From: an uncultured Clostridia bacterium | GTDB lineage: Bacteria > Bacillota > Clostridia > Christensenellales > JAWKQI01 | Reading direction: 5' to 3' | Length of the DNA stretch: 64,000 bases | Assembly (NCBI GenBank): GCA_964453645.1 | Contig: CAYVRJ010000005.1 | Location: 2,808-66,807 of the forward strand | Shown here: positions 1-64,000 of the stretch, piece by piece | Layout of the letters: each line of letters begins with the position of its first letter | Position numbering within the stretch: the first letter of the stretch is position 1 | The notes under the pieces: generated by a model | What the model was told of the DNA's origin: nothing | The model's database searches: none | Seen by the model: the letters and a program-made list of their open reading frames with translations, nothing else | Program-made: the position numbers and the translations under genes

Positions 1-2
1 TT

Positions 3-419
3 ATGAAAAACCACGTGTCCCTCTCCGAGCAAATCTTAAAGGACAACGTCCACGAAGAGGTGTTAAGCATCGCCATTCGGCACCACGAAAAGTTAAACGG
101 CACGGGGTATCCCTACGGCCTGACCGCCAGTGATTTAAACCTCAACGAGCGCATCGTGGCAGTGGCCGATATTTTTAGTGCCCTCACGGGACGGCGGAGT
201 TATAAAGAGCCCTTCCCCACCCAGCGGGTGAAGGAAATTCTTGGGGGCATGGGGGATAAAAACGAGTTGTGTTGGGACGTGCTGAGAGTTGTGTTTGACA
301 ACTTTGAGGAAATATACGAACGGGCGATTGAGCGATCCATGCGGGCGACCAAGCGGTATGAGCACATGTCCCAGGAGTACGAAGACCTCACGGCCCGCAA
401 CGCTAAATACTACAGTTAG
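3..419 (+). CDS. HD-GYP domain phosphohydrolase, C-terminal fragment (5' end outside the window)
   Basis: The frame is open to the window edge. The translation carries the HD-GYP signature HHEKLNGTGYPYGL. Confidence 0.75.
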   Translation: MKNHVSLSEQILKDNVHEEVLSIAIRHHEKLNGTGYPYGLTASDLNLNERIVAVADIFSALTGRRSYKEPFPTQRVKEILGGMGDKNELCWDVLRVVFDNFEEIYERAIERSMRATKRYEHMSQEYEDLTARNAKYYS

Positions 420-430
420 GATATGAAACC

Positions 431-1051
431 ATGGATATTCGGGGAACCAAATCAGAAAAAAACGTAATCGATGCCTTTTCCAATGAATCTCAGGCCATCA
501 ACCGCTACCACTACTTTGCCAAAAAAGCCGGGGAAGAGGGACTTGCCGACATAGCCAAGCTGTTTTTACGCATGGCGGAAAACGAGCAGGAACACGCACG
601 AATCTGGTATAAAATCCTCAACGGGGAGCTTGGGGATACGGTTTCTAACTTAAAACATGCCTCAAAGAGCGAAAACGGGGAGTGGAAAACCGTGTACCCA
701 CAGTATGCCAAGGAAGCCCGGGAGGAAGGGTTTGAAACCTTGGCAGCTATGTTCGACCGCATCGCTGCCATTGAATACGACCACGAGCGTCAATTTGACG
801 AAGCGGTTTTAAAGCTGACTTTGGAAAGGACTGACGAAATAGATGGAACACACGACAAACAAAATATGGCTACGGATATAAGTTCCGCAGCGAAATATGG
901 GTCCAGCGTCACGCTGGTAGGTGAGAGTGAGGGAGTGGAGCCAAGGGAATCTTCGGTGAAGAAGTATTGCTGCATGTTTTGCGGGCACCGGGAGAACACG
1001 TGGGTGGAGAGCTGCTGCGTGTGCGGTGCAAAAAATTCATTGGTCGAATAG
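431..1051 (+). CDS. rbr: rubrerythrin (diiron ferritin-like domain plus C-terminal rubredoxin-like Cys knuckles)
   Basis: Two ExxH diiron motifs (ENEQEHARIW, IEYDHERQF). The C-terminus has CCMFCG...CCVCG (two CxxC knuckles). Confidence 0.85.
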   Translation: MDIRGTKSEKNVIDAFSNESQAINRYHYFAKKAGEEGLADIAKLFLRMAENEQEHARIWYKILNGELGDTVSNLKHASKSENGEWKTVYPQYAKEAREEGFETLAAMFDRIAAIEYDHERQFDEAVLKLTLERTDEIDGTHDKQNMATDISSAAKYGSSVTLVGESEGVEPRESSVKKYCCMFCGHRENTWVESCCVCGAKNSLVE

Positions 1052-1062
1052 TCATGAAATAC

Positions 1063-1090
1063 TTGACAAAGCAAATAAATGTTGTATAAT
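1063..1090 (+). promoter_or_regulatory. sigma-70 type promoter of the tRNA cluster
   Basis: TTGACA (1063-1068), 16-nt spacer, TATAAT (1085-1090), about 30 nt upstream of tRNA-Leu. Confidence 0.6.
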
Positions 1091-1120
1091 ATAATTCGTG
1101 TCTTAAGTGATGCGTTTTGC

Positions 1121-1205
1121 GCGGGCGTGGCGGAATTGGCAGACGCGCTAGACTTAGGATCTAGTGCCATACGGCGTGGGAGTTCAAGTCTCTTCGCCCG
1201 CACCA
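1121..1205 (+). tRNA. tRNA-Leu (anticodon TAG), long variable arm, CCA encoded
   Basis: Hand-folded cloverleaf: acceptor GCGGGCG/CGCCCGC, anticodon stem CTAGA/TCTAG with loop CTTAGGA, T-loop TTCAAGT, 3' ACCA. Confidence 0.9.
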
Positions 1206-1225
1206 ACAAGGCAAACGAATCATCT

Positions 1226-1299
1226 GCGGGTGTAGCTCAATGGTAGAGCCCCAGCCTTCCAAGCTGGTTGTGTGGGTTCGATTCCCATCACCCGCTCCA
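1226..1299 (+). tRNA. tRNA-Gly (anticodon TCC), CCA encoded
   Basis: Acceptor GCGGGTG/CACCCGC, D stem GCTC/GAGC, anticodon stem CCAGC/GCTGG with loop CTTCCAA, T-loop TTCGATT. Confidence 0.9.
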
Positions 1300-1316
1300 C
1301 CAATATAATTGAATAT

Positions 1317-1389
1317 GGGCCATTAGCTCAGTTGGTAGAGCACCTGACTCTTAATCAGGGTGTCCCGGGTTCGAATCCCTGATGGCCCA
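1317..1389 (+). tRNA. tRNA-Lys (anticodon CTT), CCA not encoded
   Basis: Acceptor GGGCCAT/ATGGCCC, D stem GCTC/GAGC, anticodon stem CCTGA/TCAGG with loop CTCTTAA, T-loop TTCGAAT. There is one C-T mismatch in the T stem. Confidence 0.85.
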
Positions 1390-1461
1390 TTCTTTTAGGA
1401 CAAGCATTATTTGATAGATAATTGCTTGTTTTTGTTTTATTGTTTCGTAGGATTCGAACCG
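1371..1461 (+). repeat. direct repeat copy 1: last 19 nt of tRNA-Lys plus terminator and 3' flank
   Basis: 91 bp, identical to 1531-1621 except one position (1454 t versus 1614 a). Confidence 0.95.
1400..1439 (+). terminator. intrinsic terminator after tRNA-Lys (second identical copy at 1560-1599)
   Basis: Stem ACAAGCA/TGCTTGT followed by TTTTGTTTTAT. Confidence 0.6.
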
Positions 1462-1530
1462 CCGTAAAGCAAAAGTGCCAGTGGCACTTTTGTAGGCGGA
1501 ACTGCCAAACCGTGAGCGAAGCGAACTCAA

Positions 1531-1621
1531 TCGAATCCCTGATGGCCCATTCTTTTAGGACAAGCATTATTTGATAGATAATTGCTTGTTTTTGTTTTAT
1601 TGTTTCGTAGGATACGAACCG
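1531..1621 (+). repeat. direct repeat copy 2: orphan tRNA-Lys 3' end plus terminator (att-like)
   Basis: Same 91 bp, offset by 160 bp. The 69-bp spacer contains the perfect hairpin CAAAAGTGCC-agt-GGCACTTTTG. Confidence 0.95.
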
Positions 1622-1635
1622 TCCAAAACTCTATC

Positions 1636-1686
1636 CGTATAAAAATACCAAGCAATGTTGACACGTATAAAAATACGTGCTATCAT
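1636..1686 (+). promoter_or_regulatory. hicAB promoter with repeated operator-like box
   Basis: TTGACA (1658-1663), 17 nt, TATCAT (1681-1686). The spacer is the palindrome CGTAT-AAAA-ATACG (1664-1677). A second copy, CGTATAAAAATAC, lies at 1636-1648. Confidence 0.55.
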
Positions 1687-1709
1687 GAATGCTATAGGGG
1701 GAGTATCCA

Positions 1710-1907
1710 ATGAAAAGCTATTCTTCAAGAGAAGTCATAAAGATACTTCAGGAAAATGGGTGGACGTTAAAAAGGATTGAGGGCAGTCATCATCATTTTG
1801 TGCACGAGAAGCAAAAAGGCGTTGTAACCATTCCGCACCCTAAAAAAGATATTCACCCAAAAACATTGATGAGTATATTAAAACAAGCGGGAATAGACAT
1901 CAGTTAA
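1710..1907 (+). CDS. hicA: HicA family mRNA-interferase toxin
   Basis: 65 aa. The pattern REVIKILQENGW...GSHHHF...IPHPKKDI is typical of HicA/YcfA. It sits directly upstream of a HicB-like gene. Confidence 0.85.
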   Translation: MKSYSSREVIKILQENGWTLKRIEGSHHHFVHEKQKGVVTIPHPKKDIHPKTLMSILKQAGIDIS

Positions 1908-1920
1908 CGGAGGGCTTATT

Positions 1921-2319
1921 ATGAACAAAAAGGATATATATATTTACCCAGCAATATTTGATTATTCGGAAAACGGCATTGCGGTTGAGTTTCCCGATAT
2001 ACCAGGCTGCGTGACATGCGCCGATACTGAAGAACAAGCCCTGCATATGGCAAAAGATGCTCTTCGGGGCCACTTGCTGACGTTAGAGGATATTGGCACA
2101 GAGTTACCCGAAGCTACGCACCTCAAAGATATTCAACTCATTGAAGACCAGAGAGCTGTCTTAATTGAAGTATGCCTTGCCTTCTATCGTGAGGCGATAA
2201 AAAATAAAGCGGTAAAGAAAACTTTAACAATTCCCTATTGGCTGAATGAACTTGCAGAGAAGGAACAAGTGAATTTTTCTTATGTGTTGCAAAATGCCTT
2301 AAAAACACTTTTAAAGTAG
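1921..2319 (+). CDS. hicB: HicB family antitoxin with C-terminal DNA-binding tail
   Basis: N-terminus YPAIFDYSENGIAVEFPDIPGCVTCADTEEQALHMAKDAL is a HicB-type fold signature. The gap after hicA is 13 nt. Confidence 0.85.
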   Translation: MNKKDIYIYPAIFDYSENGIAVEFPDIPGCVTCADTEEQALHMAKDALRGHLLTLEDIGTELPEATHLKDIQLIEDQRAVLIEVCLAFYREAIKNKAVKKTLTIPYWLNELAEKEQVNFSYVLQNALKTLLK

Positions 2320-2560
2320 TTGTTATGGCTGTTCTGTTAAGCGAAGGCATACCAACAACTTGCTATTTCACTCAGCCGTGTATATAATATTATTAAGTGT
2401 TGGCAACAAACGCTAAACTTAGGGCGTTTCGCTCAATCAATATGTTTTATATAAACTGAGCCAATAAATTTAAATCCATTCCCCCATCCACAAATTATAC
2501 CAATGAAAAATAGTTCACAAAGGAGGATAAAAGCAACTTAAGCTGCTTTTAATAATCTAA

Positions 2561-3493
2561 ATGGAAAAAGTAACAGGTGTGTTGATCACAGTCTTGCCGG
2601 TACTTGTCATGCTGTTTATCGGCATGTTGTGCCGTCGGTTTACGCTGATTTCCAAGGAAGGCATTAAGGGTATGCAATCGCTGGTGGTGAACATCACCCT
2701 GCCCGCCGTGCTGCTGGGGGCATTTGCCCGCACGTCGTACAGCCTAGAGACGGCACTCTATACCGTTGCCATTTTTATCATCTGCCTTGCCGCTTACTTC
2801 CTTGGATACTTAGCCAAAGGCGTTTTTAGGGCAAAGTCCAAGCTCTTTCCCTTTTTTACCACGGGTTTTGAAGCGGGAATGCTGGGTTACGCCTTTTTTA
2901 TTCTGCTGTTTGGTGCCATAAACACAAACCGTTTTGCAGTGGCCGATCTTGGGCAAGTGCTCTTTGTGTTCACGGTCTATAATCTGCTGCTGGGTGCAAA
3001 GAACGGACAGGATGTGAGTTTTAAACAATCCTTTCAAAAAATGCTGCTCTCCCCCATTATCATTGCCATCGCTGTGGGCGTGGTGCTGGGTGCCACGGGG
3101 CTGAGCCAGTTGCTGTTATCGGACCTTGGGCAAGTTTTGTTCTCTACCATTGATTTTATTGCTGCACCAACGGGAGCTGTCATCCTCATTGTGGTGGGTT
3201 ACGGCATTCAACTGGGGCAGATTCGGTGGGTTGAGACCTTAAAAACTGTGGGAGGCAGGTTGCTTGTGCTGGGTATACTGCTGTTCCCCGCACTGTATTT
3301 GACCGATCTTTTATTTCCGGGTGTGGAGATAGCCCGCTATGCTTTGATCCTCTTGTTTATTCTGCCCCCGCCCTTTGTGCTCTCGGTGTTTGTTGCAAAC
3401 GAGGACGAAGAGGCCTATATTTCATCGTCCCTTTCGGTTTCCACTCTACTATCGGTGCTTTTATTTGCTGTCATGGCTTGGCTTGTGGTTTAA
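2561..3493 (+). CDS. AEC (auxin efflux carrier) family transporter
   Basis: 310 aa and about 10 predicted TM segments. The N-terminal ILPVLVMLFIGMLCRR...ISKEG pattern is characteristic of AEC/malate-permease-like proteins. Confidence 0.7.
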   Translation: MEKVTGVLITVLPVLVMLFIGMLCRRFTLISKEGIKGMQSLVVNITLPAVLLGAFARTSYSLETALYTVAIFIICLAAYFLGYLAKGVFRAKSKLFPFFTTGFEAGMLGYAFFILLFGAINTNRFAVADLGQVLFVFTVYNLLLGAKNGQDVSFKQSFQKMLLSPIIIAIAVGVVLGATGLSQLLLSDLGQVLFSTIDFIAAPTGAVILIVVGYGIQLGQIRWVETLKTVGGRLLVLGILLFPALYLTDLLFPGVEIARYALILLFILPPPFVLSVFVANEDEEAYISSSLSVSTLLSVLLFAVMAWLVV

Positions 3494-3494
3494 A

Positions 3495-3731
3495 TTACGA
3501 AAACAACTCCTCGCAGGGTACTTTAAAAAACTCTGCGAGGAGTTTTACTTCATAATCGGGAACAAACCGAGTGCCGTTTTCAATCCTGAGTATTGTTAAA
3601 TCAGAAAATTCAAAACCTAGGAGTTGCAATTGTTCGGCTAACCCCTTTTGTGTTAAATGATGCTTTATTCGCAATTCTTTAATTTTCTTGCCAATAATAT
3701 TTTTTGATTGTCCATTCCAATAAATTTTCAT
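3495..3731 (-). CDS. XRE family HTH regulator (downstream paralog)
   Basis: IGKKIKELRIKHHLTQKGLAEQL...ILRIENGTRFVPDYEVKLLAEFF is a Cro/C1 HTH. I chose the ATG at 3731, one nt after the upstream paralog's stop. Confidence 0.75.
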   Translation of the reverse strand: MKIYWNGQSKNIIGKKIKELRIKHHLTQKGLAEQLQLLGFEFSDLTILRIENGTRFVPDYEVKLLAEFFKVPCEELFS

Positions 3732-3732
3732 T

Positions 3733-3981
3733 TTACAAGCCAATAAATTCATCGGCACTGACGGAGAAAATTTTACACAAAGCCTTGAGTTCGATGTCCG
3801 TCACATATCGTTCACCATTTTCCAAACGCCTGATTGCTGTTTTATCCACATCAATTCCCTCTAGCTGCATAAGATCGGCTAACATCCTTTGGGAAACCTT
3901 TGGAGAAAGACCTTTGCGAAGTGATGCAACTTTTGAACCGCAAAGGTTTCTCTTTCCGTCTTTAGTCATATGTTTAAACAT
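3733..3981 (-). CDS. XRE family HTH regulator (upstream paralog)
   Basis: GSKVASLRKGLSPKVSQRMLADL...IRRLENGERYVTDIELKALCKIF. I chose the ATG at 3981, preceded by GAGGGT. Confidence 0.75.
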   Translation of the reverse strand: MFKHMTKDGKRNLCGSKVASLRKGLSPKVSQRMLADLMQLEGIDVDKTAIRRLENGERYVTDIELKALCKIFSVSADEFIGL

Positions 3982-4005
3982 AACTACCCTCAATTTTGAA
4001 TCATT

Positions 4006-4075
4006 CAATTACTCATTTTAATTGATTTTATCTTATTATTTTGTTATAATTGAGTAATTCAAATACTCAATTGAG
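4006..4075. promoter_or_regulatory. divergent control region with repeated TGAGTAATT / CTCAATTGAG boxes
   Basis: CAATTACTCA (4006-4015) is the inverted partner of TGAGTAATTC (4051-4060). A perfect 10-bp palindrome CTCAATTGAG lies at 4066-4075. Confidence 0.5.
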
Positions 4076-4083
4076 GTGGTGTT

Positions 4084-4338
4084 ATGAAAGAATATACAAT
4101 AAAATTAAAAAATGATGTGGCTGATGTTTACAATTGCATTGCACAAGGGTGCAATTTTTCTGTGGAGGAAGTGCTTTGCTGTGGGTTGGAATTGACGGCA
4201 AAGTTAATGAATCCTGAAGAAACACAGGGAGAAGAAAACTATGCAGAACTTAAAGAAATCCTTTATTTGTTGAGCATTCCCGGTATTAAACAAAAGCTGC
4301 ATGAACTGCTCTGCCAAGAGGAAAAGAAACACTTTTGA
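4084..4338 (+). CDS. small acidic hypothetical protein, divergent from the XRE pair
   Basis: 84 aa, RBS GAGGTGG. The C-terminal EILYLLSIPGIKQKL resembles the Phd/YefM antitoxin tail motif. That resemblance is from memory and unverified. Confidence 0.5.
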   Translation: MKEYTIKLKNDVADVYNCIAQGCNFSVEEVLCCGLELTAKLMNPEETQGEENYAELKEILYLLSIPGIKQKLHELLCQEEKKHF

Positions 4339-4365
4339 ATGTGTGCCGAGATACCTGTTCCTCTT

Positions 4366-4755
4366 TTAATTTGCAAGTTCGTATTTCCAATCCAAAATGC
4401 CGCCAAAATCGTATACGTTTTTATATCCAAGTTCGGCAAGCACATCGCAGGAAAGGGCACTGCGCCGGCCGCTCCGGCAATAAACCAAAATTTTTGCTTC
4501 TTTGTCGGGTAAAAGCTCTTCGGCATAGTTGGCAAGTTCAGTGTCGGGGATGAGCAGGGCATCTTTAATATGACCTTCGTCGTATTCCTCTTGGGTGCGC
4601 ACATCCAAAACGATGACATCTTCGTTGTCCATCATGTTCTTTGCATCTTGAGCCGTAATGCGTTTATAAATCATGTCTTTGTCCATTTCGTTCACCTGTG
4701 CCCCGCATGCCGTGAGCAGCAGAACACAAATAAAAAGTATCGTTAGTTTTTTCAT
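4366..4755 (-). CDS. rhodanese-domain lipoprotein
   Basis: Lipobox LLTAC after a signal peptide. Rhodanese active-site loop CRSGRRS. Confidence 0.8.
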   Translation of the reverse strand: MKKLTILFICVLLLTACGAQVNEMDKDMIYKRITAQDAKNMMDNEDVIVLDVRTQEEYDEGHIKDALLIPDTELANYAEELLPDKEAKILVYCRSGRRSALSCDVLAELGYKNVYDFGGILDWKYELAN

Positions 4756-4909
4756 AGTCTTCCCCCAGCGTTTTCATTTATTGTACCACACCCCTTAAAT
4801 TAATTCCAAATTTACATTTTATAAAAACATTTTGCTTGAAGATGCCTCTCGTTTGTTATATAATGAGCTATAATCGGAAATAATCCGGTTAATTGCTTGT
4901 AAATATTAA

Positions 4910-5941
<1,032 letters not shown>

Positions 5942-5985
5942 ACATCGTTTCCCTAACGGGGTTTGAAAACCCCGATCTATATAAG

Positions 5986-6037
5986 CAGGGCCTTCGGTTT
6001 TTCCGGAGGCCCTGTGCTTTGTTTCTGCTTTCTTTTT
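5986..6037 (+). terminator. gap intrinsic terminator
   Basis: Hairpin CAGGGCCTTCGG-ttttt-CCGGAGGCCCTG followed by a T-rich tract. Confidence 0.65.
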
Positions 6038-6206
6038 GTGGGCGTTGCCCACACCCACCAAAGGGTATTTTTGAAAAAATACCCTTTGGAAACCCAAAAA
6101 CTTTTTAACGCAAAGCTAGCGCTTTGCTAATGCTAGGACTCAGTCCCTGCCGTGGGGGTTTAAGGGGGACGAGTAGTCCCCCTTCGGGGTTTGGGTGGAA
6201 CCCCAA
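6038..6206. repeat. mosaic hairpin-module element, locus A (M6-M4-M5-M1-M2-M3)
   Basis: GTGGGCGTTGCCCAC; AAAGGGTATTTTTGAAAAAATACCCTTTGGAAACCCAAAAAC; AACGCAAAGCTAGCGCTTTGCTAA; GGACTCAGTCCCTGCC; GGGGGACGAGTAGTCCCCC; TTGGGTGGAACCCCAA. The same modules recur at 7 other sites. Confidence 0.9.
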
Positions 6207-6275
6207 TAAAAAAATGTATTTTTTTATATTCAATCACATTTCGGGTAATAATAGTAAACGGAGTGTGATAATATT

Positions 6276-6866
6276 ATGTATGTAATAACTTGTATATATG
6301 TCTGCTTGGGAATCTTAAGCTTCACCCTAGTGCTGGATCCCATCTATAAACCCTCGGGGGACAACCGCTTTTTGCTGGGTACACTGTTCCTCATTTCACC
6401 CATCCTGTGGAGCTTACCCACCATCGAACTGGGCAACGCCATCGCCATCAACGCATTTTCGGCCTTTTCTGCCTTCGCCCTGTTCATTTCCATCATCGTG
6501 GGCGAACGCATGCTGCTCAAAACCTTGGCACTCATCGTCTTTTCGGGCTTGGCTTTTTTCACAGGTATGCTGCTGCTCACCTTTTTTAGCTTGCGCTTGC
6601 CCGCTTTTGTCATCGCTGCCCTTTTGGGTATCCTGTGCTCTATGGTCTCCCAGAGCACCGGGGAAGCATTCGTCTTTGGACTGGTTGCCGTTTGGTTTTG
6701 CGAAGTCATCGGCGGTGTTTGGGAGGGAATCGCCAACGGCACCACCATTTTAGATCTATCCAGTGCCGTGCTGAGTGCATCGGTGTGCGCACTCAGTGCC
6801 TTTTTGCTAAAAAGTATGGCGTTTATCCGCCACAACTTTAAACTCCGCTACAGCAAGGGCAGTTAG
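6276..6866 (+). CDS. hypothetical polytopic membrane protein
   Basis: 196 aa and about 6 hydrophobic segments. I recognise no motif. Its 3' end overlaps the convergent thiF-like gene by 29 nt. Confidence 0.55.
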   Translation: MYVITCIYVCLGILSFTLVLDPIYKPSGDNRFLLGTLFLISPILWSLPTIELGNAIAINAFSAFSAFALFISIIVGERMLLKTLALIVFSGLAFFTGMLLLTFFSLRLPAFVIAALLGILCSMVSQSTGEAFVFGLVAVWFCEVIGGVWEGIANGTTILDLSSAVLSASVCALSAFLLKSMAFIRHNFKLRYSKGS

Positions 6867-7548
6867 GGTTCCTTTGAAGCGCAATGGTTTCAAACTGCAA
6901 GTTGAGTAAATCCACGGTGATATACTTTGAAAAAGCGTTGGGTTCAATGCCAAGCAGCATCTTGAGGGCTTCGCTGGCCTGCACACTGCCCACCACTCCC
7001 GCCGTTGCCCCCAGCACAGGGGTGACACCCTTCTTTTTACCCTTGGGGAACAGGCACTCGAAGCACGCACTTCCCCTGTGAATGCCCATCACGAATCCAA
7101 AAAAAGATTCAATCCCCGCCTCCAGCAGGGGCACACCGTTGTGCACACACGCACTGTTCACAACATATCGGGTCTCTAAGTTGTCCACACAGTTAATCAC
7201 AATATCCCGCTCGTGGAGCAGGGAATAAATGTTCGTTGCATCCACCTGCTTCTCGAAAGTTTTTATTTTAATTTCACTGTTGCGGTTTGTGAGGAAATCC
7301 CATGCACTCTTTGCCTTGTTGATACCCACACCGTTTTCCAGATGCATAAACTGTCGGTTTAAGTTGGTGAGCTCCACCGAGTCGCAATCGGCAATGAGAA
7401 TCTCCCCCACCCCAGCTAAGGTTAGGTAAGTGGCAACGGGACTGCCAAGGCCCCCTGCTCCCACTATGAGTATTTTTTTTGAAAGAAGTTTGGTTTGCCC
7501 CTCTGGCCCAATTTGGGGGATGAGGGTTTGTCGCTGATATCTGTTCAT
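6838..7548 (-). CDS. ThiF/MoeB/HesA family E1-like adenylyltransferase
   Basis: YQRQ...ILIVGAGGLGSPVATYL...DCDSVELTNLNRQ nucleotide-binding fold, plus CFEC and CPCC zinc knuckles. Confidence 0.85.
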   Translation of the reverse strand: MNRYQRQTLIPQIGPEGQTKLLSKKILIVGAGGLGSPVATYLTLAGVGEILIADCDSVELTNLNRQFMHLENGVGINKAKSAWDFLTNRNSEIKIKTFEKQVDATNIYSLLHERDIVINCVDNLETRYVVNSACVHNGVPLLEAGIESFFGFVMGIHRGSACFECLFPKGKKKGVTPVLGATAGVVGSVQASEALKMLLGIEPNAFSKYITVDLLNLQFETIALQRNPNCPCCSGV

Positions 7549-7630
7549 GGTATTATTATATCAAGAAATAGAAAACCTACAACAGGGGATTTGCAAATAT
7601 TTTGTAAGTTGTAAAATTGCCTGTCCACCC

Positions 7631-7654
7631 AAGAAAATGGGGGCCAAGGCCCCA
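7631..7654 (-). terminator. terminator-like hairpin (solitary M3-like module)
   Basis: The minus strand reads GGGGCCTTGGCCCCC then ATTTTCTT, about 20 nt after the stop of the 7674-7967 gene. Confidence 0.45.
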
Positions 7655-7673
7655 AGGAAACACTGCCTATGTT

Positions 7674-7967
7674 TTAGCGAATCATACTTAAAATTTGATT
7701 CATCCGCTGGCGCTGCTCTTCGTTGAGCATGGGCCCTGCCGTCTCCACAAAGTTTTTAATTGCCTCTTCGTTAAACGTTCCGTCTTGTTTGCCCCGCTGT
7801 GCTGCCGAAAACAGCTCCTGCATGAGATCGTCTTCGCTCTTACCCTCGTATTGTTTGAGCATGTCTTTGGCCATTTGCTCCTGTGAAGGGTTAAACTCCT
7901 GGGTTTCCTTTTGCTTTCTCAGCTCTCTCGCCATGTCTAAATACACCTCCCGTTTCAAAGCATCCAT
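7674..7967 (-). CDS. small charged hypothetical protein
   Basis: 97 aa, helical and charged, no recognisable motif. Divergent from the 8056 gene. Confidence 0.55.
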   Translation of the reverse strand: MDALKREVYLDMARELRKQKETQEFNPSQEQMAKDMLKQYEGKSEDDLMQELFSAAQRGKQDGTFNEEAIKNFVETAGPMLNEEQRQRMNQILSMIR

Positions 7968-8055
7968 ATATTATATTCAACTCATGGGCGAATAGTTCAA
8001 TTGGCACTCTCTTTTGCATATGATATATAAAACAAAATTTGTGAGGTATAAACCT

Positions 8056-8673
8056 ATGAGATATCCCTTCGCCATGCAGGGCCGAGAGAACAATTATAAT
8101 CTGCCCCAGCAACGAGAAGTTAAAGAGCACAACCCAGCTCCCCTCTCCTTTTCCCCCGAACTGAGCCTCATGCTGTCCCTGGCCCTCAAGGACAATCCGG
8201 GCAGCGAAGAAATTCGAGGTATTTTATCCTCCATCGCACCCTCTCTGCCGGGGGAGGATCGCAGTGCCGTTGAAAAACTACTGCGCTACTCCGAGTTCGA
8301 GCAGAGCGACAACAGTCGGCGTCACCGCCACAGCGAGGGGGATTACACCCAAGTGATTCGAACCTTAAAGGGTTTGTCCAAGAACAGAAACACCAGCACG
8401 GTGTTTGATCAAATGGAGCGTGCCTTTTCCATGCAGGAAGAATTTAGCCGGATGCACCGGAAGCTTTCTATGTTTCAAAATAAAAAAAACTTAGGGTTGG
8501 AAGAGATGATGGACCTGATGACGTTGTTTATGCCCAAAGAACAACTCAAGGGCATGGGTCAGCTCTCCAACATGGCAAATATGATGAAGATGTTTGGCAA
8601 CATGAAAAACTTTGACCCCTCTATGATGATGAACATGATGGGCGGCATGGGCGGCATGGGCGGTCGACGGTAA
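8056..8673 (+). CDS. hypothetical protein with Met/Gly-rich C-terminal tail
   Basis: ATG at 8056 preceded by GTGAGGT. The tail is MANMMKMFGNMKNFDPSMMMNMMGGMGGMGGRR. Confidence 0.55.
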   Translation: MRYPFAMQGRENNYNLPQQREVKEHNPAPLSFSPELSLMLSLALKDNPGSEEIRGILSSIAPSLPGEDRSAVEKLLRYSEFEQSDNSRRHRHSEGDYTQVIRTLKGLSKNRNTSTVFDQMERAFSMQEEFSRMHRKLSMFQNKKNLGLEEMMDLMTLFMPKEQLKGMGQLSNMANMMKMFGNMKNFDPSMMMNMMGGMGGMGGRR

Positions 8674-8742
8674 AAAGGTTGAAAAATAATGGATTGTGTG
8701 GTAGAGTATGTAAAATGAATGTACATGTATAGGAGTGTTCCC

Positions 8743-10020
8743 ATGTTCAAAGTTTTATGCAAACTACTCGCAATCCTGCTCATCTTAACGATGCTGACAG
8801 GTTGTGGCCTGCTCTATTTGGCCATTCTAACCCCGGATGATACGACGCAAAGTTATATAGAAGATAATACCCTACAGCCCCTGGATCCCATACCCACCTC
8901 TGACCCAACTAAAAGTTTCACCGCAGACGACGTTCGCTTTTATTTGGAGCAGGGAGACTACACCCAGGCACAAACCATTGCCCAAACTTTGGATGGGGTG
9001 AGGGTGGAAAAAATGGGGTTCCTCAACACCCTTTTGCTGTATTCCAGCGAAGGTAAGTTGGAACGTGCCCAACACTTTAATGAAGACGGAAGTTTGTCCT
9101 TTGAGAGCACCTATGGGGCGTATTATTCGGTGCATGCAACCCTCCCATGGTTGTACGAAAATACCTATTCCGCTTCCAGCGATTTAGAGCTAGGCCACGA
9201 TCTCTTTGAGGATGCACTGTTTGACCAAGCGCTTGCTTCCTATGACATGGAGATTTTTTTAACGCCATACACTAAAAATATAGAAGTGTATACATCCAAA
9301 GCCGTTGTATATATGTTCATGGGGTACACAGATCTAGCCGGAGAAACCCTTGCGATCTCTCAAAAGCTGGGGGACATTTCCTATCTAAAACGCAACCAAA
9401 CTTTCAACACCTTATACGCTTTTGATTCCGATGGACGGCGCATATCCATACTAGATTTTTATCTGAACGGTACTCTAAAACGCTTCCGACTCTACGACAG
9501 CCTTGGAAAAAATATTGTACACCACTACGAATACGATACCTCAGGTACCGTCATCTCCGAAACTGAACTGACAGAGCAGGGAAAAACCCTCTCCTCTTAC
9601 TACTATCTCAGCGGTGAAAAAATTCGTATTGTGGACGAATACAACAGCAGTGATAAAATTGCAACCCAAACCCACTACAACGAAAGAGATGAAGTGGTGC
9701 ACCAGAGGGTGTACGATTATGACAAAAAGGGCAACAACACCCGCATCACCTTAAAAAACAAAGAGGGCAGTGTGGAGGGTTATTTAGAGTACGAATATGT
9801 GGACAATGCCTTGTATAAATCCATCTACTACAACGCAAAGAAAGAAAAGGAGCAGTATGCCATCCACGAGACGGATTCTAACGGTTCCATTTTAAAAGCA
9901 ATCTATTACTACCCCGACGGGGAGATGAACTACTACTGTGAATACGAGGTGGATCAACAGGGTTACACCCTGCACACCGCTTGGTATACCCCCGAGGGTA
10001 AACTGTTTAAGCAGGATTAA
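8743..10020 (+). CDS. lipoprotein with MORN/YwqK-like repeats
   Basis: Signal peptide with lipobox LTGC. The C-terminal half carries repeated Y-x-Y-D/E-x-x-G units (YEYDTSG, YDYDKKG, YYYPDGE). Confidence 0.7.
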   Translation: MFKVLCKLLAILLILTMLTGCGLLYLAILTPDDTTQSYIEDNTLQPLDPIPTSDPTKSFTADDVRFYLEQGDYTQAQTIAQTLDGVRVEKMGFLNTLLLYSSEGKLERAQHFNEDGSLSFESTYGAYYSVHATLPWLYENTYSASSDLELGHDLFEDALFDQALASYDMEIFLTPYTKNIEVYTSKAVVYMFMGYTDLAGETLAISQKLGDISYLKRNQTFNTLYAFDSDGRRISILDFYLNGTLKRFRLYDSLGKNIVHHYEYDTSGTVISETELTEQGKTLSSYYYLSGEKIRIVDEYNSSDKIATQTHYNERDEVVHQRVYDYDKKGNNTRITLKNKEGSVEGYLEYEYVDNALYKSIYYNAKKEKEQYAIHETDSNGSILKAIYYYPDGEMNYYCEYEVDQQGYTLHTAWYTPEGKLFKQD

Positions 10021-10964
10021 TCCATATAATACTTGGCCACCAGCGCAAACGAACCGCAGTACACGTGAAGTTCCGGTTCGCTTTTGTTGTGCACAGAAAG
10101 ACCCAAGTCTGCAAACACTTGTTCTAGCTGTTTTGCTGCCAACACCCGGGGAAACTCTAAATGCACACAATCTACGGTGAAATTCTTAAGTGCGCAAAAG
10201 CACTTGGCCATTTCCAAATAATCTTTGTCCTTCATGACGGCGATGTGGATGGTTTTGGAACTGTCACCATAGTGTTGATTTAAGTGATCCACCAGCAGTT
10301 TTACAGAAGCAACGTTGTGGCACACGTCAAACAATTTGTTCCCCCGCTTTTCCAGCCGTGCGGGGTTGTTCACCCCCGAAAAGTCGGGGTTTTTTATGCC
10401 AAGCTGCATTGCACACACCCGGGCAAGCTCCCGGTTCACGGGCAGACCCGCTCCGCTCTCCTTCGTTACAATCAGCTTTGCCCCAACTGTTTTGCACTGG
10501 TGCTCAATCACTTGCAAAACCTGCCTCTCTTGGGGTGCACAAATCACCAACTGCCCCTGCTGAATGGCGGCAGCCTTTTCACTTGCAATTTTTTCGAGGG
10601 TGTCCCCCAGCAAAGCCATGTGATCCATGGAAATTTGGGTGAGGATGAGAATCTGGTGGTGCAGTGTAGTGGTGGGATCCAACCTTCCCCCCAACCCCGC
10701 TTCGAATACGCAAACGGAACACCCTTGAAAGAAATCCACCGCATAGGAAAGCAGCAGGGCAAAGTCCCGATTAATATCCACAATGGGGGGTAAGCTCTCG
10801 ATAAACGAAACTTCTCCCCTGTGGTGAATGCTGATTCGCTCCCGAATGTCTTGCAAGTGCGGGGAGGTGAACACCCCGCAACGATGGTGCTGGCTCAGGG
10901 CAGACGCCAAATGAGCGCACACCGTGCCCTTGCCGTTGGTTCCCAGAACCTGAATAGAGATCAT
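10017..10964 (-). CDS. folC: FolC-like Mur-ligase family protein (short form)
   Basis: P-loop GTNGKGT at residues 8-14 and SPHL motif. The gene is 4-nt overlapped with valS, matching the Firmicute valS-folC arrangement. It is only 315 aa. Confidence 0.7.
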   Translation of the reverse strand: MISIQVLGTNGKGTVCAHLASALSQHHRCGVFTSPHLQDIRERISIHHRGEVSFIESLPPIVDINRDFALLLSYAVDFFQGCSVCVFEAGLGGRLDPTTTLHHQILILTQISMDHMALLGDTLEKIASEKAAAIQQGQLVICAPQERQVLQVIEHQCKTVGAKLIVTKESGAGLPVNRELARVCAMQLGIKNPDFSGVNNPARLEKRGNKLFDVCHNVASVKLLVDHLNQHYGDSSKTIHIAVMKDKDYLEMAKCFCALKNFTVDCVHLEFPRVLAAKQLEQVFADLGLSVHNKSEPELHVYCGSFALVAKYYMD

Positions 10965-13573
10965 GAAAGGGAAGCGATTCGCTCGTCCAACTTGTTTATT
11001 AAGTCTGTGAACTTTGCAACCTTCTCCTTTTCTTCGTCAATGACTTTTGCCGGTGCTTTTGCAACAAATCCCTGGTTTTCCAGCTTGGATTTCGCACGGT
11101 TGAGTTCGGACACTGCCTTTTCCCGCTCGTCTAACAGCCGCTTGCGCTCGACCTCAAAGTCGATCAGCTCGGCAAGGGGTAAATAAACCTCTGCAATTTC
11201 CGAAACCACTGAAACGGTGTTTTCTAAATCCTTCTTCTCCTTTGTAAACGAAACATCTGTGCCATAGGCCAGCCGAACCAAATACTTGCTAGAGGGTCGT
11301 AATACCTTTTCGTTTTCTTGGCTGCACGAAATAAAAATCTTACAGCGCTTGGAGGGGGGGATGTTCATCTCCGCACGCAAGTTGCGAATGCCCCGGATCA
11401 GCTCCATCACGGCGTTCATGCTCTTCTCTTCTGTTAAATAATCAAACTCCCGAACGGTGGGGAACGTGGATATCATAATACTCTCCTCACCGGTGTTTAT
11501 GTGTGTGAAAATTTCTTCGGTGATAAAGGGCATAAAGGGGTGGAGCAGCTTTAAAATATCCACAAGCACCGTGGTGAGCACATAACACGTGGTGGCTTTA
11601 TCGTCCTCGCTTCCGTCGAACAGGCGGGGTTTGGCCATTTCAATGTACCAGTCGCAGTATTCACTCCACAGGAAATCATAAATCTTCGTTGCTGCAAGCC
11701 CCAGCTCAAACTTCTCCAGGTTGTGGGTCACTTGTGCGATCACATCGTTTAAGCGGGAGAGAATCCATTTGTCGGCAATGTCTAACTCAGTGCGAATCTC
11801 ACCCATCTCTCCCCCGGTGTTCATCAGCACGAACCGTGCCGCATTCCACAGCTTGTTGGCAAAGTTTCGGCAGGACTCCACTTTTTCATAATTAAACCGC
11901 ATGTCTGCCCCGGGGCTGTTGCCGATGGCAAGGCTGAACCGCAGTGCGTCTGCACCGTATAAATCGATGACTTCCAGCGGATCGATGCCGTTGTTTAAAG
12001 ATTTGGACATCTTTCGCCCCTGTGCATCCCGGACAATGCCGTGTACGCACACGTAGTCGAAGGGTTTTTGTCCCATACACTCCAAACCGAAGATGATCAT
12101 GCGGGCAACCCAAAAGAAGATGATGTCGTACCCGGTGACCAGCACGCTGGTGGGGTAGAAAAACTCTAACTCGGGGGTTTTTTCGGGCCAACCCAAGGTG
12201 GAAAAGGGCCACAAACCCGAAGAAAACCAAGTGTCCAGCACGTCCTCGTCCTGATGAAAGGATGTGCCACTGCACGTTTGGCAAACCGTCGGCTGCTCCC
12301 TGTCCACAACCATCTCACCGCAACTTTGGCAGTAGTAGGCGGGAATCCGATGCCCCCACCAAAGTTGACGGGAAATACACCAATCTCGAATGTTGTTGAG
12401 CCAATTAAAATAAATTTTATCAAACCGCTCGGGTACAAATTCAATGTCTCCCGAGGAAACGGCATCGATGGCAGGTTGTGCAAGCTCCTTCATGGAGACG
12501 AACCACTGCTTGGAGACGATGGGTTCCACAGTGGTGGAACAGCGATAACACTGGCCCACGTTGTGCCCGTGGTCTTCAACCTTGACAAGCAGCCCTTCAC
12601 TTTCTAAATCGGCAACGATGTTCTTGCGGGCAGTAAATCTGTCTTGTCCGCAGTACGCTCCGCCCAGCTCGTTCACCGTGCCGTCGTCGCTCAGCACCCG
12701 AATGACTTCCAAGTTGTGGCGCAATCCCACTTCAAAGTCGTTGGGGTCGTGGGCAGGGGTGATCTTCACCGCACCTGTGCCAAACTCCTTTTCAACGTAT
12801 TCATCGGCGATCACAGGAATTTGCTTGTTCATCAGGGGCAGGGTCACCGTCTTGCCGATTAAGTGGGCGTACCGCGTATCGGCAGGGTTCACCGCAACGG
12901 CTGTATCCCCCAGCATGGTCTCGGGGCGAGTGGTGGCAACGATGATACCACCCTCGGGGGAGGGGTAGCGGATGTGCCACAGGTGCGAGGCCTTTTCTTC
13001 ATATTCCACTTCGGCATCACTCAGAGCTGTCTTGCAGTCGGGGCACCAGTTGATGATCCGATCTCCTCGGTAGATCAACCCCTTTTGGTACAACCGAATA
13101 AAGGCTTCTTTCACGGCGTTGGAAAGCCCTTCGTCCATGGTGAAGCGTTCCCTCGACCAATCGCAGGAGGAACCGAGTTTCTTTAACTGTTCCACAATCC
13201 GACCGCCGTACTGCTCCTTCCACTTCCACGCACGCGTTAAAAACTCTTCCCGCCCGATGGAGGCTTTGGTAATGCCCTCGGAGGCCATTTGTTCCACAAT
13301 TTTTACTTCGGTGGCGATGGATGCGTGGTCGGTGCCGGGCAGCCACAGCGCTGCAAAGCCCTGCATGCGGCGAAAGCGAATGATCGCATCCTGCATCATG
13401 TTGTCAAGGGCATGTCCCATGTGTAATTGCCCCGTAATGTTGGGTGGGGGAATCACAATGGTGTAGGGTTGCTTATTTTTATCTACAGTGCCTTTGAAAT
13501 AACCCTTTGCCTGCCAGTTGTCATATAACCTTTGTTCCACCGACTTTGGGTCGTAGGTTTTATTTAATTCCAT
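10961..13573 (-). CDS. valS: valine--tRNA ligase
   Basis: 870 aa, HIGH-type motif TGQLHMGHA, KMSKS motif, C-terminal coiled coil. Confidence 0.97.
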   Translation of the reverse strand: MELNKTYDPKSVEQRLYDNWQAKGYFKGTVDKNKQPYTIVIPPPNITGQLHMGHALDNMMQDAIIRFRRMQGFAALWLPGTDHASIATEVKIVEQMASEGITKASIGREEFLTRAWKWKEQYGGRIVEQLKKLGSSCDWSRERFTMDEGLSNAVKEAFIRLYQKGLIYRGDRIINWCPDCKTALSDAEVEYEEKASHLWHIRYPSPEGGIIVATTRPETMLGDTAVAVNPADTRYAHLIGKTVTLPLMNKQIPVIADEYVEKEFGTGAVKITPAHDPNDFEVGLRHNLEVIRVLSDDGTVNELGGAYCGQDRFTARKNIVADLESEGLLVKVEDHGHNVGQCYRCSTTVEPIVSKQWFVSMKELAQPAIDAVSSGDIEFVPERFDKIYFNWLNNIRDWCISRQLWWGHRIPAYYCQSCGEMVVDREQPTVCQTCSGTSFHQDEDVLDTWFSSGLWPFSTLGWPEKTPELEFFYPTSVLVTGYDIIFFWVARMIIFGLECMGQKPFDYVCVHGIVRDAQGRKMSKSLNNGIDPLEVIDLYGADALRFSLAIGNSPGADMRFNYEKVESCRNFANKLWNAARFVLMNTGGEMGEIRTELDIADKWILSRLNDVIAQVTHNLEKFELGLAATKIYDFLWSEYCDWYIEMAKPRLFDGSEDDKATTCYVLTTVLVDILKLLHPFMPFITEEIFTHINTGEESIMISTFPTVREFDYLTEEKSMNAVMELIRGIRNLRAEMNIPPSKRCKIFISCSQENEKVLRPSSKYLVRLAYGTDVSFTKEKKDLENTVSVVSEIAEVYLPLAELIDFEVERKRLLDEREKAVSELNRAKSKLENQGFVAKAPAKVIDEEKEKVAKFTDLINKLDERIASLS

Positions 13574-14116
13574 CTATTGTTGATCCTTTCGCAGATATTT
13601 GTTAAACCAGTTGAAGTAAACGTACTGTATCAGGGATATCAGCATTAAAAACAGGGAGAAACACATGATATACATGTGCCAAGGGGCCACATAGCGGTAT
13701 AGGAAGGAAAGCCCCAGCGCAAAGTTAAAGGAAAATGCCGCAAGCTTTCCAAAGGTGTTGGCACTCACCACCATTTTTTTGGTGTAGAGCACAATGCCGC
13801 CAATGATGAGGATAACCTCTTTCACAAGAATAATGACGCTGACCCACACGGGGAATACGTCCAGCACCACAAAACAAATGGCCACGCTCACTGCCATGAG
13901 CTTGTCCGCCAGCGGGTCTAGCAGCATGCCCGCTTCGCTGATCATATTATATTTGCGGGCAATGGCACCGTCTAGCAGATCGGTAATGCACGCAATCAAA
14001 AAAATCGCCAGTGAAATAAATATTTCTCCGCCCAGCAACAAAACCACTGCGGGTACAATGAGTGCAAAGCGAACAAACGTGAGAATATTCGGAATATTCA
14101 AAGGTACTTTTGCCAT
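13574..14116 (-). CDS. pgsA: CDP-diacylglycerol--glycerol-3-phosphate 3-phosphatidyltransferase
   Basis: CDP-alcohol phosphatidyltransferase motif DLLDGAIARK...DPLADK. Abuts the valS start. Confidence 0.85.
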   Translation of the reverse strand: MAKVPLNIPNILTFVRFALIVPAVVLLLGGEIFISLAIFLIACITDLLDGAIARKYNMISEAGMLLDPLADKLMAVSVAICFVVLDVFPVWVSVIILVKEVILIIGGIVLYTKKMVVSANTFGKLAAFSFNFALGLSFLYRYVAPWHMYIMCFSLFLMLISLIQYVYFNWFNKYLRKDQQ

Positions 14117-14398
14117 CAGTACGCTCCTTTTTTCTATTTCTTATGCTCACATTATACACATTCGTGTAAAAAAATACAACGGGTATTTTAATTGGGAACA
14201 AGGGTATGCCACATTTCAACACAAATAGCAAGTATAGTCCAACTCGCTATATCTTTTTGCAAAATTTTGAATCATTCCCCCTATTACCAAAATATGATTG
14301 CATAAATTTTTCACCTTTACATATTTTTAGTTATATTGTATCATATGATTGGTTTTATGTCGTGAAAATATTATTTTTAATATAAAAGGAGTTTTGAA

Positions 14399-14614
14399 AT
14401 GAAGGAAAAAGAGGTATGTCTTGTATTCAAAATAGACGAATACATCAAGCGAAAAAATATCTCACCCCGTCGGCTTTCCGAAGTTTCGGGGGTGAGACAT
14501 GACACCATTCTGGAACTGATGAGCGGTAACGCCAAACGCTACTCCAGGTTCGACATCGCACGGCTGTGTGCCACGCTCAACTGCCAGTTTAACGACATCG
14601 TAGAAATTGTTTAA
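14399..14614 (+). CDS. small XRE/Cro-like HTH protein
   Basis: 71 aa, NISPRRLSEVSGVRHDTILELMSG HTH segment, RBS AAAGGAG. Confidence 0.7.
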   Translation: MKEKEVCLVFKIDEYIKRKNISPRRLSEVSGVRHDTILELMSGNAKRYSRFDIARLCATLNCQFNDIVEIV

Positions 14615-14629
14615 GCGTTTAAAATGCTC

Positions 14630-16048
14630 TTAAAAATCGCCGATATCTTCCAAGGTATCGGCGTTTTCATTGAGTGCCTGGGGGGGCAGGTTAAACTGCG
14701 CTATGGTCTCTCCGTTTTTACCCAACAGCAGTACATTTCCTCCGTTAAACACCACAAACACTTTGCCGTCGGTATATTCAATGGATGTGTAGGCCTCCTT
14801 GAGCACCGTGTTATAATTCCCGTCGATGTACCCCATGATATCCTCGCCCTCTTCGTTAAAGCTGTAGAGCACTGCTCCGTCTCCCGCTGGAGAGGGGATG
14901 ATATAGTCGTACTTGGGGGAAACCACCCACTTGCCTGACAAGTCGTATACACCCATTTTGTTGGTTGTCAAATCATAGGCTGTGACACAGTTTGAAAAGA
15001 CGTCCTGCGCTTGAATGTTTTCGGGCAGTTTATATTCCCTGCCGTCCTCCATGACGATATACGTGGTCTCCGCTTCTTCCGTTGCGATATAGGCGATGCT
15101 GATGCCGTTGATAAACGGTGTGAGGGTTTCAAACTTTGCAGAAGTAATGGGCTTTAGGTTCTTGTCGCAGTAGCCCCACAACTCCCCTTCCTTCACCCCC
15201 ACGGCACCGCCCGGGAAGATGATCATGTCGTCGTAAACTTTGTCGGAAACCTGGGTGCCATCCTTGCGGATTAAGGTCATGCCCTCTCCCTTGGACACGG
15301 CACAGTGATCCCCATAAAAGGACACCACTTCGGTGAACTGGGGGGATATGGCCATATTTCCCGAGACATCGATAAATCCCCAAGAATTATCCTGATACAC
15401 GGCACACAGCCCCGAGGAAAAGATATATCCGTCGGCAAACCCTGTGGCAATGGGGGTTAAATCTTTTGTGAAATAGGACGTGCCCTCGGGCACGGTTGTG
15501 TTGCTGTTTTTACCCTTCACCGCACCCACGTCGGACAGGGCCACTTGAATAATACCCTCACTCACGGCATAACTCATGGGTTCAAAGGAGGTGATTTGGC
15601 CGATCTGCGCCCCGGTGCTGTCAATAACATCCAACTGGGTGTCCTCAAAGGAGCAGAGAAAAGTCGTTTCGTCTATTTGCCAAATGTCGGTATATTTTGC
15701 AGGGGTGAGCTGCTCTCCCCCGGGAGAGATGAGGCATATGTTTTCAAAGCCGTATCCGTTGTTGTTGCCCCCCATCCAATAGTGCAAGGGGGTGTGCCAT
15801 ATGCCAAAACCCGTGGCAAAATAATCTTGCCACAGGTCAAAGGTGCCGACGGGCTGTACTTGGCGCACATCAAACCGGTTGACAGTTTGACCCTTTTCGT
15901 TCACAGCGATGACTTTTTCCTTCCCCCCTTCCAGTGCGGAGAAGAGATAGGCTTGAGCCGTGTTGTCTATGTTAGCCGTTTGGGAACAACCCAGTGTTGT
16001 AGCCAGGAGAAAGGTAATTGCAAGACAGGTTTTTAAAAAAAGCTTCAT
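14630..16048 (-). CDS. WG-repeat (KWG-like) lipoprotein
   Basis: Lipobox TLGC. Repeated WGFIDVSGNMAISPQF, WGYCDKNLKPITSAKF and MGVYDLSGKWVVSPKY units. I chose the ATG at 16048. Confidence 0.75.
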   Translation of the reverse strand: MKLFLKTCLAITFLLATTLGCSQTANIDNTAQAYLFSALEGGKEKVIAVNEKGQTVNRFDVRQVQPVGTFDLWQDYFATGFGIWHTPLHYWMGGNNNGYGFENICLISPGGEQLTPAKYTDIWQIDETTFLCSFEDTQLDVIDSTGAQIGQITSFEPMSYAVSEGIIQVALSDVGAVKGKNSNTTVPEGTSYFTKDLTPIATGFADGYIFSSGLCAVYQDNSWGFIDVSGNMAISPQFTEVVSFYGDHCAVSKGEGMTLIRKDGTQVSDKVYDDMIIFPGGAVGVKEGELWGYCDKNLKPITSAKFETLTPFINGISIAYIATEEAETTYIVMEDGREYKLPENIQAQDVFSNCVTAYDLTTNKMGVYDLSGKWVVSPKYDYIIPSPAGDGAVLYSFNEEGEDIMGYIDGNYNTVLKEAYTSIEYTDGKVFVVFNGGNVLLLGKNGETIAQFNLPPQALNENADTLEDIGDF

Positions 16049-16149
16049 TAAATATATGATTCCTTCCAAACTTCGTATACATAAAACTATATCATAAATG
16101 GAAGAAATATTCTATAAATAATCAATGAATAAAAACACCCCGAACCCAT

Positions 16150-17889
16150 TTATTTTACATATTTTGCACTGACATAACCAACTCTTCCGTTGCCCATGTC
16201 GATCTTGTGCCACCCTTTCGAGGTGCTGATTATGGAAACCTTTGCGTTTTTCTTGAGAGTTGCCATCAGCCTGCTGTTGGTGGAGGCTGTTGCACGCACG
16301 TTTAGTGTCGTTGCGGTAACCGTTCCCCGCTTGATGGGGGTGGTGGTGGTCGTGCCCGACGTGGTGCCGGTTGCCGTGAGTTTCACATAATTGGAACTCA
16401 TATACCCCGTTTGACCCGTGGGTAATTGAATCTTGTACCAACCCTTGAGTGTTTCCAAAACCGTGACCTTGGTGTTCTTTTTCACTTTGGTGATCACCTT
16501 AGCCGAAGTGTTGGCAGAAGAGCGCATGTTCACCCCGTCTCCCGTGACAACCCCGGTTTTCACCACAGGTGCCGCAGGGGTTGTGGCGGGGGGTGGTGTT
16601 GTAGTGGGAGGTGGGGTGGTTTGGTCGGGCACAGGGTTTTGCGGGGGGGTGGGCAGGGATGTGCCCGTGTTTAACCAAGAGGAATAGTTGCTCCAAATGG
16701 CAGAGGGTTCTTGGCCTAACGCCCAAGCTCCTGCACCCTTTAGGTCGTATTTATTGATCATCGCCATCTTCGCTTGGAAGGACTGTTCGTTTTCAAACCA
16801 CACGGTGTACGTGCCGGGGGTGAGTTTTTTGCCGTTGATAGAGTTTGCGGGACTATCGGTTTTCACTGTAAATTCTGCTTTGGGGGATTGCTGGGTGTAG
16901 TCGTAGGTGACTTTGGCGTTGTAATCGGAGATGAGTTTGTTCACCATTTCTAATGTGACCCCATTGCCGTTAAAGGTGTTGTCGGCACTCCATATCCTGC
17001 CAAAGAAGGGCATGCCCAGCACAATCTTGTCCCCCGAGGTTTTAGACAACGCATATTTAATGGAGTTTTCCACAAAGCTAATGCTGGCCACCGGACCGGG
17101 TTCGCTGCCCTGCCAGTGTTCGTCATAGGCCATAATCATCAGGTAGTCGGAATTTTTTGCAAGGTTGGTGTAGTCATAGGAGCCGTGCCAACCGGCTGTC
17201 CACCCCTTGGGGTTTGCTGCAACGGCAACGGACACCTCTTTGTGGGCGGGAATCTTTTCCCGCAGTTTTGTTACTAAGTCGGTATATTGATCTTTTTGCA
17301 CGTCGGTGACGTTTTCAATGTCCACGTTCACCCCGTCTAAGTTATATTTTTCAATGTTGTCCGCAATTTGCTGGGCTAACTTTTCGGTATCTTGCAGTGC
17401 GGCAATACCCCCCTGCCTGTCCCAGTGATTGGATAAAAAGGGAATCACCTTCATACCTTTTGAGTGGGCGTGGTTTACCAGTTCGGTGCTAACCGTGTTG
17501 ACTTTTAGGGAACCGTCGGAGTTGATGTCGAAATAACTGGGGGAAACCGTGTTTAGTGCGCTGCCCGTGCGGTTGATGTAGGAAATTTGCTGGGAAGGGG
17601 AACCCGCATATAAATAGGCCATGGAGTATTTGTCGGCGGCAGAGACGCTCATGATGGACATGAGGGGAATGGTGGCCACGATCACCCCCGACACCACCAC
17701 TTTGACTGCCCGCACCGAAAAGTCTTTATAATTCTTCTTCACATACCCGGAAATGCTCCCCGCCTTCTCCACCAGTTTTTGGGGAGAAAACATATCGAAA
17801 GAAAATTCAACGTCTTGTGCGGAGTTAAAATAGACATACGCGTCGTAGGTGCCGACTTCGTTTAAAACCAGTTTAATATCTTGAAACAT
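16150..17889 (-). CDS. GH18 family hydrolase (YaaH/YdhD-like) with two C-terminal SH3b domains
   Basis: GH18 catalytic DGVNVDIE, a Pro/Thr linker, then two SH3b-like repeats (GWYKIQLPTGQTGYMSSNYV and GWHKIDMGNGRVGYVSAKYV). Confidence 0.8.
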   Translation of the reverse strand: MFQDIKLVLNEVGTYDAYVYFNSAQDVEFSFDMFSPQKLVEKAGSISGYVKKNYKDFSVRAVKVVVSGVIVATIPLMSIMSVSAADKYSMAYLYAGSPSQQISYINRTGSALNTVSPSYFDINSDGSLKVNTVSTELVNHAHSKGMKVIPFLSNHWDRQGGIAALQDTEKLAQQIADNIEKYNLDGVNVDIENVTDVQKDQYTDLVTKLREKIPAHKEVSVAVAANPKGWTAGWHGSYDYTNLAKNSDYLMIMAYDEHWQGSEPGPVASISFVENSIKYALSKTSGDKIVLGMPFFGRIWSADNTFNGNGVTLEMVNKLISDYNAKVTYDYTQQSPKAEFTVKTDSPANSINGKKLTPGTYTVWFENEQSFQAKMAMINKYDLKGAGAWALGQEPSAIWSNYSSWLNTGTSLPTPPQNPVPDQTTPPPTTTPPPATTPAAPVVKTGVVTGDGVNMRSSANTSAKVITKVKKNTKVTVLETLKGWYKIQLPTGQTGYMSSNYVKLTATGTTSGTTTTTPIKRGTVTATTLNVRATASTNSRLMATLKKNAKVSIISTSKGWHKIDMGNGRVGYVSAKYVK

Positions 17890-18020
17890 ACCTGAATACC
17901 CCTTGGAACATTTTTCTTATTTAATATAACCAGCTGTCCCGGCCTATATGCAGTCATCTTTCCATTCAAATTTGAATATAATTGAGTAAGAATTTTTTTT
18001 TCTTTTTCAGGAGTTGATAG

Positions 18021-18290
18021 ATGGGGTTTAAGCGTCGTGCGGTTGAGAAGTTGGGGATACCCCCAGAATCGGCACTGAACAGTCTGCGGGTGGTGGTGGT
18101 GGACGAATACTGTTATGTGGAAAACCACAGCGGTATTGCCAAATATACATCCGAAGAAATTGCCGTGCGGCTGGGCAATCGGTTGTTGCGGGTGATGGGT
18201 GAAGGGTTGACCATCGATCACATTCACGTCCGGGACATTAAGATATGCGGCAAAGTGAACAGTATCACATTCGAAGGAGGAAAAACTTGA
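18021..18290 (+). CDS. yqfC: YabP/YqfC family sporulation protein
   Basis: 89 aa with a YabP-type beta repeat. First gene of the conserved yqfC-yqfD-phoH block. Confidence 0.75.
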   Translation: MGFKRRAVEKLGIPPESALNSLRVVVVDEYCYVENHSGIAKYTSEEIAVRLGNRLLRVMGEGLTIDHIHVRDIKICGKVNSITFEGGKT

Positions 18291-19429
18291 GTAAATTATT
18301 AGGAAGAGCAAAGGTTACGGCCAAGGGGCTGAACATTGAACGGTTTTTAAACGAAAATATAACGAGCGGAATCCCCATGCAAGCGCTGAGCCGCCACGGA
18401 TACACCTGCATCGATTTTTCAGTGCCCATCCTCAAATACCGCAAACTCAAAAAAAATGCAGAGAAGTTTGATATCACTTTGAGTACAACCTTCTCTGGTG
18501 CACTTTCGTTTATATACGGTGCACGGCAGCGATTGATATTTGTGGGTGGACTTTTTGTGTCCCTATGCGTTATAATAGTGATGTCTGGGTTTATCTTGAC
18601 AGTGGAGATTGCTGGAAACGAAACCATCGACGAATACGCCTTGCGCAACAGTTTGCTCAAGTGCGGGGTGAACAACTTTGTTTCCAAGTCCATGCTGGAC
18701 ATGGGACAGATTAAAAACACGCTGATGTTGGAGTATCCCCAGATCGCCTATGTGGACTGCGAAGTGCACGGGGTGGTGTTTCGGTTGGAAGTGATCGAGG
18801 GCATTGCACCTCCGCACATTCCCGATACTGCCAAGCCTGCCGACATCATTGCCCTCAAAGATGCGTACATTCAATCGGTCACAGCCCGGTCGGGTAAGGC
18901 GGTAGTTGAGAAGGGGCAGACGGTGGTTGCAGGCCAAAAGCTGATCTCGGGCACTATGGGTGAGATCGGCCAGGAGCAGCGCTTATACTGCGCCCAGGGC
19001 AGCGTCATCGGAAACATTTGGTATTCGGGTCAAGCTTCTGCACCCATAACGGGTTATGTAAAGACGGGAAACAGTTTTTTATACAAGACGCTGTACTTGG
19101 GAAAAACGTCTCTGTCCCCACTGCCCGACGTACCCTATGAGAAGTATCGCTCGGTGAACAGCAGTGAGAAGGTGTATTTTGAAAATTTATTCCTGCCCCT
19201 TCGGGTGATCAACGAGAATTACTTCGAAGTGACCATTGCAACCCGCAGCGAGCGGGAGTTGACCGACGGGTTGTCCAAGATTGCCTTTCAGCGGGCTATG
19301 GAGAGTGTGCCCAAGTCTGCGGAGATTTTGGACGTGAGTTTTAATTACAACATTGACGAGAACGAGGTTGTTGCCGGGTGCCTCATCAAGACGGCTGAGG
19401 AGATCGGCACCATTCGATATATGCAATAG
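18287..19429 (+). CDS. yqfD: YqfD family sporulation protein
   Basis: One central TM segment. The position after yqfC matches the conserved block. I chose the TTG at 18287, with GGAGGA 8 nt upstream and overlapping the yqfC stop. The track's ATG at 18245 is the alternative. Confidence 0.7.
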   Translation: MSKLLGRAKVTAKGLNIERFLNENITSGIPMQALSRHGYTCIDFSVPILKYRKLKKNAEKFDITLSTTFSGALSFIYGARQRLIFVGGLFVSLCVIIVMSGFILTVEIAGNETIDEYALRNSLLKCGVNNFVSKSMLDMGQIKNTLMLEYPQIAYVDCEVHGVVFRLEVIEGIAPPHIPDTAKPADIIALKDAYIQSVTARSGKAVVEKGQTVVAGQKLISGTMGEIGQEQRLYCAQGSVIGNIWYSGQASAPITGYVKTGNSFLYKTLYLGKTSLSPLPDVPYEKYRSVNSSEKVYFENLFLPLRVINENYFEVTIATRSERELTDGLSKIAFQRAMESVPKSAEILDVSFNYNIDENEVVAGCLIKTAEEIGTIRYMQ

Positions 19430-19445
19430 TGGGAAGAAATTATTT

Positions 19446-19652
19446 TTGGGGTTCCACCCCAAACCCCGTTTTCGTGGGCGTTGCCCACACCCACAAGGGG
19501 GAATAAGTCCCCCTTGGCCCCTCCCGTAGGGGATTTTATAAATACATAACAAATGATATAAAATATTTATCTGACATAGCAAATGCGCAAGCAATTGCAC
19601 AAGGGGTGCAGGGACAAGTCCCTGCCGAGGGGTTTGGGGGCGAGCAGCCCCC
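19446..19652. repeat. mosaic hairpin-module element, locus B
   Basis: TTGGGGTTCCACCCCAA; GTGGGCGTTGCCCAC; GGGGGAATAAGTCCCCC; an AT-rich core; GGGGTGCAGGGACAAGTCCCTGCCGAGGGG; GGGGGCGAGCAGCCCCC. Confidence 0.9.
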
Positions 19653-19693
19653 AAGAAATGCTCCCCTAAGAAGAAACAAACTAAGAGGGACAA

Positions 19694-20674
19694 ATGGAAT
19701 ATAGCTATGAAATGACCATGGGCTCCAGCGAACTGTCCGCCCTGGCGGGCAACCTGGACGAAAACTTAAACTCCATTGAAATGCTCACGGGAGCACGACT
19801 GCTCGTCATGCAGGACAAGCTGGTGCTGTCGGGCAGCAGAGCCTGCGTGGAACTTGCCAAAAGTGCAATTGATATGCTGCTCAAAAAACTAAAGAACAAC
19901 GAAACCATCGACTTTGTGGATATCCGGGCAGGAGTAGACACCGTCATCTTATTAAATGGCAGCGAAACCGAACAAACCCTCATGGAAGAGGGTTTTAGCG
20001 ACGTCATCGCCATCACCGCCAAGGGCAGACGGATCAAACCCAAAACCCCCGGTCAGCGGTTCTACGTCAACGCAATCAAGGAAAATACCGTCACCCTGTG
20101 CATCGGCCCTGCGGGAACGGGTAAAACATATTTGGCCATGGCACTGGCCGTGGTTGCCTTTAAAAATAAGGAGATCGAGCGCATCGTGCTCACCCGCCCG
20201 GCTGTGGAAGCGGGAGAGAAACTTGGCTTTCTTCCCGGGGATATGCAAAACAAGGTGGACCCCTACCTGCGCCCCCTCTACGACGCACTCTACGACTTCA
20301 TGGGTGCAGATGCCTACAAGCGATTGTCCGAGCGGGGTATTGTGGAAGTGGCTCCTCTGGCATACATGCGGGGAAGAACGCTGCAAAACTCCTTTATCAT
20401 ACTGGACGAAGCCCAAAACTGTACCCCCGAGCAAATGAAAATGTTTCTAACTCGGCTGGGGGAAAACTCTAAAATCGTGGTCACCGGGGATATCACCCAA
20501 ACGGACTTACCCCCCGGCAAACCCAGTGGGCTCAAGCAGGCTATTGAACTATTAAACGATATAGAAGGGATCGGGGTGATCCGCCTGTCCTATAAGGACG
20601 TGGTGCGCCACCGGTTGGTTTCTGCCATAATTCGGGCATACGAAGGAAAGGGTGGAAGAGATGAACAAGCGTAA
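19694..20674 (+). CDS. phoH: PhoH family ATPase
   Basis: Walker A GPAGTGKT and conserved LTRPAVEAGEKLGFLPG. Confidence 0.93.
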   Translation: MEYSYEMTMGSSELSALAGNLDENLNSIEMLTGARLLVMQDKLVLSGSRACVELAKSAIDMLLKKLKNNETIDFVDIRAGVDTVILLNGSETEQTLMEEGFSDVIAITAKGRRIKPKTPGQRFYVNAIKENTVTLCIGPAGTGKTYLAMALAVVAFKNKEIERIVLTRPAVEAGEKLGFLPGDMQNKVDPYLRPLYDALYDFMGADAYKRLSERGIVEVAPLAYMRGRTLQNSFIILDEAQNCTPEQMKMFLTRLGENSKIVVTGDITQTDLPPGKPSGLKQAIELLNDIEGIGVIRLSYKDVVRHRLVSAIIRAYEGKGGRDEQA

Positions 20675-22784
20675 AGTGCGGGTGAGGAAACCCGGTGCCG
20701 TTATTGTTTTGGAATTTATACTGTGCGTTGCGGTGTGTATTGCCATTGTGCTCATATCCGTCACCCCTCCCAAATACGAGATCAGTGCGGGGGAAATTGC
20801 CCAGACCACCATTCAAGCCCCCAGAGACGTTGTGGACACCATTTCCACCCAAGCACTGGTGGACAAGACGGTTTCGGAAGTGCCCCCCATCTTTAAAGAG
20901 GACACCACCATCACCGATGCGGTGAAAGATCAGCTCAACACATATTTTAACCACATCGAATCCATTCGCTCCTACGCCCAGCGCAAATACCTGCTGGAGC
21001 GCACCCCCCAGGACGGCACCACCGTGGAGTTTACCCCTTCCACCGTCACCTGGAAAAACCATCTGACACCCGAAAACATCGATACCCTCAACTCCATGAC
21101 GGAAAACAGCTTCACAGCCGACGAGGTGTATTCCATCGCTGCCCTCACCCAGCAAAACGTGGAGCGCATGACGGCAGAGACCATCGCCCTCATGGAAAAG
21201 GAAATGAATCTGGGGGTAAAGGAAGAAAACTTAGACGAACACGTGTTTCGCTTGAGCACCCAAATATACACCAACCCGTTGTACAACGAATCCATGAAAC
21301 GCTTTGCCACCAAAGCAGCGTACCTCTTAAAACCCAACATGATCTTCGACGAAACGGCAACCCGGTTAGAGCGGGAAGAGGTGAAAAACAGCGTAGCTCC
21401 CCTCACCTTTAAAAAAGGGCAAAACATCATTCAAGAGGGGGAAATCGTCACCCGGGCACAGATCGGGGTGCTGGAAGACTTGGGTCTGGTGCGCAACGAC
21501 ACCATCGACTATATTTTATATTTAGGAGTGGGGCTGTATCTGCTGCTCATATTCGGCATGTGTTTTGCCTACTTCTTTGTGTTTGAACGAAAGCTCATCT
21601 ACGACATCAAGAAGATGACGATTTTGTATTTAATCGTCACCAGCACCGTTGCCCTGTGCTTTCTCTTATCGAAATTTTCACCCATGGTCACCGCCGTGTT
21701 CATGGGTTCCATCTTAATTGGTGCACTGATCAAACCCCGCATGGGTATTATGATCACCATCCTGCTCTCCTTTGTCACCGCACCCATTGCGGCCTCCAAC
21801 GAGGGCATTCTCTCGGTCACAGGGTTTTTATACTTAAACTACACCCTGCTGGGGGGCATGTGCGCCATCTACTTCATTCGCCGCACCCAGCACCGCATCT
21901 CCTTTATTATTGCGGGCACGGCAGCCGGGTTTACCGGGGCACTGTCCTGTGTGGCCTTTGGTTTGGTCATCGGCACACCCACCCAAGACACCATCAACTT
22001 GGCCCTCACCTCCCTGCTGTGCGGCATCGTGGGCAGTTTTGTCACCCTGGGTATTTTACCCGTCTTTGAATCCATGTTTAAGTTGGCAACCCCCACCAAA
22101 TTGTTGGAACTGCTCAACCCCAACCAAAAGCTGCTCCGGCGGCTGTCCATCGAAGCTCCCGCCACCTACCACCACTCCACCGTGTGTGCCAATCTGGCGG
22201 AAAGTGCGGCAGAAGCCATCGGCGCCAACGGACTGCTGGCCAGATGTGCAGGGTATTATCACGACATCGGCAAGTTAAAAAACCCCCAGATGTTCACCGA
22301 GAACCAGCGGGGGGAAAACCCCCACGACACCCTTGCCCCCGAAAATTCCTGCGAGATCATCCGGGGCCACGTGACCCACGGGGTGTATTTGGCACAAAAG
22401 TACGGCTTACCAAAGGAAGTGATCGGGTTGATCGAACAGCACCACGGCAACACGGCTATGGCAGTGTTTTATGCCAAGGCAAAGGCCGAAAACCCCCACG
22501 TTTCCATGGACGACTTCCGCTATGGCAACAAGAAACCCCAAACCAAGGAAGCAGCCATCATCCTCTTGTCCGACGTAACCGAAGCGGCAGTGAAAAGCAT
22601 TGGGTTACACGAGCGGGATAAGATTATGGAATTGATGGACAGACTCTTTGCAGAGCGGTGCAACGACGGCCAGTTCGACGAGTGTGACATCTCCCTCAAA
22701 GACTTGCAGCTCATCAAACAGGCGTTCTTGGGGGTGTATGAAGGTGTGTTCCACGAGCGGGTCAAGTACCCCACGGGGGATTGA
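20661..22784 (+). CDS. pgpH: 7TM-HD membrane phosphohydrolase (PgpH/YqfF family)
   Basis: N-terminal extracellular domain, 7 TM segments, HD domain with YYHDIGK and EQHHG. Confidence 0.88.
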   Translation: MNKRKVRVRKPGAVIVLEFILCVAVCIAIVLISVTPPKYEISAGEIAQTTIQAPRDVVDTISTQALVDKTVSEVPPIFKEDTTITDAVKDQLNTYFNHIESIRSYAQRKYLLERTPQDGTTVEFTPSTVTWKNHLTPENIDTLNSMTENSFTADEVYSIAALTQQNVERMTAETIALMEKEMNLGVKEENLDEHVFRLSTQIYTNPLYNESMKRFATKAAYLLKPNMIFDETATRLEREEVKNSVAPLTFKKGQNIIQEGEIVTRAQIGVLEDLGLVRNDTIDYILYLGVGLYLLLIFGMCFAYFFVFERKLIYDIKKMTILYLIVTSTVALCFLLSKFSPMVTAVFMGSILIGALIKPRMGIMITILLSFVTAPIAASNEGILSVTGFLYLNYTLLGGMCAIYFIRRTQHRISFIIAGTAAGFTGALSCVAFGLVIGTPTQDTINLALTSLLCGIVGSFVTLGILPVFESMFKLATPTKLLELLNPNQKLLRRLSIEAPATYHHSTVCANLAESAAEAIGANGLLARCAGYYHDIGKLKNPQMFTENQRGENPHDTLAPENSCEIIRGHVTHGVYLAQKYGLPKEVIGLIEQHHGNTAMAVFYAKAKAENPHVSMDDFRYGNKKPQTKEAAIILLSDVTEAAVKSIGLHERDKIMELMDRLFAERCNDGQFDECDISLKDLQLIKQAFLGVYEGVFHERVKYPTGD

Positions 22785-23197
22785 TGAAACTTTCCTTCAC
22801 CTTTGAAATTCCGGCATATAAGGACTACCTACCCATGCTGAAAAGAGCTGCAAAAGTGGCGCTCAAACACCTGAATAAAACCCACTGTTCCGTTTCCGTC
22901 TATCTGTGCGGCGACGGGGAGATTCAGCGGCTCAACAGGGAGTTTCGTTGCAAAGATATGCCCACCGACGTGCTCTCCTTTGAGAGCGGAGAAGATGTTT
23001 TTTTGGGGGATATCGCCATTTCTGTGGAAAAAGCAATATCCCAAGCCGAGGAATACGGACACTCCATACAGCGGGAGATGTGCTTTTTGCTCATTCACGG
23101 CATTTTGCACCTGTCGGGCTTTGATCACATAGAACCAACGGATGAAGCTGCCATGCGCACAACTTCCCGGGAAATATTTTGTAAACTAGAGGTTTGA
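22781..23197 (+). CDS. ybeY: rRNA maturation endoribonuclease YbeY
   Basis: Zinc motif HGILHLSGFDH. The ATGA overlaps the pgpH stop. Confidence 0.92.
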   Translation: MMKLSFTFEIPAYKDYLPMLKRAAKVALKHLNKTHCSVSVYLCGDGEIQRLNREFRCKDMPTDVLSFESGEDVFLGDIAISVEKAISQAEEYGHSIQREMCFLLIHGILHLSGFDHIEPTDEAAMRTTSREIFCKLEV

Positions 23198-23201
23198 ACA
23201 C

Positions 23202-23912
23202 TTGAAAAAACTCTTGTCCAGTGTTAACTTTGCTCTGTCGGGCATTGTTCACTCCTTTAAGACCCAGCGTAATATGAAGATTATTTTCGTCATTGCCATT
23301 TTAACCATCTTAGCGTCTGTGGTCACCTATGTCACAAGGTTCGAACTCATTGCCATCGTCATTTCCATCTCTTTGGTGTTTTTTGCGGAAATGATGAATA
23401 CCGCCATTGAAGCGGTGGTGGATATGATTACCAATAAGTTTCACGACTTGGCGCGCATCGCCAAAAACGTGTCGGCAGGTGCATCCCTCATCGTCTGCTT
23501 AAACGCACTCATCGTGGGATATCTGGTGTTCTATCGCAAGCTGGATAAACTCAGTTTGTTTTCGGTGGATTATTTAATCAACCTGCCCGCACACATCACC
23601 TTTGTCAGTTTGTTTTTGGTGGGATTAGCCGTTGTGATGATTAAGGCCGCAACCATTAAGAAGCGGGGAACGTATGTGCAGGGGGGCATGCCCTCGGGGC
23701 ATACGGCTATGGCCTTTGCATTGTTTACATCCATTGCACTCTTTTCTAAAGACCCGATTACCACCACATTTTCCTTTATTTTGGCGCTCATCGTGGCCGA
23801 GAGCCGCATCGAAGCCAAGATTCACACCATCACCGAAGTGGTGGTTGGCGGATTTGTTGGAATGTTAATCACAGTTTTGATGTATTATTTAACAAGTCTA
23901 CTTATTTTTTAG
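23202..23912 (+). CDS. diacylglycerol/undecaprenol kinase (DgkA) fused to a PAP2-type phosphatase domain
   Basis: N-terminal half has the DgkA motif FFAEMMNTAIEAVVD. C-terminal half has PAP2 motifs PSGHT and SRIEAKIHTITEV. TTG start. Confidence 0.8.
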   Translation: MKKLLSSVNFALSGIVHSFKTQRNMKIIFVIAILTILASVVTYVTRFELIAIVISISLVFFAEMMNTAIEAVVDMITNKFHDLARIAKNVSAGASLIVCLNALIVGYLVFYRKLDKLSLFSVDYLINLPAHITFVSLFLVGLAVVMIKAATIKKRGTYVQGGMPSGHTAMAFALFTSIALFSKDPITTTFSFILALIVAESRIEAKIHTITEVVVGGFVGMLITVLMYYLTSLLIF

Positions 23913-23922
23913 GAGGTACCTT

Positions 23923-24813
23923 TTGGAATTCAGATCGGGATTTGTCGCAATTGTGGGCAGCCCCAACGTGGGTAAATCCACCATCATCAATCAAATGGTG
24001 GGGGAAAAGGTTTCCATTGTCTCACCCAAACCCCAGACCACCCGTTCCTGTGTGCGGGGCATTTATACAGGTAAAGACTTTCAAATGATTCTGCTGGACA
24101 CCCCCGGTCTCATTCAGGCCAAAAATATGCTCAACCACTCCATGATGAAACAGGCCAACGAGGGGTTAAAGAGTGCCGATGCCGTTGTGTTCGTGTTGGA
24201 CGGGGTGGTGGGCCTTAAAGTGCGGGACAAAGAAAATTTAAAAAAACTCATGTTAAAGCAAAACTGTCCCCTGTTTCTGGTGATCAACAAGATCGACATT
24301 GCGGGAGCCGGTATGATCGATTCCACCATCGAGCTAATTCGGGAAGAGGGATTTTCGGGTAAAATCTTCACCGTGTGCGCCATTAACAACGTTGGGCTGG
24401 TGGATCTGTTTGCAGCCCTTAGAAAATCACTGCCCGTAGGCCCCAAGTATTACCCCGAAGATATGTACACCGATTCCCCCGAACGGTTTATTGCCGGGGA
24501 GATTGTGCGGGAAAAGGCACTGCTCAACTTGAGCGAAGAAGTGCCCCACGGCGTGGGTGTGGAAATTGAAAAGTGCACCCAGCGAGGGGATCGGGAGTTG
24601 ATGGATATCCACGCTGCCATCTACTGCGAGCGCAAGAGCCACAAGGGGATTATCATCGGCAACCGAGGATCTATGTTGAAAAAAATCGGCAGCGATGCCC
24701 GGGAGGACTTGGAGTTACTCTTTGGCATGAAGGTGTATTTGGAGCTGTTTGTAAAAGTGCGGGAGGACTGGCGCAACTCCGCTTCGGTTTTAAAAACCTT
24801 GGGTTATGAATAG
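23923..24813 (+). CDS. era: GTPase Era
   Basis: G1 GSPNVGKST, G3 DTPG, G4 NKID, C-terminal KH domain. TTG start after AGGAGG. Confidence 0.95.
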   Translation: MEFRSGFVAIVGSPNVGKSTIINQMVGEKVSIVSPKPQTTRSCVRGIYTGKDFQMILLDTPGLIQAKNMLNHSMMKQANEGLKSADAVVFVLDGVVGLKVRDKENLKKLMLKQNCPLFLVINKIDIAGAGMIDSTIELIREEGFSGKIFTVCAINNVGLVDLFAALRKSLPVGPKYYPEDMYTDSPERFIAGEIVREKALLNLSEEVPHGVGVEIEKCTQRGDRELMDIHAAIYCERKSHKGIIIGNRGSMLKKIGSDAREDLELLFGMKVYLELFVKVREDWRNSASVLKTLGYE

Positions 24814-25522
24814 GGAGGAGACCACCCTGTGTCTGGTGCTGCGCACAGCCGAATATAAAGATGCGGATAAGATGCTCACTTTGTTTTCCAAGGACATGGG
24901 TAAAGTTTCGGCATTAGCCCGGGGGGCAAAGAAGGGCAAGTTAAAAAACGTTGCCCAGATTCTCTTTTGCGGGGAGTTTGCCCTGTCGTTTAAAAATGGA
25001 AAGTGTTATGTCTCCCAAGCGGAATCCAAGATGAGTTACTTTTCCATTACCAAAGACTTCGATCGCTTTGCTGCTGCCAGCGCCATGCTGGAGGCAACGG
25101 AGCTTTTTTTAACCTTTGAGCCTGCACCCAAGCTGTTTGCCCTGCTCACCCACTGTTTACTTCGCCTAAAGAACGGGGAAGACGGGGTGGCCACCCTCAC
25201 CTATTTTTTCATTAAACTCATGTGCCTCGAGGGGTTTGAGCCACAAGTGGAAACCTGTGTTTCCTGCGGCAGTCAGGATATCCTCTTCTTTTCCGCCGAG
25301 CTTGGGGGTGCCCTGTGTATAGACTGTGCCAACAACCCCGACGGCAAGCTCACCCCCGAAGTGATCCAAATTTTTAAGACAGCCAAGCTCTTCCCCCCAG
25401 GCAAATACGACTTCTCGGGTTTTTCAAACGAGTCCATCAAACGAGCTGTGAACTTTGCCTTGCATTTTGTTGAAGTGCAGGCAGAGAGATGTTTAAAAAG
25501 TGCACGAATTCTCATTTCGTGA
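24806..25522 (+). CDS. recO: DNA repair protein RecO
   Basis: OB-fold N-terminus and zinc knuckles CVSCG...CIDC. Its position after era is conserved. Confidence 0.88.
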   Translation: MNREETTLCLVLRTAEYKDADKMLTLFSKDMGKVSALARGAKKGKLKNVAQILFCGEFALSFKNGKCYVSQAESKMSYFSITKDFDRFAAASAMLEATELFLTFEPAPKLFALLTHCLLRLKNGEDGVATLTYFFIKLMCLEGFEPQVETCVSCGSQDILFFSAELGGALCIDCANNPDGKLTPEVIQIFKTAKLFPPGKYDFSGFSNESIKRAVNFALHFVEVQAERCLKSARILIS

Positions 25523-25665
25523 TAAAAACAAACATTACGCCATAAACTTTGATAATTTTTTTCGTTTTTTTTAAAAAAACCGTTGTATATTGGAATCAAC
25601 TAATATATAATATTTCTACACAAAAAGAGTTTGAATAATTGGCGTTTGGTACGCAGGAGGACAAA

Positions 25666-28296
25666 ATGAGTAAAAAATACGTGTATTTGTTTAGCGAGGG
25701 TAATGCGGAAATGAAGGACTTGCTGGGGGGCAAAGGTGCCAACCTGGCAGAAATGACGGGGTTAGGTTTGCCCGTACCCCAGGGATTCACTGTTACCACC
25801 GAAGCGTGTATCAAGTATTACGACGACGGCAAGGTGATCTCCGAAGAAGTGCAGAACCAAATCTATGATGCACTGGCAAAGTCCGAAGAGATCAACGGAA
25901 AGAAGTTCGGCGATGTGAACAACCCATTCTTAGTATCTGTACGCTCGGGAGCGAGGGCATCTATGCCGGGCATGATGGATACTATTTTAAATTTGGGCTT
26001 AAACGACACGACAGTGGAGGGGCTTGCAAAGCTCACCAACAACCCTCGGTTTGCTTATGACAGTTACAGAAGATTTATTCAAATGTTTGCAGACGTGGTT
26101 ATGGACGTGCCCAAGCCATTGTTTGAACACATTTTAGAGACAGCTAAGGAAAAGAAGGGCGTGAAGTTGGACACCGATCTCACCGCCGACGATTTAAAAG
26201 ACATCGTCACAAAGTTTCTTGCCTTATATAAAAAGGAAAAGGGTGCGGAGTTCCCCCAAGACCCAAAAGAGCAGCTCATCGAATCGGTGAAGGCTGTATT
26301 CCGCTCTTGGGACAACCCCAGAGCCATCGTGTATCGCAGGTTAAACGACATCCCCGGCGATTGGGGCACTGCCGTAAACGTGCAAGCCATGGTGTTTGGC
26401 AATATGGGAGACGATTCGGGCACAGGCGTTGCCTTCACCCGCAACCCCTCCACCGGCGAAAACAAGCTGTACGGCGAATTCTTAATGAACGCACAGGGCG
26501 AGGACGTTGTTGCGGGCATTCGCACACCCCAGCCCATCACCCAGCTTCAAAATTCCAATGCCGATGTATACAACCAGTTTGTTGAAATTGCAAAGAAACT
26601 GGAAAACCACTACAGAGATATGCAGGACATGGAGTTTACCATCGAGCGTGGAAAGCTCTTTATGTTGCAAACTAGGAACGGAAAGCGCACAGCCGCTGCT
26701 GCTCTGAAAATTGCGGTAGATTTGGTTTCGGAAGGAAAACTCACCAAGGAAGAGGCACTGCTCAAGGTGGATCCCAAGCAGTTGGACGCACTGCTCCACC
26801 CCCAATTTGACCCAGCATCCCTGAAAGCTGCAAAATCCATTGCCAAGGGTTTACCCGCATCTCCCGGTGCGGCCTGCGGTAAGTTATATTTCACTGCCGA
26901 GGATTGTCAGGCTTCCGTGGCACGGGGCGAGACGTGTATCTTAGCCCGTCAAGAGACTTCCCCCGAGGACATCGAGGGTATGGTTGCCGCTGAGGGTATT
27001 TTAACCTCCCGTGGCGGTATGACTTCCCACGCTGCCGTTGTTGCCCGGGGAATGGGCACTTGCTGTGTTGCCGGTTGCGATGAAATCGTGATCCGGGAAT
27101 TGGACAAGACTTTAACCACCAAAGACGGATCCGTGTATAAAGAAGGGGATTACTTCTCCCTGGACGGCACCACCGGTTTGGTTTATGGCTGTGAAATTAA
27201 AACCATCCCCGCAGAAATGACGGGTGATTTCGGCATCATCATGGGATGGGCGGATCAAGTGCGCAAATTAAAAGTGCGTACCAACGCAGACACCCCAAGA
27301 GATGCCCAACAGGCAATTGCCTTTGGTGCTGAGGGTATTGGCCTGTGCAGAACCGAACATATGTTCTTTGAAGAGGATCGCATTGCGGCTATGCGGGAGA
27401 TGATCATCTCCAAAACCGAGGAACAGCGCAGGCGTGCACTGTCCAAGCTGCTGCCCATTCAAAAGAACGACTTTAAAGAGATTTATAAGGCTATGGGCGA
27501 ACTGCCCGTTACCATCCGCTTCTTAGACCCACCCCTCCACGAATTCCTGCCCACCGATGAAAAGGACATTCGCACACTAGCGGCAGAGATGGCCATCCCC
27601 TACGACGAGCTGACTGCAACCATCGACAGCTTACACGAGATGAACCCCATGCTTGGGCACAGAGGGTGCCGCTTGGCGGTGACATATCCTGAAATTGCCG
27701 AGATGCAGACCAGAGCGGTGATTGAAGCGGCTATTGAAGTGCGCAAGGAGACTAAGTTAAACATTCACCCCGAGATTATGATTCCGCTGGTGGGTGAGGA
27801 CAAAGAGTTCCGCTTGGTGAAGGAGATTGTGGACAAAACCGCCAAGAGTGTTATGGCCGAAAAGGGCGTTGACATTGAATATAAAGTGGGAACCATGATT
27901 GAGATTCCCCGTGCGGCGGTGACTGCCGATGAAATTGCGGTGGATGCACAGTTCTTCTCCTTTGGCACCAACGACTTAACCCAGATGACCTTTGGGTTTA
28001 GCCGAGACGATGCCGGAAAGTTCTTGGATCACTATTATGCGAGAAAGATTTACGAGTCTGATCCCTTTGCGAAGTTGGATCAAAAGGGCGTAGGTAAGTT
28101 TATTGAAATTGCTGTGAAGCTGGGTAAGCAGACTCGGCCGGACATCAAGCTTGGCATTTGCGGCGAGCATGGCGGAGAGCCTTCTTCCGTGATATTCTGC
28201 CACAACTTGGGCATTGATTACGTTTCCTGTTCACCTTTCCGTGTGCCCATTGCACGCTTGGCAGCTGCTCACGCTGCAATTCTTGAAAAGAAATAG
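25666..28296 (+). CDS. ppdK: pyruvate, phosphate dikinase
   Basis: Phosphohistidine loop GGMTSHAAVVARG and C-terminal PEP-utilizer barrel (GICGEHGG). ATG at 25666 follows AGGAGG. Confidence 0.96.
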   Translation: MSKKYVYLFSEGNAEMKDLLGGKGANLAEMTGLGLPVPQGFTVTTEACIKYYDDGKVISEEVQNQIYDALAKSEEINGKKFGDVNNPFLVSVRSGARASMPGMMDTILNLGLNDTTVEGLAKLTNNPRFAYDSYRRFIQMFADVVMDVPKPLFEHILETAKEKKGVKLDTDLTADDLKDIVTKFLALYKKEKGAEFPQDPKEQLIESVKAVFRSWDNPRAIVYRRLNDIPGDWGTAVNVQAMVFGNMGDDSGTGVAFTRNPSTGENKLYGEFLMNAQGEDVVAGIRTPQPITQLQNSNADVYNQFVEIAKKLENHYRDMQDMEFTIERGKLFMLQTRNGKRTAAAALKIAVDLVSEGKLTKEEALLKVDPKQLDALLHPQFDPASLKAAKSIAKGLPASPGAACGKLYFTAEDCQASVARGETCILARQETSPEDIEGMVAAEGILTSRGGMTSHAAVVARGMGTCCVAGCDEIVIRELDKTLTTKDGSVYKEGDYFSLDGTTGLVYGCEIKTIPAEMTGDFGIIMGWADQVRKLKVRTNADTPRDAQQAIAFGAEGIGLCRTEHMFFEEDRIAAMREMIISKTEEQRRRALSKLLPIQKNDFKEIYKAMGELPVTIRFLDPPLHEFLPTDEKDIRTLAAEMAIPYDELTATIDSLHEMNPMLGHRGCRLAVTYPEIAEMQTRAVIEAAIEVRKETKLNIHPEIMIPLVGEDKEFRLVKEIVDKTAKSVMAEKGVDIEYKVGTMIEIPRAAVTADEIAVDAQFFSFGTNDLTQMTFGFSRDDAGKFLDHYYARKIYESDPFAKLDQKGVGKFIEIAVKLGKQTRPDIKLGICGEHGGEPSSVIFCHNLGIDYVSCSPFRVPIARLAAAHAAILEKK

Positions 28297-28308
28297 GGGA
28301 TTGCTTTC

Positions 28309-28513
28309 TTGGGGCGCTGCCCCAAACCCCGTTTAGGAGACTTTTTGTAAAAAGTCCCCTAAAAACCCCAAAAACTTTTTTAACGCAAAGCTATCACTTT
28401 GCTAAGGTGTTTATAATATATAATACGCCCTAGCAAAAGCGATAGCTTTTGTCTTGAGGGGTGCAGGGACCCAGTCCCTGCCTCGGGGGTCAAAGGGGGA
28501 CGAGTAGTCCCCC
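28309..28513. repeat. mosaic hairpin-module element, locus C
   Basis: TTGGGGCGCTGCCCCAA; an M4 variant; two M5 copies flanking an AT-rich core; GGGGTGCAGGGACCCAGTCCCTGCCTCGGGGG; GGGGGACGAGTAGTCCCCC. Confidence 0.9.
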
Positions 28514-28546
28514 TTTTCCGTGTAGCATGAGTCCACAAAATAAAAT

Positions 28547-28582
28547 ATAAAAAAACCTTCTTTAAATTTATCAAAGAAGGTT
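28547..28582 (-). terminator. rpsU intrinsic terminator
   Basis: Minus strand: AACCTTCTTT-gataaattt-AAAGAAGGTT followed by TTTTTTTATATTTT. Confidence 0.7.
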
Positions 28583-28614
28583 TGTCAGTTAGGCAATAAA
28601 CGGAAAGACGTAAA

Positions 28615-28788
28615 CTAGTGCTTGCGTTTTCTTGCAGCTTCAGCCTTTTTCTTTCTCTTTACGCTGGGCTTTTCATAATGCTCGCGTTTTCTGATTTCTG
28701 CCAAAACGCTCTCCCGTGCGCACTTGCGCTTAAAACGCTTTAATGCACTTTCGATGGATTCATTTTCGCCAACACGAATTTCAGGCAC
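28615..28788 (-). CDS. rpsU: 30S ribosomal protein S21
   Basis: Not in the ORF track (57 aa). Hand translation: [60 protein letters not shown] start 8 nt after GGAGGG. Confidence 0.9.
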
Positions 28789-28842
28789 TTCTTTTTCCCT
28801 CCCCCCGTTGTGAAACAGGTTTGCAACAACCTTATCATTAAA

Positions 28843-28871
28843 ATTATAGTTGAATTGACTTCTATTGTCAA
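28843..28871 (-). promoter_or_regulatory. rpsU promoter
   Basis: Minus strand TTGACA (28871-28866), 17 nt, TATAAT (28848-28843). Confidence 0.65.
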
Positions 28872-28926
28872 CCAGAAATATTCGCTAGGAACAAAATGCA
28901 AATCAAGTTGTTTCCATTTTTTAAAT

Positions 28927-30345
28927 TTAAAAACGAAAATCTCGTTCACCCAACTCAATCTTATTTAAATACTCTTTGGTCTTTAATTTGGCAGCTTCGT
29001 TGGGAATATTTTCAACTTCACGGCCAATCACCTCGTTCGCTAACGTGATGAATTCCTCGTCTCCATAATCACAGGCGTATTCCTTCAAAGTGATCAGCGC
29101 ATTCGCCTGGCACACGTTGGCGATCTGCCCGGTCTTAGCAAGGCGCATAAAGCGGTCTCCCGTCCGACCCTGCCGATAACACGCTGTGCAAAAGCTGGGG
29201 ATATACCCCTTCTTCAACAACATTTTTGTGATCTCTAAGGGTGTGCGGTGATCGGCAACTTCAAACTGAGGTGCGGAATTCTTATTGGAATACCCACCCA
29301 CCCCTGTGGCCGAACCCGCAGACGTTTGGGAAACCCCCAGTGCGATACACTCCTCCCGAAACCCGGCATCTTCCCGGGTGGAGATGATGATGCCCGTGTA
29401 GGGCACGGACAGCCGGATCACGGCGATAATTCGCTTAAAATCCTCGTCGGTGACGGGATATGGATATTGATTCATGGCTATGCCGCAGGCGGGGCGAATC
29501 CGGGGGACGGAAATGGTGTGGGGGCCCACGCCATACACGGCCTCTAGGTGCTCGGCGTGCAGAAACGTGCCCACAATTTCGTAGTGCCAGTCGTATAAGC
29601 CATAGAGCACCCCAATGCCCACGTCGTCAATGCCCCCCTCCATCGCCCGGTCGTGGGCGGTTGTGTGGTATTCGTAGTTGGACTTAGGGCCAGATAAGTG
29701 CAGCTTTTCATACATTTCCTTGTTGTAGGTCTCTTGAAACAAAATATACGTTCCAATACCCGCTTCTTTTAACTTTTGATAGTTCTCAACGGTGGTGGCT
29801 GCAATGTTAATGTTCACCCGGCGAATCTCACCGTTTTGGTTTTTTACTTTATATATGGTGTCGATGCACGAAAGCACATACTCAATGGGGCAGTTTTTTG
29901 GATCTTCTCCCGCTTCTAGGGCAAGGCGCTTGTGCCCCATGCTCTCCAAAGCCTCCACTTCTAAAACCAGCTCTTCCATGGTGAGTTTGTTGCGCTGCAT
30001 TTTATTGGAGCGGTGGTAACCGCAGTAGGTGCACTCGTTGATGCAATAATCCGAAATATAAATGGGGGCAAACATGACGATGCGCTTGCCGTAGATGTGT
30101 TCCTTAATGTCCCGGGCAGTTGCATACATCTCTTCCACCAGCATTGGATCGTCCACATAGGTGAGTACTGCCGCCTCGGTGTGGTTAAGCCCTCCGTATG
30201 TCTTTGCCTTGTTTATAATGGTTCGAACGGTGTCGTAATCCTTGGCTGCAACTTTTGCATACGCTAAGGTTTTTTCTATTTCATCGTGGTTTATAAAATC
30301 CACCGCCAGAGCAGATGTTTTGTCGTACGGCATATTAAACTCCAT
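28927..30345 (-). CDS. hydG: [FeFe]-hydrogenase maturase HydG (radical SAM tyrosine lyase)
   Basis: Radical-SAM CINECTYCGY plus the C-terminal CTAC-X22-C motif that separates HydG from ThiH. Confidence 0.85.
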   Translation of the reverse strand: MEFNMPYDKTSALAVDFINHDEIEKTLAYAKVAAKDYDTVRTIINKAKTYGGLNHTEAAVLTYVDDPMLVEEMYATARDIKEHIYGKRIVMFAPIYISDYCINECTYCGYHRSNKMQRNKLTMEELVLEVEALESMGHKRLALEAGEDPKNCPIEYVLSCIDTIYKVKNQNGEIRRVNINIAATTVENYQKLKEAGIGTYILFQETYNKEMYEKLHLSGPKSNYEYHTTAHDRAMEGGIDDVGIGVLYGLYDWHYEIVGTFLHAEHLEAVYGVGPHTISVPRIRPACGIAMNQYPYPVTDEDFKRIIAVIRLSVPYTGIIISTREDAGFREECIALGVSQTSAGSATGVGGYSNKNSAPQFEVADHRTPLEITKMLLKKGYIPSFCTACYRQGRTGDRFMRLAKTGQIANVCQANALITLKEYACDYGDEEFITLANEVIGREVENIPNEAAKLKTKEYLNKIELGERDFRF

Positions 30346-30387
30346 TCCGCCGCTTCACTTACGGCACAAATAATCGTAGAAGAACCT

Positions 30388-31401
30388 TTAAACTCCTTCT
30401 AAGCCCATCTCGTTAAGGTCGTTCTTTAAGTCTAAAAACTGTTGTTTTAGCGGAATCTTCGGCGCTTCCCGCCCGGGGTAAATTTCGTATAAGTCCCGGT
30501 AGGCAAAGGGGGTTGCCTTTTGCATGATGACGTTTGCCCCGCAGAACAGTGCGTTGTTTCGCCCACCCAACACGTTGAGGGCGGTGGTGGAGGGCAGGTG
30601 TATCTTGGGCAGAACCAGCCGGGTGAGAGCTAAAATTTTTAAGGTCAGCTCTGCCGAACCGTTTTCCTCCCCTTTGAGTTCGGTTAAGGGGCTTGCGATA
30701 AAGGGGCCAATGCCCGCCATGTCCACTCCGAGTTCCTTGAGCAGCAGGATGTCTTGTGCTAAGGTTTTAGATGTTTGCCCGGGCAGGCCAATCATAAAGC
30801 CGCTGCCCAGCTCATAACCAATTTCCTTTAGGGCACGGCTACACGCCAGGCGGTTGTCTATTGACACGCCGTGCAGTTTAAAATATAAGTCCTCGTCCGA
30901 GGTTTCGTGTTTTAACAGATAGCGGTTGCCCCCACATTCATAGAACCGTTCGTATTCCCAAACCTCCCGCTCTCCCAAAGAGAGGGTAATGGCCATACCC
31001 GGACACGCAACCACAATTTGTTTGATGAGGTCACACAGCAGATCGCAGGTAAAAAAACTGTCCTCCCCCGACTGGAGGATGAGGGTTTGATAGCCCGCTG
31101 AATACACCTCCCGTGCACTTTCAAGAATTTCATCAAAGGACATGCGATACCGAGGCAGATCGGCATTGCAGTTCAGGCCGCAGTAGGCGCAAGAACACCT
31201 GCAATAGCTGGAAAACTCCACGATTGCACGAATATACACTTTGTTGCCGAAGTGTTTGGTCTTCACACTGTCCGCCAAGTCTAGGAGAAATTGAAGGTCT
31301 CCCCCAAAGCAGTTGTGGATGACGTGGGTTAAATTTTCTATTGTAGCACCGCCACCGGCAATTTCCTTAATGTCACTTACCATACGTATATTTAAATACA
31401 A
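30388..31401 (-). CDS. hydE: [FeFe]-hydrogenase maturase HydE-like radical SAM protein
   Basis: CX3CX2C (CRCSCAYC), BioB/HydE-like length (337 aa), directly upstream of hydG. The start codon is uncertain (M1 or M7). Confidence 0.7.
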   Translation of the reverse strand: MYLNIRMVSDIKEIAGGGATIENLTHVIHNCFGGDLQFLLDLADSVKTKHFGNKVYIRAIVEFSSYCRCSCAYCGLNCNADLPRYRMSFDEILESAREVYSAGYQTLILQSGEDSFFTCDLLCDLIKQIVVACPGMAITLSLGEREVWEYERFYECGGNRYLLKHETSDEDLYFKLHGVSIDNRLACSRALKEIGYELGSGFMIGLPGQTSKTLAQDILLLKELGVDMAGIGPFIASPLTELKGEENGSAELTLKILALTRLVLPKIHLPSTTALNVLGGRNNALFCGANVIMQKATPFAYRDLYEIYPGREAPKIPLKQQFLDLKNDLNEMGLEGV

Positions 31402-31427
31402 AACTGCCGAAATTTCAAGCAGCTATA

Positions 31428-32759
31428 TTAAATATTTAACATAATATACACATTAAAAACGTTTTCCTCCCAGGAAAAACGCAGTTCTCCCCCGTTGCTG
31501 TTTACAATGTTGCGAATGGAGGGAATGCCGATGCCCGAACCGTTTTCTTTGGTGGTGGCAAACACCTCTCCCCGCTTGTTCAAAGTTTTGGGGGAAAAGC
31601 TGTTTTCTATTAAAATAAACAACTGCCCACCATTGGTGTGCACCCGCACCCGCAAAAACCTGGTGGTGCCCTCCTCCTGCATCAAGCAAGCGTCTACAGC
31701 GTTTTGAATGGCGTTGCCAAAGAGGATACAAAGGTCCGAATCGCTGATTTTAAGCACATCGGGCAGGGCAACGTGTACATAGGTTTGGATTCCCCTCTTG
31801 TTTGCAAGGGAAATATAATACCGAAGCACCATGTCCACCAACGGGTTGGCGCAAAGGGGTATTTCGGTGGATTCCATGTTACTCACATATCCCGACAAAT
31901 ATTCGTTTAACTTATTCAGTTCCCCCTGCTCAGCATAATTTTTAATTAAAAGGAGCTGGTGCCGCCAGTCGTGGCGCAGTTTTGCGGTTTCCTGAAGGTT
32001 TTGGGAAAGTTTCTCATAACTCTCCTTTTGGATTTTTAGCTGATTGCACATCATGTTAAACTTCTCCCGCTCCTTCATGGAATCGTGGGTTTTGATGAGC
32101 ATTTTCATGGCGATGGAGTAGATCATCACCATCACCCCCGTTAAAAAAATAAACAGCAGGATATCGACAAAATAGTTTTCCCCTGCATAATCCTTATGGT
32201 TGACAGCACCTATGTTGATGTATAGAAAAAACATTAGCGGAATGCAGGACAGTTTTCCCCAGTGGGCGTAGTCCTCATCGATATCCAACAGTTTCACAAA
32301 CAACACTTTAATTAAATACCAAAACACGGGTGCATAGATGAGCGCAGACAAATGGCTTGCCAAGGTAAAGTGATCCAAGGGAAATCCATCCAGCATGTTC
32401 ACCAGAACTTGGCAAAGGTACTGGACCGAACAATGGATGCTCAGCTTAATAAAATACACAAAGACCAATTGATATAGATTACACTTAAGAATGAGCACAA
32501 AGAATAAAAAGCCAAAAGTTGTCCAGATCAAAAAGGGTATGAGATCAAACGCGTGATAAACGTCCTCCCAGCTAAAGTATTGGATAATGGAGAGCCAAGA
32601 CAAAAGGACATAAATAGCCGTAAAAAAGGCCGTGGTTTTTACCCCAAACCGCAGTTTGTTTCTAATGGGATAGATAATAAAAAACAAAAAAACAAAGCCG
32701 CTCACCAAAAAAACATCAATGTGATCAAGAAAAATAATCACTTTGTCTAAAAAACTCAT
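31428..32759 (-). CDS. AgrC/LytS-like membrane sensor histidine kinase (GHKL ATPase), no cognate regulator nearby
   Basis: About 6-7 N-terminal TM segments, H-box region LRHDWRHQL, C-terminal GSGIGIPSIRNIV G-box. Confidence 0.75.
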   Translation of the reverse strand: MSFLDKVIIFLDHIDVFLVSGFVFLFFIIYPIRNKLRFGVKTTAFFTAIYVLLSWLSIIQYFSWEDVYHAFDLIPFLIWTTFGFLFFVLILKCNLYQLVFVYFIKLSIHCSVQYLCQVLVNMLDGFPLDHFTLASHLSALIYAPVFWYLIKVLFVKLLDIDEDYAHWGKLSCIPLMFFLYINIGAVNHKDYAGENYFVDILLFIFLTGVMVMIYSIAMKMLIKTHDSMKEREKFNMMCNQLKIQKESYEKLSQNLQETAKLRHDWRHQLLLIKNYAEQGELNKLNEYLSGYVSNMESTEIPLCANPLVDMVLRYYISLANKRGIQTYVHVALPDVLKISDSDLCILFGNAIQNAVDACLMQEEGTTRFLRVRVHTNGGQLFILIENSFSPKTLNKRGEVFATTKENGSGIGIPSIRNIVNSNGGELRFSWEENVFNVYIMLNI

Positions 32760-32783
32760 TATTTGACCTCAGTAACAGTTGAC

Positions 32784-32812
32784 AAAAGGGGCTGCTTGTG
32801 CATGCCCCTTTT
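32784..32812 (-). terminator. PFOR terminator (bidirectional-looking hairpin)
   Basis: AAAAGGGGC-11 nt-GCCCCTTTT, 16 nt after the nifJ stop. Confidence 0.6.
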
Positions 32813-32827
32813 GAAATATTGATATAT

Positions 32828-36340
<3,513 letters not shown>

Positions 36341-36580
36341 TTAATAAAAAATATAGCAATCGGACAAATGCCGAAAGTATTTCGCTACTATTATAAATGG
36401 TATTTTCGCTAAACACAAGCAGTTTTTGCTAAGCAGTTGTGAATATTGATAAATAATTAACAAAGTTGAGTTTTGTTGTTTTAATTTGTATGTTTATAAT
36501 ATAAAATATGAAATGATTGTTTCTTTTTATAGATCATCAAATAAACAATGTAAATATTGTTGGCTTTGCCAAAATTATTC

Positions 36581-36609
36581 TTGACAAGGGGTTTTTGCCG
36601 TGTTATATT
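36581..36609 (+). promoter_or_regulatory. promoter of rpmG-secE-nusG
   Basis: TTGACA (36581-36586), 17 nt, TATATT (36604-36609). Confidence 0.55.
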
Positions 36610-36667
36610 GAATGAGTTACGGGGCGTATGCCTTTTTTTAAATTAACAAATTATGAGGTGCAAAACA

Positions 36668-36817
36668 ATGCGTGTGAAGATAACACTGGCTTGTCAAGAC
36701 TGCAAACAGAGAAACTACAACACCATGAAAAACAAGAAAAACGATCCGGACAGGCTGGAAATGCAAAAATACTGCCGGTTCTGCAAGAAACACACTGCTC
36801 ACAAAGAGACGAAATAA
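36668..36817 (+). CDS. rpmG: 50S ribosomal protein L33
   Basis: Not in the ORF track (49 aa). Hand translation: [49 protein letters not shown], with CxxC...CxxC zinc ribbon. Confidence 0.9.
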
Positions 36818-36863
36818 GGGGTCTATCACTGCTTATTGCGGTTTTTCGCAGAAAGGAATTTTT

Positions 36864-37121
36864 ATGGCAAAAACAAAGCTTTTGGGCAAAGATAAGGAAA
36901 ATAAAGAAAAGCAGATAAAAGCGTCGAACAAGAAGCAAAGACGCTCCATTAGCGCTTATTTTAAAGATGTATTTGCAGAGCTTAAGAAAGTTACTTGGCC
37001 AACCTTTAGAAACCTTTTGGTATATACCGGGGCGGTCATCGCTTTCATTTTAATTATGGCCATCATCACCGGTGCCTATGACTTAGGCCTGGCCACACTC
37101 ATGCAAATGCTGGTTGGATAA
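36864..37121 (+). CDS. secE: preprotein translocase subunit SecE
   Basis: Lys-rich N-terminus, FKDVFAELKKVTWPT motif, single TM. Conserved position between rpmG and nusG. Confidence 0.88.
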   Translation: MAKTKLLGKDKENKEKQIKASNKKQRRSISAYFKDVFAELKKVTWPTFRNLLVYTGAVIAFILIMAIITGAYDLGLATLMQMLVG

Positions 37122-37123
37122 CG

Positions 37124-37891
37124 ATGCAAAAAGAGTTCATGGACAACAGCAGTGCAGATGCTGCTGCATACAGCGAATCAGAGGTCATCAACAATCTGGA
37201 TTATTTAAACATTCTGGATGTGGACGAGAGTGCGGCAACCCTTGATGTGCCACCCGTCGAAGAAGAATCGGCCGAGGGTATCCCTTTGGATGAAACCGAA
37301 GAGGCACCGGCAGGTGACGAGCAGCAGCCCGAGGAGGAAAAGCGGCGTCACGACGTGTTCATCAAGCAGGAGCGCACAGACACCGCCTATTGGTATGTGG
37401 TGCACACCTATTCGGGTTATGAAAACAAAGTCAAGGCGAATATCGAAAAAACCATTGAGAACAGCGGGTTACAAGACGTAATCTTAGAAGTGAAAGTGCC
37501 CATGGAGGAATCCATTGAGGTGAAGAACGGAAAGAAAAAACACGTCATGAAAAAGCTGTACCCCGGTTACGTCATGGTGAAAATGTTTTTAACCGACGAA
37601 TCTTGGTATGTTGTGCGCAACACCCGGGGAGTCACCGGCTTTGTGGGCCCCGGCTCCAAGCCCATTCCCTTAACAAACAAGGAAGTGCGGGCCATGGGCG
37701 TGGAAGCCATCCCCATCTCTCTCAACGTGGAAGTGGGCGAAAACGTCATGATCACCGCCGGGCCGCTGGAGAGCTTTGTGGGTGTGATCAGCGAGGTGAA
37801 CGCCGAGCGCCAGAAGGTTATTGTGGTTGTCTCCATGTTTGGAAGAGACACCAACGTTGAATTGGATTTTGCACAAATTAAACGTATATAA
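37124..37891 (+). CDS. nusG: transcription termination/antitermination factor NusG with approx 85-aa acidic N-terminal extension
   Basis: NGN domain WYVVHTYSGYENKV and KOW motif GENVMITAGPLESFVGVI. The extension is rich in D/E. Confidence 0.9.
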   Translation: MQKEFMDNSSADAAAYSESEVINNLDYLNILDVDESAATLDVPPVEEESAEGIPLDETEEAPAGDEQQPEEEKRRHDVFIKQERTDTAYWYVVHTYSGYENKVKANIEKTIENSGLQDVILEVKVPMEESIEVKNGKKKHVMKKLYPGYVMVKMFLTDESWYVVRNTRGVTGFVGPGSKPIPLTNKEVRAMGVEAIPISLNVEVGENVMITAGPLESFVGVISEVNAERQKVIVVVSMFGRDTNVELDFAQIKRI

Positions 37892-37934
37892 AAGAAGAAA
37901 CTTTTGGATTTAAGGCGGTTTTCCGTCTTTTATC

Positions 37935-37975
37935 GTGGGAGGGCAGGAGTTTGCTCTATTGCCCGAATACACCAC
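37935..37975 (+). promoter_or_regulatory. candidate L1-binding leader motif upstream of rplK
   Basis: GTGGGAG-[GGCA...TGCC hairpin]-CGAATACACCAC. Same architecture as 38435-38469. Confidence 0.35.
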
Positions 37976-37996
37976 ATAGATTAAGGAGGATTTACA

Positions 37997-38422
37997 ATGG
38001 CAAAGAAGATCGTTGCTTATATCAAACTTCAATTGCCTGCCGGCAAAGCGACTCCGGCACCCCCTGTAGGCCCCGCTCTGGGTCAGCACGGGTTAAACAT
38101 CATGGACTTTTGTAAACAGTTCAATGAAAAGACTTCCCAACAGGTTGGTCTCGTCATTCCTGCGGTGATCACTGTATATGCCGACAGATCGTTTACTTTC
38201 GTTTTAAAAACGCCACCGGCCGCAGTACTCATTAAAAAAGCAATTAAAGTGGAGAGCGGTTCGCCTGTGCCTAACAAGACAAAGATCGGCAAGATCACCA
38301 CTGCACAGCTTAAAGAAATTGCGGAGCTGAAAATGCCCGATTTAAATGCTGCCAGCGTTGATGCTGCAATTAGCATGATCACAGGTACTGCAAAGAGCAT
38401 GGGTGTCACCATCGCCGACTAA
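37997..38422 (+). CDS. rplK: 50S ribosomal protein L11
   Basis: 141 aa, [23 protein letters not shown]. Confidence 0.97.
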
Positions 38423-38434
38423 GAGTTTTTAAAT

Positions 38435-38469
38435 GTGGGAGGTTTTTTAAGGAAAACCGAATCACCACC
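38435..38469 (+). promoter_or_regulatory. candidate L1-binding motif in the rplK-rplA spacer
   Basis: GTGGGAG-[GTTTT...AAAAC hairpin]-CGAATCACCACC, immediately before the rplA RBS. Confidence 0.35.
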
Positions 38470-38481
38470 AGGAGGAAAAGA

Positions 38482-39177
38482 ATGTTTCGAGGAAAAAAAT
38501 ATCAGGACAGCGCAAAGCTATTCAATAAAACCGAACTGTACGAACCGGACAAGGCCTTAGCACTGGCTGTGGAAACGGCAAAGGCGAAATTCGATGAGTC
38601 CATCGAAATTTCTGCTCGTTTGGGCGTTGACCCCCGCCATGCAGACCAACAGGTGAGAGGCGTTGTGGTTCTGCCCCACGGTACCGGCAAAAAAGTTCGG
38701 GTGTTGGTGTTTGCCAAGGGCGAAAAAGCAAAGGAAGCGGAAGAGGCTGGTGCTGATTTCGTTGGTGCAGAGGAACTGATCGACAAAATCCAAAAGGAGG
38801 GCTGGTTCGGCTTTGATGCTGCCATTGCCACTCCCGACATGATGGGTTTGATCGGACGTATTGCAAGGCTGTTGGGACCAAAAGGTTTAATGCCCAACCC
38901 CAAGTCGGGTACGGTTACCATGGATGTTGCGAAGGCGATCAACGATATTAAAGCCGGTAAGGTTGAATATCGTGTGGATAAAACGTCTATCGTTCACGTT
39001 TCGATCGGCAAGAAGAGTTTTGGCGAAGAGAAGCTTGCGGACAACCTTCGGGTATTGATGGAAGCGATCGTGAAGGCGAAGCCGTCTGCTGCCAAGGGAA
39101 CGTATCTTAAAAGTGTGGTCGTTTCGTCCACCATGGGCCCCGGCATCAAGATCAACCCCTTAAGATTTTCAAACTAA
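38482..39177 (+). CDS. rplA: 50S ribosomal protein L1
   Basis: 231 aa, [21 protein letters not shown]. Confidence 0.97.
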
Positions 39178-39190
39178 TTAAGGTTTTTAT

Positions 39191-39339
39191 TTGGGGTTTC
39201 ACCCCAAACCCCACCAAAGGGTATTTTTGAAAAAGTACCCTTTGGAAACCCAAAAACTTCTTGTACTTTTAAAACAATAAAAATACAAGGGGTGCAGGGA
39301 CTGAGTCCCTGCCGAGGGGCATGGGGGCGAGTAGCCCCC
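39191..39339. repeat. mosaic hairpin-module element, locus D (between rplA and the rplJ leader)
   Basis: TTGGGGTTTCACCCCAA; AAAGGGTATTTTTGAAAAAGTACCCTTTGGAAACCCAAAAAC; an AT hairpin; GGGGTGCAGGGACTGAGTCCCTGCCGAGGGG; GGGGGCGAGTAGCCCCC. Confidence 0.9.
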
Positions 39340-39359
39340 ATAAAAGAATTCACACAACT

Positions 39360-39519
39360 CAATATTGCTCGAAGTTGCCATAGACAGCAGGTGCGGTTCC
39401 GCTTAAAAGATTATGCCCGCCGAGGTGATGAACGTATAACCTATGTTTGTTATGCTCTTATCAAGGTGACTTTGAAAGAGCATTTTTATATTGAAGGTTA
39501 TAAGGAGGAGGTGAACAAT
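39360..39519 (+). promoter_or_regulatory. rplJ (L10) leader with attenuator-type terminator hairpin
   Basis: Hairpin ATGCTCTT-16 nt-AAGAGCAT (39452-39483) followed by TTTTTATATT, about 30 nt before the rplJ RBS. Firmicute rplJL operons are known to be autoregulated at a leader. Confidence 0.5.
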
Positions 39520-40047
39520 TTGGGAGAAAAACAAATCCAAGCGAAAGCCAAACAAGTAGACGAACTGGTTGAAAAACTACAGAAGTCTCAGTCGGTGGTG
39601 CTGTACGATTACATCGGACTCAGCGTTTCGGAAGTAACCGAACTTAGAAACAAGTTCCGTGCCGCAGGCGTTGAATACCGCGTTATCAAAAACACAACGA
39701 TTTCTCGTGCTGCCGATATCTTAAAGATTGAAGGTTTAGAGCCTTATCTGCACGGCCCCACAGCGCTGGCATTCGGTTATACCGATGCAGTTGCTCCGGC
39801 TAAAATCTTGAGCGATTTCGTTAAGGCCAGTAAGAAGAAAACTGCCGTTAAAGCGGGTATCTTGGAAGGTAAACTGCTGGACAAGGCTGGCGTTGCTGCT
39901 CTTGCAGACCTGCCGTCTCGCGAAGAACTCATTGCAAAGGTACTGGGTTCCATGAACGCACCCATTACCGGTATGGTTATGGTGCTTTCCGGCGTTATGC
40001 GCAGCTTCGTATGTGCGCTCAACGCAATTAAAGAGAAAAAACAGTAA
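39520..40047 (+). CDS. rplJ: 50S ribosomal protein L10
   Basis: TTG start 9 nt after AGGAGGAGG, 175 aa. The track ORF from 39292 runs back through the repeat element and is over-extended. Confidence 0.93.
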   Translation: MGEKQIQAKAKQVDELVEKLQKSQSVVLYDYIGLSVSEVTELRNKFRAAGVEYRVIKNTTISRAADILKIEGLEPYLHGPTALAFGYTDAVAPAKILSDFVKASKKKTAVKAGILEGKLLDKAGVAALADLPSREELIAKVLGSMNAPITGMVMVLSGVMRSFVCALNAIKEKKQ

Positions 40048-40070
40048 GATAATAAAGGAGATTTTCAAAA

Positions 40071-40442
40071 ATGGATAGAAAACAAATTTTAGAAGCAATT
40101 GAAAGCATGACCGTGCTGGAGCTTTCCGAACTGGTTAAAGAAATGGAAGAAAAATTCGGTGTGAGCGCAGCTGCTCCCGTTGCCGTTGCTGCTGGCCCCG
40201 TTGCCGCTGCTGGCCCCGCTGCTGAAGAAAAGACTGAGTTCGACGTGGTATTAAAAGACGCTGGCGCAGAAAAGATTAAGGTTATCAAAGTTGTTCGCGA
40301 AGTAACTGGCCTTGGTCTGAAAGAAGCAAAAGATCTGGTTGAAGGCGCTCCCCAGAAGATTAAAGAAGCAATTGCTAAAGACGAAGCTGATAAGGTTGCT
40401 GAAAAGTTCAAGGAAACAGGCGCAACTGTTGTTGTTGAATAG
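40071..40442 (+). CDS. rplL: 50S ribosomal protein L7/L12
   Basis: 123 aa, Ala-rich hinge, C-terminal [22 protein letters not shown]. Confidence 0.97.
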
Positions 40443-40456
40443 TAATTAAAATCATT

Positions 40457-40489
40457 AAAGGCATGAGAATTCTTTCATGCCTTTTTTTG
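40457..40489 (+). terminator. rplL intrinsic terminator
   Basis: AAAGGCATGA-loop-TCATGCCTTT followed by TTTTT. Confidence 0.8.
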
Positions 40490-40518
40490 TTGCAAAATTT
40501 GTCGGAATATGGTATTGT
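40490..40518 (+). promoter_or_regulatory. promoter of small peptide gene 1
   Basis: TTGCAA, 17 nt, TATTGT with TG extension (TGGTATTGT). Nearly identical to 42057-42085. Confidence 0.55.
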
Positions 40519-40572
40519 GTGGTTGGGTGTTTGAAGCGGTAGGCGGTCTCCCTATAGAAGGGGGGTGAGCGC

Positions 40573-40647
40573 ATGCAGCAGAAACTAACGTTGGTCATTC
40601 TTTTTCTAATGACTCTGATAGTTCTGATTCTTGTTGCAAAAAACTAA
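40573..40647 (+). CDS. 24-aa hydrophobic peptide, candidate type I toxin
   Basis: MQQKLTLVILFLMTLIVLILVAKN, one TM helix. SD GGGGGGTGA lies 4 nt upstream. The 3' end overlaps a convergent small RNA. Confidence 0.5.
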   Translation: MQQKLTLVILFLMTLIVLILVAKN

Positions 40648-40728
40648 CCGTCCTCACTCGCAAAAATGTTGACGGTTAGCCTTTTAATCAATTAATTTGG
40701 GTGAGACCGTCCTATCGAACACCCACCA
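40637..40728 (-). ncRNA. candidate antisense small RNA 1 (approx 92 nt)
   Basis: Starts about 7 nt after a perfect consensus promoter. Ends at hairpin CTAACCGTC-18 nt-GACGGTTAG (40644-40679), which is followed by TTTTTT only on the minus strand. Confidence 0.5.
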
Positions 40729-40733
40729 TCTTT

Positions 40734-40762
40734 ATTATATTTCCCCTCTTTTAAAATGTCAA
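40734..40762 (-). promoter_or_regulatory. consensus promoter of small RNA 1
   Basis: Minus strand TTGACA (40762-40757), 17 nt, TATAAT (40739-40734). Confidence 0.6.
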
Positions 40763-40818
40763 TATTTCTTGCAGTGTTTGTGCACTTGATTTATAATGTA
40801 TGCGAGGAGGATGTGGCC

Positions 40819-42027
40819 ATGTGTGATACAATGGGTTTTATCAAAGGCGGTAACGCTTTCTTTGCCAAAAACAGCGACCGTAGTCCCAACGAACCTCAGG
40901 TTGTGGAATTTCATCCCGCCAAAAAGTGTGAGGAATCAATCCTTAAGGTTACCTATATTGAAATTCCCCAGGTAAAGCACACCCATGCCGTGCTGCTCTC
41001 CCGTCCCGCCTGGATGTGGGGTGCAGAGATTGGGGTGAACGATTGCGGGGTTTGCATCGGCAACGAAGCGGTGTTCACCAAAGGTTCCTATCCCCCCTCG
41101 GGGCTTACCGGCATGGATTTGCTGCGACTCGCCCTGGAGCGGGGAGACAGTGCAAAAGCTGCACTGGAACTCATCATAACCCAACTGGAAGAGCACGGCC
41201 AAGGGGGTAATTGCGGTTTTGATAAAAACTTTTACTACGACAACTCCTTCCTCATCATGGATACCAGCGAACTCTATATTTTAGAAACTTCGGCAAAGGA
41301 TTGGGTGTATAAAAAGGTAAACGTTGCCACTATTTCCAACAGATTGTCTATTGGCACAGATGGCACGGCATATCACGCGGGCACCCCCTATGACTTTAAA
41401 AAGAAACATTCCGATCCGGTGTATTCCCATTTTTCGGGTTCTAAGGAGCGCCAGCGCCAAACAGCAAGCTGCCTACCCGGTGCACGGGATGTGCTGGGCC
41501 TCATGTCTGCCCTGCGCACCCACGGTGAATTTGCGCAAAACCCCCTGACTTGCGGTAATGTCCGTTCGACCTGTATGCACGCCGGGGGCTTGATTGGCGA
41601 CCACACCACCCAAAGTATGATCGTTGAACTGGGTACGACCCCCATCATTTGGACGACGGGTTGTTCCACCCCCTGTATATCCGTCTTTAAACCCTATGCC
41701 TTTGGAAATGCACCTGTTGGCCCGGTATTTAAACCGGAAGATACCCAGAGCGCTCAGTATTGGTTGAAGCGAGAGGAATTTCACAGGAGTGTGATTGGAA
41801 AGCAACTTCCCTTTGAATATTATATGGAGCGGGATGCGTTGGAGCAAAGTTTTATAGACCGAGCCGATGGCCTTTCCCGGTTGGAAATGGAGCAACTCTC
41901 CCGCACTGCCCACGAGGAGGAGTGTGCCTTTTATAGCAAGTGGGGCAAACGGGTATTTGTTTCCCTACAGTGCTCCAGCCGGTTTTTAAATTATTGGAAA
42001 AAGAAAAACAGTACACTTAACAAATAA
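40819..42027 (+). CDS. peptidase C69 / secernin-like Ntn hydrolase
   Basis: The protein begins MCDT, placing the nucleophile Cys at residue 2, and carries AKNSDRSPNEPQ. ATG at 40819 lies 7 nt after GAGGAGGA. The track start at 40756 overlaps the small-RNA promoter and is rejected. Confidence 0.75.
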   Translation: MCDTMGFIKGGNAFFAKNSDRSPNEPQVVEFHPAKKCEESILKVTYIEIPQVKHTHAVLLSRPAWMWGAEIGVNDCGVCIGNEAVFTKGSYPPSGLTGMDLLRLALERGDSAKAALELIITQLEEHGQGGNCGFDKNFYYDNSFLIMDTSELYILETSAKDWVYKKVNVATISNRLSIGTDGTAYHAGTPYDFKKKHSDPVYSHFSGSKERQRQTASCLPGARDVLGLMSALRTHGEFAQNPLTCGNVRSTCMHAGGLIGDHTTQSMIVELGTTPIIWTTGCSTPCISVFKPYAFGNAPVGPVFKPEDTQSAQYWLKREEFHRSVIGKQLPFEYYMERDALEQSFIDRADGLSRLEMEQLSRTAHEEECAFYSKWGKRVFVSLQCSSRFLNYWKKKNSTLNK

Positions 42028-42056
42028 CTATTTCAACTTTTATGTATTTTTATGTA

Positions 42057-42085
42057 TTGCATTATTTGTAGAAACATGGTATTGT
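42057..42085 (+). promoter_or_regulatory. promoter of small peptide gene 2
   Basis: TTGCAT, 17 nt, TATTGT with TG extension. Paralogous to 40490-40518. Confidence 0.55.
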
Positions 42086-42154
42086 TGATACATAAGAGCG
42101 CACCCCTCGGGTGGACGGTTTTGTTCCCCAATACGAAAGATTGGGGGTGATACT

Positions 42155-42244
42155 ATGGATCTCAGCTTAGCATTACAACTGCTTCAGCTAGTAGTATCTG
42201 TTATCGCCTTAATTGTTGCAATTGAGCAGCTAAAGAGCCGATAA
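42155..42244 (+). CDS. 29-aa hydrophobic peptide, candidate type I toxin (holin-like-toxin resemblance)
   Basis: MDLSLALQLLQLVVSVIALIVAIEQLKSR. SD GGGGGTGA lies 4 nt upstream. The 3' end overlaps a convergent small RNA. Confidence 0.5.
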   Translation: MDLSLALQLLQLVVSVIALIVAIEQLKSR

Positions 42245-42334
42245 AACGAGAACAGCCGTCTATTTTCGACTGAACGGCTGTTCCGATTATAAACCGTTTT
42301 GTATGGAGCAGACCGTTCACCCGGTGTGCTCTTT
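42241..42334 (-). ncRNA. candidate antisense small RNA 2 (approx 94 nt)
   Basis: Consensus promoter upstream. Terminator GAACAGCCGT-14 nt-ACGGCTGTTC (42250-42283) is followed by TCGTTTTAT on the minus strand only. Confidence 0.5.
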
Positions 42335-42340
42335 GTATAT

Positions 42341-42369
42341 ATTATACAGTTCCCCTGGCACACTGTCAA
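42341..42369 (-). promoter_or_regulatory. consensus promoter of small RNA 2
   Basis: Minus strand TTGACA (42369-42364), 17 nt, TGTATAAT (42348-42341). Confidence 0.6.
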
Positions 42370-42444
42370 TACCCCGTCAAAAAAGAAAGGCTTGTGGGTG
42401 CAACACACCAACAAAGCCTTTCTCATTTTAAAAATTTGTTTTTA

Positions 42445-43443
42445 TTACTGTTGTGCCTGCTCCACTGCAACCGCAACTGCAACCGAAGCGCCAACCATGG
42501 GGTTGTTACCCATGCCGATGAGGCCCATCATTTCAACGTGTGCGGGAACGGAGGACGAACCTGCAAACTGTGCATCGCCGTGCATACGTCCCATGGTGTC
42601 GGTCATGCCATAGGAAGCGGGACCTGCTGCCATGTTGTCGGGGTGGAGGGTTCTGCCCGTACCGCCGCCGGATGCCACGGAGAAGTATTTCTTGCCGTTC
42701 TCATACGCCCACTTCTTATAAGTTCCCGCAACGGGGTGCTGGAATCTGGTGGGGTTGGTGGAGTTTCCGGTGATAGATACGTCCACGCTCTCCTTTTGCA
42801 TAATGGCAACGCCTTCCAAAACGTCGTTTGCGCCGTAGCACTTTACTTTGGCACGTTCGCCATCCGAATATGCCTTTTCGTAGTTAACTTTTAAATCACC
42901 TGTGTAGAAATCATAGGTGGTGTCCACATACGTAAAGCCGTTGATCCGGGAGATGATGAACGCTGCATCTTTGCCAAGGCCGTTGAGGATAACCCGCAGG
43001 GGTACGTTTCTCACTTTATTGGCTGTCTTTGCAATGCCGATAGCTCCCTCTGCCGCAGCAAAGGATTCGTGTCCTGCTAAGAAGCAGAAGCAGTTTGTCT
43101 CTTCACGAAGAAGCATTGCCGCTAAGTTGCCGTGGCCCAAACCAACTTGGCGCTGGTCTGCAACGGAACCGGGAATACAAAACGCCTGCAAGCCAATGCC
43201 AATGGCCTCAGCAGCGTCTGCTGCCTTCTTGCAGCCCTTCTTAAGAGCAATGGCGCAACCCAGCATATATGCATACACTGCGTTATCAAAGGCGATGGGC
43301 TGAACGCCCTTCACGATTTCATCCACATCGATGCCCTTAGATTTTGTAAACTCTTGAACTTCTTCTAAAGAAGCAAAGCCGTATTCTTTCAGGCATTTTT
43401 CAATTTGCTTGATTCTTCTGTCGTAACCTTCAAATCTAATCAT
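42445..43443 (-). CDS. GGGtGRT family protein (conserved, function unknown)
   Basis: 332 aa containing the eponymous SGGGTGRTLHPDN motif. Confidence 0.8.
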   Translation of the reverse strand: MIRFEGYDRRIKQIEKCLKEYGFASLEEVQEFTKSKGIDVDEIVKGVQPIAFDNAVYAYMLGCAIALKKGCKKAADAAEAIGIGLQAFCIPGSVADQRQVGLGHGNLAAMLLREETNCFCFLAGHESFAAAEGAIGIAKTANKVRNVPLRVILNGLGKDAAFIISRINGFTYVDTTYDFYTGDLKVNYEKAYSDGERAKVKCYGANDVLEGVAIMQKESVDVSITGNSTNPTRFQHPVAGTYKKWAYENGKKYFSVASGGGTGRTLHPDNMAAGPASYGMTDTMGRMHGDAQFAGSSSVPAHVEMMGLIGMGNNPMVGASVAVAVAVEQAQQ

Positions 43444-43460
43444 GGTTTTGCACCCCCTTC

Positions 43461-44153
43461 TTATTCGTGCCGGGGGTCAATGGTTTTGACCGCCTGAGCA
43501 AATCTGCCGTATGTACCGATGTTCTTTTCATACGCCTCTTTCACGTCCACACCCTTTTTGATGGCATCTAACATCTTACCCAAGTGCAGGAATTTATACC
43601 CGATCACTTCGCTGTTGTCATCCAGACCCATTTCTAAGATGTAACCCTCTGCCATTTCTAAGTATCTCACGCCCTTTTCCTTGGTGCCGAACATGGTGCC
43701 AACTTGTGAACGCAAGCCCTTGCCCAAGTCTTCCAGGCCAGCGCCAATGGGCAATCCGTCTTCGGAGAAAGCGGTTTGGGTTCTGCCGTATGCGATTTGC
43801 AAGAACAGCTCCCGCATTGCGGTGTTGATGGCATCGCACACCAAATCTGTGTTGAGCGCTTCCAAAACGGTTTTACCCGTCAACACTTCGCAAGCCATGG
43901 CCGCGGAGTGGGTCATACCCGAACAACCTAAGGTTTCGATTAACGCCTCTTCGATAATGCCGTCTTTGACGTTGAGGGTTAACTTGCACGCACCCTGCTG
44001 AGGCGCACACCAGCCCACACCGTGCGTTAAGCCTGAAATATCTTTAATTTCCTTGGCTTCCACCCATCTGCCCTCTTGGGGGATGGGGGCAGGACCGTGG
44101 CAAGGTCCTTTTTTTACGCAAATCATTTGTTCCACTTCATGGGAGAATTGCAC
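43461..44153 (-). CDS. NifU/IscU-like Fe-S scaffold-domain protein (partner of the GGGtGRT gene)
   Basis: Cys-containing GWCAPQQGAC and LGCSGMTHSAAMACE. GTG start at 44153 lies 8 nt after AAGGAGGG. The gene is 17 nt upstream of the GGGtGRT gene. Confidence 0.65.
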   Translation of the reverse strand: MQFSHEVEQMICVKKGPCHGPAPIPQEGRWVEAKEIKDISGLTHGVGWCAPQQGACKLTLNVKDGIIEEALIETLGCSGMTHSAAMACEVLTGKTVLEALNTDLVCDAINTAMRELFLQIAYGRTQTAFSEDGLPIGAGLEDLGKGLRSQVGTMFGTKEKGVRYLEMAEGYILEMGLDDNSEVIGYKFLHLGKMLDAIKKGVDVKEAYEKNIGTYGRFAQAVKTIDPRHE

Positions 44154-44443
44154 TTTATTTGCCCTCCTTGGTATTTTTAAAATAAAAGCTAAATAAATTA
44201 TACCACAGCTTGTACTAGCCATACAAATCTTTTTTTGTGAAAATTCGATCAATAGATACTGGAAATTTTAAAAGGGCTGTTTTAAACACTTTAAAAAGCC
44301 CCTTTTTACTATATTCTTTGTAATTATGCCTCTACTGTAACCGTTCCGCCACCAATGCCCACCGAGATGCAGCATCCCGGAACTGAAATACCAATTGAAG
44401 TAGAAGTTCAATATTCCCTTTAAACCCAAGAAACAAAAGCAGC

Positions 44444-44833
44444 TTACTCCTGCTCTTCGATTTTAAACTCTGTAAAATACTCCCCGTCCACCTGCACCTT
44501 CCTATACCACAGTAGGGACATAATGCCGCTCAGCAGCAAAAACAGGGCAAATCCACACACCAAGTATTGGCTCAGGGCACTGCCTGCGGGGTTTAACAAT
44601 TGATTTACAAATACAAAAATTCCGCAAACGCCGTTGAGCAAACCGCCGATAAATATTTTTTTGGCGTTCTGACGAAAAATGAGCATGGCCGTCACCACCG
44701 GCACAATAAAAATCAGCAGCATCATCGAAACGCCGTTTTTTAGGCTGTTGATGGAGAGGATTAATATAAATAGGGAAAAAACCGTACAAATTGCCGAAAA
44801 AATCCTCGAAACAAACAATAAACCTCTCTTCAT
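44444..44833 (-). CDS. hypothetical 4-TM membrane protein
   Basis: 129 aa with four hydrophobic segments. No recognisable motif. Confidence 0.55.
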   Translation of the reverse strand: MKRGLLFVSRIFSAICTVFSLFILILSINSLKNGVSMMLLIFIVPVVTAMLIFRQNAKKIFIGGLLNGVCGIFVFVNQLLNPAGSALSQYLVCGFALFLLLSGIMSLLWYRKVQVDGEYFTEFKIEEQE

Positions 44834-45112
44834 TTCATCCTCCGCACAACGTTCTCTTTTAAAAAAGTCAATCTATTCTTAATATTTATTTTCAATTTAT
44901 AATACCGTCCGTTATTTATGTGGGGACAGGGTTTTCATTTACCCAAGTTCTCCAATAGATAGTGTATGCGCAAATGGAGTTATGGGTGCGCTACTCTCAA
45001 ATCTTATCACGAATCTTCAACCTTGGCAAGTTTCAAAAATAGTTTTTTGCAGATCCTGTAAACATTGATTTTTGCAGCAATTTGTGATAGAATATACTTG
45101 AGGAGTGTGTGT

Positions 45113-45847
45113 ATGCTAAAGAAATATGGAATTTATGAAGAAGAAAAAATGTTGTTTTCTTCCCACTGCGATATGTTTGGCAGGTGGAAAATATCCGATA
45201 TCTTGATTTCCATGCAGGAGATAGCCGGTATCAGCGCACATTATATGGGTGCTGGGCGGGAAACCCTCATCCACCACGGCATTGTGTGGGTGATCTCCCG
45301 AGGTTATGTGACTATGGAGAGATATCCGAACTTTTTGGATACAGTGAAGATTAAAACCTATCCCAAGGGGCCAAAAGGGGTGTTCTTCCCCCGTTTTTTC
45401 ACCTTTGAAGATGTAAAGACGGGAGAAACGTTGGGTTGTGCGTCCACATCGTGGCTGTTGTTCTCTTTGGAGCATCGGCGGGTACTTCGCCCTCAAAACA
45501 TACCCGTTTCCTTTGAGACCGACGAGAGCCTGCAAAACATTCTTCCTCCACCCGAGAAGATTGTTACACCGCAAGATATGGAGCACAAAACCACCCGCAC
45601 GGTGTTGTTTTCGGAGTGCGACATCAACGGGCACATGAACAACTCCAAGTATGCGGAATATGTGCTTGATTTGCTGCCTATCGAGTATTTGGAAAAGAAG
45701 ATGCCCAAGGAGCTGACCATTAATTACAATGCGGAGGCTATGCTGGGCACCCAGGTGGAGATGTATACGGCGGTGGACGGCAACACGTTTTATGCTGCTG
45801 GGCGCACGGCCGGCAAGAATGTTTTTGATACGAAATTGATATTGTAG
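45113..45847 (+). CDS. acyl-ACP thioesterase
   Basis: Double hot-dog pattern (GIVWVISR...; ECDINGHMNNSKY). ATG at 45113 follows GAGGAG. Confidence 0.8.
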   Translation: MLKKYGIYEEEKMLFSSHCDMFGRWKISDILISMQEIAGISAHYMGAGRETLIHHGIVWVISRGYVTMERYPNFLDTVKIKTYPKGPKGVFFPRFFTFEDVKTGETLGCASTSWLLFSLEHRRVLRPQNIPVSFETDESLQNILPPPEKIVTPQDMEHKTTRTVLFSECDINGHMNNSKYAEYVLDLLPIEYLEKKMPKELTINYNAEAMLGTQVEMYTAVDGNTFYAAGRTAGKNVFDTKLIL

Positions 45848-45855
45848 TTTTTTTT

Positions 45856-46006
45856 GTGGGTTTTGCACCACACCCACCAAAAGGAAATTTTGCAAAAATC
45901 CCCTTTGGAAACCCAAAAACTTTTTGTTGCAAAAGCTATTGCTCTTGATATAAGAGGGGTCAAGGGGGAATCATTCCCCCTTGCGGTGTTTGGGGCGGAG
46001 CCCCAA
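45856..46006. repeat. mosaic hairpin-module element, locus E
   Basis: An M6 variant; ACCCACCAAAAGGAAATTTTGCAAAAATCCCCTTTGGAAACCCAAAAAC; a degenerate M5; GGGGGAATCATTCCCCC; TTGGGGCGGAGCCCCAA. Confidence 0.85.
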
Positions 46007-46017
46007 GAAAAGAGCCC

Positions 46018-46362
46018 CTATACATTTTTGCCCTGATGGTACGTATACGTCTTTTTAGGCTTCTTCTTGGATGTCTTGTTGACAATCCACTTGATAATCG
46101 AAGAGATACCGGCCAAATAAATAGCAAAACCCAGCACAATACCCAACAGGGTGTAGAGCCGAATCTCAAAGGACGCAAGAATATACAACACGCAAGAGGA
46201 AATAGCCATCGCACAAAGACAAAACAAAAGATCCAACAACAGTTGAATAAACCGCTGCTTAAAGGCCAGCTTGAGCAAGCGGAAAATATCATAAATCCCC
46301 CCCAAAGCCAAACCGGCATACAACGCCCCTAAAAATACCATCGCTTGATTTTGTGCATCCAT
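46018..46362 (-). CDS. yabQ: spore cortex biosynthesis protein YabQ
   Basis: 114 aa, 3-4 TM segments, Lys-rich tail. Immediately downstream of yabP. Confidence 0.75.
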   Translation of the reverse strand: MDAQNQAMVFLGALYAGLALGGIYDIFRLLKLAFKQRFIQLLLDLLFCLCAMAISSCVLYILASFEIRLYTLLGIVLGFAIYLAGISSIIKWIVNKTSKKKPKKTYTYHQGKNV

Positions 46363-46364
46363 CT

Positions 46365-46658
46365 CTATTTAAACACCTTCGAAAAAAATCCTCCGCCACC
46401 CTGGCGCAATTCCTCGTGATCAGCATAATCCAACGCCTGAATCTTACCCTCAATCACCAGTGTCGCATCCTCTAGGTTCAACTTGCCGATGTGCAGGTCG
46501 TATCCCGTTATGGTCACTGCACCATAGCTTGTTAAAAATATAATTTCATTTTCGTTAAAGCTGTCCACGTCCAGTACCCCCGTAACGTGGATGCGCTCCC
46601 TGGATTCAATGGTGACTTTGTGCGGCTTTTCGGGCACCAGCCGGATATCTTCTGCCAT
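46365..46658 (-). CDS. yabP: sporulation protein YabP
   Basis: HKVTIESRERIHVTGVLDVDSFNENEIIFLTSYGAVTITG. ATG at 46658 lies 7 nt after AAGGAGGG. Confidence 0.85.
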   Translation of the reverse strand: MAEDIRLVPEKPHKVTIESRERIHVTGVLDVDSFNENEIIFLTSYGAVTITGYDLHIGKLNLEDATLVIEGKIQALDYADHEELRQGGGGFFSKVFK

Positions 46659-46777
46659 GTGTCTTCCCTCCTTGGTATTCATTCACTATTTTATATATAT
46701 TCAGTTTTTTTGCTTTTAGAATGATCGCAGATATGTTATGATGTTGTTGAATTTATTATTAACGAAGGTTCGTAATC

Positions 46778-47962
46778 ATGCAGTTCATTGGCGAAAATAA
46801 AAATATCATACAAATTAACGCTGTGTTCATCGAGGACTATATCCCCGATGCCCCCGGCGATTTTGTAAAAGCGTATCTATACGCCCTCAAATGCTTTCAG
46901 TTGGGACAAACTCCCACCTTTTTAAACATGTGTGGTCAATTAAAATTATCCCCCGACATCGTGCGCCGTGCCTTTGACTATTGGCAGGACATGGGTGTCA
47001 TCAAATACCAGGGGGAGAGCGACGTAACCCTTGAGTTTTTAAACATGCAGCCCAAAAAAGCCAACCACCTCTACACCCACGGGGAATTTAACGTGACTCT
47101 GCAAAAAATCTTTGGAATGCGTGTACTGACTCCCGAGGAATACGAATGTATATACGACTTTACCGATAAATTTAAATTACCCCAAGAAGTGGTCATCCTC
47201 ATGTTGGAGTATTGCGTGCGCCTGGCGGGGCAGGGTGTGAAGATGAACTACATCCGCTCAGTGGCGAACACTTGGCTGGAAAAGGGCATTAAGGATATCG
47301 ACACTGCGCTAGAATATACGGACAACTACGACAAAAAGAACCACAACGCCTCCGCCGTGTTAAAGAGATTGGGCATTACGGGCAGATTACCCACCACCGA
47401 CGAAATCGCACTGTACAACAAGTGGGAAAAGGAGATGGGTTTTTCCCTCAACGCAATTCTGTTGGCCTGCACCAAGACCACGTCGGCATCCCGTCCCTCC
47501 TTTAAATACTTGGACAGCATCTTAAAAACCCTGCACAAGCTGGGTTTGGTTCGCTCCTCCGACGTACTCTCCCACTTTGAAGATGAAAAGGTTCGCAGGG
47601 AGCTGATTGCACAGGTGAAAAATGCCTTGGGCGATCGCACGGAGATCACCGCCTTTGACCGGGAGAACTACCTCTACTGGACGAGTTTGGGTCTTTCCCA
47701 CGAGCTCATTTTGTTCGGCTGCAAGAGTGCCTCCCTTGCTAAAAATCCAAAGAAATATTTATATGCCCTCATGTCCGACTGGGCGGCCAAGGGAATTCAA
47801 ACCATTCATCAGGCGCAGCAGGAGATTGAGCGCAACAACGTTTCCAATTTGCAAAAGCCAACGGTCAACAACAAAGTGATGCCCTTTGAACAGCGCACCA
47901 TCGATGTGGAATACGTCCGGCAAAAGCTGTCGGCCCTGCCCGTTGAGGAGGATGGCATATGA
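46778..47962 (+). CDS. DnaD-domain replication initiation/helicase-loading protein
   Basis: Two DnaB_2/DnaD-type repeats (KMNYIRSVANTWLEKGI; KKYLYALMSDWAAKGI). Upstream of and overlapping a DnaI-like ATPase gene. Confidence 0.75.
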   Translation: MQFIGENKNIIQINAVFIEDYIPDAPGDFVKAYLYALKCFQLGQTPTFLNMCGQLKLSPDIVRRAFDYWQDMGVIKYQGESDVTLEFLNMQPKKANHLYTHGEFNVTLQKIFGMRVLTPEEYECIYDFTDKFKLPQEVVILMLEYCVRLAGQGVKMNYIRSVANTWLEKGIKDIDTALEYTDNYDKKNHNASAVLKRLGITGRLPTTDEIALYNKWEKEMGFSLNAILLACTKTTSASRPSFKYLDSILKTLHKLGLVRSSDVLSHFEDEKVRRELIAQVKNALGDRTEITAFDRENYLYWTSLGLSHELILFGCKSASLAKNPKKYLYALMSDWAAKGIQTIHQAQQEIERNNVSNLQKPTVNNKVMPFEQRTIDVEYVRQKLSALPVEEDGI

Positions 47963-48879
47963 GAATTTTAGAGATCATTTCGGATTACGATGCAATTGCC
48001 TTAAAAAACGATAAAAAGCACCGACAGCGGTTGGAGGAAGTGTTTCGGGTCTGCCCGAAACTTCAGGAAGTGTGGCAGGAAATTGAACTCACCCAAGTTC
48101 AGCGGCTTTCCAACGCACTGTTTATAAACCCGGAAAAGCGCAAGTTCGATGACGAAACCTTTCGCTCCTTGTTGCAAAAAAAAGTTGATTTACTAAAAGC
48201 TTCGGGGTTTGACGCAGAGTATTTAGACCCCATTTATAATTGCCCACTCTGTAAAGACACGGGGTATTCCGATTTGGAAAAGACAATTTATTGCACCTGC
48301 GTATTTGATAAGTTATACGCCCACCGCAAGAGGGAGCTTAGGCACGAAACCTCCATTGAGGATTTTGATTTTAAAGCCTACACCAACGAAGAGCATAAAA
48401 AAATATTGCAGACCATCGTCTCCAACTTAAAGATTTTTTTAAAGAAATATCCCGAAACCAAGAATAAGATTTTGGTGCTCTCTGGGGGCACGGGAGTTGG
48501 TAAAACTTTTTTGCTAAAATCCCTCACCAACAGCTTGCTGACCATGGGGGTGGATGCCCTGTACGCCACGGCCTTTGAAATGTTTGGAAAATTCCACAGC
48601 CACCGCTTGGGCAGTGACGCAGACATTGAACAGTACGAAAATGCAGAAGTGCTGCTCATCGACGATTTAGGCACCGAGGCCAACACAACCAATGTGACGG
48701 TGGAATATTTTTACCGATTGTTGGAACTGAGAAAATATAAATTGACATTCATTGCAACAAACCTCACTCCCGGCAAACAGATGATCGACAAATATGTGGA
48801 TCGAATCTTCTCCCGGCTGGTGGACGAGCGCAACGCCAAGTGGTATATGATCAAGGGTGTGGACTTGCGGCTCAGCTAG
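47959..48879 (+). CDS. DnaI/DnaC-like helicase loader ATPase
   Basis: Zn-knuckle CPLCKDTG...CTC, Walker A GGTGVGKT, Walker B LLIDDLG. Confidence 0.8.
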   Translation: MRILEIISDYDAIALKNDKKHRQRLEEVFRVCPKLQEVWQEIELTQVQRLSNALFINPEKRKFDDETFRSLLQKKVDLLKASGFDAEYLDPIYNCPLCKDTGYSDLEKTIYCTCVFDKLYAHRKRELRHETSIEDFDFKAYTNEEHKKILQTIVSNLKIFLKKYPETKNKILVLSGGTGVGKTFLLKSLTNSLLTMGVDALYATAFEMFGKFHSHRLGSDADIEQYENAEVLLIDDLGTEANTTNVTVEYFYRLLELRKYKLTFIATNLTPGKQMIDKYVDRIFSRLVDERNAKWYMIKGVDLRLS

Positions 48880-48884
48880 TTTTG

Positions 48885-49613
48885 TTAACTGTCCGATTCG
48901 TACTGGGCGGCATAAGCCGTATCGGGATTTTTTTCGTTGGTATAAAAGGTCTGCCCTGCGTCTAAACTGGCATAACCATCGGCCCCCACCACAATGTGAT
49001 CCAGCAACCGCACGTCGATGGCGTTTAACAGGCGCATACACTGATTGGTCAGCTCAATGTCGGCAGAGGAGGGCACAGAGGTTCCCCCGGGATGGTTGTG
49101 GGCGATGATGACCTTCACAGCGTTGCTTCGAATAACTTCCCGCACGATCTTTCGAGCATACATGGGCACTTCGTTCACCGTACCTTCGGCGATTAAGGCG
49201 ATGTTGATAATGCGGGAGCGGATGTCTAGGCATGCGATGTATAACTTTTCGTTTTTTTCCCCCATATACAGTTTTTGAAAAAAATCACCTGCATCCCCGA
49301 TGTTTTTAATTTGATGGTTGGAACGGCTCTGTTCGATGGAGTAGTAGCGCATCAATTTGGGAATGAGGGTGAAGAAGGATGCAGCGTGGTGCCCCACTCC
49401 CTTAATGTCCATCAGCTCGTCCACACTGGCCTCCAGCACACCCGAAACCGAGCCAAATTCACGGATGAGGGAATGTGCTAAGGGGTTGGTGTCCCCCTGG
49501 GGAATGGTAAAAAAGAGCATCAACTCCAGCACCTCGTGGGGTTCAAAGGAGTTTAGCCCTTCCCGTTCACATCTGTCTTTCAGTCGTTTTCGATGGCCTG
49601 TGTGCTCGTTCAT
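48885..49613 (-). CDS. radC: RadC-like JAB domain protein
   Basis: N-terminal HRKRLKDR, HhH segment, JAMM motif IAHNHPGGTSVPSSAD. I chose the ATG at 49613. Confidence 0.85.
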   Translation of the reverse strand: MNEHTGHRKRLKDRCEREGLNSFEPHEVLELMLFFTIPQGDTNPLAHSLIREFGSVSGVLEASVDELMDIKGVGHHAASFFTLIPKLMRYYSIEQSRSNHQIKNIGDAGDFFQKLYMGEKNEKLYIACLDIRSRIINIALIAEGTVNEVPMYARKIVREVIRSNAVKVIIAHNHPGGTSVPSSADIELTNQCMRLLNAIDVRLLDHIVVGADGYASLDAGQTFYTNEKNPDTAYAAQYESDS

Positions 49614-49626
49614 GCAAACAACACCG

Positions 49627-50130
49627 TTAGTTTTGTGTGACTGCGACGACCTGTGCGAAATATAGAGTGTGAAAATTATCTTGATTGATGCCGCCGGTGT
49701 ACCACTTTTCATAGATCTCGTCAGCCATGTTTACTTTGGAATAGTCAGTTTTAAAGAGGGTTTTGCAGTGGGCAACGAAACCCGGTTCTAAGACCATGGG
49801 TGCATCCACGTAGTCGGACAAACCCATAGCAAGGCCGAGTTCTGCAATTTTATCGACATCTCTGCCCGATTTTGTGCCGCAGAAGCCGATTTGTTTGGAA
49901 AAGCTTTGGGTGGGTGCATAGAGGGTGAATTCCCCGTGGGCTTCCAATAAGTCGTGGGTGTATCTGGTTTGCCGGACGGGTACCGCCACGTAGGGGCTAC
50001 CCCACATCACGCCCGATAGGCACCAGCCGATTGTCATGACGTTGTCACCTTTGGCGGTGACGAGGGTGCCCAATTCGCCGGTGATTCTCATCATTTTACC
50101 CAGCTCTTCGCATATGCTGAAATTCGCCAT
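49627..50130 (-). CDS. flavin reductase-like (FMN-binding split-barrel) protein
   Basis: 167 aa. LVTAKGDNVMTIGW...GTKSGRDVDK is typical of the flavin reductase-like family. Confidence 0.65.
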   Translation of the reverse strand: MANFSICEELGKMMRITGELGTLVTAKGDNVMTIGWCLSGVMWGSPYVAVPVRQTRYTHDLLEAHGEFTLYAPTQSFSKQIGFCGTKSGRDVDKIAELGLAMGLSDYVDAPMVLEPGFVAHCKTLFKTDYSKVNMADEIYEKWYTGGINQDNFHTLYFAQVVAVTQN

Positions 50131-50156
50131 AGTATTCTCCTTATGTTTCTTTTATC

Positions 50157-50330
50157 GGGGGCAGCGCCTCCGGACCCCTTGTTTTGTGGACTCCGCCCAC
50201 ACCCGCAAGGGGCAATGATTCCCCCTTGACCCCCCTTATTTTTCTAGGGAAAATTATAAAAAATCCCATATAAGGGGTGCAGGGACTCAGTCCCTGCCGA
50301 GGGGGTTAAAGGGGGACGAGTAGTCCCCCC
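50157..50330. repeat. mosaic hairpin-module element, locus F
   Basis: GTGGACTCCGCCCAC; GGGGCAATGATTCCCC; an AT hairpin; GGGGTGCAGGGACTCAGTCCCTGCCGAGGGGG; GGGGGACGAGTAGTCCCCC. Confidence 0.9.
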
Positions 50331-50339
50331 AAATATTTG

Positions 50340-51788
50340 CTACACTTCCAGTTTATCATATTTTTCTAAAAAATCAAATATGAATGTTCGAATGAACGTT
50401 CCGTCATCGCACTCGTAGTTAATGGGCATCACCGGGTCGTGTAGCGACATACGCAGCAAACACCAACCGTCCTCAAAGGCAACCCGCACACCCTCATAGT
50501 TGGGCTTTTCTAAGTTCATTCCCGGTGTCACACTGCACAGGGTTTCAAAATCCTTGAGCACCCCATTGCCATAGGTTAAGAAATCGTCGTCGTGTATCTT
50601 CACCCGAATCTCTTCGGAAATCTTCGCTTCCTTTAACCCCGCAATGAGCGAGGACAAACTCTTTCCCGACTTCTTAAGCTTTGCAAACTTGATCAGCGCT
50701 TCCACAATCATGTACGCACCGTCGTCCAAAAAATAATTGGAAATAAAGGCACAGTGCCCCGACGTTTCAATTGCTAGGGCACAGTGGGTGTCCTCCCCGT
50801 TTAAGCGAACGGCTTCGTTGATCACGTTTTTATACCCACGCTTAAACCGATGGTGCTTTCCGCCAATGGACTTGATGTAGTCCGTCAGCCCTGCCGATGT
50901 AATAGAATCGGTGACAATGGTTGTGTTTGGATATTGATCCACCACAATGGCAGACATCAGCGCAACCAAGCGATTGCGGTTGATCTCCGCACCGTTGCCG
51001 TCCACCAATGCAGCGCGATCCACGTCCGTATCAAATATAATACCCAGATCGGCCTTCTCCCTAAGCACCAGCTTGGAAAAACCGTCCATCACGTCTTTGA
51101 GTTCGGGGTTGGGGATGTGGTTGGGGAAGTTGCCGTCGGGGTCTAAATAAACACTGCCCGTTGTATCCGCACCCAGAGGGGTGAGTATTTTATCTGCAAA
51201 AAATCCACCCACGCCGTTGCCCGCATCCACCAAAATTTTTGTGCCCGCAAAGGGGGTTTCTTCTCCCGTACGACTGCGAATCATTTCAACTAAATTTTGT
51301 GCATAGCGTGAGAGAAAATCAAACTCCGTAGCTTCAAACTGCAAGTCCTCCCCCAGATGCAGGTTTTGTGCAATGGAGAGGATCACGCTGATTTGGGATT
51401 TGTTCAGCCCTCCCTCTCTTGTAAAAAACTTGAGTCCGTTGCGCTCCTTGGGCAAGTGGCTGGCGGTGAGCATAATGGCACCGTCGCAGGAGAGCTCATC
51501 GTCTAAGATAGACATAAACATGGAGGGCGTTGAAGCATAGTTAAAATTATAAACGGTTGCCCCGATCTGGCACAGCCCTGCCATCACCCCACTTGAAAGC
51601 GTTTCCCCGGTTAAGCGGGAATCCCTGCCCACGCTGATGGTTAAAGATTCCTTACCCAGCAAATCTTTTAGGAAGATGCCAAAGGCAGCAGCAATTTTTT
51701 TGGCAGTTTGCGCCGTGAGGTTGGTGTTTTCCCCCATGGCAATGCCCCGAACGTCTGATCCGTTTTGTAGTTTTGTAAGGTCACTCAT
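50340..51788 (-). CDS. phosphohexomutase (phosphomannomutase/phosphoglucomutase family)
   Basis: Phosphoserine loop TASHLP and metal loop FDTDVDRAAL, 482 aa. Confidence 0.85.
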   Translation of the reverse strand: MSDLTKLQNGSDVRGIAMGENTNLTAQTAKKIAAAFGIFLKDLLGKESLTISVGRDSRLTGETLSSGVMAGLCQIGATVYNFNYASTPSMFMSILDDELSCDGAIMLTASHLPKERNGLKFFTREGGLNKSQISVILSIAQNLHLGEDLQFEATEFDFLSRYAQNLVEMIRSRTGEETPFAGTKILVDAGNGVGGFFADKILTPLGADTTGSVYLDPDGNFPNHIPNPELKDVMDGFSKLVLREKADLGIIFDTDVDRAALVDGNGAEINRNRLVALMSAIVVDQYPNTTIVTDSITSAGLTDYIKSIGGKHHRFKRGYKNVINEAVRLNGEDTHCALAIETSGHCAFISNYFLDDGAYMIVEALIKFAKLKKSGKSLSSLIAGLKEAKISEEIRVKIHDDDFLTYGNGVLKDFETLCSVTPGMNLEKPNYEGVRVAFEDGWCLLRMSLHDPVMPINYECDDGTFIRTFIFDFLEKYDKLEV

Positions 51789-51816
51789 GTTGTCCCTCCA
51801 TGTATTTTACAGTGAA

Positions 51817-53082
51817 TTAAGCGATGGGTTTGGCGTTTTTAAGGAGATATTTCTCCGCCTCGCCGCACCACAGCATGTTGTTTTTAGATACGATTTCGTG
51901 AAGTTTTAAAAACAGCGGATCAGCCTTTCCCGCTTCTAAAAAATCGGTGATGGCCGTTAAGGGCAGGTCGATGTGGGTATAGATTAACTTCTTACCTCCG
52001 GCAATGTTTGGCAGATCCAAGGTTGTTTGCGCCGCAGCGTTTAATCCCCCGATGTGGGTGACCATGGCGGTGGGGTTTAGGATTTTCTTGGCCATTAAGT
52101 CTAGGGATTCCCGCATGTCGTCGTTGTTGCCGCCCGAGGTGCCACAGATGTGGGTTGCAGCGTAGTGCACGTTATAGAAGTTAAACTCCGCCCGAAACTC
52201 GGTGTTGGAGGGGCCTGCAAAGAAGTTGAGGCATCCGTCTTGCCCCAGCACCCGGTCTCCCTGCTCCACCACTGGCTTCACCGGGGCAAACACAAACACG
52301 TCGTCGTAACCCGTGCCCCCCGACAGCTCCATGAGTTTGGCAACGCCATCAATATCCTTGGTGTTTAAATAAATCAGCTCAATACCCCGTTTCTTTGCAT
52401 CCTCAGGGGTGAACAGGCTCTTAGCACGGCTCAGCCTGGCTTCGTCCACGTCGGTGACCACCAACAGTTTGGGGTTGCGGTCGGGGTTGTGCAGCGCATA
52501 GTCGATGGCACCCAGTCCCATGGGGCCAACTCCCGCAAGAATGGCCATTTTGCCATCCCGAACAATACCCATGTCGTGGACATAGGAACCCTGCTTGGTG
52601 TGATAACTTGCGTGGAACGCACCCACACAGCAAGACATGGGTTCGGCTAGGGAACCCAAATAATAAATATCCGAATCAAATTTTAACAGACAGTCCATCT
52701 CCATAATTTCAGGAGGGATGATCACATAGGTTGCGTTACCCCCGCAGTACTCATAGGAGTAACCCGGGGCGGTGAGTGAACCGTTTTTGTTGTGGGCAGG
52801 TTGAATGGCAAACCGCTCCCCTGCACGGAACTTGTCCTTCCACTTTGCCCCCACTTCCACGATTTCTCCGCAGAACTCGTGGCCGATGATGGTTGGGTTG
52901 CTGGCGATGTCGTCGGGCACACGCTTGTGATCCGCACCTTGGATTGCAGCCTTGTAGGAGGACATGCACAGGGAGTCGGACACCACCTTGGCTAAAATCT
53001 CATCCTCTTTTAAGGGGGGAAGCTCGAAGGTTTCGGTTCTCAGATCGTTTTTGCCATATATTCTAACAGCAGTGGTTTTCAT
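51817..53082 (-). CDS. Zn-dependent MDR dehydrogenase, long form (sorbose-1-phosphate-reductase-like)
   Basis: GHEFCGEIVEVG zinc-ADH signature and GVGPMGLGAIDYA Rossmann motif, 421 aa. Confidence 0.75.
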   Translation of the reverse strand: MKTTAVRIYGKNDLRTETFELPPLKEDEILAKVVSDSLCMSSYKAAIQGADHKRVPDDIASNPTIIGHEFCGEIVEVGAKWKDKFRAGERFAIQPAHNKNGSLTAPGYSYEYCGGNATYVIIPPEIMEMDCLLKFDSDIYYLGSLAEPMSCCVGAFHASYHTKQGSYVHDMGIVRDGKMAILAGVGPMGLGAIDYALHNPDRNPKLLVVTDVDEARLSRAKSLFTPEDAKKRGIELIYLNTKDIDGVAKLMELSGGTGYDDVFVFAPVKPVVEQGDRVLGQDGCLNFFAGPSNTEFRAEFNFYNVHYAATHICGTSGGNNDDMRESLDLMAKKILNPTAMVTHIGGLNAAAQTTLDLPNIAGGKKLIYTHIDLPLTAITDFLEAGKADPLFLKLHEIVSKNNMLWCGEAEKYLLKNAKPIA

Positions 53083-53094
53083 ATGTATTCTCCT

Positions 53095-53874
53095 TTATCT
53101 CATTTCCTGACCGCCAGTGACGTTAATCGCCTGACCGGTCATATAACTCGCCAGATCCGAACAGAGGAAGGTGCACACGTTGGCCACATCCTCGTATTCA
53201 CAGCCCCTGCCCATGGGCACTTGCGCCAAGTATTTCTGGCGAATCTCCTCTTCGGAGCAGTTTTGGTTTTTGGCGTACTGCTTAAACAAGCTGTTCACCC
53301 ACAGGGGGCTGGACAACATGTTGCCGGGGCACACGGCGTTAATGCGCACATTAAAGGGTGCAAACTCCAGCGCAAGAGACTGTACCAGCCCAATGCCCCC
53401 AAATTTAGAAGCTGCATACGCCGAGTTTCTAAAGGAACCCTTCTTACCCGACTTGGAGTTCACTTGCACAATGGCACCCTCTTTGCGCTCCATGAAGTGG
53501 TCTGCACAGGCTTTGACAATATTATAGTTCCCGCAAAGGTTCACGTCTATCACTTTTTTCCACTTATCGGCATCGAACTCGTTGATCGCACCCGAGAGCA
53601 GAATGGCAGCGTTGGAGATGAGGATATCCAACTTGCCGTATTTTTTAATAACAGCCTGAAATGCAACTTCACACTGGCTGTAATCGGTGACATCACAAGC
53701 GATTGCCAAAGCGTTGTCAAGCTTATCCGCAACCAACTTTGCACTCTCAAGATTAATATCGGCAACTGCAACGGTTGCACCTTCATCGTTAAAGCGCTGA
53801 CAGAGCGCTTCGCCTAAACCCTGTGCACCTCCGGTGATGAGGGCCACTTTACCCTTGAGTAATCCTAGATTCAT
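53095..53874 (-). CDS. SDR family oxidoreductase, sorbitol-6-phosphate dehydrogenase-like
   Basis: TGGAQGLG, NSKSGKKGS, YAASKFGG. The C-terminal half parallels E. coli SrlD (from memory). ATG at 53874 follows GAAGGAGA. Confidence 0.8.
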   Translation of the reverse strand: MNLGLLKGKVALITGGAQGLGEALCQRFNDEGATVAVADINLESAKLVADKLDNALAIACDVTDYSQCEVAFQAVIKKYGKLDILISNAAILLSGAINEFDADKWKKVIDVNLCGNYNIVKACADHFMERKEGAIVQVNSKSGKKGSFRNSAYAASKFGGIGLVQSLALEFAPFNVRINAVCPGNMLSSPLWVNSLFKQYAKNQNCSEEEIRQKYLAQVPMGRGCEYEDVANVCTFLCSDLASYMTGQAINVTGGQEMR

Positions 53875-53896
53875 AGCTTCAATCTCCTTCGTTTGA

Positions 53897-55168
53897 TTAT
53901 TCACATAATGTCTTGCCGTATGCTGCAAATTCCGCAACTTTTTCGTTAAGCGGTTTGGAAACGTCTCCAAACAATCCCGCTTCCTTGCCCCCTTTTGTAA
54001 TCCGCTCCTCGTGGGCGATTAAGGCAAAGGTGTTGTCATAGGCATCGGCATAGAGTTCTCCCCGCATCTTTTCGCAGATGAAGGGTTGGCTGGGTTGGTT
54101 GAGATCCTCCCCGCAAATTTCAAATAAATCGTATGTGGCACAGACTTTCTTTACATTTTGAATTTGTTCGTCGGTGTTGCGAGAGGGCATATACGCACAG
54201 CCGTTAAAGCCCATCTTCTTAAAGGTGCCTAGTATAAACTCCAAGTTGTCGTCCTCGTACTTGGCTGCTTTTTTGTCCCCGGTGACGGAGCTGATTTGGT
54301 CGCCCAAGTAACAGTAGGTGAGGATGGCACCCGTGTCGTCGCACAGCTTGCGGATCACGGCGAGGGGGGGGCAGTCCGCTCCGCCCTTCACATATACTTT
54401 GTCCAAAAATTCTGCTTTAAACAACCCCAGCAGGTCGTAGATATAGTGGGGGTTACTCTCGTTTAAAAGTGCAGCCTTTGCTTTATCTGATACAGTTATT
54501 TTTAGTTCGTCCGTCAAATAGCTAATCAGCTTTTCTCCCTTGCCCAAGCGATCCATGAGTATTTTTGCCAGAGCAAAGAGCAAGTACCGCTCGGTGATGG
54601 TGCCCCCTTGGTTAAACTGGGTTAAGGGCAGCACGTCTCGCTCAAAGTCGTATTCAATGCCGTAGGGTTTTAAAAGATTCGCAATGCCATCGGCCATCTG
54701 CTTGGTGCGCTCCAGCCGAGCCTGGCGATAGGGGGCTAAAATTTCGTTCATCTCCTCCAAGCGGTTGTGGGGCAGCCCCTGCACCGTCACATAAGCCACA
54801 CCCGCTTGCTCGGGATTGTTTAATTTAAAGGTGCCCAGTTCACTGTCCGTCAAATCACACCGCACCTCAAACCCACAGCTCACCGGCATGCCTAAGATTT
54901 TAGCTGCTTCTAAGAATTCGGAAACGCCAGCAACACTGTCGTGGTCCACAATTCCTGCCGTCTTAAGCCCTGCCATATAGGAGCGGTATACCGCCTCGGC
55001 AGGGGAATAGGGGGAGAAGGAATAGGTGGTGTGGATGTGGTTGTTCACATCCCTCTGTGGGGGAATGGGTTTTAATTCCCCACTGTCAATTTTTTTCTTC
55101 AATTCCAAAAGAGCAGACAACCGCTCGGATTTTGTTCCCCCATGTAACTGTTCTATGAGTTGATCCAT
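53897..55168 (-). CDS. PHP-domain metal-dependent phosphoesterase
   Basis: NNHIHTTYSFSPYS and GIVDHDS PHP motifs at the N-terminus, 423 aa. Confidence 0.7.
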   Translation of the reverse strand: MDQLIEQLHGGTKSERLSALLELKKKIDSGELKPIPPQRDVNNHIHTTYSFSPYSPAEAVYRSYMAGLKTAGIVDHDSVAGVSEFLEAAKILGMPVSCGFEVRCDLTDSELGTFKLNNPEQAGVAYVTVQGLPHNRLEEMNEILAPYRQARLERTKQMADGIANLLKPYGIEYDFERDVLPLTQFNQGGTITERYLLFALAKILMDRLGKGEKLISYLTDELKITVSDKAKAALLNESNPHYIYDLLGLFKAEFLDKVYVKGGADCPPLAVIRKLCDDTGAILTYCYLGDQISSVTGDKKAAKYEDDNLEFILGTFKKMGFNGCAYMPSRNTDEQIQNVKKVCATYDLFEICGEDLNQPSQPFICEKMRGELYADAYDNTFALIAHEERITKGGKEAGLFGDVSKPLNEKVAEFAAYGKTLCE

Positions 55169-55180
55169 TTTTAATTCTCC

Positions 55181-56659
55181 TTATTCGTATAACTTCAAGA
55201 AACGTCCGTAGGCGTCGTCCCACATGGCCGTCTCCTGGGGTTCGTACTCGGTCTGTTCAAAAGATGCCCGCAGGCAGTCGTTCACCTGGGAATCGGTGAT
55301 TTCACCCAGTGCCTTTAGCTGGGTCATGATATTGCCGATGGCAGTGGCTTCCACAGGGCCGCACACGGTGTGTAAGCCCGTTGCGTTTGCGGCAAATTGG
55401 TTGAGAATCTTGTTTTTGATTCCCCCGCCCACGATGTGCAGCACGTCTGCTTTTTTACCCACGGCCTGTGCAAACCCTTCCAGCGCCCAACGGTAGCGCA
55501 GCGCAATACTCTCGAAGGCACAGCGCATGATCTCCCCTTTCGTTTGGGGTACATACTGATTGGTTTTGGCACAAAACTCTTGGATTCTGCCGGGCATATT
55601 CATTGCCGAATTAAAATCGTCGGGGCGAATGAAACACTGGAAGGGTTTGGCGTTCATTGCCGCACTCTCCAGTTCGTCGAAGGAAAGCTCCTGCCCTTCC
55701 CGATCCCAGTGGCGCTTTAACTCTTGGGTGATCCACAATCCCACGATGTTGATTAGCGGACGGAAACGCCCGTCTGCCGTACCTTCGTTGGAAATGTTGT
55801 GATCGAATATGTGGTCGGACATCAAGGGTTTATCCGAAATCATGCCGATGAGCGACCAAGTTCCGCTGGATATAAAGGCAAAGTTTTTACTCTTGGCGGG
55901 CACAGCCGCAACGGCGGAAGCCGTGTCGTGGGAGGCGACGGATATGACGGAAACGTCTTTTAAACCCACTTCCTGTTCGATAATGGGCAGCAACTTACCC
56001 ACCACCTTGCCGGGCAGGGAAACCTCTGTAAATATTTCTTTATTGATATTGAGTTTGTCCATAATGGTGTACGACCACTGGTTTGCGTTTACGTCGAAGA
56101 GCTGAGACGTCGTGGCCATGGTAAATTCGGTGTGTTTTTCACCGCAGAGGAAATAGTTGAGCAGATCGGGGGTGAACAGAAGGGTTTTGGCGTTTTGCAC
56201 ACATTCCTCCCCTCGCTCTATCATGGAATAGAGCTGGTAGATGGTGTTAAACACCAGGGAGGCAATGCCCGTTTGTTCAAAGAGCTTTCTCTTGCCGCCC
56301 AGCCGTTCCTGACAGGCCTCCATGTTCAATGCATTAAAAGCTTCGTCCCGATAACACCGGGGGGTTGAGAGCAGCTGCCCGTGCCGATTGAGCAGGCCAA
56401 AGTCCACGCCCCAGGAATCAATCCCCACACTTGCAAGCTTCTTTGTCCCATGGCTATGTTTGGCAAATTCGTTGAGGCCAACCTTAAGGTTGTGGAAGAG
56501 GCTTAAGGTATCCCAGTACATATAGTCTTTGATGAACACGTAGTTGTTTGGAAAACGGTGAGAGGTGTTGAGTGTAATGGTTTTTCCGTCAAATTCGGAA
56601 ATGATCGTCCTGCCATTGCTGGCACCCAAGTCACAGGCGCATACGTTGAGATTTGCCAT
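55181..56659 (-). CDS. FGGY family sugar kinase (rhamnulokinase-like)
   Basis: N-terminal CDLGASNGR, GIDSWGVDFG, C-terminal HIVGGG, 492 aa. Confidence 0.8.
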   Translation of the reverse strand: MANLNVCACDLGASNGRTIISEFDGKTITLNTSHRFPNNYVFIKDYMYWDTLSLFHNLKVGLNEFAKHSHGTKKLASVGIDSWGVDFGLLNRHGQLLSTPRCYRDEAFNALNMEACQERLGGKRKLFEQTGIASLVFNTIYQLYSMIERGEECVQNAKTLLFTPDLLNYFLCGEKHTEFTMATTSQLFDVNANQWSYTIMDKLNINKEIFTEVSLPGKVVGKLLPIIEQEVGLKDVSVISVASHDTASAVAAVPAKSKNFAFISSGTWSLIGMISDKPLMSDHIFDHNISNEGTADGRFRPLINIVGLWITQELKRHWDREGQELSFDELESAAMNAKPFQCFIRPDDFNSAMNMPGRIQEFCAKTNQYVPQTKGEIMRCAFESIALRYRWALEGFAQAVGKKADVLHIVGGGIKNKILNQFAANATGLHTVCGPVEATAIGNIMTQLKALGEITDSQVNDCLRASFEQTEYEPQETAMWDDAYGRFLKLYE

Positions 56660-56781
56660 AATATTCCCTCCGCAGATATTTAAAATGAAAGTTGTTCACT
56701 TAATAATATAACATAAAATGAAAATTATCAACTAATTAATTTAAAAATTTATCATTGGTTATACTAGTACCGGAGGTACGT

Positions 56782-58521
56782 ATGAGCAAAACCGTTAAAA
56801 CCCTCATCACCATATTGATTGCACTGTTGGCATTGGGGATCATCCTATTTGTTTTTGTCAAACCATTTGATCCGAAAGAGGAGCCGATACCTAAAGGCGA
56901 GGTGCCCGAAAATACCAGCCCAACCCCTCCCCCGGAGCCAACGCCCACCCCTCTGCCCATACCCTACGCCACAGAGGGAACGAAACCCACCGACGAAACC
57001 CACAGCTTAAAAACAGCCATGGAGTTAAACGGGCAAAAAATTTCCACATACAACCGGCAAAACCCCATTTATTTTGACCCTAAAAAGGCTTACTCGGCCT
57101 TAGAAGGGGTGATCACCCACCGGGGCAACAACTTTCGGGACGACCCAACCTATGGCAGCATAGGCAGTGACATCACGGGTACTCTCACAAAAGTTTGGGA
57201 AGTTCCGGCCACCGAGAGCATCGCAAAGGGTGGGGGAAGTTCCGCATGGTTTGGCTGTGGTTGGACGGGACAGCCCTTAATCGCCAAGTGGCCCCAAGAG
57301 ACCTTGGATATCATGAATATAAAGGAAGAGTATAAAAATGAAGGTTTGGTGGAGGTGATTTACCCCACCGAAGGGGCAACCATCTACTTTTTAGATTTAT
57401 ACACAGGGGAATTCACCCGAGATAAAATCAAGAGCCAGTGGACGTTTAAAGGTGCCGGTTCCCTAGATCCACGGGGGTATCCCCTGCTGTACGTGGGTGC
57501 GGGAGATGCTTCGCCCAACGGCCCGGCGGAAAATATGATCTATAGCTTAATTGACGGCAAGAAGCTTTTTAGTTACGGTGCCGACGATCCCTTTTCCCTG
57601 CGAGCCTTTAAGGCCTTCGACGGAGCGACCATCGTGCACCCCGAGACGGATTCGGTGACCTATGCATCTGAATCGGGTATTGTGTATCAGTTTGATTTAA
57701 ACACAAAGTACGATCCGGCAAAGGGAACCATATCCGTTGACCCCAAAAATATGCTCAAGTGGAACTATTCCACCAAGCGATCCAGAGAGGGTGGGGAGGA
57801 CTCCTATTGGCTGGGGTTCGAATCCAGTCCGGTGTTTTATATGAATTATATGTACGCTTCGGACAACGCAGGCAATTTGTTTTGTTTGGATATCAACACC
57901 ATGGAGACGGTGTGGGTACAAGATGTGCAAGACGACACCAACTGTTCCCCGGTGTTTGAGCTGATAGAAGAGACGGGTAAGGCCTATCTTTACATTGGAA
58001 CGTCCACCCACTGGACGACAAATGCGCAAAACGTAGCGAAAATTCCCTTTTGGAAGATCGATGCGATTACGGGAGAGAAGGTTTGGGAGGCCAAGGGTTA
58101 CAACTGCCGCAGGGATGCACAGAGTGAAGTTTCGGGGGGCATACAGGACACGGCTGCCCTTGGCAAACACGGTTTATCCAACCTTGTGTTTGTGACGTAT
58201 TCACGAATTGTGGACAAGAACAACAAAAATGACGGGAGTATGCTGGTTGCCTACGACAAGATGACGGGAGATGTTGTTTGGGAGAAGAATGTGGGGGGAT
58301 GTTCCTGGTCGTCACCCGTTGCGGTCTATGACGATGCGGGGCGTGGGTTTATCCTGCAGTTTAGCCAGAGCGGCCACGCCTATCTCTTCGACGGTTTGAC
58401 GGGCAAGCAGCTCTCCAAGTTGGAGCTTGAGGGTAATTTCGAGGCCTCTCCTGCTGTTTACGGCGACATGGTGGTTATCGGCTCCCGCGGCCAGAAGATA
58501 TACGGCATTCAGATATCGTAA
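56782..58521 (+). CDS. membrane-anchored PQQ-like beta-propeller repeat protein
   Basis: N-terminal TM anchor, Pro-rich linker, repeated G-x-x-W motifs (ETVWVQD, GEKVWEA, GDVVWEK). ATG at 56782 follows GGAGG. Confidence 0.7.
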   Translation: MSKTVKTLITILIALLALGIILFVFVKPFDPKEEPIPKGEVPENTSPTPPPEPTPTPLPIPYATEGTKPTDETHSLKTAMELNGQKISTYNRQNPIYFDPKKAYSALEGVITHRGNNFRDDPTYGSIGSDITGTLTKVWEVPATESIAKGGGSSAWFGCGWTGQPLIAKWPQETLDIMNIKEEYKNEGLVEVIYPTEGATIYFLDLYTGEFTRDKIKSQWTFKGAGSLDPRGYPLLYVGAGDASPNGPAENMIYSLIDGKKLFSYGADDPFSLRAFKAFDGATIVHPETDSVTYASESGIVYQFDLNTKYDPAKGTISVDPKNMLKWNYSTKRSREGGEDSYWLGFESSPVFYMNYMYASDNAGNLFCLDINTMETVWVQDVQDDTNCSPVFELIEETGKAYLYIGTSTHWTTNAQNVAKIPFWKIDAITGEKVWEAKGYNCRRDAQSEVSGGIQDTAALGKHGLSNLVFVTYSRIVDKNNKNDGSMLVAYDKMTGDVVWEKNVGGCSWSSPVAVYDDAGRGFILQFSQSGHAYLFDGLTGKQLSKLELEGNFEASPAVYGDMVVIGSRGQKIYGIQIS

Positions 58522-58533
58522 ATGTTTTCTTTT

Positions 58534-58727
58534 TTGGGGCTTAATCCCCAAACCCCAGGCAGGGCGCTGCCCTGCACCCGCACGGGGGAATCATTCCCCC
58601 GTGACCCCTCTTAAAGCAAAAGCTATCGCTTTTGCTAAAGTATTATAAAAAATAAACCTTAGCAAAGCGATAGCTTTGCGTTAAAAAGTTTTTGGGTTTC
58701 CAAAGGGGATTTGGGGCGAAGCCCCAA
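58534..58727. repeat. mosaic hairpin-module element, locus G (overall inverted symmetry)
   Basis: TTGGGGCTTAATCCCCAA ... GGCAGGGCGCTGCCCTGC ... GGGGGAATCATTCCCCC ... M5 / AT core / inverted M5 ... TTGGGGCGAAGCCCCAA. Confidence 0.88.
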
Positions 58728-58738
58728 GAATAGAACCT

Positions 58739-60505
58739 TTACTGTGCCGTTCCTTCGAACTTTTTCATAAACTCAGCGTTCTTCTTGGCAAACTTAATCT
58801 GCGCAAGCTGTGCCGTCTCCTCGTTGAGTAAGCCGTGCATACTGGGCGTCTCGAAAAACCGCTTGGGGAACTTCACCTTCTCCTGCTCAAAACCCATAGC
58901 CTTCTTAATCCGAAGCTTCGTTGCATAAATCCGCTCCGCAATCTCGGTGAGTTGCTCGTTGGTCATCTCAATGCCAATGGCGTGCATCGCCTCCAAAATA
59001 GTCGGTCGGTCGTATACCTTCCGGGCGAACAAACACATAACCAGCGAATTGGTCATACACCGCTCAACTTCCTCGGCAAACATTTTATCCACCAACACAT
59101 CCATATCCACTTGCTTCATAGACTGATCGATGGAATATCCGCCGTTACACAGGTGGGAGTGGCGTGCGCCGCAGGCCTGACCCAGCAGGGAACCGTACCC
59201 CGTGTGATAGCCCGTCATTTCGTTGCCACCAACCTGCATGGCAAATTCCACACCGCCGTATTTCTCCGAAGCGTGTTTCACGCCCTTTGCTAAATCGGCA
59301 TAGAACTCGTTCTCCTGCTTGGAAATGGCACGAATGGCCTTCCGGTAGTTGGCTGTATCCCCAAAGGTGAGGGGATATTTCACCTGCTCATCGGTGACAA
59401 ATCCACGCTTATACGCCTCTGTTGCCCAACCCAGCACCACGCCGGTGGACATGGCATCCATACCCGTCTCTTCCACTTCGTCGATGAGCTCTAAAATCTC
59501 CCGAGAGGTCTTTACCCCAATAAAGCTGCCCAGGGCAAAGATTAACTCGTAGTCGTATCCCACGCTGATCGATTCGTATTCGTAACCGTCGTTGTCGAAC
59601 TCACGCCTAAACTGCCCGATGTGGATACAACCCACGGGACAGGATGTGCACGCAACTTTGCGAATGAGGTTTTGCTGGGCAAACTTTTCACCCGAAATGT
59701 TCTCACCCTGCTCAAACACCGTCTGGCGTAAATTCTTGGTGGGCAGTGCACCCACGGCATTTAATGGCTCCACGTTGATGGGCGTGCCCAAATCGTGGTA
59801 TTTTTCCATGAGCTCGGTGTCGGTACACTTTTTATAGATATCCTGATACACTTTCCAATAGGTTTTAAAGTCCTTAATGGGAATGGAGTTGGTGCCAAAC
59901 ACCACAATGGCCTTTAATTTCTTTGCGCCAAGGCATGCCCCCAGCCCCAAGCGGCCGAAGTGGCGGTATGAATCCACGTTTACACAGGCATAGGTGCAGC
60001 CGTTTTCCCCCGCAGGGCCGATGCGCAAGATGGAGCGCTTGCCCGAACCCGATTCTCTCTCCCGGATGATGCGTCCGATAACCGTGGAGGGTAAGCCCCA
60101 AATGGCCCGTGCATCCTTAAAGGAAACGTCGTTGGACTTAATGGAGACATAGATGGGTTTCTTGGCCTTGCCGGTGATGACAATGGCGTCGTATCCCGAT
60201 TCCAGCATGGCAAAGGCCAGCCTTCCTCCGGCGTAACTCTCGCCCAGCTCCTTGGTGTGGGGGGAGTAGAACATAGCCACCGTTTTGGTGAGCACGGGAT
60301 AGACTGTGGACAGTGCGCCGATGGCAAAGACCACGGGTTGTTTGTCGTCCAGCGGGTCTAAGTCCGGGTGAAAGTTTTCTTCAAACAGCTTTGCCGCAAT
60401 ACCTACACCCCCCAGGTATTCCCGCAGATCCTCCCTTGTTTCCAAGCGAATCCGTTCGTTTGTTAAATCTAAATATAAAACACGGATAAAACTTTCGTTT
60501 ATCAT
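58739..60505 (-). CDS. aor: aldehyde:ferredoxin oxidoreductase (tungstopterin AOR family)
   Basis: 589 aa, N-terminal LYLDLT...YLGGVGIAAKLF, AOR-family domains. The ATG at 60505 overlaps the ferredoxin gene's stop (ATGA). Confidence 0.85.
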   Translation of the reverse strand: MINESFIRVLYLDLTNERIRLETREDLREYLGGVGIAAKLFEENFHPDLDPLDDKQPVVFAIGALSTVYPVLTKTVAMFYSPHTKELGESYAGGRLAFAMLESGYDAIVITGKAKKPIYVSIKSNDVSFKDARAIWGLPSTVIGRIIRERESGSGKRSILRIGPAGENGCTYACVNVDSYRHFGRLGLGACLGAKKLKAIVVFGTNSIPIKDFKTYWKVYQDIYKKCTDTELMEKYHDLGTPINVEPLNAVGALPTKNLRQTVFEQGENISGEKFAQQNLIRKVACTSCPVGCIHIGQFRREFDNDGYEYESISVGYDYELIFALGSFIGVKTSREILELIDEVEETGMDAMSTGVVLGWATEAYKRGFVTDEQVKYPLTFGDTANYRKAIRAISKQENEFYADLAKGVKHASEKYGGVEFAMQVGGNEMTGYHTGYGSLLGQACGARHSHLCNGGYSIDQSMKQVDMDVLVDKMFAEEVERCMTNSLVMCLFARKVYDRPTILEAMHAIGIEMTNEQLTEIAERIYATKLRIKKAMGFEQEKVKFPKRFFETPSMHGLLNEETAQLAQIKFAKKNAEFMKKFEGTAQ

Positions 60506-60912
60506 GATTTTTCCTCCATTCTCAGGCACTCGTGGGGGCAATACTGGGCGCACATGCCGCAGTGTTTGCAAATGATGGGGGTTTTTTCGTTTTCGTCGAA
60601 GTTCACCGCTCCCACGATACAAGCTTCGGCACACTTTCTGCACCCAATACACTTGTCCTTTTTGAACAGCACGCCACCGCCGTTGCGCTGCTTGAGCGCA
60701 CCTGTGGGGCAAACTTCCGCACACGCCCGCTCGTCGTTGCAGGCATGGCACACGATGGCAACGTAGTTGGACTCCATCCCCCCTGCTGTGCGCACCTTAA
60801 TGGCGCTCTTGTAGGTGGAGTGTTCCTTTTTGTTCACCGCAGCACAAACAAACATACAGGTGAAGCACCCAATACATTTGGTCATTCCGTCGGCACGGAG
60901 ATTTTTTGGCAT
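60502..60912 (-). CDS. 4Fe-4S ferredoxin-domain protein, electron-transfer partner of AOR
   Basis: Four Cys clusters: CIGCFTCMFVC, CHACNDERACAEVCP, CIGCRKCAEAC, CKHCGMCAQYCP. Confidence 0.85.
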   Translation of the reverse strand: MPKNLRADGMTKCIGCFTCMFVCAAVNKKEHSTYKSAIKVRTAGGMESNYVAIVCHACNDERACAEVCPTGALKQRNGGGVLFKKDKCIGCRKCAEACIVGAVNFDENEKTPIICKHCGMCAQYCPHECLRMEEKS

Positions 60913-61060
60913 AGTACACCTCTTTATGTATTGTGAATTTTATAACAATCTCATTCTATATTTATATATTAAAATCGTTAAAATGTCAAGATTAATTAGC
61001 GTTTTATGAAAATATTTCACACTCTTTCGCAAAACTTTCACATAAACTTTAATCATTTAA

Positions 61061-61287
61061 GGGGACTACTCGTCCCCTTTTTTTTCAGGGGCTACTCGTC
61101 CCCTTCTTTTTTCAGGGGCTACTCGCCCCCGAACCCCTAGGCAGGGACTGAGTCCCTGCACCCCTTATATGGGGGTAATATATTAACAAATTAGCAAAGC
61201 GATAACTTTGCGTCAAAAAGTTTTTGGGGTTTCCAAAGGGGATTTTTTTCAAAAAGCCCCCTAAACGGGGTTTGGGGTGGAACCCCA
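61061..61287. repeat. mosaic hairpin-module element, locus H (inverted orientation, triplicated M2)
   Basis: GGGGACTACTCGTCCCC, GGGGCTACTCGTCCCC and GGGGCTACTCGCCCCC at 27-bp spacing. Then reverse-complement M1, M5 and M4, then TTGGGGTGGAACCCCAA. Confidence 0.9.
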
Positions 61288-61301
61288 ATAAAAATAAACC
61301 C

Positions 61302-62105
61302 CTACTTCCCCGCAGCTCTCTTCACCATCTCAGCATGTTCCTCGTCGGGTAAATCCAGCACATGGGAGAGGGACCCGGTAAAATATAAACACGTCTGGGC
61401 ATTTTGTTCCCCGTGCAGCCAGCCAAACAAAGAACCAGCATACACCACATCCTTAATCTTAGCCAACACCGCACGCTTCTCAAAATTCCGCTTGCCCCCA
61501 AATGCCTTTTCAAAATTCGTCTTGTCCGTATCACTCTTGGGCGTGACTTCCCCATGGTTTTGTCCACCTAAAAACTTCATGTCAAATTGAATGTTCGAGT
61601 TTAGATCCGTAATTTCAATGATGTCCCCGCTCTTTAAAGAGGGCAGTACATCCTCAAACCAATCCCCCGCCTCACCATAGGCCGCAGGTTTACCCTTGGC
61701 TGCAGGCCCCGAGGTGTTGGTTAGGTTGGGTGCAATCTTTGCCCGCACTAAGCCGTTTTCAAAAAGTTTGTTAAAGGAGGTCTCCCCAATCGTACCGTCG
61801 ATGGTGAGGGAATTGTTGGTTTGAAAGGCAATCACCGCATCCCGAGACATTTGGCCAAACTGCCCCGTGGCCCGATAACACAAATACCCAAGCTCACTCA
61901 AGCGAATCTGCACTCGGGCAACTTCTCCCCCCGCACTTTGCAGACGAATCACTTGAAAAACCTCTTCCTCGTCTGTTGGGTCATCACCAGGTGTTTCAGG
62001 GGTCGTCGTGGCTGCCGGGTCGTCGGGTGCTGCAAAGACAGTAACCGTGAACATGGTCAAACACAGCAATAAAGTGATGAAGATTTTAATAAACGAAGCC
62101 TTCAT
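61302..62105 (-). CDS. secreted protein with PG_binding_1 peptidoglycan-binding domain
   Basis: Signal peptide, Pro/Asp/Thr linker, VQIRLSELGY...RDAVIAFQTNNSLTIDGTIG motif. Confidence 0.7.
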   Translation of the reverse strand: MKASFIKIFITLLLCLTMFTVTVFAAPDDPAATTTPETPGDDPTDEEEVFQVIRLQSAGGEVARVQIRLSELGYLCYRATGQFGQMSRDAVIAFQTNNSLTIDGTIGETSFNKLFENGLVRAKIAPNLTNTSGPAAKGKPAAYGEAGDWFEDVLPSLKSGDIIEITDLNSNIQFDMKFLGGQNHGEVTPKSDTDKTNFEKAFGGKRNFEKRAVLAKIKDVVYAGSLFGWLHGEQNAQTCLYFTGSLSHVLDLPDEEHAEMVKRAAGK

Positions 62106-62308
62106 TCTTCCTCCACAATAAATAACTCGTCCGGCGTGATGTTGAGGGCCTTACACAGCTTCTCAATGGTGGATAGCCGAACTGCAATTTTTCGGTCTGA
62201 AACCAGTATGTTCAGTTTGTCCATTTCCAAACCTGTCAATTCGTGCAGTACATTTAGCCCCATGCCCCGCTCCTGCAAGAGATTCGTTAAATTCAATTTT
62301 ACACTCAT
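62102..62308 (-). CDS. small YozG-like HTH regulator
   Basis: 68 aa, LNVLHELTGLEMDKLNILVSDR...LCKALNITPDELF. Downstream of a DUF2975-type membrane protein, a common pairing. Confidence 0.75.
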   Translation of the reverse strand: MSVKLNLTNLLQERGMGLNVLHELTGLEMDKLNILVSDRKIAVRLSTIEKLCKALNITPDELFIVEEE

Positions 62309-62310
62309 GT

Positions 62311-62775
62311 TTAAATCACCAAACTGTTTTGCTCGTCTAGGTCCGTCCCCACCTTCATCACTTTAGAGAAGATGCGGCTAATGGCAAAGGTACTCAGGGA
62401 AAATAGTGAAAAGATTAGTGTTGTGACTGAAAAGTCAACTAAACATTTTGCAGCTAATAAAATTGCAAGTCCCAGCGCTAGCAGGGAGATGCGTTTTAAA
62501 TGTATAGCGTTGGCAGGGGCAAAATATTTGCCGTCCTTAAAGAGAATAAATACTTTGCGAAGTTCGTTGAGGGCCAGCCAAACGGTGATAAACCCCGCTT
62601 CCAATCCAATGAGGGACAGGGTGTACAAATTGCCGAAGTAAAAAATATTAAATACCGAACTGGGCACCATGCGAAATATAAATGGCGTAGCAATGATGAC
62701 AAAGATGCCAAGAAGTAAAACGACTCCGATTATGTGTACACAGGCTGACGTAAAAGACTTCAACTCACTCTCCAA
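62311..62775 (-). CDS. DUF2975-like 4-TM membrane protein
   Basis: 154 aa with four TM segments. The pairing with a YozG-like HTH supports the call. Confidence 0.6.
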
Positions 62776-63181
62776 TGATTTTAATTAATACTTTTTTGGT
62801 GCGCTTGCCGTCGAACTCGGCATAGAAAATTTGTTCCCACGTGCCGAAGTCCAGGGCACCCTCGGTGATGGCCACCACCACTTCTCGGCCCATGACACTG
62901 CGCTTTAGGTGCGCGTCTGCGTTGTCCTCAAAGCCGTTGTGGGCGTATTGGGCGTGGGGCTTTTCGGGCGCAAGCTTTTCCAGCCACTTTTCCAGATCGG
63001 CGTGTAACCCCGACTCGTCGTCGTTGATAAACACCGAAGCAGTGATATTCATGGCGTTCACCAACACAAGCCCTTCCCTCACACCGCTTGCCCGAAGGGC
63101 CTCCATCACTTTAGGCGTAATGTTCACAAATGCACGGCGGTGGGGAACGTTAAATTCAAGAACTAAGCGATAACTCTTCAT
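62765..63181 (-). CDS. YjbQ/UPF0047 family protein (secondary thiamine-phosphate synthase family)
   Basis: 138 aa, VNITPKV...[22 protein letters not shown]...NADAHLK...GTWQ. Confidence 0.8.
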
Positions 63182-63528
63182 TTGGATTTCCTTTCCGCTT
63201 CCGCTTTTGCCAGACGCATTTTTTGCTCTGCAAACAACAGATTCGATATCGCCATGATATTTGAAATATCTTGATCATCCAGAGCATTCACGTCTCCGGG
63301 ATCGTTTTTAAGGGTGTTATTCGCCCTGTTGGGATCTTCGTTAATGGCAAAGTTTAAGAGATCCATAATGCTTAAATCCAAACCACCTGCAATCGCACTC
63401 AGCGTTTCAAACGTCGGACTTTTTTTGCCCGCTTCGATGTAGGACAGGGTGGATTGTGCAACCTGCGCCTTCTCAGCCAACGTTTGTTGACTCATCTTTT
63501 TGAGCTCGCGAAGATGCTTTACCGACAT
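63178..63528 (-). CDS. XRE family HTH regulator
   Basis: [45 protein letters not shown]. Confidence 0.8.
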
Positions 63529-63694
63529 GCCAATGTTTAAGTTATTAATAAGTATGCCCCCTCTCTGTATTGACTCGTATCCTAGTTAATTATACCATGC
63601 AAATATTCGCAAGGACAATCAAAATAGTGATTGACTAACACTTCTTTTAGTAGTAAAATACTAGCATACAGTGATAATTGTGAGGAAATACCAC

Positions 63695-63868
63695 ATGAAA
63701 CCGCAAAATAACCCAGAATGTGCCTTGTGCGGTTCCCTCATCTTTCACGGGGACAGGGTGTATACCGTGGGGGAGGGGGCGTATGTGCACGAGGAGTGCA
63801 TCACCGATTATATTTACTTCAATTTAAGGGAATTCAACTTGTATTTACACATCTTTGAAGAAGGGTAA
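63695..63868 (+). CDS. small Cys-containing hypothetical protein
   Basis: 57 aa from the ATG at 63695, CALCG...HEEC. A TTGACT-17-TAAAAT promoter-like sequence lies upstream. Confidence 0.4.
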   Translation: MKPQNNPECALCGSLIFHGDRVYTVGEGAYVHEECITDYIYFNLREFNLYLHIFEEG

Positions 63869-63940
63869 TCAAAGAAGGAAATTTAAAATTCCACCCTTGG
63901 AGTTTTAATGATGAAATAAAATATGAGGAGAATGATACAA

Positions 63941-64000
63941 ATGGAAAAGAATTTCAAGAAAGAGTATGCTTTATTTTTATTAAAAAACCTTTCCCATCTC
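63941..64000 (+). CDS. 5' end of an unidentified gene running off the window
   Basis: ATG lies 10 nt after GAGGAG. The frame is open for 20 codons to the window edge (MEKNFKKEYALFLLKNLSHL). Confidence 0.3.
   Translation, partial: MEKNFKKEYALFLLKNLSHL

Follow-up and report, generated by a model that had tools for sequence, protein, structure and literature searches.

A REP/BIME-like mosaic of GGGGT-tagged hairpins between the genes of an uncultured Clostridia bacterium

Eight intergenic sites in a 64-kb window, the whole stretch of DNA that was analysed, from an uncultured Clostridia bacterium carry mosaics built from a small set of GC-rich hairpins. The family is real, structured and extragenic, and there is good support for regarding it as a non-autonomous repeat that proliferates. 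The best explanation, to which we assign a probability of about 0.55, is a REP/BIME-like dispersed repeat that has proliferated in this Clostridia lineage and was probably moved by a TIRYT-type enzyme. A tagged hairpin unit, inverted halves, gain and loss unit by unit, no target-site duplications and extragenic spread make the elements REP/BIME/REPIN-like.

Architecture of the eight elements

An earlier note on this DNA described hairpin modules, M1 to M6, recurring at eight loci, here A to H (Table 1). The modules are present at all eight with none expected in shuffled sequence. Pattern searches allowing up to three mismatches gave 3-7 matches per pattern in the 64-kb window, against 0-0.09 expected from 100 dinucleotide shuffles. 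At that threshold M1 has three sites in the window; with loop variants allowed there are five full copies, a variant with a GCAGGGC stem in G and a 5′-truncated remnant in A. M2 has four exact or near-exact sites in the window and its looser core, GGGG.?CGAG[TC]AG.?CCCC, has eight, three of them in tandem in H. M5 occurs at four sites, the M4 tail at five and GGGGT joined to M3 also at five. A hairpin scan placed nearly all tagged GC-rich perfect hairpins of the 64 kb inside the eight loci, and a repeat search of the window grouped these loci into shared families. When the loci were compared with the remainder of the window by sensitive self-BLAST, no ninth copy was found; a degenerate candidate at 14254-14282 was rejected as merely a 14-nt half-match.

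The summed length of 1,476 nt, 2.3% of the window, agrees with the earlier figures of about 1.5 kb and 2.3%. The predicted folds are strong. For locus A as single-stranded DNA the value is -48 kcal/mol compared with -26.1 +/- 3.6 kcal/mol for shuffles (z = -6.2), and locus H folded as RNA gives z = -6.0 against shuffles. All loci are extragenic, as had been claimed, and the overlapping open reading frames, such as minus-strand 19187-19693 and one with a GTG start at 39292, are mechanical ORFs and not genes. The ends first given for the loci were broadly right but several stems reach 2-3 nt further, in B, C, D and H, and the extended positions are those listed in Table 1.

Table 1. Positions and composition of the eight elements, with the component parts of locus A and the terminator that precedes it.
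Feature	Position	Strand	Description
Terminator of gap	5985..6015	+	intrinsic; T-rich tail reaches left edge of A; outside the repeat
Locus A	6038..6206	+	M6 tagged hairpin, M4, M5, M1 remnant, M2, inverted GGGGT+M3-like terminal hairpin
A, left tagged unit	6037..6058	+	hairpin (T)GTGGGCGTTGCCCAC(A) with 3′ tag ACCCAC
A, M4	6058..6101	+	perfect palindrome with 15-bp arms, CCAAAGGGTATTTTT-GA-AAAAATACCCTTTGG, and tail AAACCCAAAAAC
A, M5	6107..6130	+	hairpin GCAAAGC-TAGC-GCTTTGC
A, M1 remnant	6131..6158	+	TGCTAGGACTCAGTCCCTGCCGTGGGG; 5′ arm and GGGGT tag lost
A, M2	6162..6184	+	hairpin AAGGGGGAC-GAGTA-GTCCCCCTT
A, right terminal unit	6186..6206	+	GGGGT tag and hairpin TTGGGTGGAACCCCAA
Locus B	19446..19654	+	yqfD-phoH spacer; three left tagged units, long AT-rich core, M1, GGGGT+TTGGGGGC..GCCCCCAA
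Locus C	28309..28516	+	12 nt past ppdK stop; M3, M4 variant, M5, AT core, inverted M5, M1, M2
Locus D	39191..39341	+	13 nt from rplA stop, before L10 leader RNA (39360-39497); M3, M4, AT core, M1, M2
Locus E	45856..46006	+	fills convergent acyl-ACP thioesterase/yabQ spacer; 8 and 11 nt from stops
Locus F	50157..50330	+	between two minus-strand genes; 9 nt from stop of upstream gene, 26 nt from next start codon
Locus G	58534..58727	+	fills convergent spacer, stops 12 and 11 nt away
G, modules			three tagged units, M5, AT core, inverted M5, inverted partial M4, GGGAT+M3
Locus H	61059..61288	-	full-length; M3, M4, M5, AT core, M1, three tandem M2

M1, M2, M3 and M6 had been listed as separate module types, a division that does not hold. 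Together with the GGGGGAATCATTCCCCC variant they are a single kind of unit, a GC hairpin of 15-25 nt with a tag on one side only: on one strand GGGGT precedes the stem, and on the other ACCCC follows it. Exact GGGGT is present in 16 of 25 tagged units and NGGGT in 21. The outer stem pairs vary yet stay complementary (TT..AA in nine units, GC..GC in six, GT..AC in four and CA..TG in three, with AT..AT also seen). Units of the left half are a hairpin followed by ACCC(C/A/G), for instance TTGGGGTTCCACCCCAA-ACCCC and GTGGGCGTTGCCCAC-ACCCAC, and those of the right half are GGGGT followed by a hairpin, as in GGGGT-GCAGGGACTGAGTCCCTGC and GGGGT-TTGGGGTGGAACCCCAA. The grammar of an element can be written [hairpin+ACCCC]n - (M4) - (M5) - AT core - (M5′) - (M4′) - [GGGGT+hairpin]m. 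M4 is a perfect palindrome with arms of 15-16 bp, followed by AAACCCAAAAAC, whilst M5 is GCAAAGC-N4-GCTTTGC and has a second, inverted copy in some elements. The AT-rich core varies in length and sequence, and A and E have almost none. This tag grammar, the inverted halves and the tight abutment to stop codons described below were missed on the first reading of the sequence.

With hairpin+ACCCC units on the left and GGGGT+hairpin units on the right, the two inverted halves would make the whole element an imperfect large palindrome. In the predicted fold of locus A the AAACCC of the M4 tail, AAACCCAAAAAC, pairs with GGGTTT at 6157-6162, just before M2, which suggests that left tags can pair with right tags. 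The number of units per element varies (1-3), as does the identity of the terminal units (M3, M6, M2 and others). M1 is followed by M2 after 3-6 nt, in line with the 3-7 nt first reported, and the colinear orders claimed for the modules were borne out. Locus H, a full-length element, carries the shared order in reverse orientation; it is the fullest copy, with M2 repeated three times, and locus G is almost symmetric. The module list first drawn up for locus A needs amendment, since M4, M5 and M2 are present but M1 has lost its 5′ part along with the GGGGT tag, or has other sequence in their place. The M3+ACCCC units that stand leftmost in B, C, D and G have their inverted counterpart in the right terminal unit of A. 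Neither target-site duplications nor an ordinary terminal inverted repeat were found at any of the eight loci, a combination that fits Y1-type elements. On the left the loci are bordered by T-rich sequence, on the right by A-rich sequence.

Insertion sites and gene context

With genes for YqfD, YabP/YabQ, PhoH, PpdK and HydG, the host belongs to the spore-forming Clostridia; its GC content is about 48%. The best named relatives of its PpdK, at 76-77% identity, belong to Christensenellaceae or Christensenellales. Closer comparison is offered by two syntenic relatives (L063-L066), which keep the order yabP-yqfD-phoH-...-recO-ppdK and whose PpdK is 80-81% identical. The yqfD-phoH spacer, 264 nt here, is 5 or 18 nt in them, and their ppdK is followed by an ordinary terminator. 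Their contigs, of 16-22 kb each, contain no tagged hairpins, and the modules are also missing from a more distant relative (YqfD 56% identical). The orthologous sites being empty, the loci are insertions. Truncation of ppdK by the element was considered and rejected, because the C-terminus of PpdK ends at the same position as in the relatives.

The earlier note left room for modules confined to this window. They are present in other organisms, and contigs assembled from short reads of the same species (Logan contigs L011, L012 and L049, which come from two runs) break off within modules at B and D; the family is multi-copy beyond the window. The coordinates place the 13,410-nt contig behind L049 exactly from locus A to locus B. 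Extrapolation from eight copies per 64 kb suggests a few hundred copies per genome.

That the elements lie mostly just 3′ of genes, as first described, is right but understates the regularity, with nine of ten stop codon junctions 8-16 nt from an element edge. The tenth is that of gap, whose own terminator intervenes, so that locus A sits after a terminator. Loci E and G take up entire convergent spacers. B, D and F are placed between co-directional genes, and D ends 19 nt before the L10 leader. The stop codon is TAG in six of the ten element-adjacent genes as opposed to 9 of 44 elsewhere, though these are small numbers. The arrangement TAGGGG-N9-11-TTGGGG is seen at C, at the right of E and at H, and also at the right of B where no gene ends; it raised the idea that an element may provide the TAG stop of the gene beside it.

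A role as ordinary intrinsic terminators was rejected on the basis of a T-tract test. At least six T in the next 9 nt were found after only two of about 40 hairpins, the two being in H and antisense to the genes beside it, and the T-runs at terminal hairpins come before the hairpin and not after it. A conserved promoter in the AT core was likewise rejected as no consistent -35/-10 spacing was evident by eye in B, C, D, F, G and H; a promoter scan of locus A returned two weak sites alone, both outside the element. Since the elements lie 8-16 nt past stop codons, some inside operons, and have no U-tracts, they are probably transcribed, as hairpins at mRNA 3′ ends or between cistrons, and would not serve as ordinary terminators. 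As a secondary effect the hairpins may affect decay or read-through, and RNA-level effects on the abutting genes are plausible.

Such a position invites an explanation in which the elements are primarily cis-acting structures selected by the host, either mRNA hairpins or DNA sites for nucleoid proteins or gyrase as in BIMEs, and spread by recombination. The RNA roles proposed are protection against exonucleases, adjustment of read-through or stalling of ribosomes at termination. In E. coli, REPs stabilise the mRNA that lies upstream of them, and in 2015 Liang, Rudd and Deutscher reportedly found that REPs no more than about 15 nt from a stop codon reduce translation. The constant distance to nine of ten stops accords with this, as does a like abutment in other phyla, exemplified by tuf of Asticcacaulis. 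A transcript arriving from either side first meets hairpin+ACCCC units, at B, D and F there is no room for a promoter, and the loop GAGTA and linker CGAGGG are conserved from Clostridia to Pseudomonas plasmids. The difficulty is that selection in cis leaves unexplained how near-identical composites reached eight unrelated places where relatives carry no element, and hairpins without U-tracts are not intrinsic terminators. We consider cis-acting function unlikely as the primary explanation; it is compatible with a mobile origin and probably secondary to one.

Relatives of the modules and a candidate mobiliser

Searched with 22 fixed bases, M1 is found in 10 species-representative genomes, where our own estimate of chance matches is about 0.1-1, and most of the matches adjoin further modules of the family. 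M1, the M1-M2 pair and M4, with compensatory changes in their stems, occur in Oscillospiraceae, Desulfovibrionaceae, Ktedonobacteraceae, Alphaproteobacteria and ICE-like plasmids of Pseudomonas. A Desulfovibrionaceae sequence (L002) displays the order seen in the window, namely M3+ACCCC, a CAAGGGGG hairpin+ACCCGC, GGGGT+M1 and ATGGGGC..GCCCCAT. M1 is accompanied by a second tagged hairpin in Clostridia and Oscillospiraceae MAGs, Ktedonobacteraceae and a Desulfovibrio sp., there is an inverted pair in Polymorphobacter, and in Asticcacaulis (L005) M1 directly follows the TAG of tuf. The M1-M2 dyad of the ICE-like plasmids of Stutzerimonas and P. aeruginosa has the same linker, CGAGGG, and loop, GAGTA, and its stems differ by compensatory changes. 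M4 is present in 13 metagenome contigs (51-60% GC) as six different perfectly paired variants, often adjoining tagged hairpins or the termini GCCTCCGGCGG / CCGCCGGAGGC, and a relative of it in another organism (L018) reads GGGGACTTTTTGTAAAAAGTCCCC. Stem pairs of M4 and of the M1-M2 dyad were counted sequence by sequence, as MAFFT alignments were out of structural register. Nine marine metagenome matches to the M4 tail were discarded as chance matches in an unrelated conserved region. On the strength of these sequence matches, the modules are common to several phyla.

The full element matches no plasmid or phage by blastn, and a scan of viral contigs for M1 gave 0 matches. The Rfam search suggested earlier, at gathering and permissive (E <= 10) thresholds, identified nothing at the loci, the window's matches being tRNAs and the L10 leader alone, nor was anything found at 18 related loci. 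There is thus no Rfam, plasmid or phage match for the whole unit, and the earlier suggestion that it might prove to be an already annotated family is not supported. A literature search found no paper in which the M1 string is printed; matches to GGGGTTTGGGG were G-quadruplex or telomere oligonucleotides and were dismissed.

Comparison with named systems places the family closest to REP-derived elements. As in E. coli REPs (Nunvar 2010; Ton-Hoang 2012), there are short GC-rich extragenic palindromes (about 20-40 nt), here 25 units at eight loci in 64 kb, imperfect, dense, tagged on one side and many of them near stop codons. As in BIMEs the units are in alternating or inverted orientation and variable in number, with M4, M5 and the AT core as linkers, and there are no target-site duplications. 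However, the tag is GGGGT and not GT[AG]G. None of the 25 units has GTAG or GTGG at the stem foot, bar three TGGGT+GTGGGC units in which the stem itself starts GTGG, so strict REP membership fails. Further differences are the stems based on G4-5/C4-5, the additional long A/T-containing palindromes (M4 and M5) with an AT-rich core, the Clostridia host and modules that cross phyla where classical REPs are species- or genus-specific. The likening to BIMEs built from REP-like units in the earlier note is therefore sound with respect to a dispersed, extragenic hairpin mosaic but not to strict membership, given the GGGGT tag, the cross-phylum modules and a window with no RAYT. The identity of 24-nt hairpins across phyla is unlike the lineage-specific REP-RAYT pairs and counts against our best explanation.

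REPINs of the REPIN-RAYT systems in Pseudomonas and others (Bertels and Rainey) likewise have two inverted REP-like halves forming one large hairpin, the proposed mobile unit, are non-autonomous with lineage-specific abundance and depend on an inferred single-copy Y1 enzyme in trans. They are, however, doublets in which a short spacer separates two REPs of one type, whereas here 2-7 different units are combined with further modules and no flanking RAYT is observed in the 64-kb window. Pneumococcal BOX elements (boxA-boxB(n)-boxC) are also modular and intergenic with strong predicted hairpins, have one variable module (M2, in one to three copies, resembling boxB) and share an expected effect on the expression of neighbouring genes. 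They have no sequence similarity to the family and lack both the tagged-palindrome grammar and the symmetry of inverted halves. IS200/IS605 ends and their miniature derivatives, PATEs, offer a parallel in that a subterminal hairpin and a short guide or tag on one strand would be recognised, with strand-specific insertion and no requirement for inverted termini or duplications. They differ in that the elements here have no tnpA/tnpB and no defined ends, and carry many hairpin units each.

A second rival explanation is that these are MITEs, whose terminal inverted repeats would be recognised by a mobilising DDE transposase, with the internal hairpins as passengers. In metagenomes M4 is carried by elements of about 180-390 nt bounded by GCCTCCGGCGG...CCGCCGGAGGC, and that terminus also flanks M1 in Polymorphobacter and Desulfovibrio. 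This enclosure of M4 and M1 elsewhere is more MITE-like than our best explanation would suggest, and the elements of the window are themselves imperfect inverted repeats overall, with TTGGGG..CCCCAA+ACCCC on the left and GGGGT+TTGGGG..CCCCAA on the right. Yet the fixed terminal inverted repeats and target-site duplications of MITEs are absent from the eight loci (duplications at 0 of 8), the GCCTCCGGCGG terminus was not found in the window, no transposase of any kind was recognised beside the elements, and variable ends with 1-3 units fit assembly unit by unit rather than a fixed terminal repeat. We regard a MITE origin as improbable. Small structured RNA genes, or a family of cis-regulatory RNAs transcribed from a promoter of its own within the AT-rich core, would account for the strong predicted structure, the compensatory stem changes and the TATAAT-like strings in the AT-rich cores, but are hardly credible when Rfam gives no match at gathering or permissive thresholds, no promoter-like site holds a conserved position in a core that is variable and nearly absent in A and E, most copies have no terminator after M2, and gain, loss and inversion of modules are unlike the evolution of RNA genes.

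To return to the REP/BIME-like repeat, its units would be cut and pasted as single-stranded hairpins by a Y1 (tyrosine HUH) transposase acting in trans, most likely one of the RAYT-like subclass 2.1 (TIRYT). REP, BIME and REPIN elements are cut and rejoined by RAYT Y1 transposases (PMC2817692, PMC6006769). The earlier note proposed a search for such a gene in the genome. None was recognised, using approximate queries, in the 64-kb window or in 372 kb of related loci. The search combined regular expressions and phmmer, with E. coli RayT, IS608 TnpA and a COG1943-like consensus as queries; as a control the consensus recovered annotated transposases in plasmids. In Clostridia and Negativicutes there are 2,668 RAYT-like proteins at E <= 1e-15, many of them named 'REP element-mobilizing transposase RayT', and genes of this type were also recovered in phyla other than Firmicutes. 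By amino-acid composition no high-GC relative was evident among the best 120 matches, all of low-GC types.

The genes for TIRYT proteins, RAYT-like enzymes of Y1 subclass 2.1 with a C-terminal HTH, have flanking inverted repeats with a GGGG[AT][CG]A[CG] core (PMC3733652, PMC6006769). Subclass 2.1 was present in about 15% of the strains surveyed by Quentin et al., who noted no REP-like sequences near its genes (PMC6006769). Six Firmicutes genes (Clostridia/Negativicutes) were inspected, and their flanks are related to, but not identical with, the modules. The flanking repeat is GGGGTCAGGCCT in Sporomusa (L051), GGTCAAGGGGACGGTTCCCC in two copies in a Eubacteriales MAG (L055), GTGTCAAGGGGACGGTTCTCCTGACAC in L056 and TAGGGGACGGTTCTTTTTGCTTC, a perfect inverted pair, in L057; beyond the Firmicutes it is AAAAGGGGTCAGACCCCTT in R. 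rubrum (L060) and AAAGGGGACAGAT... in P. aeruginosa (L061). The flanks of the enzyme genes resemble GGGGGTCAAAGGGGGACGAGTAGTCCCCC in locus C, GGGGTCAAGGGGGAATCATTCCCCC in E and GGGGTCACGGGGG in G (reverse complement), and also the M4 relatives when these are read as an inverted pair of AAAGGGGAC-TTTTTG. A core common to the flanks of Clostridia RAYT-like genes is GGTCAAGGGGACG; enzyme flanks and window modules share GGGG[AT][CG].. / GGTCAAGGGGACG, and the resemblance of window units to the L055 and L056 flanks is longer at GGTCAAGGGGACG. The shared core is about 10-12 nt, and our own estimate for a 10-mer match between two such small sets by chance is about 0.3. Against the published motif, which is short, one unit, GGGGTCAC (G, reverse complement), fits at 8/8 positions, the GGGGTCAA units of C, E and F at 7/8, M1, M2 and most units at 6/8 (the first six) and the M3 units (GGGGTTTG) at 5/8.

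The TIRs of TIRYT genes (Di Nocera 2013, PMC3733652; Quentin 2018, PMC6006769) resemble the family in a GGGG-initiated core, which beside Clostridia, Negativicutes, Rhodospirillum and Pseudomonas genes reads GGGGTCAG, GGGGACGG or GGGGACAG. Some are small GGGGxC/GxCCCC hairpins in inverted pairs, and the core is conserved across phyla. At least one is a dispersed repeat. The flanking repeat in Acetoanaerobium occurs at no fewer than 33 places in its replicon, so that dispersed partner repeats are possible for the subclass 2.1 genes of Clostridia. The TIRs described are nonetheless simple gene-side inverted repeats, with no BIME-like mosaics on record, and their tie to the window's family is purely one of motif resemblance. 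The GGGG core that flanks and modules have in common makes a TIRYT-type enzyme the best candidate mobiliser. It is a tentative and rather doubtful extension that GGGGT-tagged hairpins might be the missing partner repeats of subclass 2.1 Y1 enzymes, a cross-phylum superfamily with a conserved core that forms BIME-like mosaics here. Its proposed range would take in Clostridia, Desulfovibrionaceae, Ktedonobacteria, Alphaproteobacteria and Pseudomonas ICEs, with the members in this Christensenellales-like lineage greatly multiplied and docked 8-16 nt behind stop codons.

Implications for Clostridia genomes

To our knowledge, nearly all known REP/BIME and REPIN-RAYT systems come from Proteobacteria, and every such family is restricted to its own lineage. 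The elements described here constitute a mosaic family of REP-like type whose host is an uncultured lineage of spore-forming Clostridia, with clean empty sites in relatives. The mosaic is real and lineage-expanded, it is REP/BIME-like with a new tag and architecture, and the cross-phylum distribution of its modules is unexpected, the hairpins recurring, loop sequence included, in distant phyla and on mobile elements of Pseudomonas. The fixed docking distance behind stop codons provides a handle on either target choice or filtering by selection. If the link to Y1 subclass 2.1 is true then an enzyme group with no known REP partner gains a substrate and a testable activity, and this would account for the breaks at gene ends in short-read assemblies of such genomes. 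The modules also represent a recognisable signature for intergenic annotation in gut and digester Clostridia MAGs.

Gene ends and transcription at element borders

At the junctions 19429, 28296, 39177, 45847, 46018, 50340, 58521, 58739 and 61302, the distance from stop codon to the edge of an element, that is, one of the eight intergenic loci (A to H) of the tagged-hairpin repeat family, is 8-16 nt. The codon TAG is over-represented beside the elements, terminating six of ten adjacent genes as opposed to 9 of 44 elsewhere. For three genes (ppdK, yabQ and the PG_binding gene) the stop codon comes from a TAGGGG-N9-11-(T)TGGGG string. Element B has this string too, at its right end, a site at which no gene terminates.

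The L10 leader RNA (Rfam RF00557, 58 bits) starts at 39360, only 18 nt beyond the end of element D at 39341. Transcription of rplJL would involve either read-through from rplKA across element D or a promoter inside it. The 196-residue ORF next to locus A has no match in Pfam or NCBIfam and its final 29 nt overlap a ThiF-family gene on the opposite strand; it may not be a real gene.

Features in the window and in compared loci or contigs (L-numbers)
Feature	Location	Strand	Context
196-aa ORF	6276-6866	+	directly downstream of locus A
98-nt direct repeat	1371-1468, 1531-1628		copies 96% identical
HicA-like toxin ORF	about 1711-1905		after the direct repeat
ORF	1921-2319		beyond the HicA-like toxin ORF
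Element D and L10 leader	39191-39497		element D between rplA stop codon and leader
M1-M2-like dyad	about 105.0 kb		Stutzerimonas zhaodongensis megaplasmid (L052/L054)
M1-M2-like dyad	about 10.96 kb		P. aeruginosa plasmid CP137942 (L053)
GCCTCCGGCGG / CCGCCGGAGGC terminus	L006-L008, L017, L020, L022, L026, L027, L034, L039, L046
CCTTTGGAAACCCAAAAACCCAAAAACC/GGTTTTTGGGTTTTTGGG region	L014-L016, L019, L023, L024, L041, L043, L044		marine contigs

A repeat at tRNA-Lys

Each copy of the 98-nt repeat opens with the 3′ end of tRNA-Lys(CTT), followed by the sequence downstream of that tRNA. Together with the ORFs that follow, the repeat resembles a scar left by an integration event at the tRNA-Lys(CTT) gene. 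The 62-nt stretch separating the two copies contains GCGAAGCGAAC, also present 5′ of the hairpin module M1 at three loci from Clostridia MAGs (L001, L004 and L010).

Related modules in other organisms

An 11-nt terminus, GCCTCCGGCGG / CCGCCGGAGGC, bounds elements containing the modules M4 or M1 in unrelated organisms, namely metagenome contigs of 51-60% GC, Polymorphobacter and Desulfovibrio; the window lacks it. At orthologous sites (L017/L039 compared with L020/L034) the internal content differs. The repeats CCTTTGGAAACCCAAAAACCCAAAAACC and GGTTTTTGGGTTTTTGGG fall within a conserved, non-coding-looking region common to marine metagenome contigs, and this region is unrelated to the family. 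In an Eubacteriales MAG (JAQUJQ010000014.1, L055) a BREX defence cluster (brxA, brxB, brxC) directly adjoins a RAYT-like gene.

The M1-M2-like dyads on the Stutzerimonas and P. aeruginosa plasmids share an identical GAGTA loop with the window and are placed within extended non-coding DNA of an ICE or plasmid backbone. That of Stutzerimonas adjoins parA, that of P. aeruginosa is accompanied by a CAAGGGGC hairpin. Such mobile backbones are a possible vehicle for the spread of modules between phyla.

Follow-up and report, generated by a model that had tools for sequence, protein, structure and literature searches.

A candidate 3´-overlapping type I toxin-antitoxin-like module in two diverged copies in an uncultured Clostridia bacterium

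Main finding

Positions 40490–40762 of the window, i.e. the whole stretch of 64,000 nucleotides that was analysed, carry what we take, with a probability of roughly 70%, to be one of two copies of a new-family 3´-overlapping type I toxin-antitoxin (TA)-like module with the topology of bsrG/SR4. The other copy is a diverged paralogue (42057–42369), and the two cassettes lie one on either side of a peptidase-like gene in surroundings that are otherwise housekeeping. Two features that are generic to type I TA loci were found: a hydrophobic ORF of fewer than 60 aa that has a ribosome-binding site of its own and, in silico, an antisense RNA with its own promoter and terminator and with complementarity to the toxin mRNA. 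We infer the toxin activity of the peptide, and both transcripts with their ends, from the sequence. The initial annotation had proposed a 3´-overlapping type I layout like that of txpA/RatA or bsrG/SR4. All the sequence features it listed (promoters, Shine-Dalgarno (SD) sequence, ORF, hairpin, T6 and CTCACCC) are present at the positions given below, and the layout is supported by cassette 2, at least 10 homologues, covariation and a P1-like helix.

The predicted peptide gene and its relatives

The sense promoter of cassette 1 is predicted on the plus strand at 40490–40518 (-35 TTGCAA 40490–95, 17-nt spacer, extended -10 TGgTATTGT 40510–18), just after the rplL terminator (40457–40484; rplL stop at 40442), with a transcription start at about 40525. 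It was not listed in the promoter scan because only 8 of its 12 hexamer positions match, which is under the threshold; its TGGTATTGT box recurs in cassette 2 (-35 TTGCAT) and at a viral locus (L172). The SD, GGGGGGTGA (40560–40568, plus strand), is placed 7 nt 5´ of the ATG and is partly sequestered by 40547–53. A cis anti-SD, CUCCC (40548–52), forms part of the leader 5´ arm described below and has the SD as its alternative partner. Taken alone, the leader folds no better than shuffled sequences (z = -0.13). The candidate toxin is the 24-aa product of the ORF at 40573–40647 (plus strand), MQQKLTLVILFLMTLIVLILVAKN, a single predicted hydrophobic helix with a core of 17 residues and with K4 and K23. 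On both strands of the whole window (128 kb of strand), an SD is combined with a strongly hydrophobic stretch in only three ORFs of 15–60 aa, two of which are this ORF and its paralogue.

Cassette 2 repeats the arrangement. Its plus strand has a sense promoter (TTGCAT 42057–62, 17 nt, TGgTATTGT 42077–85), a 5´ arm (42094–42125), an SD (42143–50) in a hairpin with 42124–32, an ORF of 29 aa (42155–42244; MDLSLALQLLQLVVSVIALIVAIEQLKSR), a central hairpin (42250–42283) and a 3´ arm (42307–42333); on the minus strand, an antisense RNA is predicted from about 42334 to 42236, preceded by a perfect promoter (42369–42341). The promoter boxes, the leader motif GGCGGT, the SD, the hairpin core CCGTC/GACGG and the antisense promoter are common to the two cassettes, and it is the ORF and the arms that have diverged.

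Two independent routes, a DNA motif scan and a peptide-profile search (39 peptide clusters), led to cassettes of the same architecture. At least 10 further distinct cassettes were found in IMG/VR viral contigs, ENA/Logan metagenome assemblies and NCBI assembly GCA_902363075.1, and one peptide relative comes from Ruminococcus callidus. Every cassette has an ATG ORF for a hydrophobic peptide of 24–36 aa, preceded at 7–9 nt by a strong GGAGG-type SD that is sequestered by an anti-SD upstream, and most of the peptides have a basic C-terminus. The SD is of the GG(G/A)GGTGA type and at the same distance from the ATG in 11/11 cassettes analysed. Homologues that conserve the RNA and not the ORF had been named in advance as evidence against the type I interpretation; the opposite was found, since cassette 2 and at least 10 others keep both the SD-ORF and the RNA despite strong nucleotide divergence. 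Among closely related cassettes (group A), 5 of 9 variable ORF sites are synonymous, which we list as supporting purifying selection on the ORF. Another pattern, TTGACA-N17-TATAATANANATAGA, was rejected as a signature of the family; it is unspecific, reflecting a generic AT-rich phage promoter context, and its only true members were L251 and L268.

At the level of the peptide, the two window copies differ. The cassette 2 product is a homologous peptide of the family (45% identity to P0047 over 22 aa, E = 1e-4), and peptide searches with its 29 aa, padded to length, returned the query itself only. The cassette 1 peptide scores 0.3 bits against the cassette-family peptide HMM, with no detectable sequence relative, and it is devoid of the N-terminal motif VT(Y/W)S(E/D)L and the KRK tail found in most relatives. 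Cassette 1 could be a decaying copy. Searches of Pfam, NCBIfam and PHROGs gave nothing significant for the two window peptides and nine relatives, and no curated toxin family matches the cassette peptides. The comparison with toxin HMMs suggested in the initial annotation was negative for the window peptides throughout Pfam, including Hol_Tox. Likewise, neither GenBank phages nor PLSDB plasmids gave a relevant match when searched by tblastn and blastn with the peptides and cassettes.

Architecture alone is no proof of toxicity, and the product could be a translated small membrane protein that is tuned by a cis-antisense RNA and has a physiological or phage-related role, e.g., as a membrane-complex modulator, in superinfection exclusion or as a holin-like accessory. 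The location of relatives in phage or prophage contigs beside integrase, terminase or tail genes would suit such a role, as would the UniRef name of one relative, 'Holin-like toxin' (only a lead), and the faint match of one relative to a PHROG holin family (E = 0.19). We nevertheless consider it unlikely. Some cassettes occur in tandem arrays of 4, and the family is scattered over chromosomes and prophages without a partner gene that is conserved. Together with the double repression, by SD sequestration and by an antisense RNA from a consensus promoter, and with the bsrG-like P1 topology, these are traits typical of type I TA loci (Fozo 2010, in the summary given in PMC8594479) and not of accessory subunits.

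The predicted antisense RNA

The antisense promoter (40734–40762, minus strand) has TTGACA (40762–57) and TATAAT (40739–34) at a spacing of 17 nt. It matches the consensus at 12/12 positions and is as perfect as the initial annotation had it. Perfect TTGACA-17-TATAAT promoters are rare: 3 were observed in the 64 kb against 0.02 expected (0/100 shuffles). The third copy drives rpsU and a version with a 16-nt spacer precedes a tRNA cluster, so that such promoters mark highly expressed genes here. The RNA that would be made, the candidate antitoxin (40632–40727, minus strand), has a predicted length of 92–96 nt, in keeping with the 92 nt or so proposed earlier, and comprises a 5´ stem-loop, a linker of about 13 nt and a terminator. 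Its fold is far more stable than that of shuffled sequences (-36 kcal/mol, z = -6.25).

The central hairpin (40644–40679, both strands) has a 9-bp stem, CTAACCGTC/GACGGTTAG, and an 18-nt loop, and is the predicted intrinsic terminator for the antisense transcript. U6, the complement of 40638–43, follows it on the minus strand, inside codons 22–24 of the ORF; on the plus strand it would form an internal stem-loop or a weak terminator, followed by CCUUUUAAUC. In 16 relatives the core ACCG/CGGT is invariant and the outer pairs covary. A covariation test of the antisense RNA structure on 16 sequences found 88.7% of cells paired, as against 36–47% with the partners slid, and 9 pairs changed on both sides, as against 3.1 +/- 1.4 in shuffles, with 0/500 shuffles reaching 9. 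The same layout is seen in all cassettes, the central hairpin ending a convergent predicted antisense RNA of about 90–110 nt with a consensus promoter.

The two-hairpin structure and the ACCG/CGGT terminator core of the family are accompanied by a match to its nucleotide profile (nhmmer, E = 1.7e-17 for cassette 1 and 1.4e-14 for cassette 2), these E-values being partly circular because both window cassettes were in the training set. Independently of the profile, a motif scan built from the window copies retrieved relatives. Rfam gave no family match at gathering thresholds for the whole window, or at permissive E-values for both cassettes and five related loci, where the sub-threshold RatA alignment of cassette 2 described below was the only hint.

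The antisense RNA has a second potential target. Its CTCACCC (40705–40699, minus strand) is complementary to GGGTGAG at the SD (40563–69), the underlying 7-nt direct repeat GGGTGAG being at 40563–69 and 40699–40705. This pairing was part of the initial annotation. The complementarity of the antisense 5´ domain to the translation start region is significant in cassette 1 (p = 0.017) but absent in cassette 2 (p = 0.78); a Fisher combination over 8 independent cassettes gives p of about 0.002.

The strongest signals of the locus, i.e. the perfect promoter, the z-score and the covariation, are those of the minus-strand RNA, and the G·U pairs in both of its hairpins favour that strand. It might accordingly be asked if this RNA alone is functional, as a trans-acting regulator or a stable structural RNA, the plus-strand ORF being incidental and untranslated. 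The presence in every cassette of an ATG ORF of 24–36 codons with an SD and a hydrophobic core, in most with a basic tail, makes this very improbable, as do the many peptide clusters found by profile, the synonymous enrichment in group A and the conservation of the plus-strand promoter among cassettes.

The inverted-repeat arms and the end of the mRNA

In all cassettes, inverted-repeat arms are placed such that the 5´ end of the mRNA could pair with its own 3´ end. In cassette 1, folds and the inverted repeat pair the leader 5´ arm (40525–40556, plus strand) with 40698–40724 in a P1-like long-range helix, which would join the mRNA 5´ end to the 3´ segment complementary to the antitoxin, as in systems of the bsrG/SR4 type. 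The 3´ arm (40698–40727) has a part on either strand: the plus-strand RNA would use it as the 3´ half of helix P1, whereas in the antisense RNA it is the 5´ stem-loop, with CUCACCC. RNAduplex on long windows returned artefactual large-loop duplexes with non-significant p-values, and short-window tests were used instead. Cognate arms pair with a mean of -45.5 kcal/mol, compared to -31.8 kcal/mol for non-cognate arms, and 10/11 rows place the cognate pair 1st or 2nd. The duplex is more stable in its sense-strand than in its antisense-strand form in 10/11 cassettes (G·U pairs 45 vs 17), an indication that both arms are part of the mRNA.

The 12 nt after the 3´ arm include 6–9 U in 11/11 cassettes. 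In cassette 1, the peptide mRNA probably ends in a U-rich run (AUCUUUAUUAUAUUU...; 40728–40747, plus strand), which overlaps the antisense -10 box. On the plus strand, however, the 3´ arm of this cassette folds into a weak local hairpin (-8.6 kcal/mol, z = -1.1), and the position of the mRNA end is therefore uncertain. The initial annotation had left this end open, and the comparative data suggest about 40730–40745. An mRNA that continues through the central hairpin to this point would be complementary to the antisense RNA over the whole length of the latter, beyond the hairpin.

Arms of about 25–30 bp that flank each unit, in multiple and sometimes tandem copies, are also what a miniature inverted-repeat mobile element or another repeat would display, with the arms as terminal inverted repeats and the promoters as accidents. 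This we regard as highly improbable: the arms match within and differ between cassettes, their mismatches are G·U on the sense strand, a mark of selection at the RNA level, and their first positions coincide with the predicted transcription starts. Neither target-site duplications nor dispersed copies of near identity were observed, the window having only the two diverged copies. An origin of the arm similarity in a DNA operator or in transposon ends was rejected on the grounds of the differences from cassette to cassette, the co-variation inside each cassette and the sense-strand G·U bias.

Genomic context

The exact locus was found in only two other assemblies (identical-RplL look-up, Logan contigs); both are 100% identical and thus give no within-species signal of selection. 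The top match of RplL in metagenome contigs is 70% identical, so that this collection has no close relatives of the host, and the top match of the downstream peptidase-like protein in genome contigs is 60% identical and without synteny. The antisense promoter lies back to back with that of the peptidase-like gene (TTGCAG 40769–74, 17 nt, TATAAT 40792–97), which could be adduced for a merely accidental meeting of three elements: the region of the rplL terminator, a bidirectional terminator and a divergent peptidase-like promoter region. This reading is effectively refuted by the conservation data, as the statistically improbable set of elements is found again in cassette 2, which follows downstream of the peptidase-like gene, and in unrelated contexts elsewhere, and the cassette is absent beside the peptidase homologues of other genomes.

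Proposed mechanism

On the interpretation as a type I TA module, a moderately strong sigma-A promoter would give rise to an mRNA of about 200–220 nt encoding a 24-aa single-helix membrane peptide. The upstream CUCCC would hold the SD in a hairpin, and the extreme 5´ end of the mRNA could pair near its 3´ end in the P1-like helix. The perfect promoter on the opposite strand would supply, in excess, an RNA of about 92 nt that ends at the central hairpin. Its complementarity would extend over the final ORF codons and the 3´ portion of the mRNA. First contact would probably be made between complementary hairpin loops. The ensuing duplex would leave the mRNA open to RNase III-type cleavage and release the 5´ arm, the anti-SD of which could then lock the SD; the antisense CUCACCC may in addition cover the SD directly. 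Upon loss of the antisense RNA, the peptide would be translated and the membrane damaged. Here, we infer the order of the pairing events as well as the role of any RNase.

Significance

The cassettes may, as a tentative proposal, constitute an undescribed and fairly large type I TA family confined to gut Oscillospirales (Ruminococcus-type Clostridia) and the phages of these bacteria, with single units as well as arrays of at least 4. Our literature search retrieved no description of type I systems from gut Clostridia of the Ruminococcus/Oscillospirales group, and Ruminococcus is unmentioned in the T1TAdb paper (PMC8594479). Type I TA loci are almost invisible to annotation, because a 24-codon gene falls under the limits of gene calling and its partner is an RNA.

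If the model is correct, one DNA hairpin has two roles: one strand gives the 5´ stem-loop of the antitoxin RNA, and the other gives the toxin mRNA either its terminator or the 3´ half of the helix that closes it. Antitoxin binding would switch the mRNA leader to a form in which the SD is locked. At 24 aa, the peptide would rank with the shortest type I toxins of Gram-positive bacteria, and the modules could help to maintain prophages or to exclude phages in a major group of gut commensals. Confirmation would provide a signature of RNA plus peptide with which to search for a new family, found both on chromosomes and on many contigs of uncultivated gut phages, and an independent natural example of a bsrG-type system in which the antitoxin displaces a 5´-3´ helix. 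It would also provide candidate small membrane-active peptides and tools for counter-selection or plasmid stabilisation in poorly tractable anaerobes. Toxicity is not a necessity for antisense-controlled hydrophobic mini-proteins, and with a non-toxic peptide the locus would still be a conserved instance of strong antisense control over a tiny membrane protein.

Comparison with known systems

The cassettes share the 3´-overlapping convergent layout of txpA/RatA from the Bacillus subtilis skin element (RF01776). TxpA has 59 aa and RatA about 220 nt. The cassette 2 antisense RNA aligns to the RatA model over its full length at a sub-threshold score (23.4 bits, E = 0.29–0.96; gathering score 49), the alignment covering the -10 region, the AAGAG box and the 5´ hairpin, and the cassette 1 RNA gave no match at E <= 10. 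Membership of the RatA family is not supported by these comparisons.

The par system (Fst/RNA II) of Enterococcus faecalis pAD1 has convergent promoters, a bidirectional terminator, a 5´ stem-loop that sequesters the SD, and an upstream helix (PMC7472228). The second contact in par stems from direct repeats in the DNA (DRa/DRb), and the ORF lies outside the overlap. Unlike in par, the large repeats of the cassettes are inverted, which implies self-pairing of the mRNA, and complementarity to the SD is provided by the single 7-nt direct repeat GGGTGAG only. The window peptides have no Pfam match of any kind, hence none to Fst, and the PXXXG motif of the Fst/Ldr group is absent, the cassette 1 peptide having no Pro or Gly.

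In Gram-positive type I families, the antisense RNA is found at the 3´ side and overlaps the mRNA (PMC8594479). SprA1/SprA1AS of Staphylococcus aureus encodes a 30-aa membrane peptide, PepA1, and has RNAs that overlap at their 3´ ends, and SprA1AS is thought to act through its non-overlapping 5´ domain, which pairs with the SD or start codon (described in part in PMC8594479). By description, this domain parallels CUCACCC and GGGUGAG here, but the 5´-domain pairing of the cassettes is short (7 bp) and not conserved in cassette 2. The CD-toxin/RCd pairs of Clostridioides difficile are convergent and present in multiple prophage-borne copies, in the phiCD630 prophages and near CRISPR arrays, and their toxins of 34–53 aa have a hydrophobic N-terminus and a Lys-rich C-terminus (PMC7699646). 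Compared by description, a Clostridia host is shared, and relatives of the cassettes end in KRK/KKK and are often located on phage contigs, whereas the window peptides are shorter and copy 1 has no Lys-rich tail. Family members gave no relevant match by tblastn or blastn to GenBank phages, which should include those of C. difficile.

The likeness is most extensive with bsrG/SR4 of the B. subtilis prophage SPbeta (BsrE-G-H/as-Bsr group). There, a helix P1 is present, the antitoxin has the stronger promoter, SR4 binding extends the SD helix, and the terminator of the antitoxin is complementary to an internal stem-loop of the mRNA that is the first contact site (PMC3834814). No sequence homology between the systems is detectable: Hol_Tox (PF16935) has no match at E <= 10 to either window peptide or to 9 relatives, with BsrG as positive control scoring 34.5 bits (1.8e-8), and both hhalign (probability 0.65%) and the family HMM were negative against BsrG. 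Differences are also seen in peptide length (38 aa in bsrG compared to 24 aa, or 29 aa in copy 2, here) and in the antisense RNA (about 180 nt with four hairpins compared to about 92 nt with two). In addition, bsrG has a separate mRNA terminator, whereas the 3´ half of P1 here, i.e. the antisense 5´ stem-loop, appears to double as one. Shared with bsrG/SR4 are convergent genes with an antisense RNA at the 3´ side that reaches across the 3´ UTR into the end of the ORF, the balance of promoters in favour of the antitoxin (predicted here from sequence), the association with prophages, seen in relatives of the cassettes, and an antitoxin terminator complementary to an internal mRNA stem-loop. The SD hairpins are nearly alike (CUCCC-UAUAGAA-GGGGGGUGA here and UCCCC-UAUGAAA-GGGGUGGGA in bsrG), and the long-range P1 in both systems leads from the mRNA 5´ end to the 3´ segment that is the target of the antisense RNA.

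Elements of cassette 1

Cassette 1 (40490-40762), a hydrophobic mini-ORF facing a predicted convergent antisense RNA (the candidate antitoxin), lies in the 330-bp spacer that separates rplL (40071-40442) from the ATG of a peptidase-like gene (40819). Direct reading of the sequence confirmed every feature listed here in the initial annotation. The rplL terminator (40457-40484) is followed by a plus-strand sense promoter (TTGCAA 40490-95, 17-nt spacer, TGgTATTGT 40510-18), a leader of ~48 nt, and an SD (GGGGGGTGA, 40560-68) located 7 nt ahead of an ORF of 24 codons (40573-40647, plus strand; peptide MQQKLTLVILFLMTLIVLILVAKN). On the minus strand, a promoter with a 12/12 match (TTGACA 40762-57, 17 nt, TATAAT 40739-34) is directed towards the ORF. 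The central hairpin (40644-40679) has a 9-bp stem and, 3´ of it on the minus strand, U6 within codons 22-24. The predicted antisense RNA (40727 to ~40632, minus strand) would consist of a 5´ stem-loop and this terminator, and folds at -36 kcal/mol compared to -19.7 +/- 2.6 for shuffles (z = -6.25). The set of elements is not explained by chance, because the window holds 3 copies of the perfect promoter pattern where 0.02 would be expected, and SD-preceded hydrophobic ORFs of 15–60 aa are rare (3 on both strands, 2 of which are cassette ORFs).

Besides those of the cassettes, the only perfect consensus promoters in the window are the third copy of this pattern, which drives rpsU (28843-28871, minus strand, 17-nt spacer), and one with a 16-nt spacer (1063-1090, plus strand) ahead of three clustered tRNA genes (1121-1389). 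In this organism, perfect sigma-A boxes seem to be kept for genes with very high expression. The ~250 bp between a pyruvate phosphate dikinase-like ORF (end 28296) and rpsU carry several G+C-rich hairpin-like repeats (28300-28560; e.g., GGGGCGCTGCCCC and GGGGGACGAGTAGTCCCCC), with no evident ORF and no Rfam match at gathering score.

A second copy and its surroundings

A diverged paralogue, cassette 2 (42057-42369), lies directly 3´ of the peptidase-like gene, and the cassettes therefore bracket this gene in direct orientation. The two copies have in common the boxes of the sense promoter (TTGCAT, 17 nt, TGgTATTGT in cassette 2), a GGACGGT/GGCGGT region in the leader, and an identical CCGTC/GACGG hairpin core. 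In cassette 2, the SD (GGGGGTGA) is within a 7-bp hairpin, the ORF (42155-42244) encodes 29 aa (MDLSLALQLLQLVVSVIALIVAIEQLKSR), and the antisense promoter (42369-42341, minus strand) is again perfect. The product of the bracketed gene (40819-42027, starting MCDTMGF...) has only a sub-threshold Pfam match to Peptidase_C69 (E = 0.12), and its closest homologues, at 56–60% identity in Clostridia and Anaerolineae MAGs, are without cassettes.

The usual neighbour of rplL is rpoB; here, the next gene is the peptidase-like gene. An L10_leader (RF00557, 39360-39497, Rfam 58 bits) is located 5´ of rplJ, its expected place in an rplJL operon of Firmicutes type. The region is not a prophage, since the surrounding genes are housekeeping genes (PFOR, nusG, rplKAJL with the L10 leader, GGGtGRT, NifU-like, acyl-ACP thioesterase, and a DnaB_2-domain gene).

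Relatives and their distribution

Sampling of the host is poor: the cassette 1 region is carried by only two Logan contigs, which are identical, and the absence of variation among carriers of the locus leaves no basis for a selection test. The nearest relatives of RplL (70% identical) and of the peptidase (60%) are not syntenic. A motif from both antisense RNAs of the window (consensus promoter, 20–28 nt, ACGGTCT) gave 47 loci in IMG/VR. Most of these are part of genuinely homologous cassettes, each with a small hydrophobic ORF in convergent orientation; several groups of matches, being unrelated promoters, were excluded. Three further loci (L172, L251, and L268) came from other scans. An independent peptide-profile search of ENA, Logan, and NCBI found 39 clusters of peptides of 29–40 aa. 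The contigs of three of these, including NCBI GCA_902363075.1, all have the same flanking RNA elements, and the link between peptide and RNA is thereby cross-validated. Among these relatives, the only name besides “hypothetical protein” is the UniRef name “Holin-like toxin”, given to a longer ORF call of Ruminococcus callidus ATCC 27760.

With a nucleotide profile, the window has exactly two copies, and L299, L300, and L301 each have a tandem array of four. In the arrays (L299/L300 1539-2714; L301 54-1295; also L134 and L160), up to four units stand head to tail, with the antisense promoter of one unit abutting the sense promoter of the next. Several relatives adjoin phage integrase, terminase, or tail genes; the cassette of L295 is chromosomal, between genes for an AMP-binding enzyme and a glycosyltransferase. 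About 300 bp upstream of the latter cassette is a 46-aa gene with no function assigned (L295 2046-2186, minus strand), kept in three independent assemblies (L295, L296, and L297). On an ENA metagenome contig, a strong match to the skipping-rope RNA (RF02924, 75 bits; L298 1843-1923, minus strand) lies ~600 bp from a cassette, a link that may be coincidental. The first ~130 nt of the minus strand of L155 (IMG/VR 3300005253_000481) resemble the antisense RNA, in that a consensus promoter precedes a hairpin (GAGAC...ACGGTCTC) and a strong terminator. Its convergent gene is not a mini-ORF, and the locus may belong to another system or encode a small RNA on its own.

Conserved anatomy

The peptide gene proposed in the initial annotation accompanies the RNA in its homologues: in 11/11 cassettes analysed, ORF and SD are retained, with 24–36 codons starting 7–9 nt after a GG(G/A)GGTGA-type SD. 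A short polar stretch, often VT[YW]S[ED]L, opens the peptides; a single hydrophobic helix follows, and most end in KRK or KKK. Equally constant (11/11) are a predicted antisense RNA of ~90–115 nt, made of 5´ stem-loop, linker, and terminator, and the hairpin that forms this terminator: its core, ACCG...CGGT, is invariant, the ORF stop codon falls at it or within it, and a U-tract comes next on the antisense strand. A stated two-hairpin structure, scored on an alignment of 16 sequences, pairs in 88.7% of cells compared to 36–47% with partners slid. Changes on both sides are seen in 9 pairs against 3.1 +/- 1.4 in shuffles, a value reached by 0/500. In both hairpins, the wobble pairs read G.U on the antisense strand, and these hairpins are therefore under selection in the small RNA. 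Within the closely related group A cassettes, 5/9 variable ORF sites are synonymous, which is weak evidence of coding selection. Several group A variants of the 35-aa peptide (P0004, P0008, P0012, and P0014) are frameshifted to a longer C-terminus (…NKSKTALSQPERFLL); the shift originates in an A-run just 5´ of the stop codon and may be due to misassembly or to slippage-prone phase variation.

Inverted repeat and mRNA model

In every cassette, the first 25–35 nt of the leader (5´ arm) and the 5´ stem-loop of the antisense RNA, read as its plus-strand copy (3´ arm), are complementary. Arm sequences vary among cassettes yet match inside each, with a mean pairing energy of -45.5 kcal/mol for cognate arms compared to -31.8 +/- 7.6 for non-cognate ones, and the cognate pair ranked first or second in 10/11 rows. 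The arm duplex is more stable as sense RNA than as antisense RNA in 10/11 cassettes (wobble pairs 45 vs 17). On the plus strand, a U-rich run follows the 3´ arm in 11/11 cassettes, and the plus-strand U-tract of the central hairpin is poor in both window copies. The simplest reading of the inverted repeat is that the peptide mRNA would read through the central hairpin, anneal its 5´ end to the 3´ arm, and terminate at that point; the two transcripts, like their termini, are predicted. Formation of this long form raises the SD-unpaired probability from 0.31 to 0.58 in the fold model of cassette 1, and the local SD hairpin of cassette 2 persists in both forms (0.17–0.18). Because of this difference, an SD switch is plausible but not uniformly predicted across copies.

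The initial annotation had also noted that CUCACCC of the cassette 1 antisense RNA is complementary to GGGUGAG of the SD. The leader's cis anti-SD is a homologue of this C-rich 3´ flank of the 5´ hairpin (CUCACCC, CUCCC, or UUCCC), which can base-pair around the translation start. In tests with dinucleotide shuffles, cassette 1 gave p = 0.017, cassette 2 p = 0.78, and the other nine cassettes p = 0.013–0.28; the Fisher combination of eight independent cassettes is ~0.002, which supports the point of the initial annotation at family level. It may be a by-product of arm homology.

Proposed functional assignment

Sequence elements, conservation, helix covariation, and retention of ORF and SD support the proposed type I toxin-antitoxin reading, and we estimate a probability of roughly 0.7 that cassette 1 is a functional module of this type, with a putatively toxic peptide. 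The weak points of cassette 1 are a peptide with no detectable relative (family HMM 0.3 bits), a weak plus-strand local hairpin of the 3´ arm, and the lack of population variation. The main rival, in which an antisense RNA controls a small membrane protein that is not toxic, seems improbable by comparison.

Comparison with known systems

Membership in known families fails by sequence everywhere tested. Pfam Hol_Tox detects BsrG (34.5 bits) and none of the cassette peptides, hhalign and the family HMM against BsrG were negative, the RatA model gave only 23.4 bits for cassette 2 against a threshold of 49, and the cassette peptides have neither match to Fst nor its motif. No description of such loci in Ruminococcus or Oscillospirales was found in the literature. 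The C. difficile systems, likened by description, have taxonomic class, prophage location, and toxin style in common with the cassettes (PMC7699646). Convergent promoters, shared terminator, SD sequestration, and a 5´-end helix are common to the cassettes and par (PMC7472228).

The layout matches the described Gram-positive 3´-overlap class (PMC8594479), most closely bsrG/SR4. In bsrG mRNA, helix P1 joins nt 1–33 to the 3´ segment complementary to SR4, the same structure as the proposed cassette mRNA form; SR4 binding frees the 5´ part and extends the SD helix from 4 to 8 bp (PMC3834814). The SD hairpins are very similar (bsrG UCCCC-UAUGAAA-GGGGUGGGA; cassette 1 CUCCC-UAUAGAA-GGGGGGUGA). The pairing pathway in the cassettes, and the involvement of any RNase, are presumed. 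The cassette family, nameless in the libraries searched, most likely works like bsrG/SR4 and is in effect a new family within a known kind of system.

What the first reader, a model, noticed from the sequence alone, without database searches (positions are those of the whole stretch)
40521..42334. Four copies of a GGGTG...GRMCGGTYT box at the 5' ends of both mRNAs and both small RNAs, in inverted pairs flanking a C69 peptidase gene
The two cassettes share near-identical promoters. Each transcript also begins with a related box. mRNA1 has GGGTGTTTGAAGCGGTAGGCGGTCTC (40521-40550). sRNA1 has GGGTGTTCGATAGGACGGTCTC (reverse complement of 40703-40727). mRNA2 has GGGTGGACGGTTTTG (within 42097-42124). 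sRNA2 has GGGTGAACGGTCTG (reverse complement of 42307-42334). Within each cassette the boxes are inverted repeats in the DNA, so the two convergent RNAs carry similar 5' sequences, not complementary ones. If the peptide mRNA reads through the weak plus-strand terminator, its 3' end would pair with its own 5' leader, giving a hok-like 5'-3' lock. Alternatively the box could be a shared protein- or ligand-binding element. The duplicated cassettes bracket the secernin-like peptidase gene (40819-42027), as if the three moved or duplicated as one unit.
Basis: seen in the sequence. Interest (0 to 1): 0.7.

Follow-up and report, generated by a model that had tools for sequence, protein, structure and literature searches.

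The report
Twin-leader toxin–antitoxin RNA cassettes
The four repeated boxes are real: they are the shared 5' ends of the toxin mRNA and antisense RNA in two small toxin–antitoxin cassettes, which belong to an uncatalogued RNA family common in gut Clostridia and their phages.

Summary
GGGTG..CGGTYT occurs exactly four times in 64 kb, each just downstream of a predicted promoter. Each pair brackets a 24- or 29-aa hydrophobic ORF and a bidirectional terminator.

Pattern scans recovered about 45 related loci in Oscillospiraceae and Ruminococcus genomes and about 27 in phage contigs. All share the architecture: a structured leader, a strong Shine-Dalgarno (SD) sequence, a 22-36 aa peptide, a terminator, and a convergent ~90-nt sRNA.

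Covariance models built without the window find both window sRNAs (E=1.5e-7 and 1.4e-3) and both leaders (E=3e-10 and 6e-6) as the top hits. Rfam has no such family.

The box is a 5' module: a G-run, a small hairpin ending in (G/A)CGGU, and a C-rich anti-SD tract. In the mRNA it folds onto the SD. In the sRNA it folds on itself.

The two modules of one cassette change in concert, sharing substitutions and indels. This is unexplained.

The best reading is a type I toxin–antitoxin system. The 3' overlap resembles TxpA/RatA. The cis SD sequestration, and a possible trans anti-SD role for the sRNA, resemble par/Fst and SprA1AS.

The hok-like lock needs read-through and is not supported. The peptidase is not linked to cassettes elsewhere. 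No transcript, toxicity or repression has been tested.

The parts
40490..40518 (+). Promoter of peptide mRNA 1: TTGCAA, 17-nt spacer, extended -10 TGgTATTGT
   Evidence: Sequence. It is 78% identical to the cassette-2 promoter (D1), and the shared pattern is unique in the window. The TSS of about 40525 is inferred.
40525..40552 (+). Box 1 (mRNA1 5' module): GGGTGTTTGAAGCGGTAGGCGGTCTCCC, i.e. G-run, small hairpin, CGGTAGGCGGT core and anti-SD CTCCC
   Evidence: Pattern hit. The leader model R2, built without the window, scores 36.2 bits (E=3.4e-10) over 40525-40575.
40536..40579 (+). Imperfect hairpin in which the box pairs with the SD GGGGGGTGA and the ATG at 40573
   Evidence: MFE fold. The equivalent anti-SD/SD helix in the family is 85% paired, with compensatory changes at 2 pairs.
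40573..40647 (+). ORF 1, 24 aa, MQQKLTLVILFLMTLIVLILVAKN (putative membrane toxin)
   Evidence: ORF list. It has no Pfam or NCBIfam hit and no profile similarity to the family peptides. Toxicity is inferred.
40638..40685 (.). Bidirectional terminator 1 (CTAACCGTC / GACGGTTAG). The stop codon lies in the 5' arm. The U-run is better on the minus strand.
   Evidence: Inverted repeat I2 and folds. The family terminator helix is 96% paired, with compensatory changes at 6 pairs.
40636..40727 (-). sRNA 1 (about 92 nt). It has a 5' hairpin at 40700-40727 that holds box 2, GGGTGTTCGATAGGACGGTCTCACCC, then a linker and a terminator hairpin. It overlaps the mRNA1 3' end by about 50 nt.
   Evidence: MFE -36 kcal/mol, z=-5.7. 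The family sRNA model R1 scores 39.9 bits, E=1.5e-7, the best hit in the window.
40734..40762 (-). Promoter of sRNA 1, TTGACA-N17-TATAAT (12 of 12)
40819..42027 (+). C69/U34-type peptidase gene (MCDT..., Cys2) with its own promoter (TTGCAG 40769 / TATAAT 40792). It is flanked by the cassettes but is not part of the family.
   Evidence: Homologues are annotated as peptidase U34, C69 dipeptidase or secernin. Six loci encoding four homologues have no cassette.
42057..42085 (+). Promoter of peptide mRNA 2: TTGCAT, 17-nt spacer, TGgTATTGT
   Evidence: The TSS of about 42092 is inferred.
42092..42131 (+). mRNA2 5' module, holding box 3 (GGGTGGACGGTTT at 42109-42121). The hairpin CACCC-CTC-GGGTG is followed by the anti-SD TTCCCCAAT. 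The inner hairpin of the family is missing.
   Evidence: R2 scores 24.3 bits, E=5.7e-6 over 42109-42157 and skips 16 model positions.
42125..42147 (+). Anti-SD/SD hairpin of mRNA2 (TCCCCAAT / ATTGGGGG), just upstream of the ATG at 42155
   Evidence: MFE fold (fourth sequence); the hairpin is kept in the full-length folds.
42155..42244 (+). ORF 2, 29 aa, MDLSLALQLLQLVVSVIALIVAIEQLKSR (putative membrane toxin)
   Evidence: ORF list. It is called as a gene on same-species contigs. It shows weak in-register similarity to the family peptide profile (hhalign P=3.7e-4).
42250..42283 (.). Bidirectional terminator 2 (GAACAGCCGTC / GAACGGCTGTTC)
   Evidence: Inverted repeat I20, terminator scan, folds.
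42242..42334 (-). sRNA 2 (about 93 nt). It has a 5' hairpin at 42306-42331 that holds box 4 (GGGTGAACGGTCT), then a linker and a terminator hairpin. It overlaps the mRNA2 3' end and the stop codon.
   Evidence: MFE -34.5 kcal/mol, z=-5.1. R1 scores 24.0 bits, E=0.0014, the second-best hit in the window. There is a weak Rfam RatA match (23.4 bits against a gathering score of 49).
42341..42369 (-). Promoter of sRNA 2, TTGACA-N17-TATAAT (12 of 12)

Best explanation
The locus holds two copies of a type I toxin-antitoxin-like cassette. They belong to an RNA family that is absent from Rfam and widespread in Oscillospiraceae/Ruminococcaceae genomes and their phages.

Each cassette makes two RNAs:
- a short mRNA for a 24-29 aa hydrophobic peptide;
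- a convergent sRNA of about 90 nt, driven by a consensus promoter, that is perfectly complementary to the last ~50 nt of the mRNA (stop codon plus terminator).

The 'box' is the common 5' module of both RNAs. It consists of a G-rich 5' end, a small hairpin ending in (G/A)CGGU(Y), and a C-rich anti-Shine-Dalgarno tract.
- In the mRNA the C-tract, and in cassette 1 most of the box, folds back on the strong SD GGRGGUGA and the start codon. The toxin message is therefore made in a translationally closed form.
- In the sRNA the same module folds on itself: the G-run pairs with the C-tract around the small hairpin.

Proposed action. The abundant sRNA captures the mRNA through the 3' overlap, starting at the terminator loops and extending to a duplex that is a substrate for RNase III-type decay, as in TxpA/RatA. 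Its 5' module supplies a spare anti-SD that can cover the SD in trans when the leader opens or is clipped, as par RNA II and SprA1AS do.

What is shown: the architecture, the family membership, the conservation of the module in both RNAs, and covariation for the sRNA terminator, the sRNA 5' outer helix and the mRNA anti-SD/SD helix.

What is inferred: that the RNAs are made with these ends, that the peptides are toxic, that the sRNA represses, and the trans anti-SD step.
For: Observation. All 4 box copies sit right after predicted promoters.

Family.
- A viral scan gave 34 loci, about 27 with leader + SD + 26-31 aa peptide + convergent sRNA.
- A genome scan gave about 45 real loci, all but one (a Lachnospira MAG) in Oscillospiraceae/Ruminococcaceae-type Clostridia (Oscillospiraceae, Ruminococcus, Acutalibacteraceae, Ruthenibacterium).
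- The loci were chosen by the mRNA leader alone. Even so, the opposite strand carries TTGACx-N17-TATAAT followed by ..GGGNG-CUGCGAUAAGCGGUU-CNCCC.. in 36 distinct sRNA sequences from about 34 loci, with CGATAAGCGGT more than 90% invariant.

Membership, using models built without the window.
- sRNA model R1 finds sRNA1 (39.9 bits, E=1.5e-7) and sRNA2 (24.0 bits, E=1.4e-3) as the two best hits in 64 kb.
- Leader model R2 finds leader 1 (36.2 bits, E=3.4e-10) and leader 2 (24.3 bits, E=5.7e-6).
- R1 hits none of the roughly 60 high-GC chance loci among the 120 fetched, and hits nearly all of the low-GC loci that carry the leader.

Structure.
- Every sRNA folds as a 5' hairpin plus a terminator.
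- On 50 distinct sRNAs, 86% of cells are paired against 37-62% in slid controls. The covariation score is 0.287 against 0.145 (0 of 500 shuffles reach it). Compensatory changes occur in the terminator (6 pairs) and in the 5' outer helix (3 pairs).
- The leader helices are 85.6% paired against 47-66% in controls.

Trans anti-SD. With the cis arm removed, the sRNA C-tract pairs with the SD in W1 (7 bp, CUCACCC:GGGUGAG), L004 (14 bp) and L003. By-eye complementarity is 5-9 bp in most other loci.

Peptides. The family peptides form one alignment, MxTxxELxxF...IxL...NKK. Several sit at the Pfam Hol_Tox threshold (24.0, 23.2, 22.8 and 21.4 bits against 23.3). Fozo et al. 2010 link the 'holin-like toxin' annotation to the TxpA family.

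Literature on the comparison systems.
Against: - No expression data exist. TSS, 3' ends, toxicity and repression are all untested.
- With intact leaders, the pseudo-cofolds show no invasion of the SD hairpin by the sRNA. With clipped leaders the trans SD pairing appears in only 3 of 6 cases, and not in W2, L096 or L142.
- In L128 the sRNA C-tract is degenerate.
- The C-tract of the sRNA is itself base-paired, with covariation.
- Hairpin plus anti-SD function does not explain why the two modules of one cassette share substitutions and indels.
- The window peptides have no Pfam or NCBIfam hit. The W1 peptide shows no similarity to the family peptides.
- The leader covariation is limited because the search pattern fixed one arm, and alignments A3 and A4 were fitted to the models.
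Confidence: 0.6

Rival explanations
1. Hok-like 5'-3' lock. The peptide mRNA reads through the weak terminator. Its 3' extension is antisense to the sRNA 5' module, so it pairs with the mRNA's own 5' box. This gives an inert or RNase III-sensitive panhandle. Selection for that pairing would keep the two boxes alike.
For: - Read-through versions fold into long 5'-3' helices: mRNA1 at -73.3 against -48.7 kcal/mol, and mRNA2 at -100.3 against -71.3 kcal/mol.
- This reading would explain the concerted change of the two modules, including shared indels.
- The plus-strand U-tracts in the window are weak (CCUUUUAAUC).
- Even the terminated mRNA2 pairs its box GACGGUUU with the 3' AAACCGUU.
Against: - In the mRNA1 read-through fold the anti-SD is taken by the 3' extension and the SD is left open, so the fold is not a lock.
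- The mRNA terminators read by eye in L003, L004 and L006 are followed by runs of 3-5 U.
- Read-through polymerases would meet a consensus convergent promoter.
- A conserved 4-8 nt insertion in the mRNA module interrupts the helix in every variant.
- No evidence of read-through exists.
Confidence: 0.12
2. The box is a copy of the terminator 3' arm and pairs with the terminator 5' arm (AACCGC-type). This would give a long-distance interaction inside the mRNA that competes with the 5' hairpin. sRNA binding at the 3' end would then be transmitted to the SD region, a bsrG/SR4-like conformational switch.
For: - Box GCGGUU matches the terminator 3' arm GCGGUUAU in the family.
- In MVTY-type loci the leader UAGGCGGUU is complementary over 9 nt to the 3'UTR AACCGCCUA.
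- MFE folds of L006, L054, L059, L110, L129 and L153 mRNAs use this long-range helix instead of the terminator.
- The box follows the terminator in the window: in W1, AGGACGGU occurs both in the box and in the arm; in W2, box GAACGGUCUG pairs with arm CAGCCGUUC over 9 bp plus a bulge.
- The SR4 precedent is described.
Against: - The terminator hairpin (11-13 bp) is far more stable than the 6-9 bp alternative.
- About half of the family MFE folds keep the 5' hairpin and the terminator.
- L050 and L147 have ACGG arms but GCGG boxes.
- No statistics could be run because the script engine was lost.
- It gives no clear role for the box in the sRNA.
Confidence: 0.18
3. Shared binding site, or decoy. 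The common 5' module is recognised by one trans factor, such as an RNase, an RNA-binding protein or the 30S subunit, that processes or opens the toxin leader. The abundant sRNA carries the same module and titrates that factor, as GlmY does for GlmZ.
For: - The core CGAUAAGCGGU is conserved as sequence even where the pairing register of the small hairpin shifts.
- The modules of the two RNAs stay alike in at least 7 sequence variants.
- Intact leaders are not predicted to be invaded by the sRNA.
Against: - The module sequence differs strongly between variants in one genome (W1 against W2). A single host factor would not easily read both.
- No candidate protein gene travels with the cassettes.
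- The support is purely inferential.
Confidence: 0.12
4. The twin-ness has no RNA-level function. The sRNA gene arose by inverted duplication of the promoter-leader segment, and the two copies are kept alike by gene conversion or quasi-palindrome template switching. Each 5' hairpin only protects its RNA from 5' decay, and the antitoxin works solely through the 3' overlap.
For: - Shared indels are best explained by sequence exchange. Examples are W2, where both modules lack the inner hairpin, and L114, where the first 15 nt are identical.
- Phage contigs show modular exchange of cassette interiors between identical flanks (L003, L005, L022).
- The overlap of about 50 nt is sufficient in TxpA/RatA.
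- A 5' helix stabilises par RNA I.
Against: - Conversion should also erase the mRNA-specific insertion, yet that insertion is kept in every variant.
- The core is invariant across sRNAs from at least six named genera or families of Clostridia, which indicates purifying selection on sequence.
Confidence: 0.2
5. DNA-level element. The boxes are terminal inverted repeats of a mobile or invertible cassette, i.e. a MITE-like element or an inverton that swaps the two promoters.
For: Inverted repeats of 25-40 bp bracket a segment of about 200 bp. Cassettes occur in arrays, in phages and in varied contexts.
Against: - Conservation continues outside the repeats into both promoters.
- No recombinase or transposase is linked.
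- No target-site duplications were seen.
- An inversion would put the toxin under the stronger promoter.
- No inverted isoform was seen among the roughly 70 loci.
Confidence: 0.04

Closest known systems
TxpA/RatA of Bacillus subtilis and TxpA-family 'holin-like toxin' loci such as E. faecalis EF3263 (Pfam PF16935 Hol_Tox; Rfam RF01776)
   Same: - A convergent sRNA overlaps the 3' end of a small membrane-peptide mRNA.
- The SD is very strong (GGAGGUGA).
- Loci lie in prophages.
- Several family peptides reach or touch the Hol_Tox threshold.
- sRNA2 gives a weak RatA match.
- A duplex as RNase III substrate is the plausible action.
   Different: - The peptides are half the size (22-36 aa against 59 aa).
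- The sRNA is about 90 nt against 222 nt.
- The window peptides do not match Hol_Tox.
- The RatA score is far below gathering (23 against 49).
- The shared 5' module in both RNAs is not mentioned for TxpA/RatA in the reviews I read.
par (Fst / RNA I-RNA II) of Enterococcus faecalis pAD1 and its homologue SprA1/SprA1AS of S. aureus
   Same: - Convergent promoters and a shared bidirectional terminator.
- A 5' stem-loop that sequesters the SD in cis.
- An antitoxin 5' region with complementarity to the translation start region, so that regulation can occur through the 5' ends although the genes overlap at the 3' ends.
   Different: - In par the repeats are direct in the DNA and make the two 5' ends complementary. 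Here the conspicuous repeats are inverted and make the 5' ends alike. The complementarity to the SD is only 5-14 nt and lies within the sRNA's own hairpin.
- The peptides lack the Fst PXXXG(C) motif.
- In the window and in most family loci, but not in some such as L003, the overlap includes the stop codon and the last codons.
hok/sok and other mRNAs with a 5'-3' long-distance lock (AapA1/IsoA1)
   Same: The small toxin mRNA is made in a closed form. There is potential pairing between the 5' box and 3' sequences.
   Different: - The antisense RNA lies at the 3' end, not over the 5' or translation-initiation region.
- The long panhandle needs read-through.
- There is no evidence for 3' processing.
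- The hosts are Gram-positive.
bsrG/SR4 of B. subtilis
   Same: A 3'-overlapping antitoxin from a stronger promoter. Binding at the 3' end could tighten SD sequestration.
   Different: There is no sequence relation, and the coupling here is only a hypothesis.

Membership tests
Oscillospiraceae/phage twin-leader cassette family (defined here by models R1 and R2) | A ~90-nt sRNA with a 5' hairpin (G-run / small hairpin ending in CGGU / C-tract) and a terminator hairpin | tested here: met
   R1, built without the window, scores sRNA1 at 39.9 bits (E=1.5e-7) and sRNA2 at 24.0 bits (E=1.4e-3). These are the top two hits in 64 kb. sRNA2 is a divergent member that lacks the inner hairpin.
Oscillospiraceae/phage twin-leader cassette family (defined here by models R1 and R2) | A leader with GGGUG, a CGGU core, an anti-SD/SD hairpin and GGRGGUGA, then a 22-36 aa ORF | tested here: met
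   R2 scores leader 1 at 36.2 bits (E=3.4e-10) and leader 2 at 24.3 bits (E=5.7e-6). The ORFs are 24 and 29 aa.
Type I toxin-antitoxin system (generic) | A small hydrophobic peptide gene with a cis-encoded overlapping antisense RNA | tested here: met
   This holds in silico only, from ORFs, consensus promoters, a bidirectional terminator and covariation in the sRNA.
Type I toxin-antitoxin system (generic) | The peptide is toxic on overexpression and the RNA neutralises it | not testable with these tools
   This needs expression experiments.
TxpA/RatA (Hol_Tox PF16935, RatA RF01776) | The toxin matches the Hol_Tox/TxpA profile | tested here: not met
   The window peptides give no Pfam hit at E<=1. 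Family relatives score 24.0, 23.2, 22.8 and 21.4 bits against a cut-off of 23.3. The W2 peptide is weakly similar to the family profile (P=3.7e-4).
TxpA/RatA (Hol_Tox PF16935, RatA RF01776) | The antitoxin matches the RatA covariance model | tested here: not met
   sRNA2 scores 23.4 bits against a gathering score of 49 (E=5). sRNA1 gives no match. The canonical members L004 and L103 give no match either.
TxpA/RatA (Hol_Tox PF16935, RatA RF01776) | Convergent genes overlapping at the 3' ends | tested here: met
   The predicted overlaps are about 50 nt: 40638-40688 and 42242-42295.
par / Fst-RNA II (and SprA1/SprA1AS) | Convergent promoters sharing a bidirectional intrinsic terminator | tested here: met
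par / Fst-RNA II (and SprA1/SprA1AS) | Direct repeats transcribed in opposite directions that make the antitoxin 5' end complementary to the SD/start region | tested here: inconclusive
   W1 has the 7-nt direct repeat GGGTGAG (SD against the sRNA1 gene). W2 has 6 nt, UAUGGA, at the start codon. L004 has 14 nt. The pairing is predicted only for clipped leaders and in 3 of 6 cases.
par / Fst-RNA II (and SprA1/SprA1AS) | An intramolecular 5' stem-loop sequestering the SD | tested here: met
par / Fst-RNA II (and SprA1/SprA1AS) | An Fst-type toxin (PXXXG(C) motif and a conserved Trp) | tested here: not met
   Neither window peptide contains Pro, Gly, Cys or Trp (sequences).
hok/sok-type fold-back inhibition | The 3' end of the full-length mRNA pairs with the 5' end and blocks translation, and activation comes from 3' processing | tested here: inconclusive
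   Pairing is predicted for mRNA2 (8 bp) and is weak for mRNA1 in the terminated forms. The long helix forms only with read-through and then frees the SD of mRNA1. Processing is not testable here.
hok/sok-type fold-back inhibition | The antisense RNA is complementary to the 5' leader or translation-initiation region of the mRNA | tested here: not met
   The sRNA genes lie at the 3' end.

The most novel reading that the evidence does not exclude
The antitoxin works partly by mimicry, not only by antisense pairing. Its 5' domain is a maintained replica of the toxin leader's inhibitory 5' arm. It would either replace that arm in trans after the leader is clipped, or act as a decoy for the factor that opens or processes the leader. 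Selection on this replica relationship, not gene conversion alone, would then keep the two 5' modules co-evolving.
Probability: 0.15. Interest if true: 0.8.

Novelty: new variant of a known kind. Interest (0 to 1): 0.55.

Why it matters
[quoted passage not shown] The term 'Ruminococc' does not occur in the T1TAdb paper, and Rfam holds no model for these RNAs.

This finding defines a compact, easily searchable RNA family. The two covariance models separate true from chance loci cleanly. The family marks dozens of cassettes in dominant gut Clostridia and their phages, often in arrays.

The RNA scaffold is more conserved than the peptide it controls. The toxin mRNA and the antitoxin carry the same 5' module, which changes in concert. 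Neither the par model (complementary 5' ends) nor the RatA model (3' overlap only) predicts this.

It gives a testable case for how cis and trans SD sequestration are combined. If the mimicry reading holds, it would show a new way for an RNA antitoxin to act.

In practice the models would improve annotation of small ORFs and sRNAs in gut metagenomes and phage genomes.

Tried and rejected
- Rfam. No family reaches gathering over the locus or over the canonical members L004 and L103. Only a sub-threshold RatA hit was seen.
- Protein searches with the peptides. The search for homologous proteins refuses queries shorter than 40 aa. Pfam and NCBIfam find nothing for the window peptides.
- BLAST of cassette 2 and of a canonical cassette against annotated phages. 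This gave no hit and one unannotated hit respectively.
- Scans for cassette-2-like sequences. GAGCRCACC..GGGTGRACGGT gave 0 viral hits. GGGTGRACGGT..CCCC..GGGGGTGA gave 1 viral and 11 metagenome hits. All were chance, with no R1 hit and only weak R2 scores. Cassette 2 therefore remains a lineage-specific divergent member.
- The genome scan pattern was GC-rich. About 60 of its 120 loci were chance hits in Actinobacteria and other high-GC taxa. They were recognised by the absence of an ORF and the absence of R1 hits.
- Linkage to the peptidase. This was rejected after six loci encoding four homologues showed no cassette.
- MITE or inverton reading. This was rejected because conservation runs into the flanking promoters and no recombinase is linked.
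- Antitermination by the box. This was judged unlikely because the terminator is much more stable than the alternative helix.
- A planned permutation test of cognate against non-cognate sRNA-mRNA and arm-arm duplex energies could not be run. The script machine was lost. Only pseudo-cofolds of six pairs were done.
- RNAalifold on the raw MAFFT alignment missed the 5' hairpin because of register shifts. This was resolved by using model-fitted alignments.

Full report
**1. What is in the window**

Downstream of rplA-rplJ-rplL and the rplL terminator (40457-40484) lie two similar cassettes, both in the same orientation. The L10 leader sits at 39360-39497. The cassettes flank a C69/U34-type peptidase gene (40819-42027) that has its own promoter.

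Each cassette has the following parts:
- A plus-strand promoter with an extended -10 (TTGCAA/TTGCAT, 17-nt spacer, TGgTATTGT). The two copies are 78% identical over 37 nt, and the shared pattern is unique in the window.
- A leader of 48-63 nt.
- A strong Shine-Dalgarno (SD) sequence (GGGGGGTGA / GGGGGTGA).
- A 24-aa or 29-aa hydrophobic ORF: 40573-40647 (MQQKLTLVILFLMTLIVLILVAKN) and 42155-42244 (MDLSLALQLLQLVVSVIALIVAIEQLKSR).
- A palindromic terminator, which in cassette 1 contains the stop codon and in cassette 2 starts 5 nt after it.
- On the minus strand, a perfect TTGACA-N17-TATAAT promoter. Only four such sites exist in 64 kb; the other two drive a tRNA operon and rpsU.

The minus-strand transcripts would be about 92 nt. 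They fold into a 5' hairpin plus a strong terminator hairpin (-36 and -34.5 kcal/mol, z = -5.7 and -5.1).

**2. The observation**

All four lie just downstream of the four promoters.

In cassette 1 the boxes start at about +1. In cassette 2 they lie 12-16 nt inside the predicted transcripts, and the similarity between the two RNAs starts right after the -10. Transcript ends are predictions.

**3. It is a family**

A viral-contig scan with consensus promoter plus box returned 34 loci. About 27 of them have the same architecture.

About half were chance hits in high-GC genomes with no ORF. About 45 were real loci, all but one (a Lachnospira MAG) in Oscillospiraceae/Ruminococcaceae-type Clostridia: Oscillospiraceae, Ruminococcus, Acutalibacteraceae, Ruthenibacterium and related MAGs. 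Each real locus has a 22-36 aa peptide directly after the SD.

These loci were selected only through the mRNA leader. Nevertheless almost all carry, on the opposite strand, TTGACx-N17-T(G)nTATAAT followed by AAAGGG(N)G-CUGCGAUAAGCGGUU-C(N)CCC, a linker, and a terminator hairpin that overlaps the toxin 3' end. The core CGATAAGCGGT is more than 90% invariant.

I built covariance models from these relatives, leaving the window out.
- The sRNA model R1 finds the window's sRNA1 (39.9 bits, E=1.5e-7) and sRNA2 (24.0 bits, E=1.4e-3) as its two best hits.
- The leader model R2 finds leader 1 (36.2 bits, E=3.4e-10) and leader 2 (24.3 bits, E=5.7e-6).
- R1 hits none of the chance loci and nearly all of the low-GC loci that carry the leader. 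It also reveals tandem arrays (L099, L113, L147, L149, L140, L114) and an orphan sRNA.

Rfam 15 has no matching family for the window or for canonical members. Only a sub-threshold RatA match to sRNA2 was seen.

**4. Anatomy of the box**

In the sRNA:
- The G-rich 5' end pairs with a C-rich tract. Between them sits a small hairpin (CUGC-GAUAA-GCGG or variants).
- On 50 distinct sRNAs, 86% of cells are paired against 37-62% in slid controls.
- The terminator helix has compensatory changes at 6 pairs and the 5' outer helix at 3 pairs. The covariation score is 0.287 against 0.145 in shuffles, and 0 of 500 shuffles reach it. The alignment was fitted to the model.

In the mRNA:
- The same elements occur, with an extra 4-8 nt (CGGUAG in the main type) that extends the small hairpin.
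- The C-tract pairs with the SD. The leader helices are 85.6% paired against 47-66% in controls, with compensatory changes at 2 pairs of the SD helix.
- In cassette 1 of the window nearly the whole box forms the upstream arm of an imperfect hairpin over the SD and the AUG.
- In cassette 2 both the mRNA and the sRNA lack the inner hairpin. Both have instead an upstream CACC(C) that pairs with GGGUG.

The box is therefore the 5' structural module that carries the anti-SD.

**5. The twin property**

Within a cassette the two modules share substitutions and indels. This holds in at least seven sequence variants:
- the main type (UGC...GGUU in both RNAs);
- the 'MPLIITFHVFG' type (GCC...GGUC in both);
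- L039 (ACC...GGUC);
- the second cassette of L060 (CGGUUAGCC in both);
- the second cassette of L114 (the first 15 nt are identical);
- the L099 array;
- W1 and W2.

A hairpin-plus-anti-SD function does not require this, so I flag it as unexplained. Candidate causes are gene conversion between the inverted repeats, selection for a panhandle in read-through RNAs, a common protein partner, or a common RNA partner.

On the last option: the box GCGGUU is a copy of the terminator 3' arm and is complementary to the 5' arm AACCGC. In W2 the box GAACGGUCUG matches CAGCCGUUC. Several family mRNAs fold with this long-range helix in their MFE structure.

**6. How it probably works**

The architecture is that of Gram-positive type I toxin-antitoxin systems with a 3'-overlapping antitoxin.

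The family peptides align as one family, MxTxxELxxF...IxL...NKK. Several sit at the Pfam Hol_Tox threshold. Hol_Tox carries the 'holin-like toxin' annotation, which Fozo et al. 2010 associate with TxpA-family members. The W2 peptide is weakly similar in register (P=3.7e-4). The W1 peptide is not. The RNA scaffold is thus better conserved than the peptide.

I commit to this model:
- The leader box keeps the SD closed in cis from the moment of synthesis.
- The abundant sRNA binds the ~50-nt 3' overlap and triggers decay, as RatA does.
- Its 5' module offers a second anti-SD that can act in trans when the leader is open or clipped, as par RNA II and SprA1AS do.

The last step is the weakest. Pseudo-cofolds show no invasion of intact leaders. 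With clipped leaders the trans SD pairing appears in W1, L004 and L003 but not in W2, L096 or L142.

**7.

The hok-like lock:
- It forms in silico only for read-through RNAs, and in mRNA1 it exposes the SD.
- The mRNA terminators I read by eye in L003, L004 and L006 end in runs of 3-5 U.
- The antisense RNA is at the 3' end.
- I rate this reading at about 0.12.

A shared protein site cannot be excluded.

The 'three moved as one unit' idea is not supported. Four peptidase homologues (58-61% identity), read in six loci, have different neighbours and no R1 hit. The closest homologue outside the species is only 62% identical. In no related locus whose neighbourhood I read is a peptidase gene next to a cassette.

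**8. Limits**

- Everything here is computational.
- The script engine failed, so the planned cognate against non-cognate statistics are missing.
- The genome scan fixed part of the leader sequence. This limits leader covariation and means the family is certainly wider than what was sampled.
- The model-fitted alignments lean towards the modelled structure.

**9. Verdict**

This is a real, non-chance feature. It is a new RNA family of a known kind of system, the type I toxin-antitoxin. Its unusual and unexplained property is that the toxin mRNA and the antitoxin sRNA carry the same co-evolving 5' module.

Noticed in passing
window 1121-1390, 1370-1455 and 1521-1606, 1710-2319: A tRNA-Leu/Gly/Lys cluster sits behind a consensus promoter. 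The 3' end of tRNA-Lys plus about 65 nt downstream is repeated directly about 150 nt further on, which looks like an att-type duplication. It is followed by a HicA/HicB toxin-antitoxin pair (Pfam 84.8 and 47 bits).
   Followed up: partly
L054 572-667 (+): This is an orphan family sRNA (R1 43.4 bits) with its promoter and terminator but no toxin leader or ORF upstream of the terminator. Only a few C-terminal codons seem to remain.
   Followed up: partly
L099 4960-6160; also L113, L147, L149, L140, L114: Cassettes form tandem arrays. L099 has three with a period of about 400 bp. Its leaders have an extra upstream hairpin and two successive C-tract/G-tract hairpins before a 25- or 36-aa ORF.
   Followed up: partly
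Family toxin promoters, e.g. the 'up' sequences of L096, L103, L110, L128, L149 and L153: Many toxin promoters contain a covarying palindrome (CACCC+N ... -10 ... N+GGGTG) that spans the -10 box. On the opposite strand it is followed by a T-run. It may terminate antisense read-through, or it may be an operator. The window cassettes lack it.
   Followed up: no
L003, L005, L022, L004 (viral contigs): Identical phage flanks are combined with different cassette interiors (toxin types A and C). The apparent break points lie at the conserved promoter/box segments, which suggests modular exchange of cassettes.
   Followed up: no
Family mRNAs, e.g. L003, L046, L063: The SD-to-start segment GGUGAUAAC is predicted to pair with an ORF-internal GUUAUCAC(U)C. 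This would be a second layer of start-site sequestration. The same GAUAA pentamer is the invariant loop of the sRNA small hairpin.
   Followed up: no
window 40644-40652, and most family loci: The toxin stop codon lies inside the 5' arm of the terminator (UAACCG...). A terminating ribosome would therefore melt the hairpin that the sRNA also targets.
   Followed up: no
window 32725-32814 (-): There is a weak R1 hit (16.3 bits, E=0.11) on a GGGGCAUGCACAAGCAGCCCC-UUUU hairpin. It is most likely an ordinary terminator.
   Followed up: no
window 42445-44252 (-): Downstream neighbours on the minus strand are a GGGtGRT-family protein (Pfam 650 bits) and a NifU-like protein. rpoB and rpoC do not follow rplL here.
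   Followed up: no
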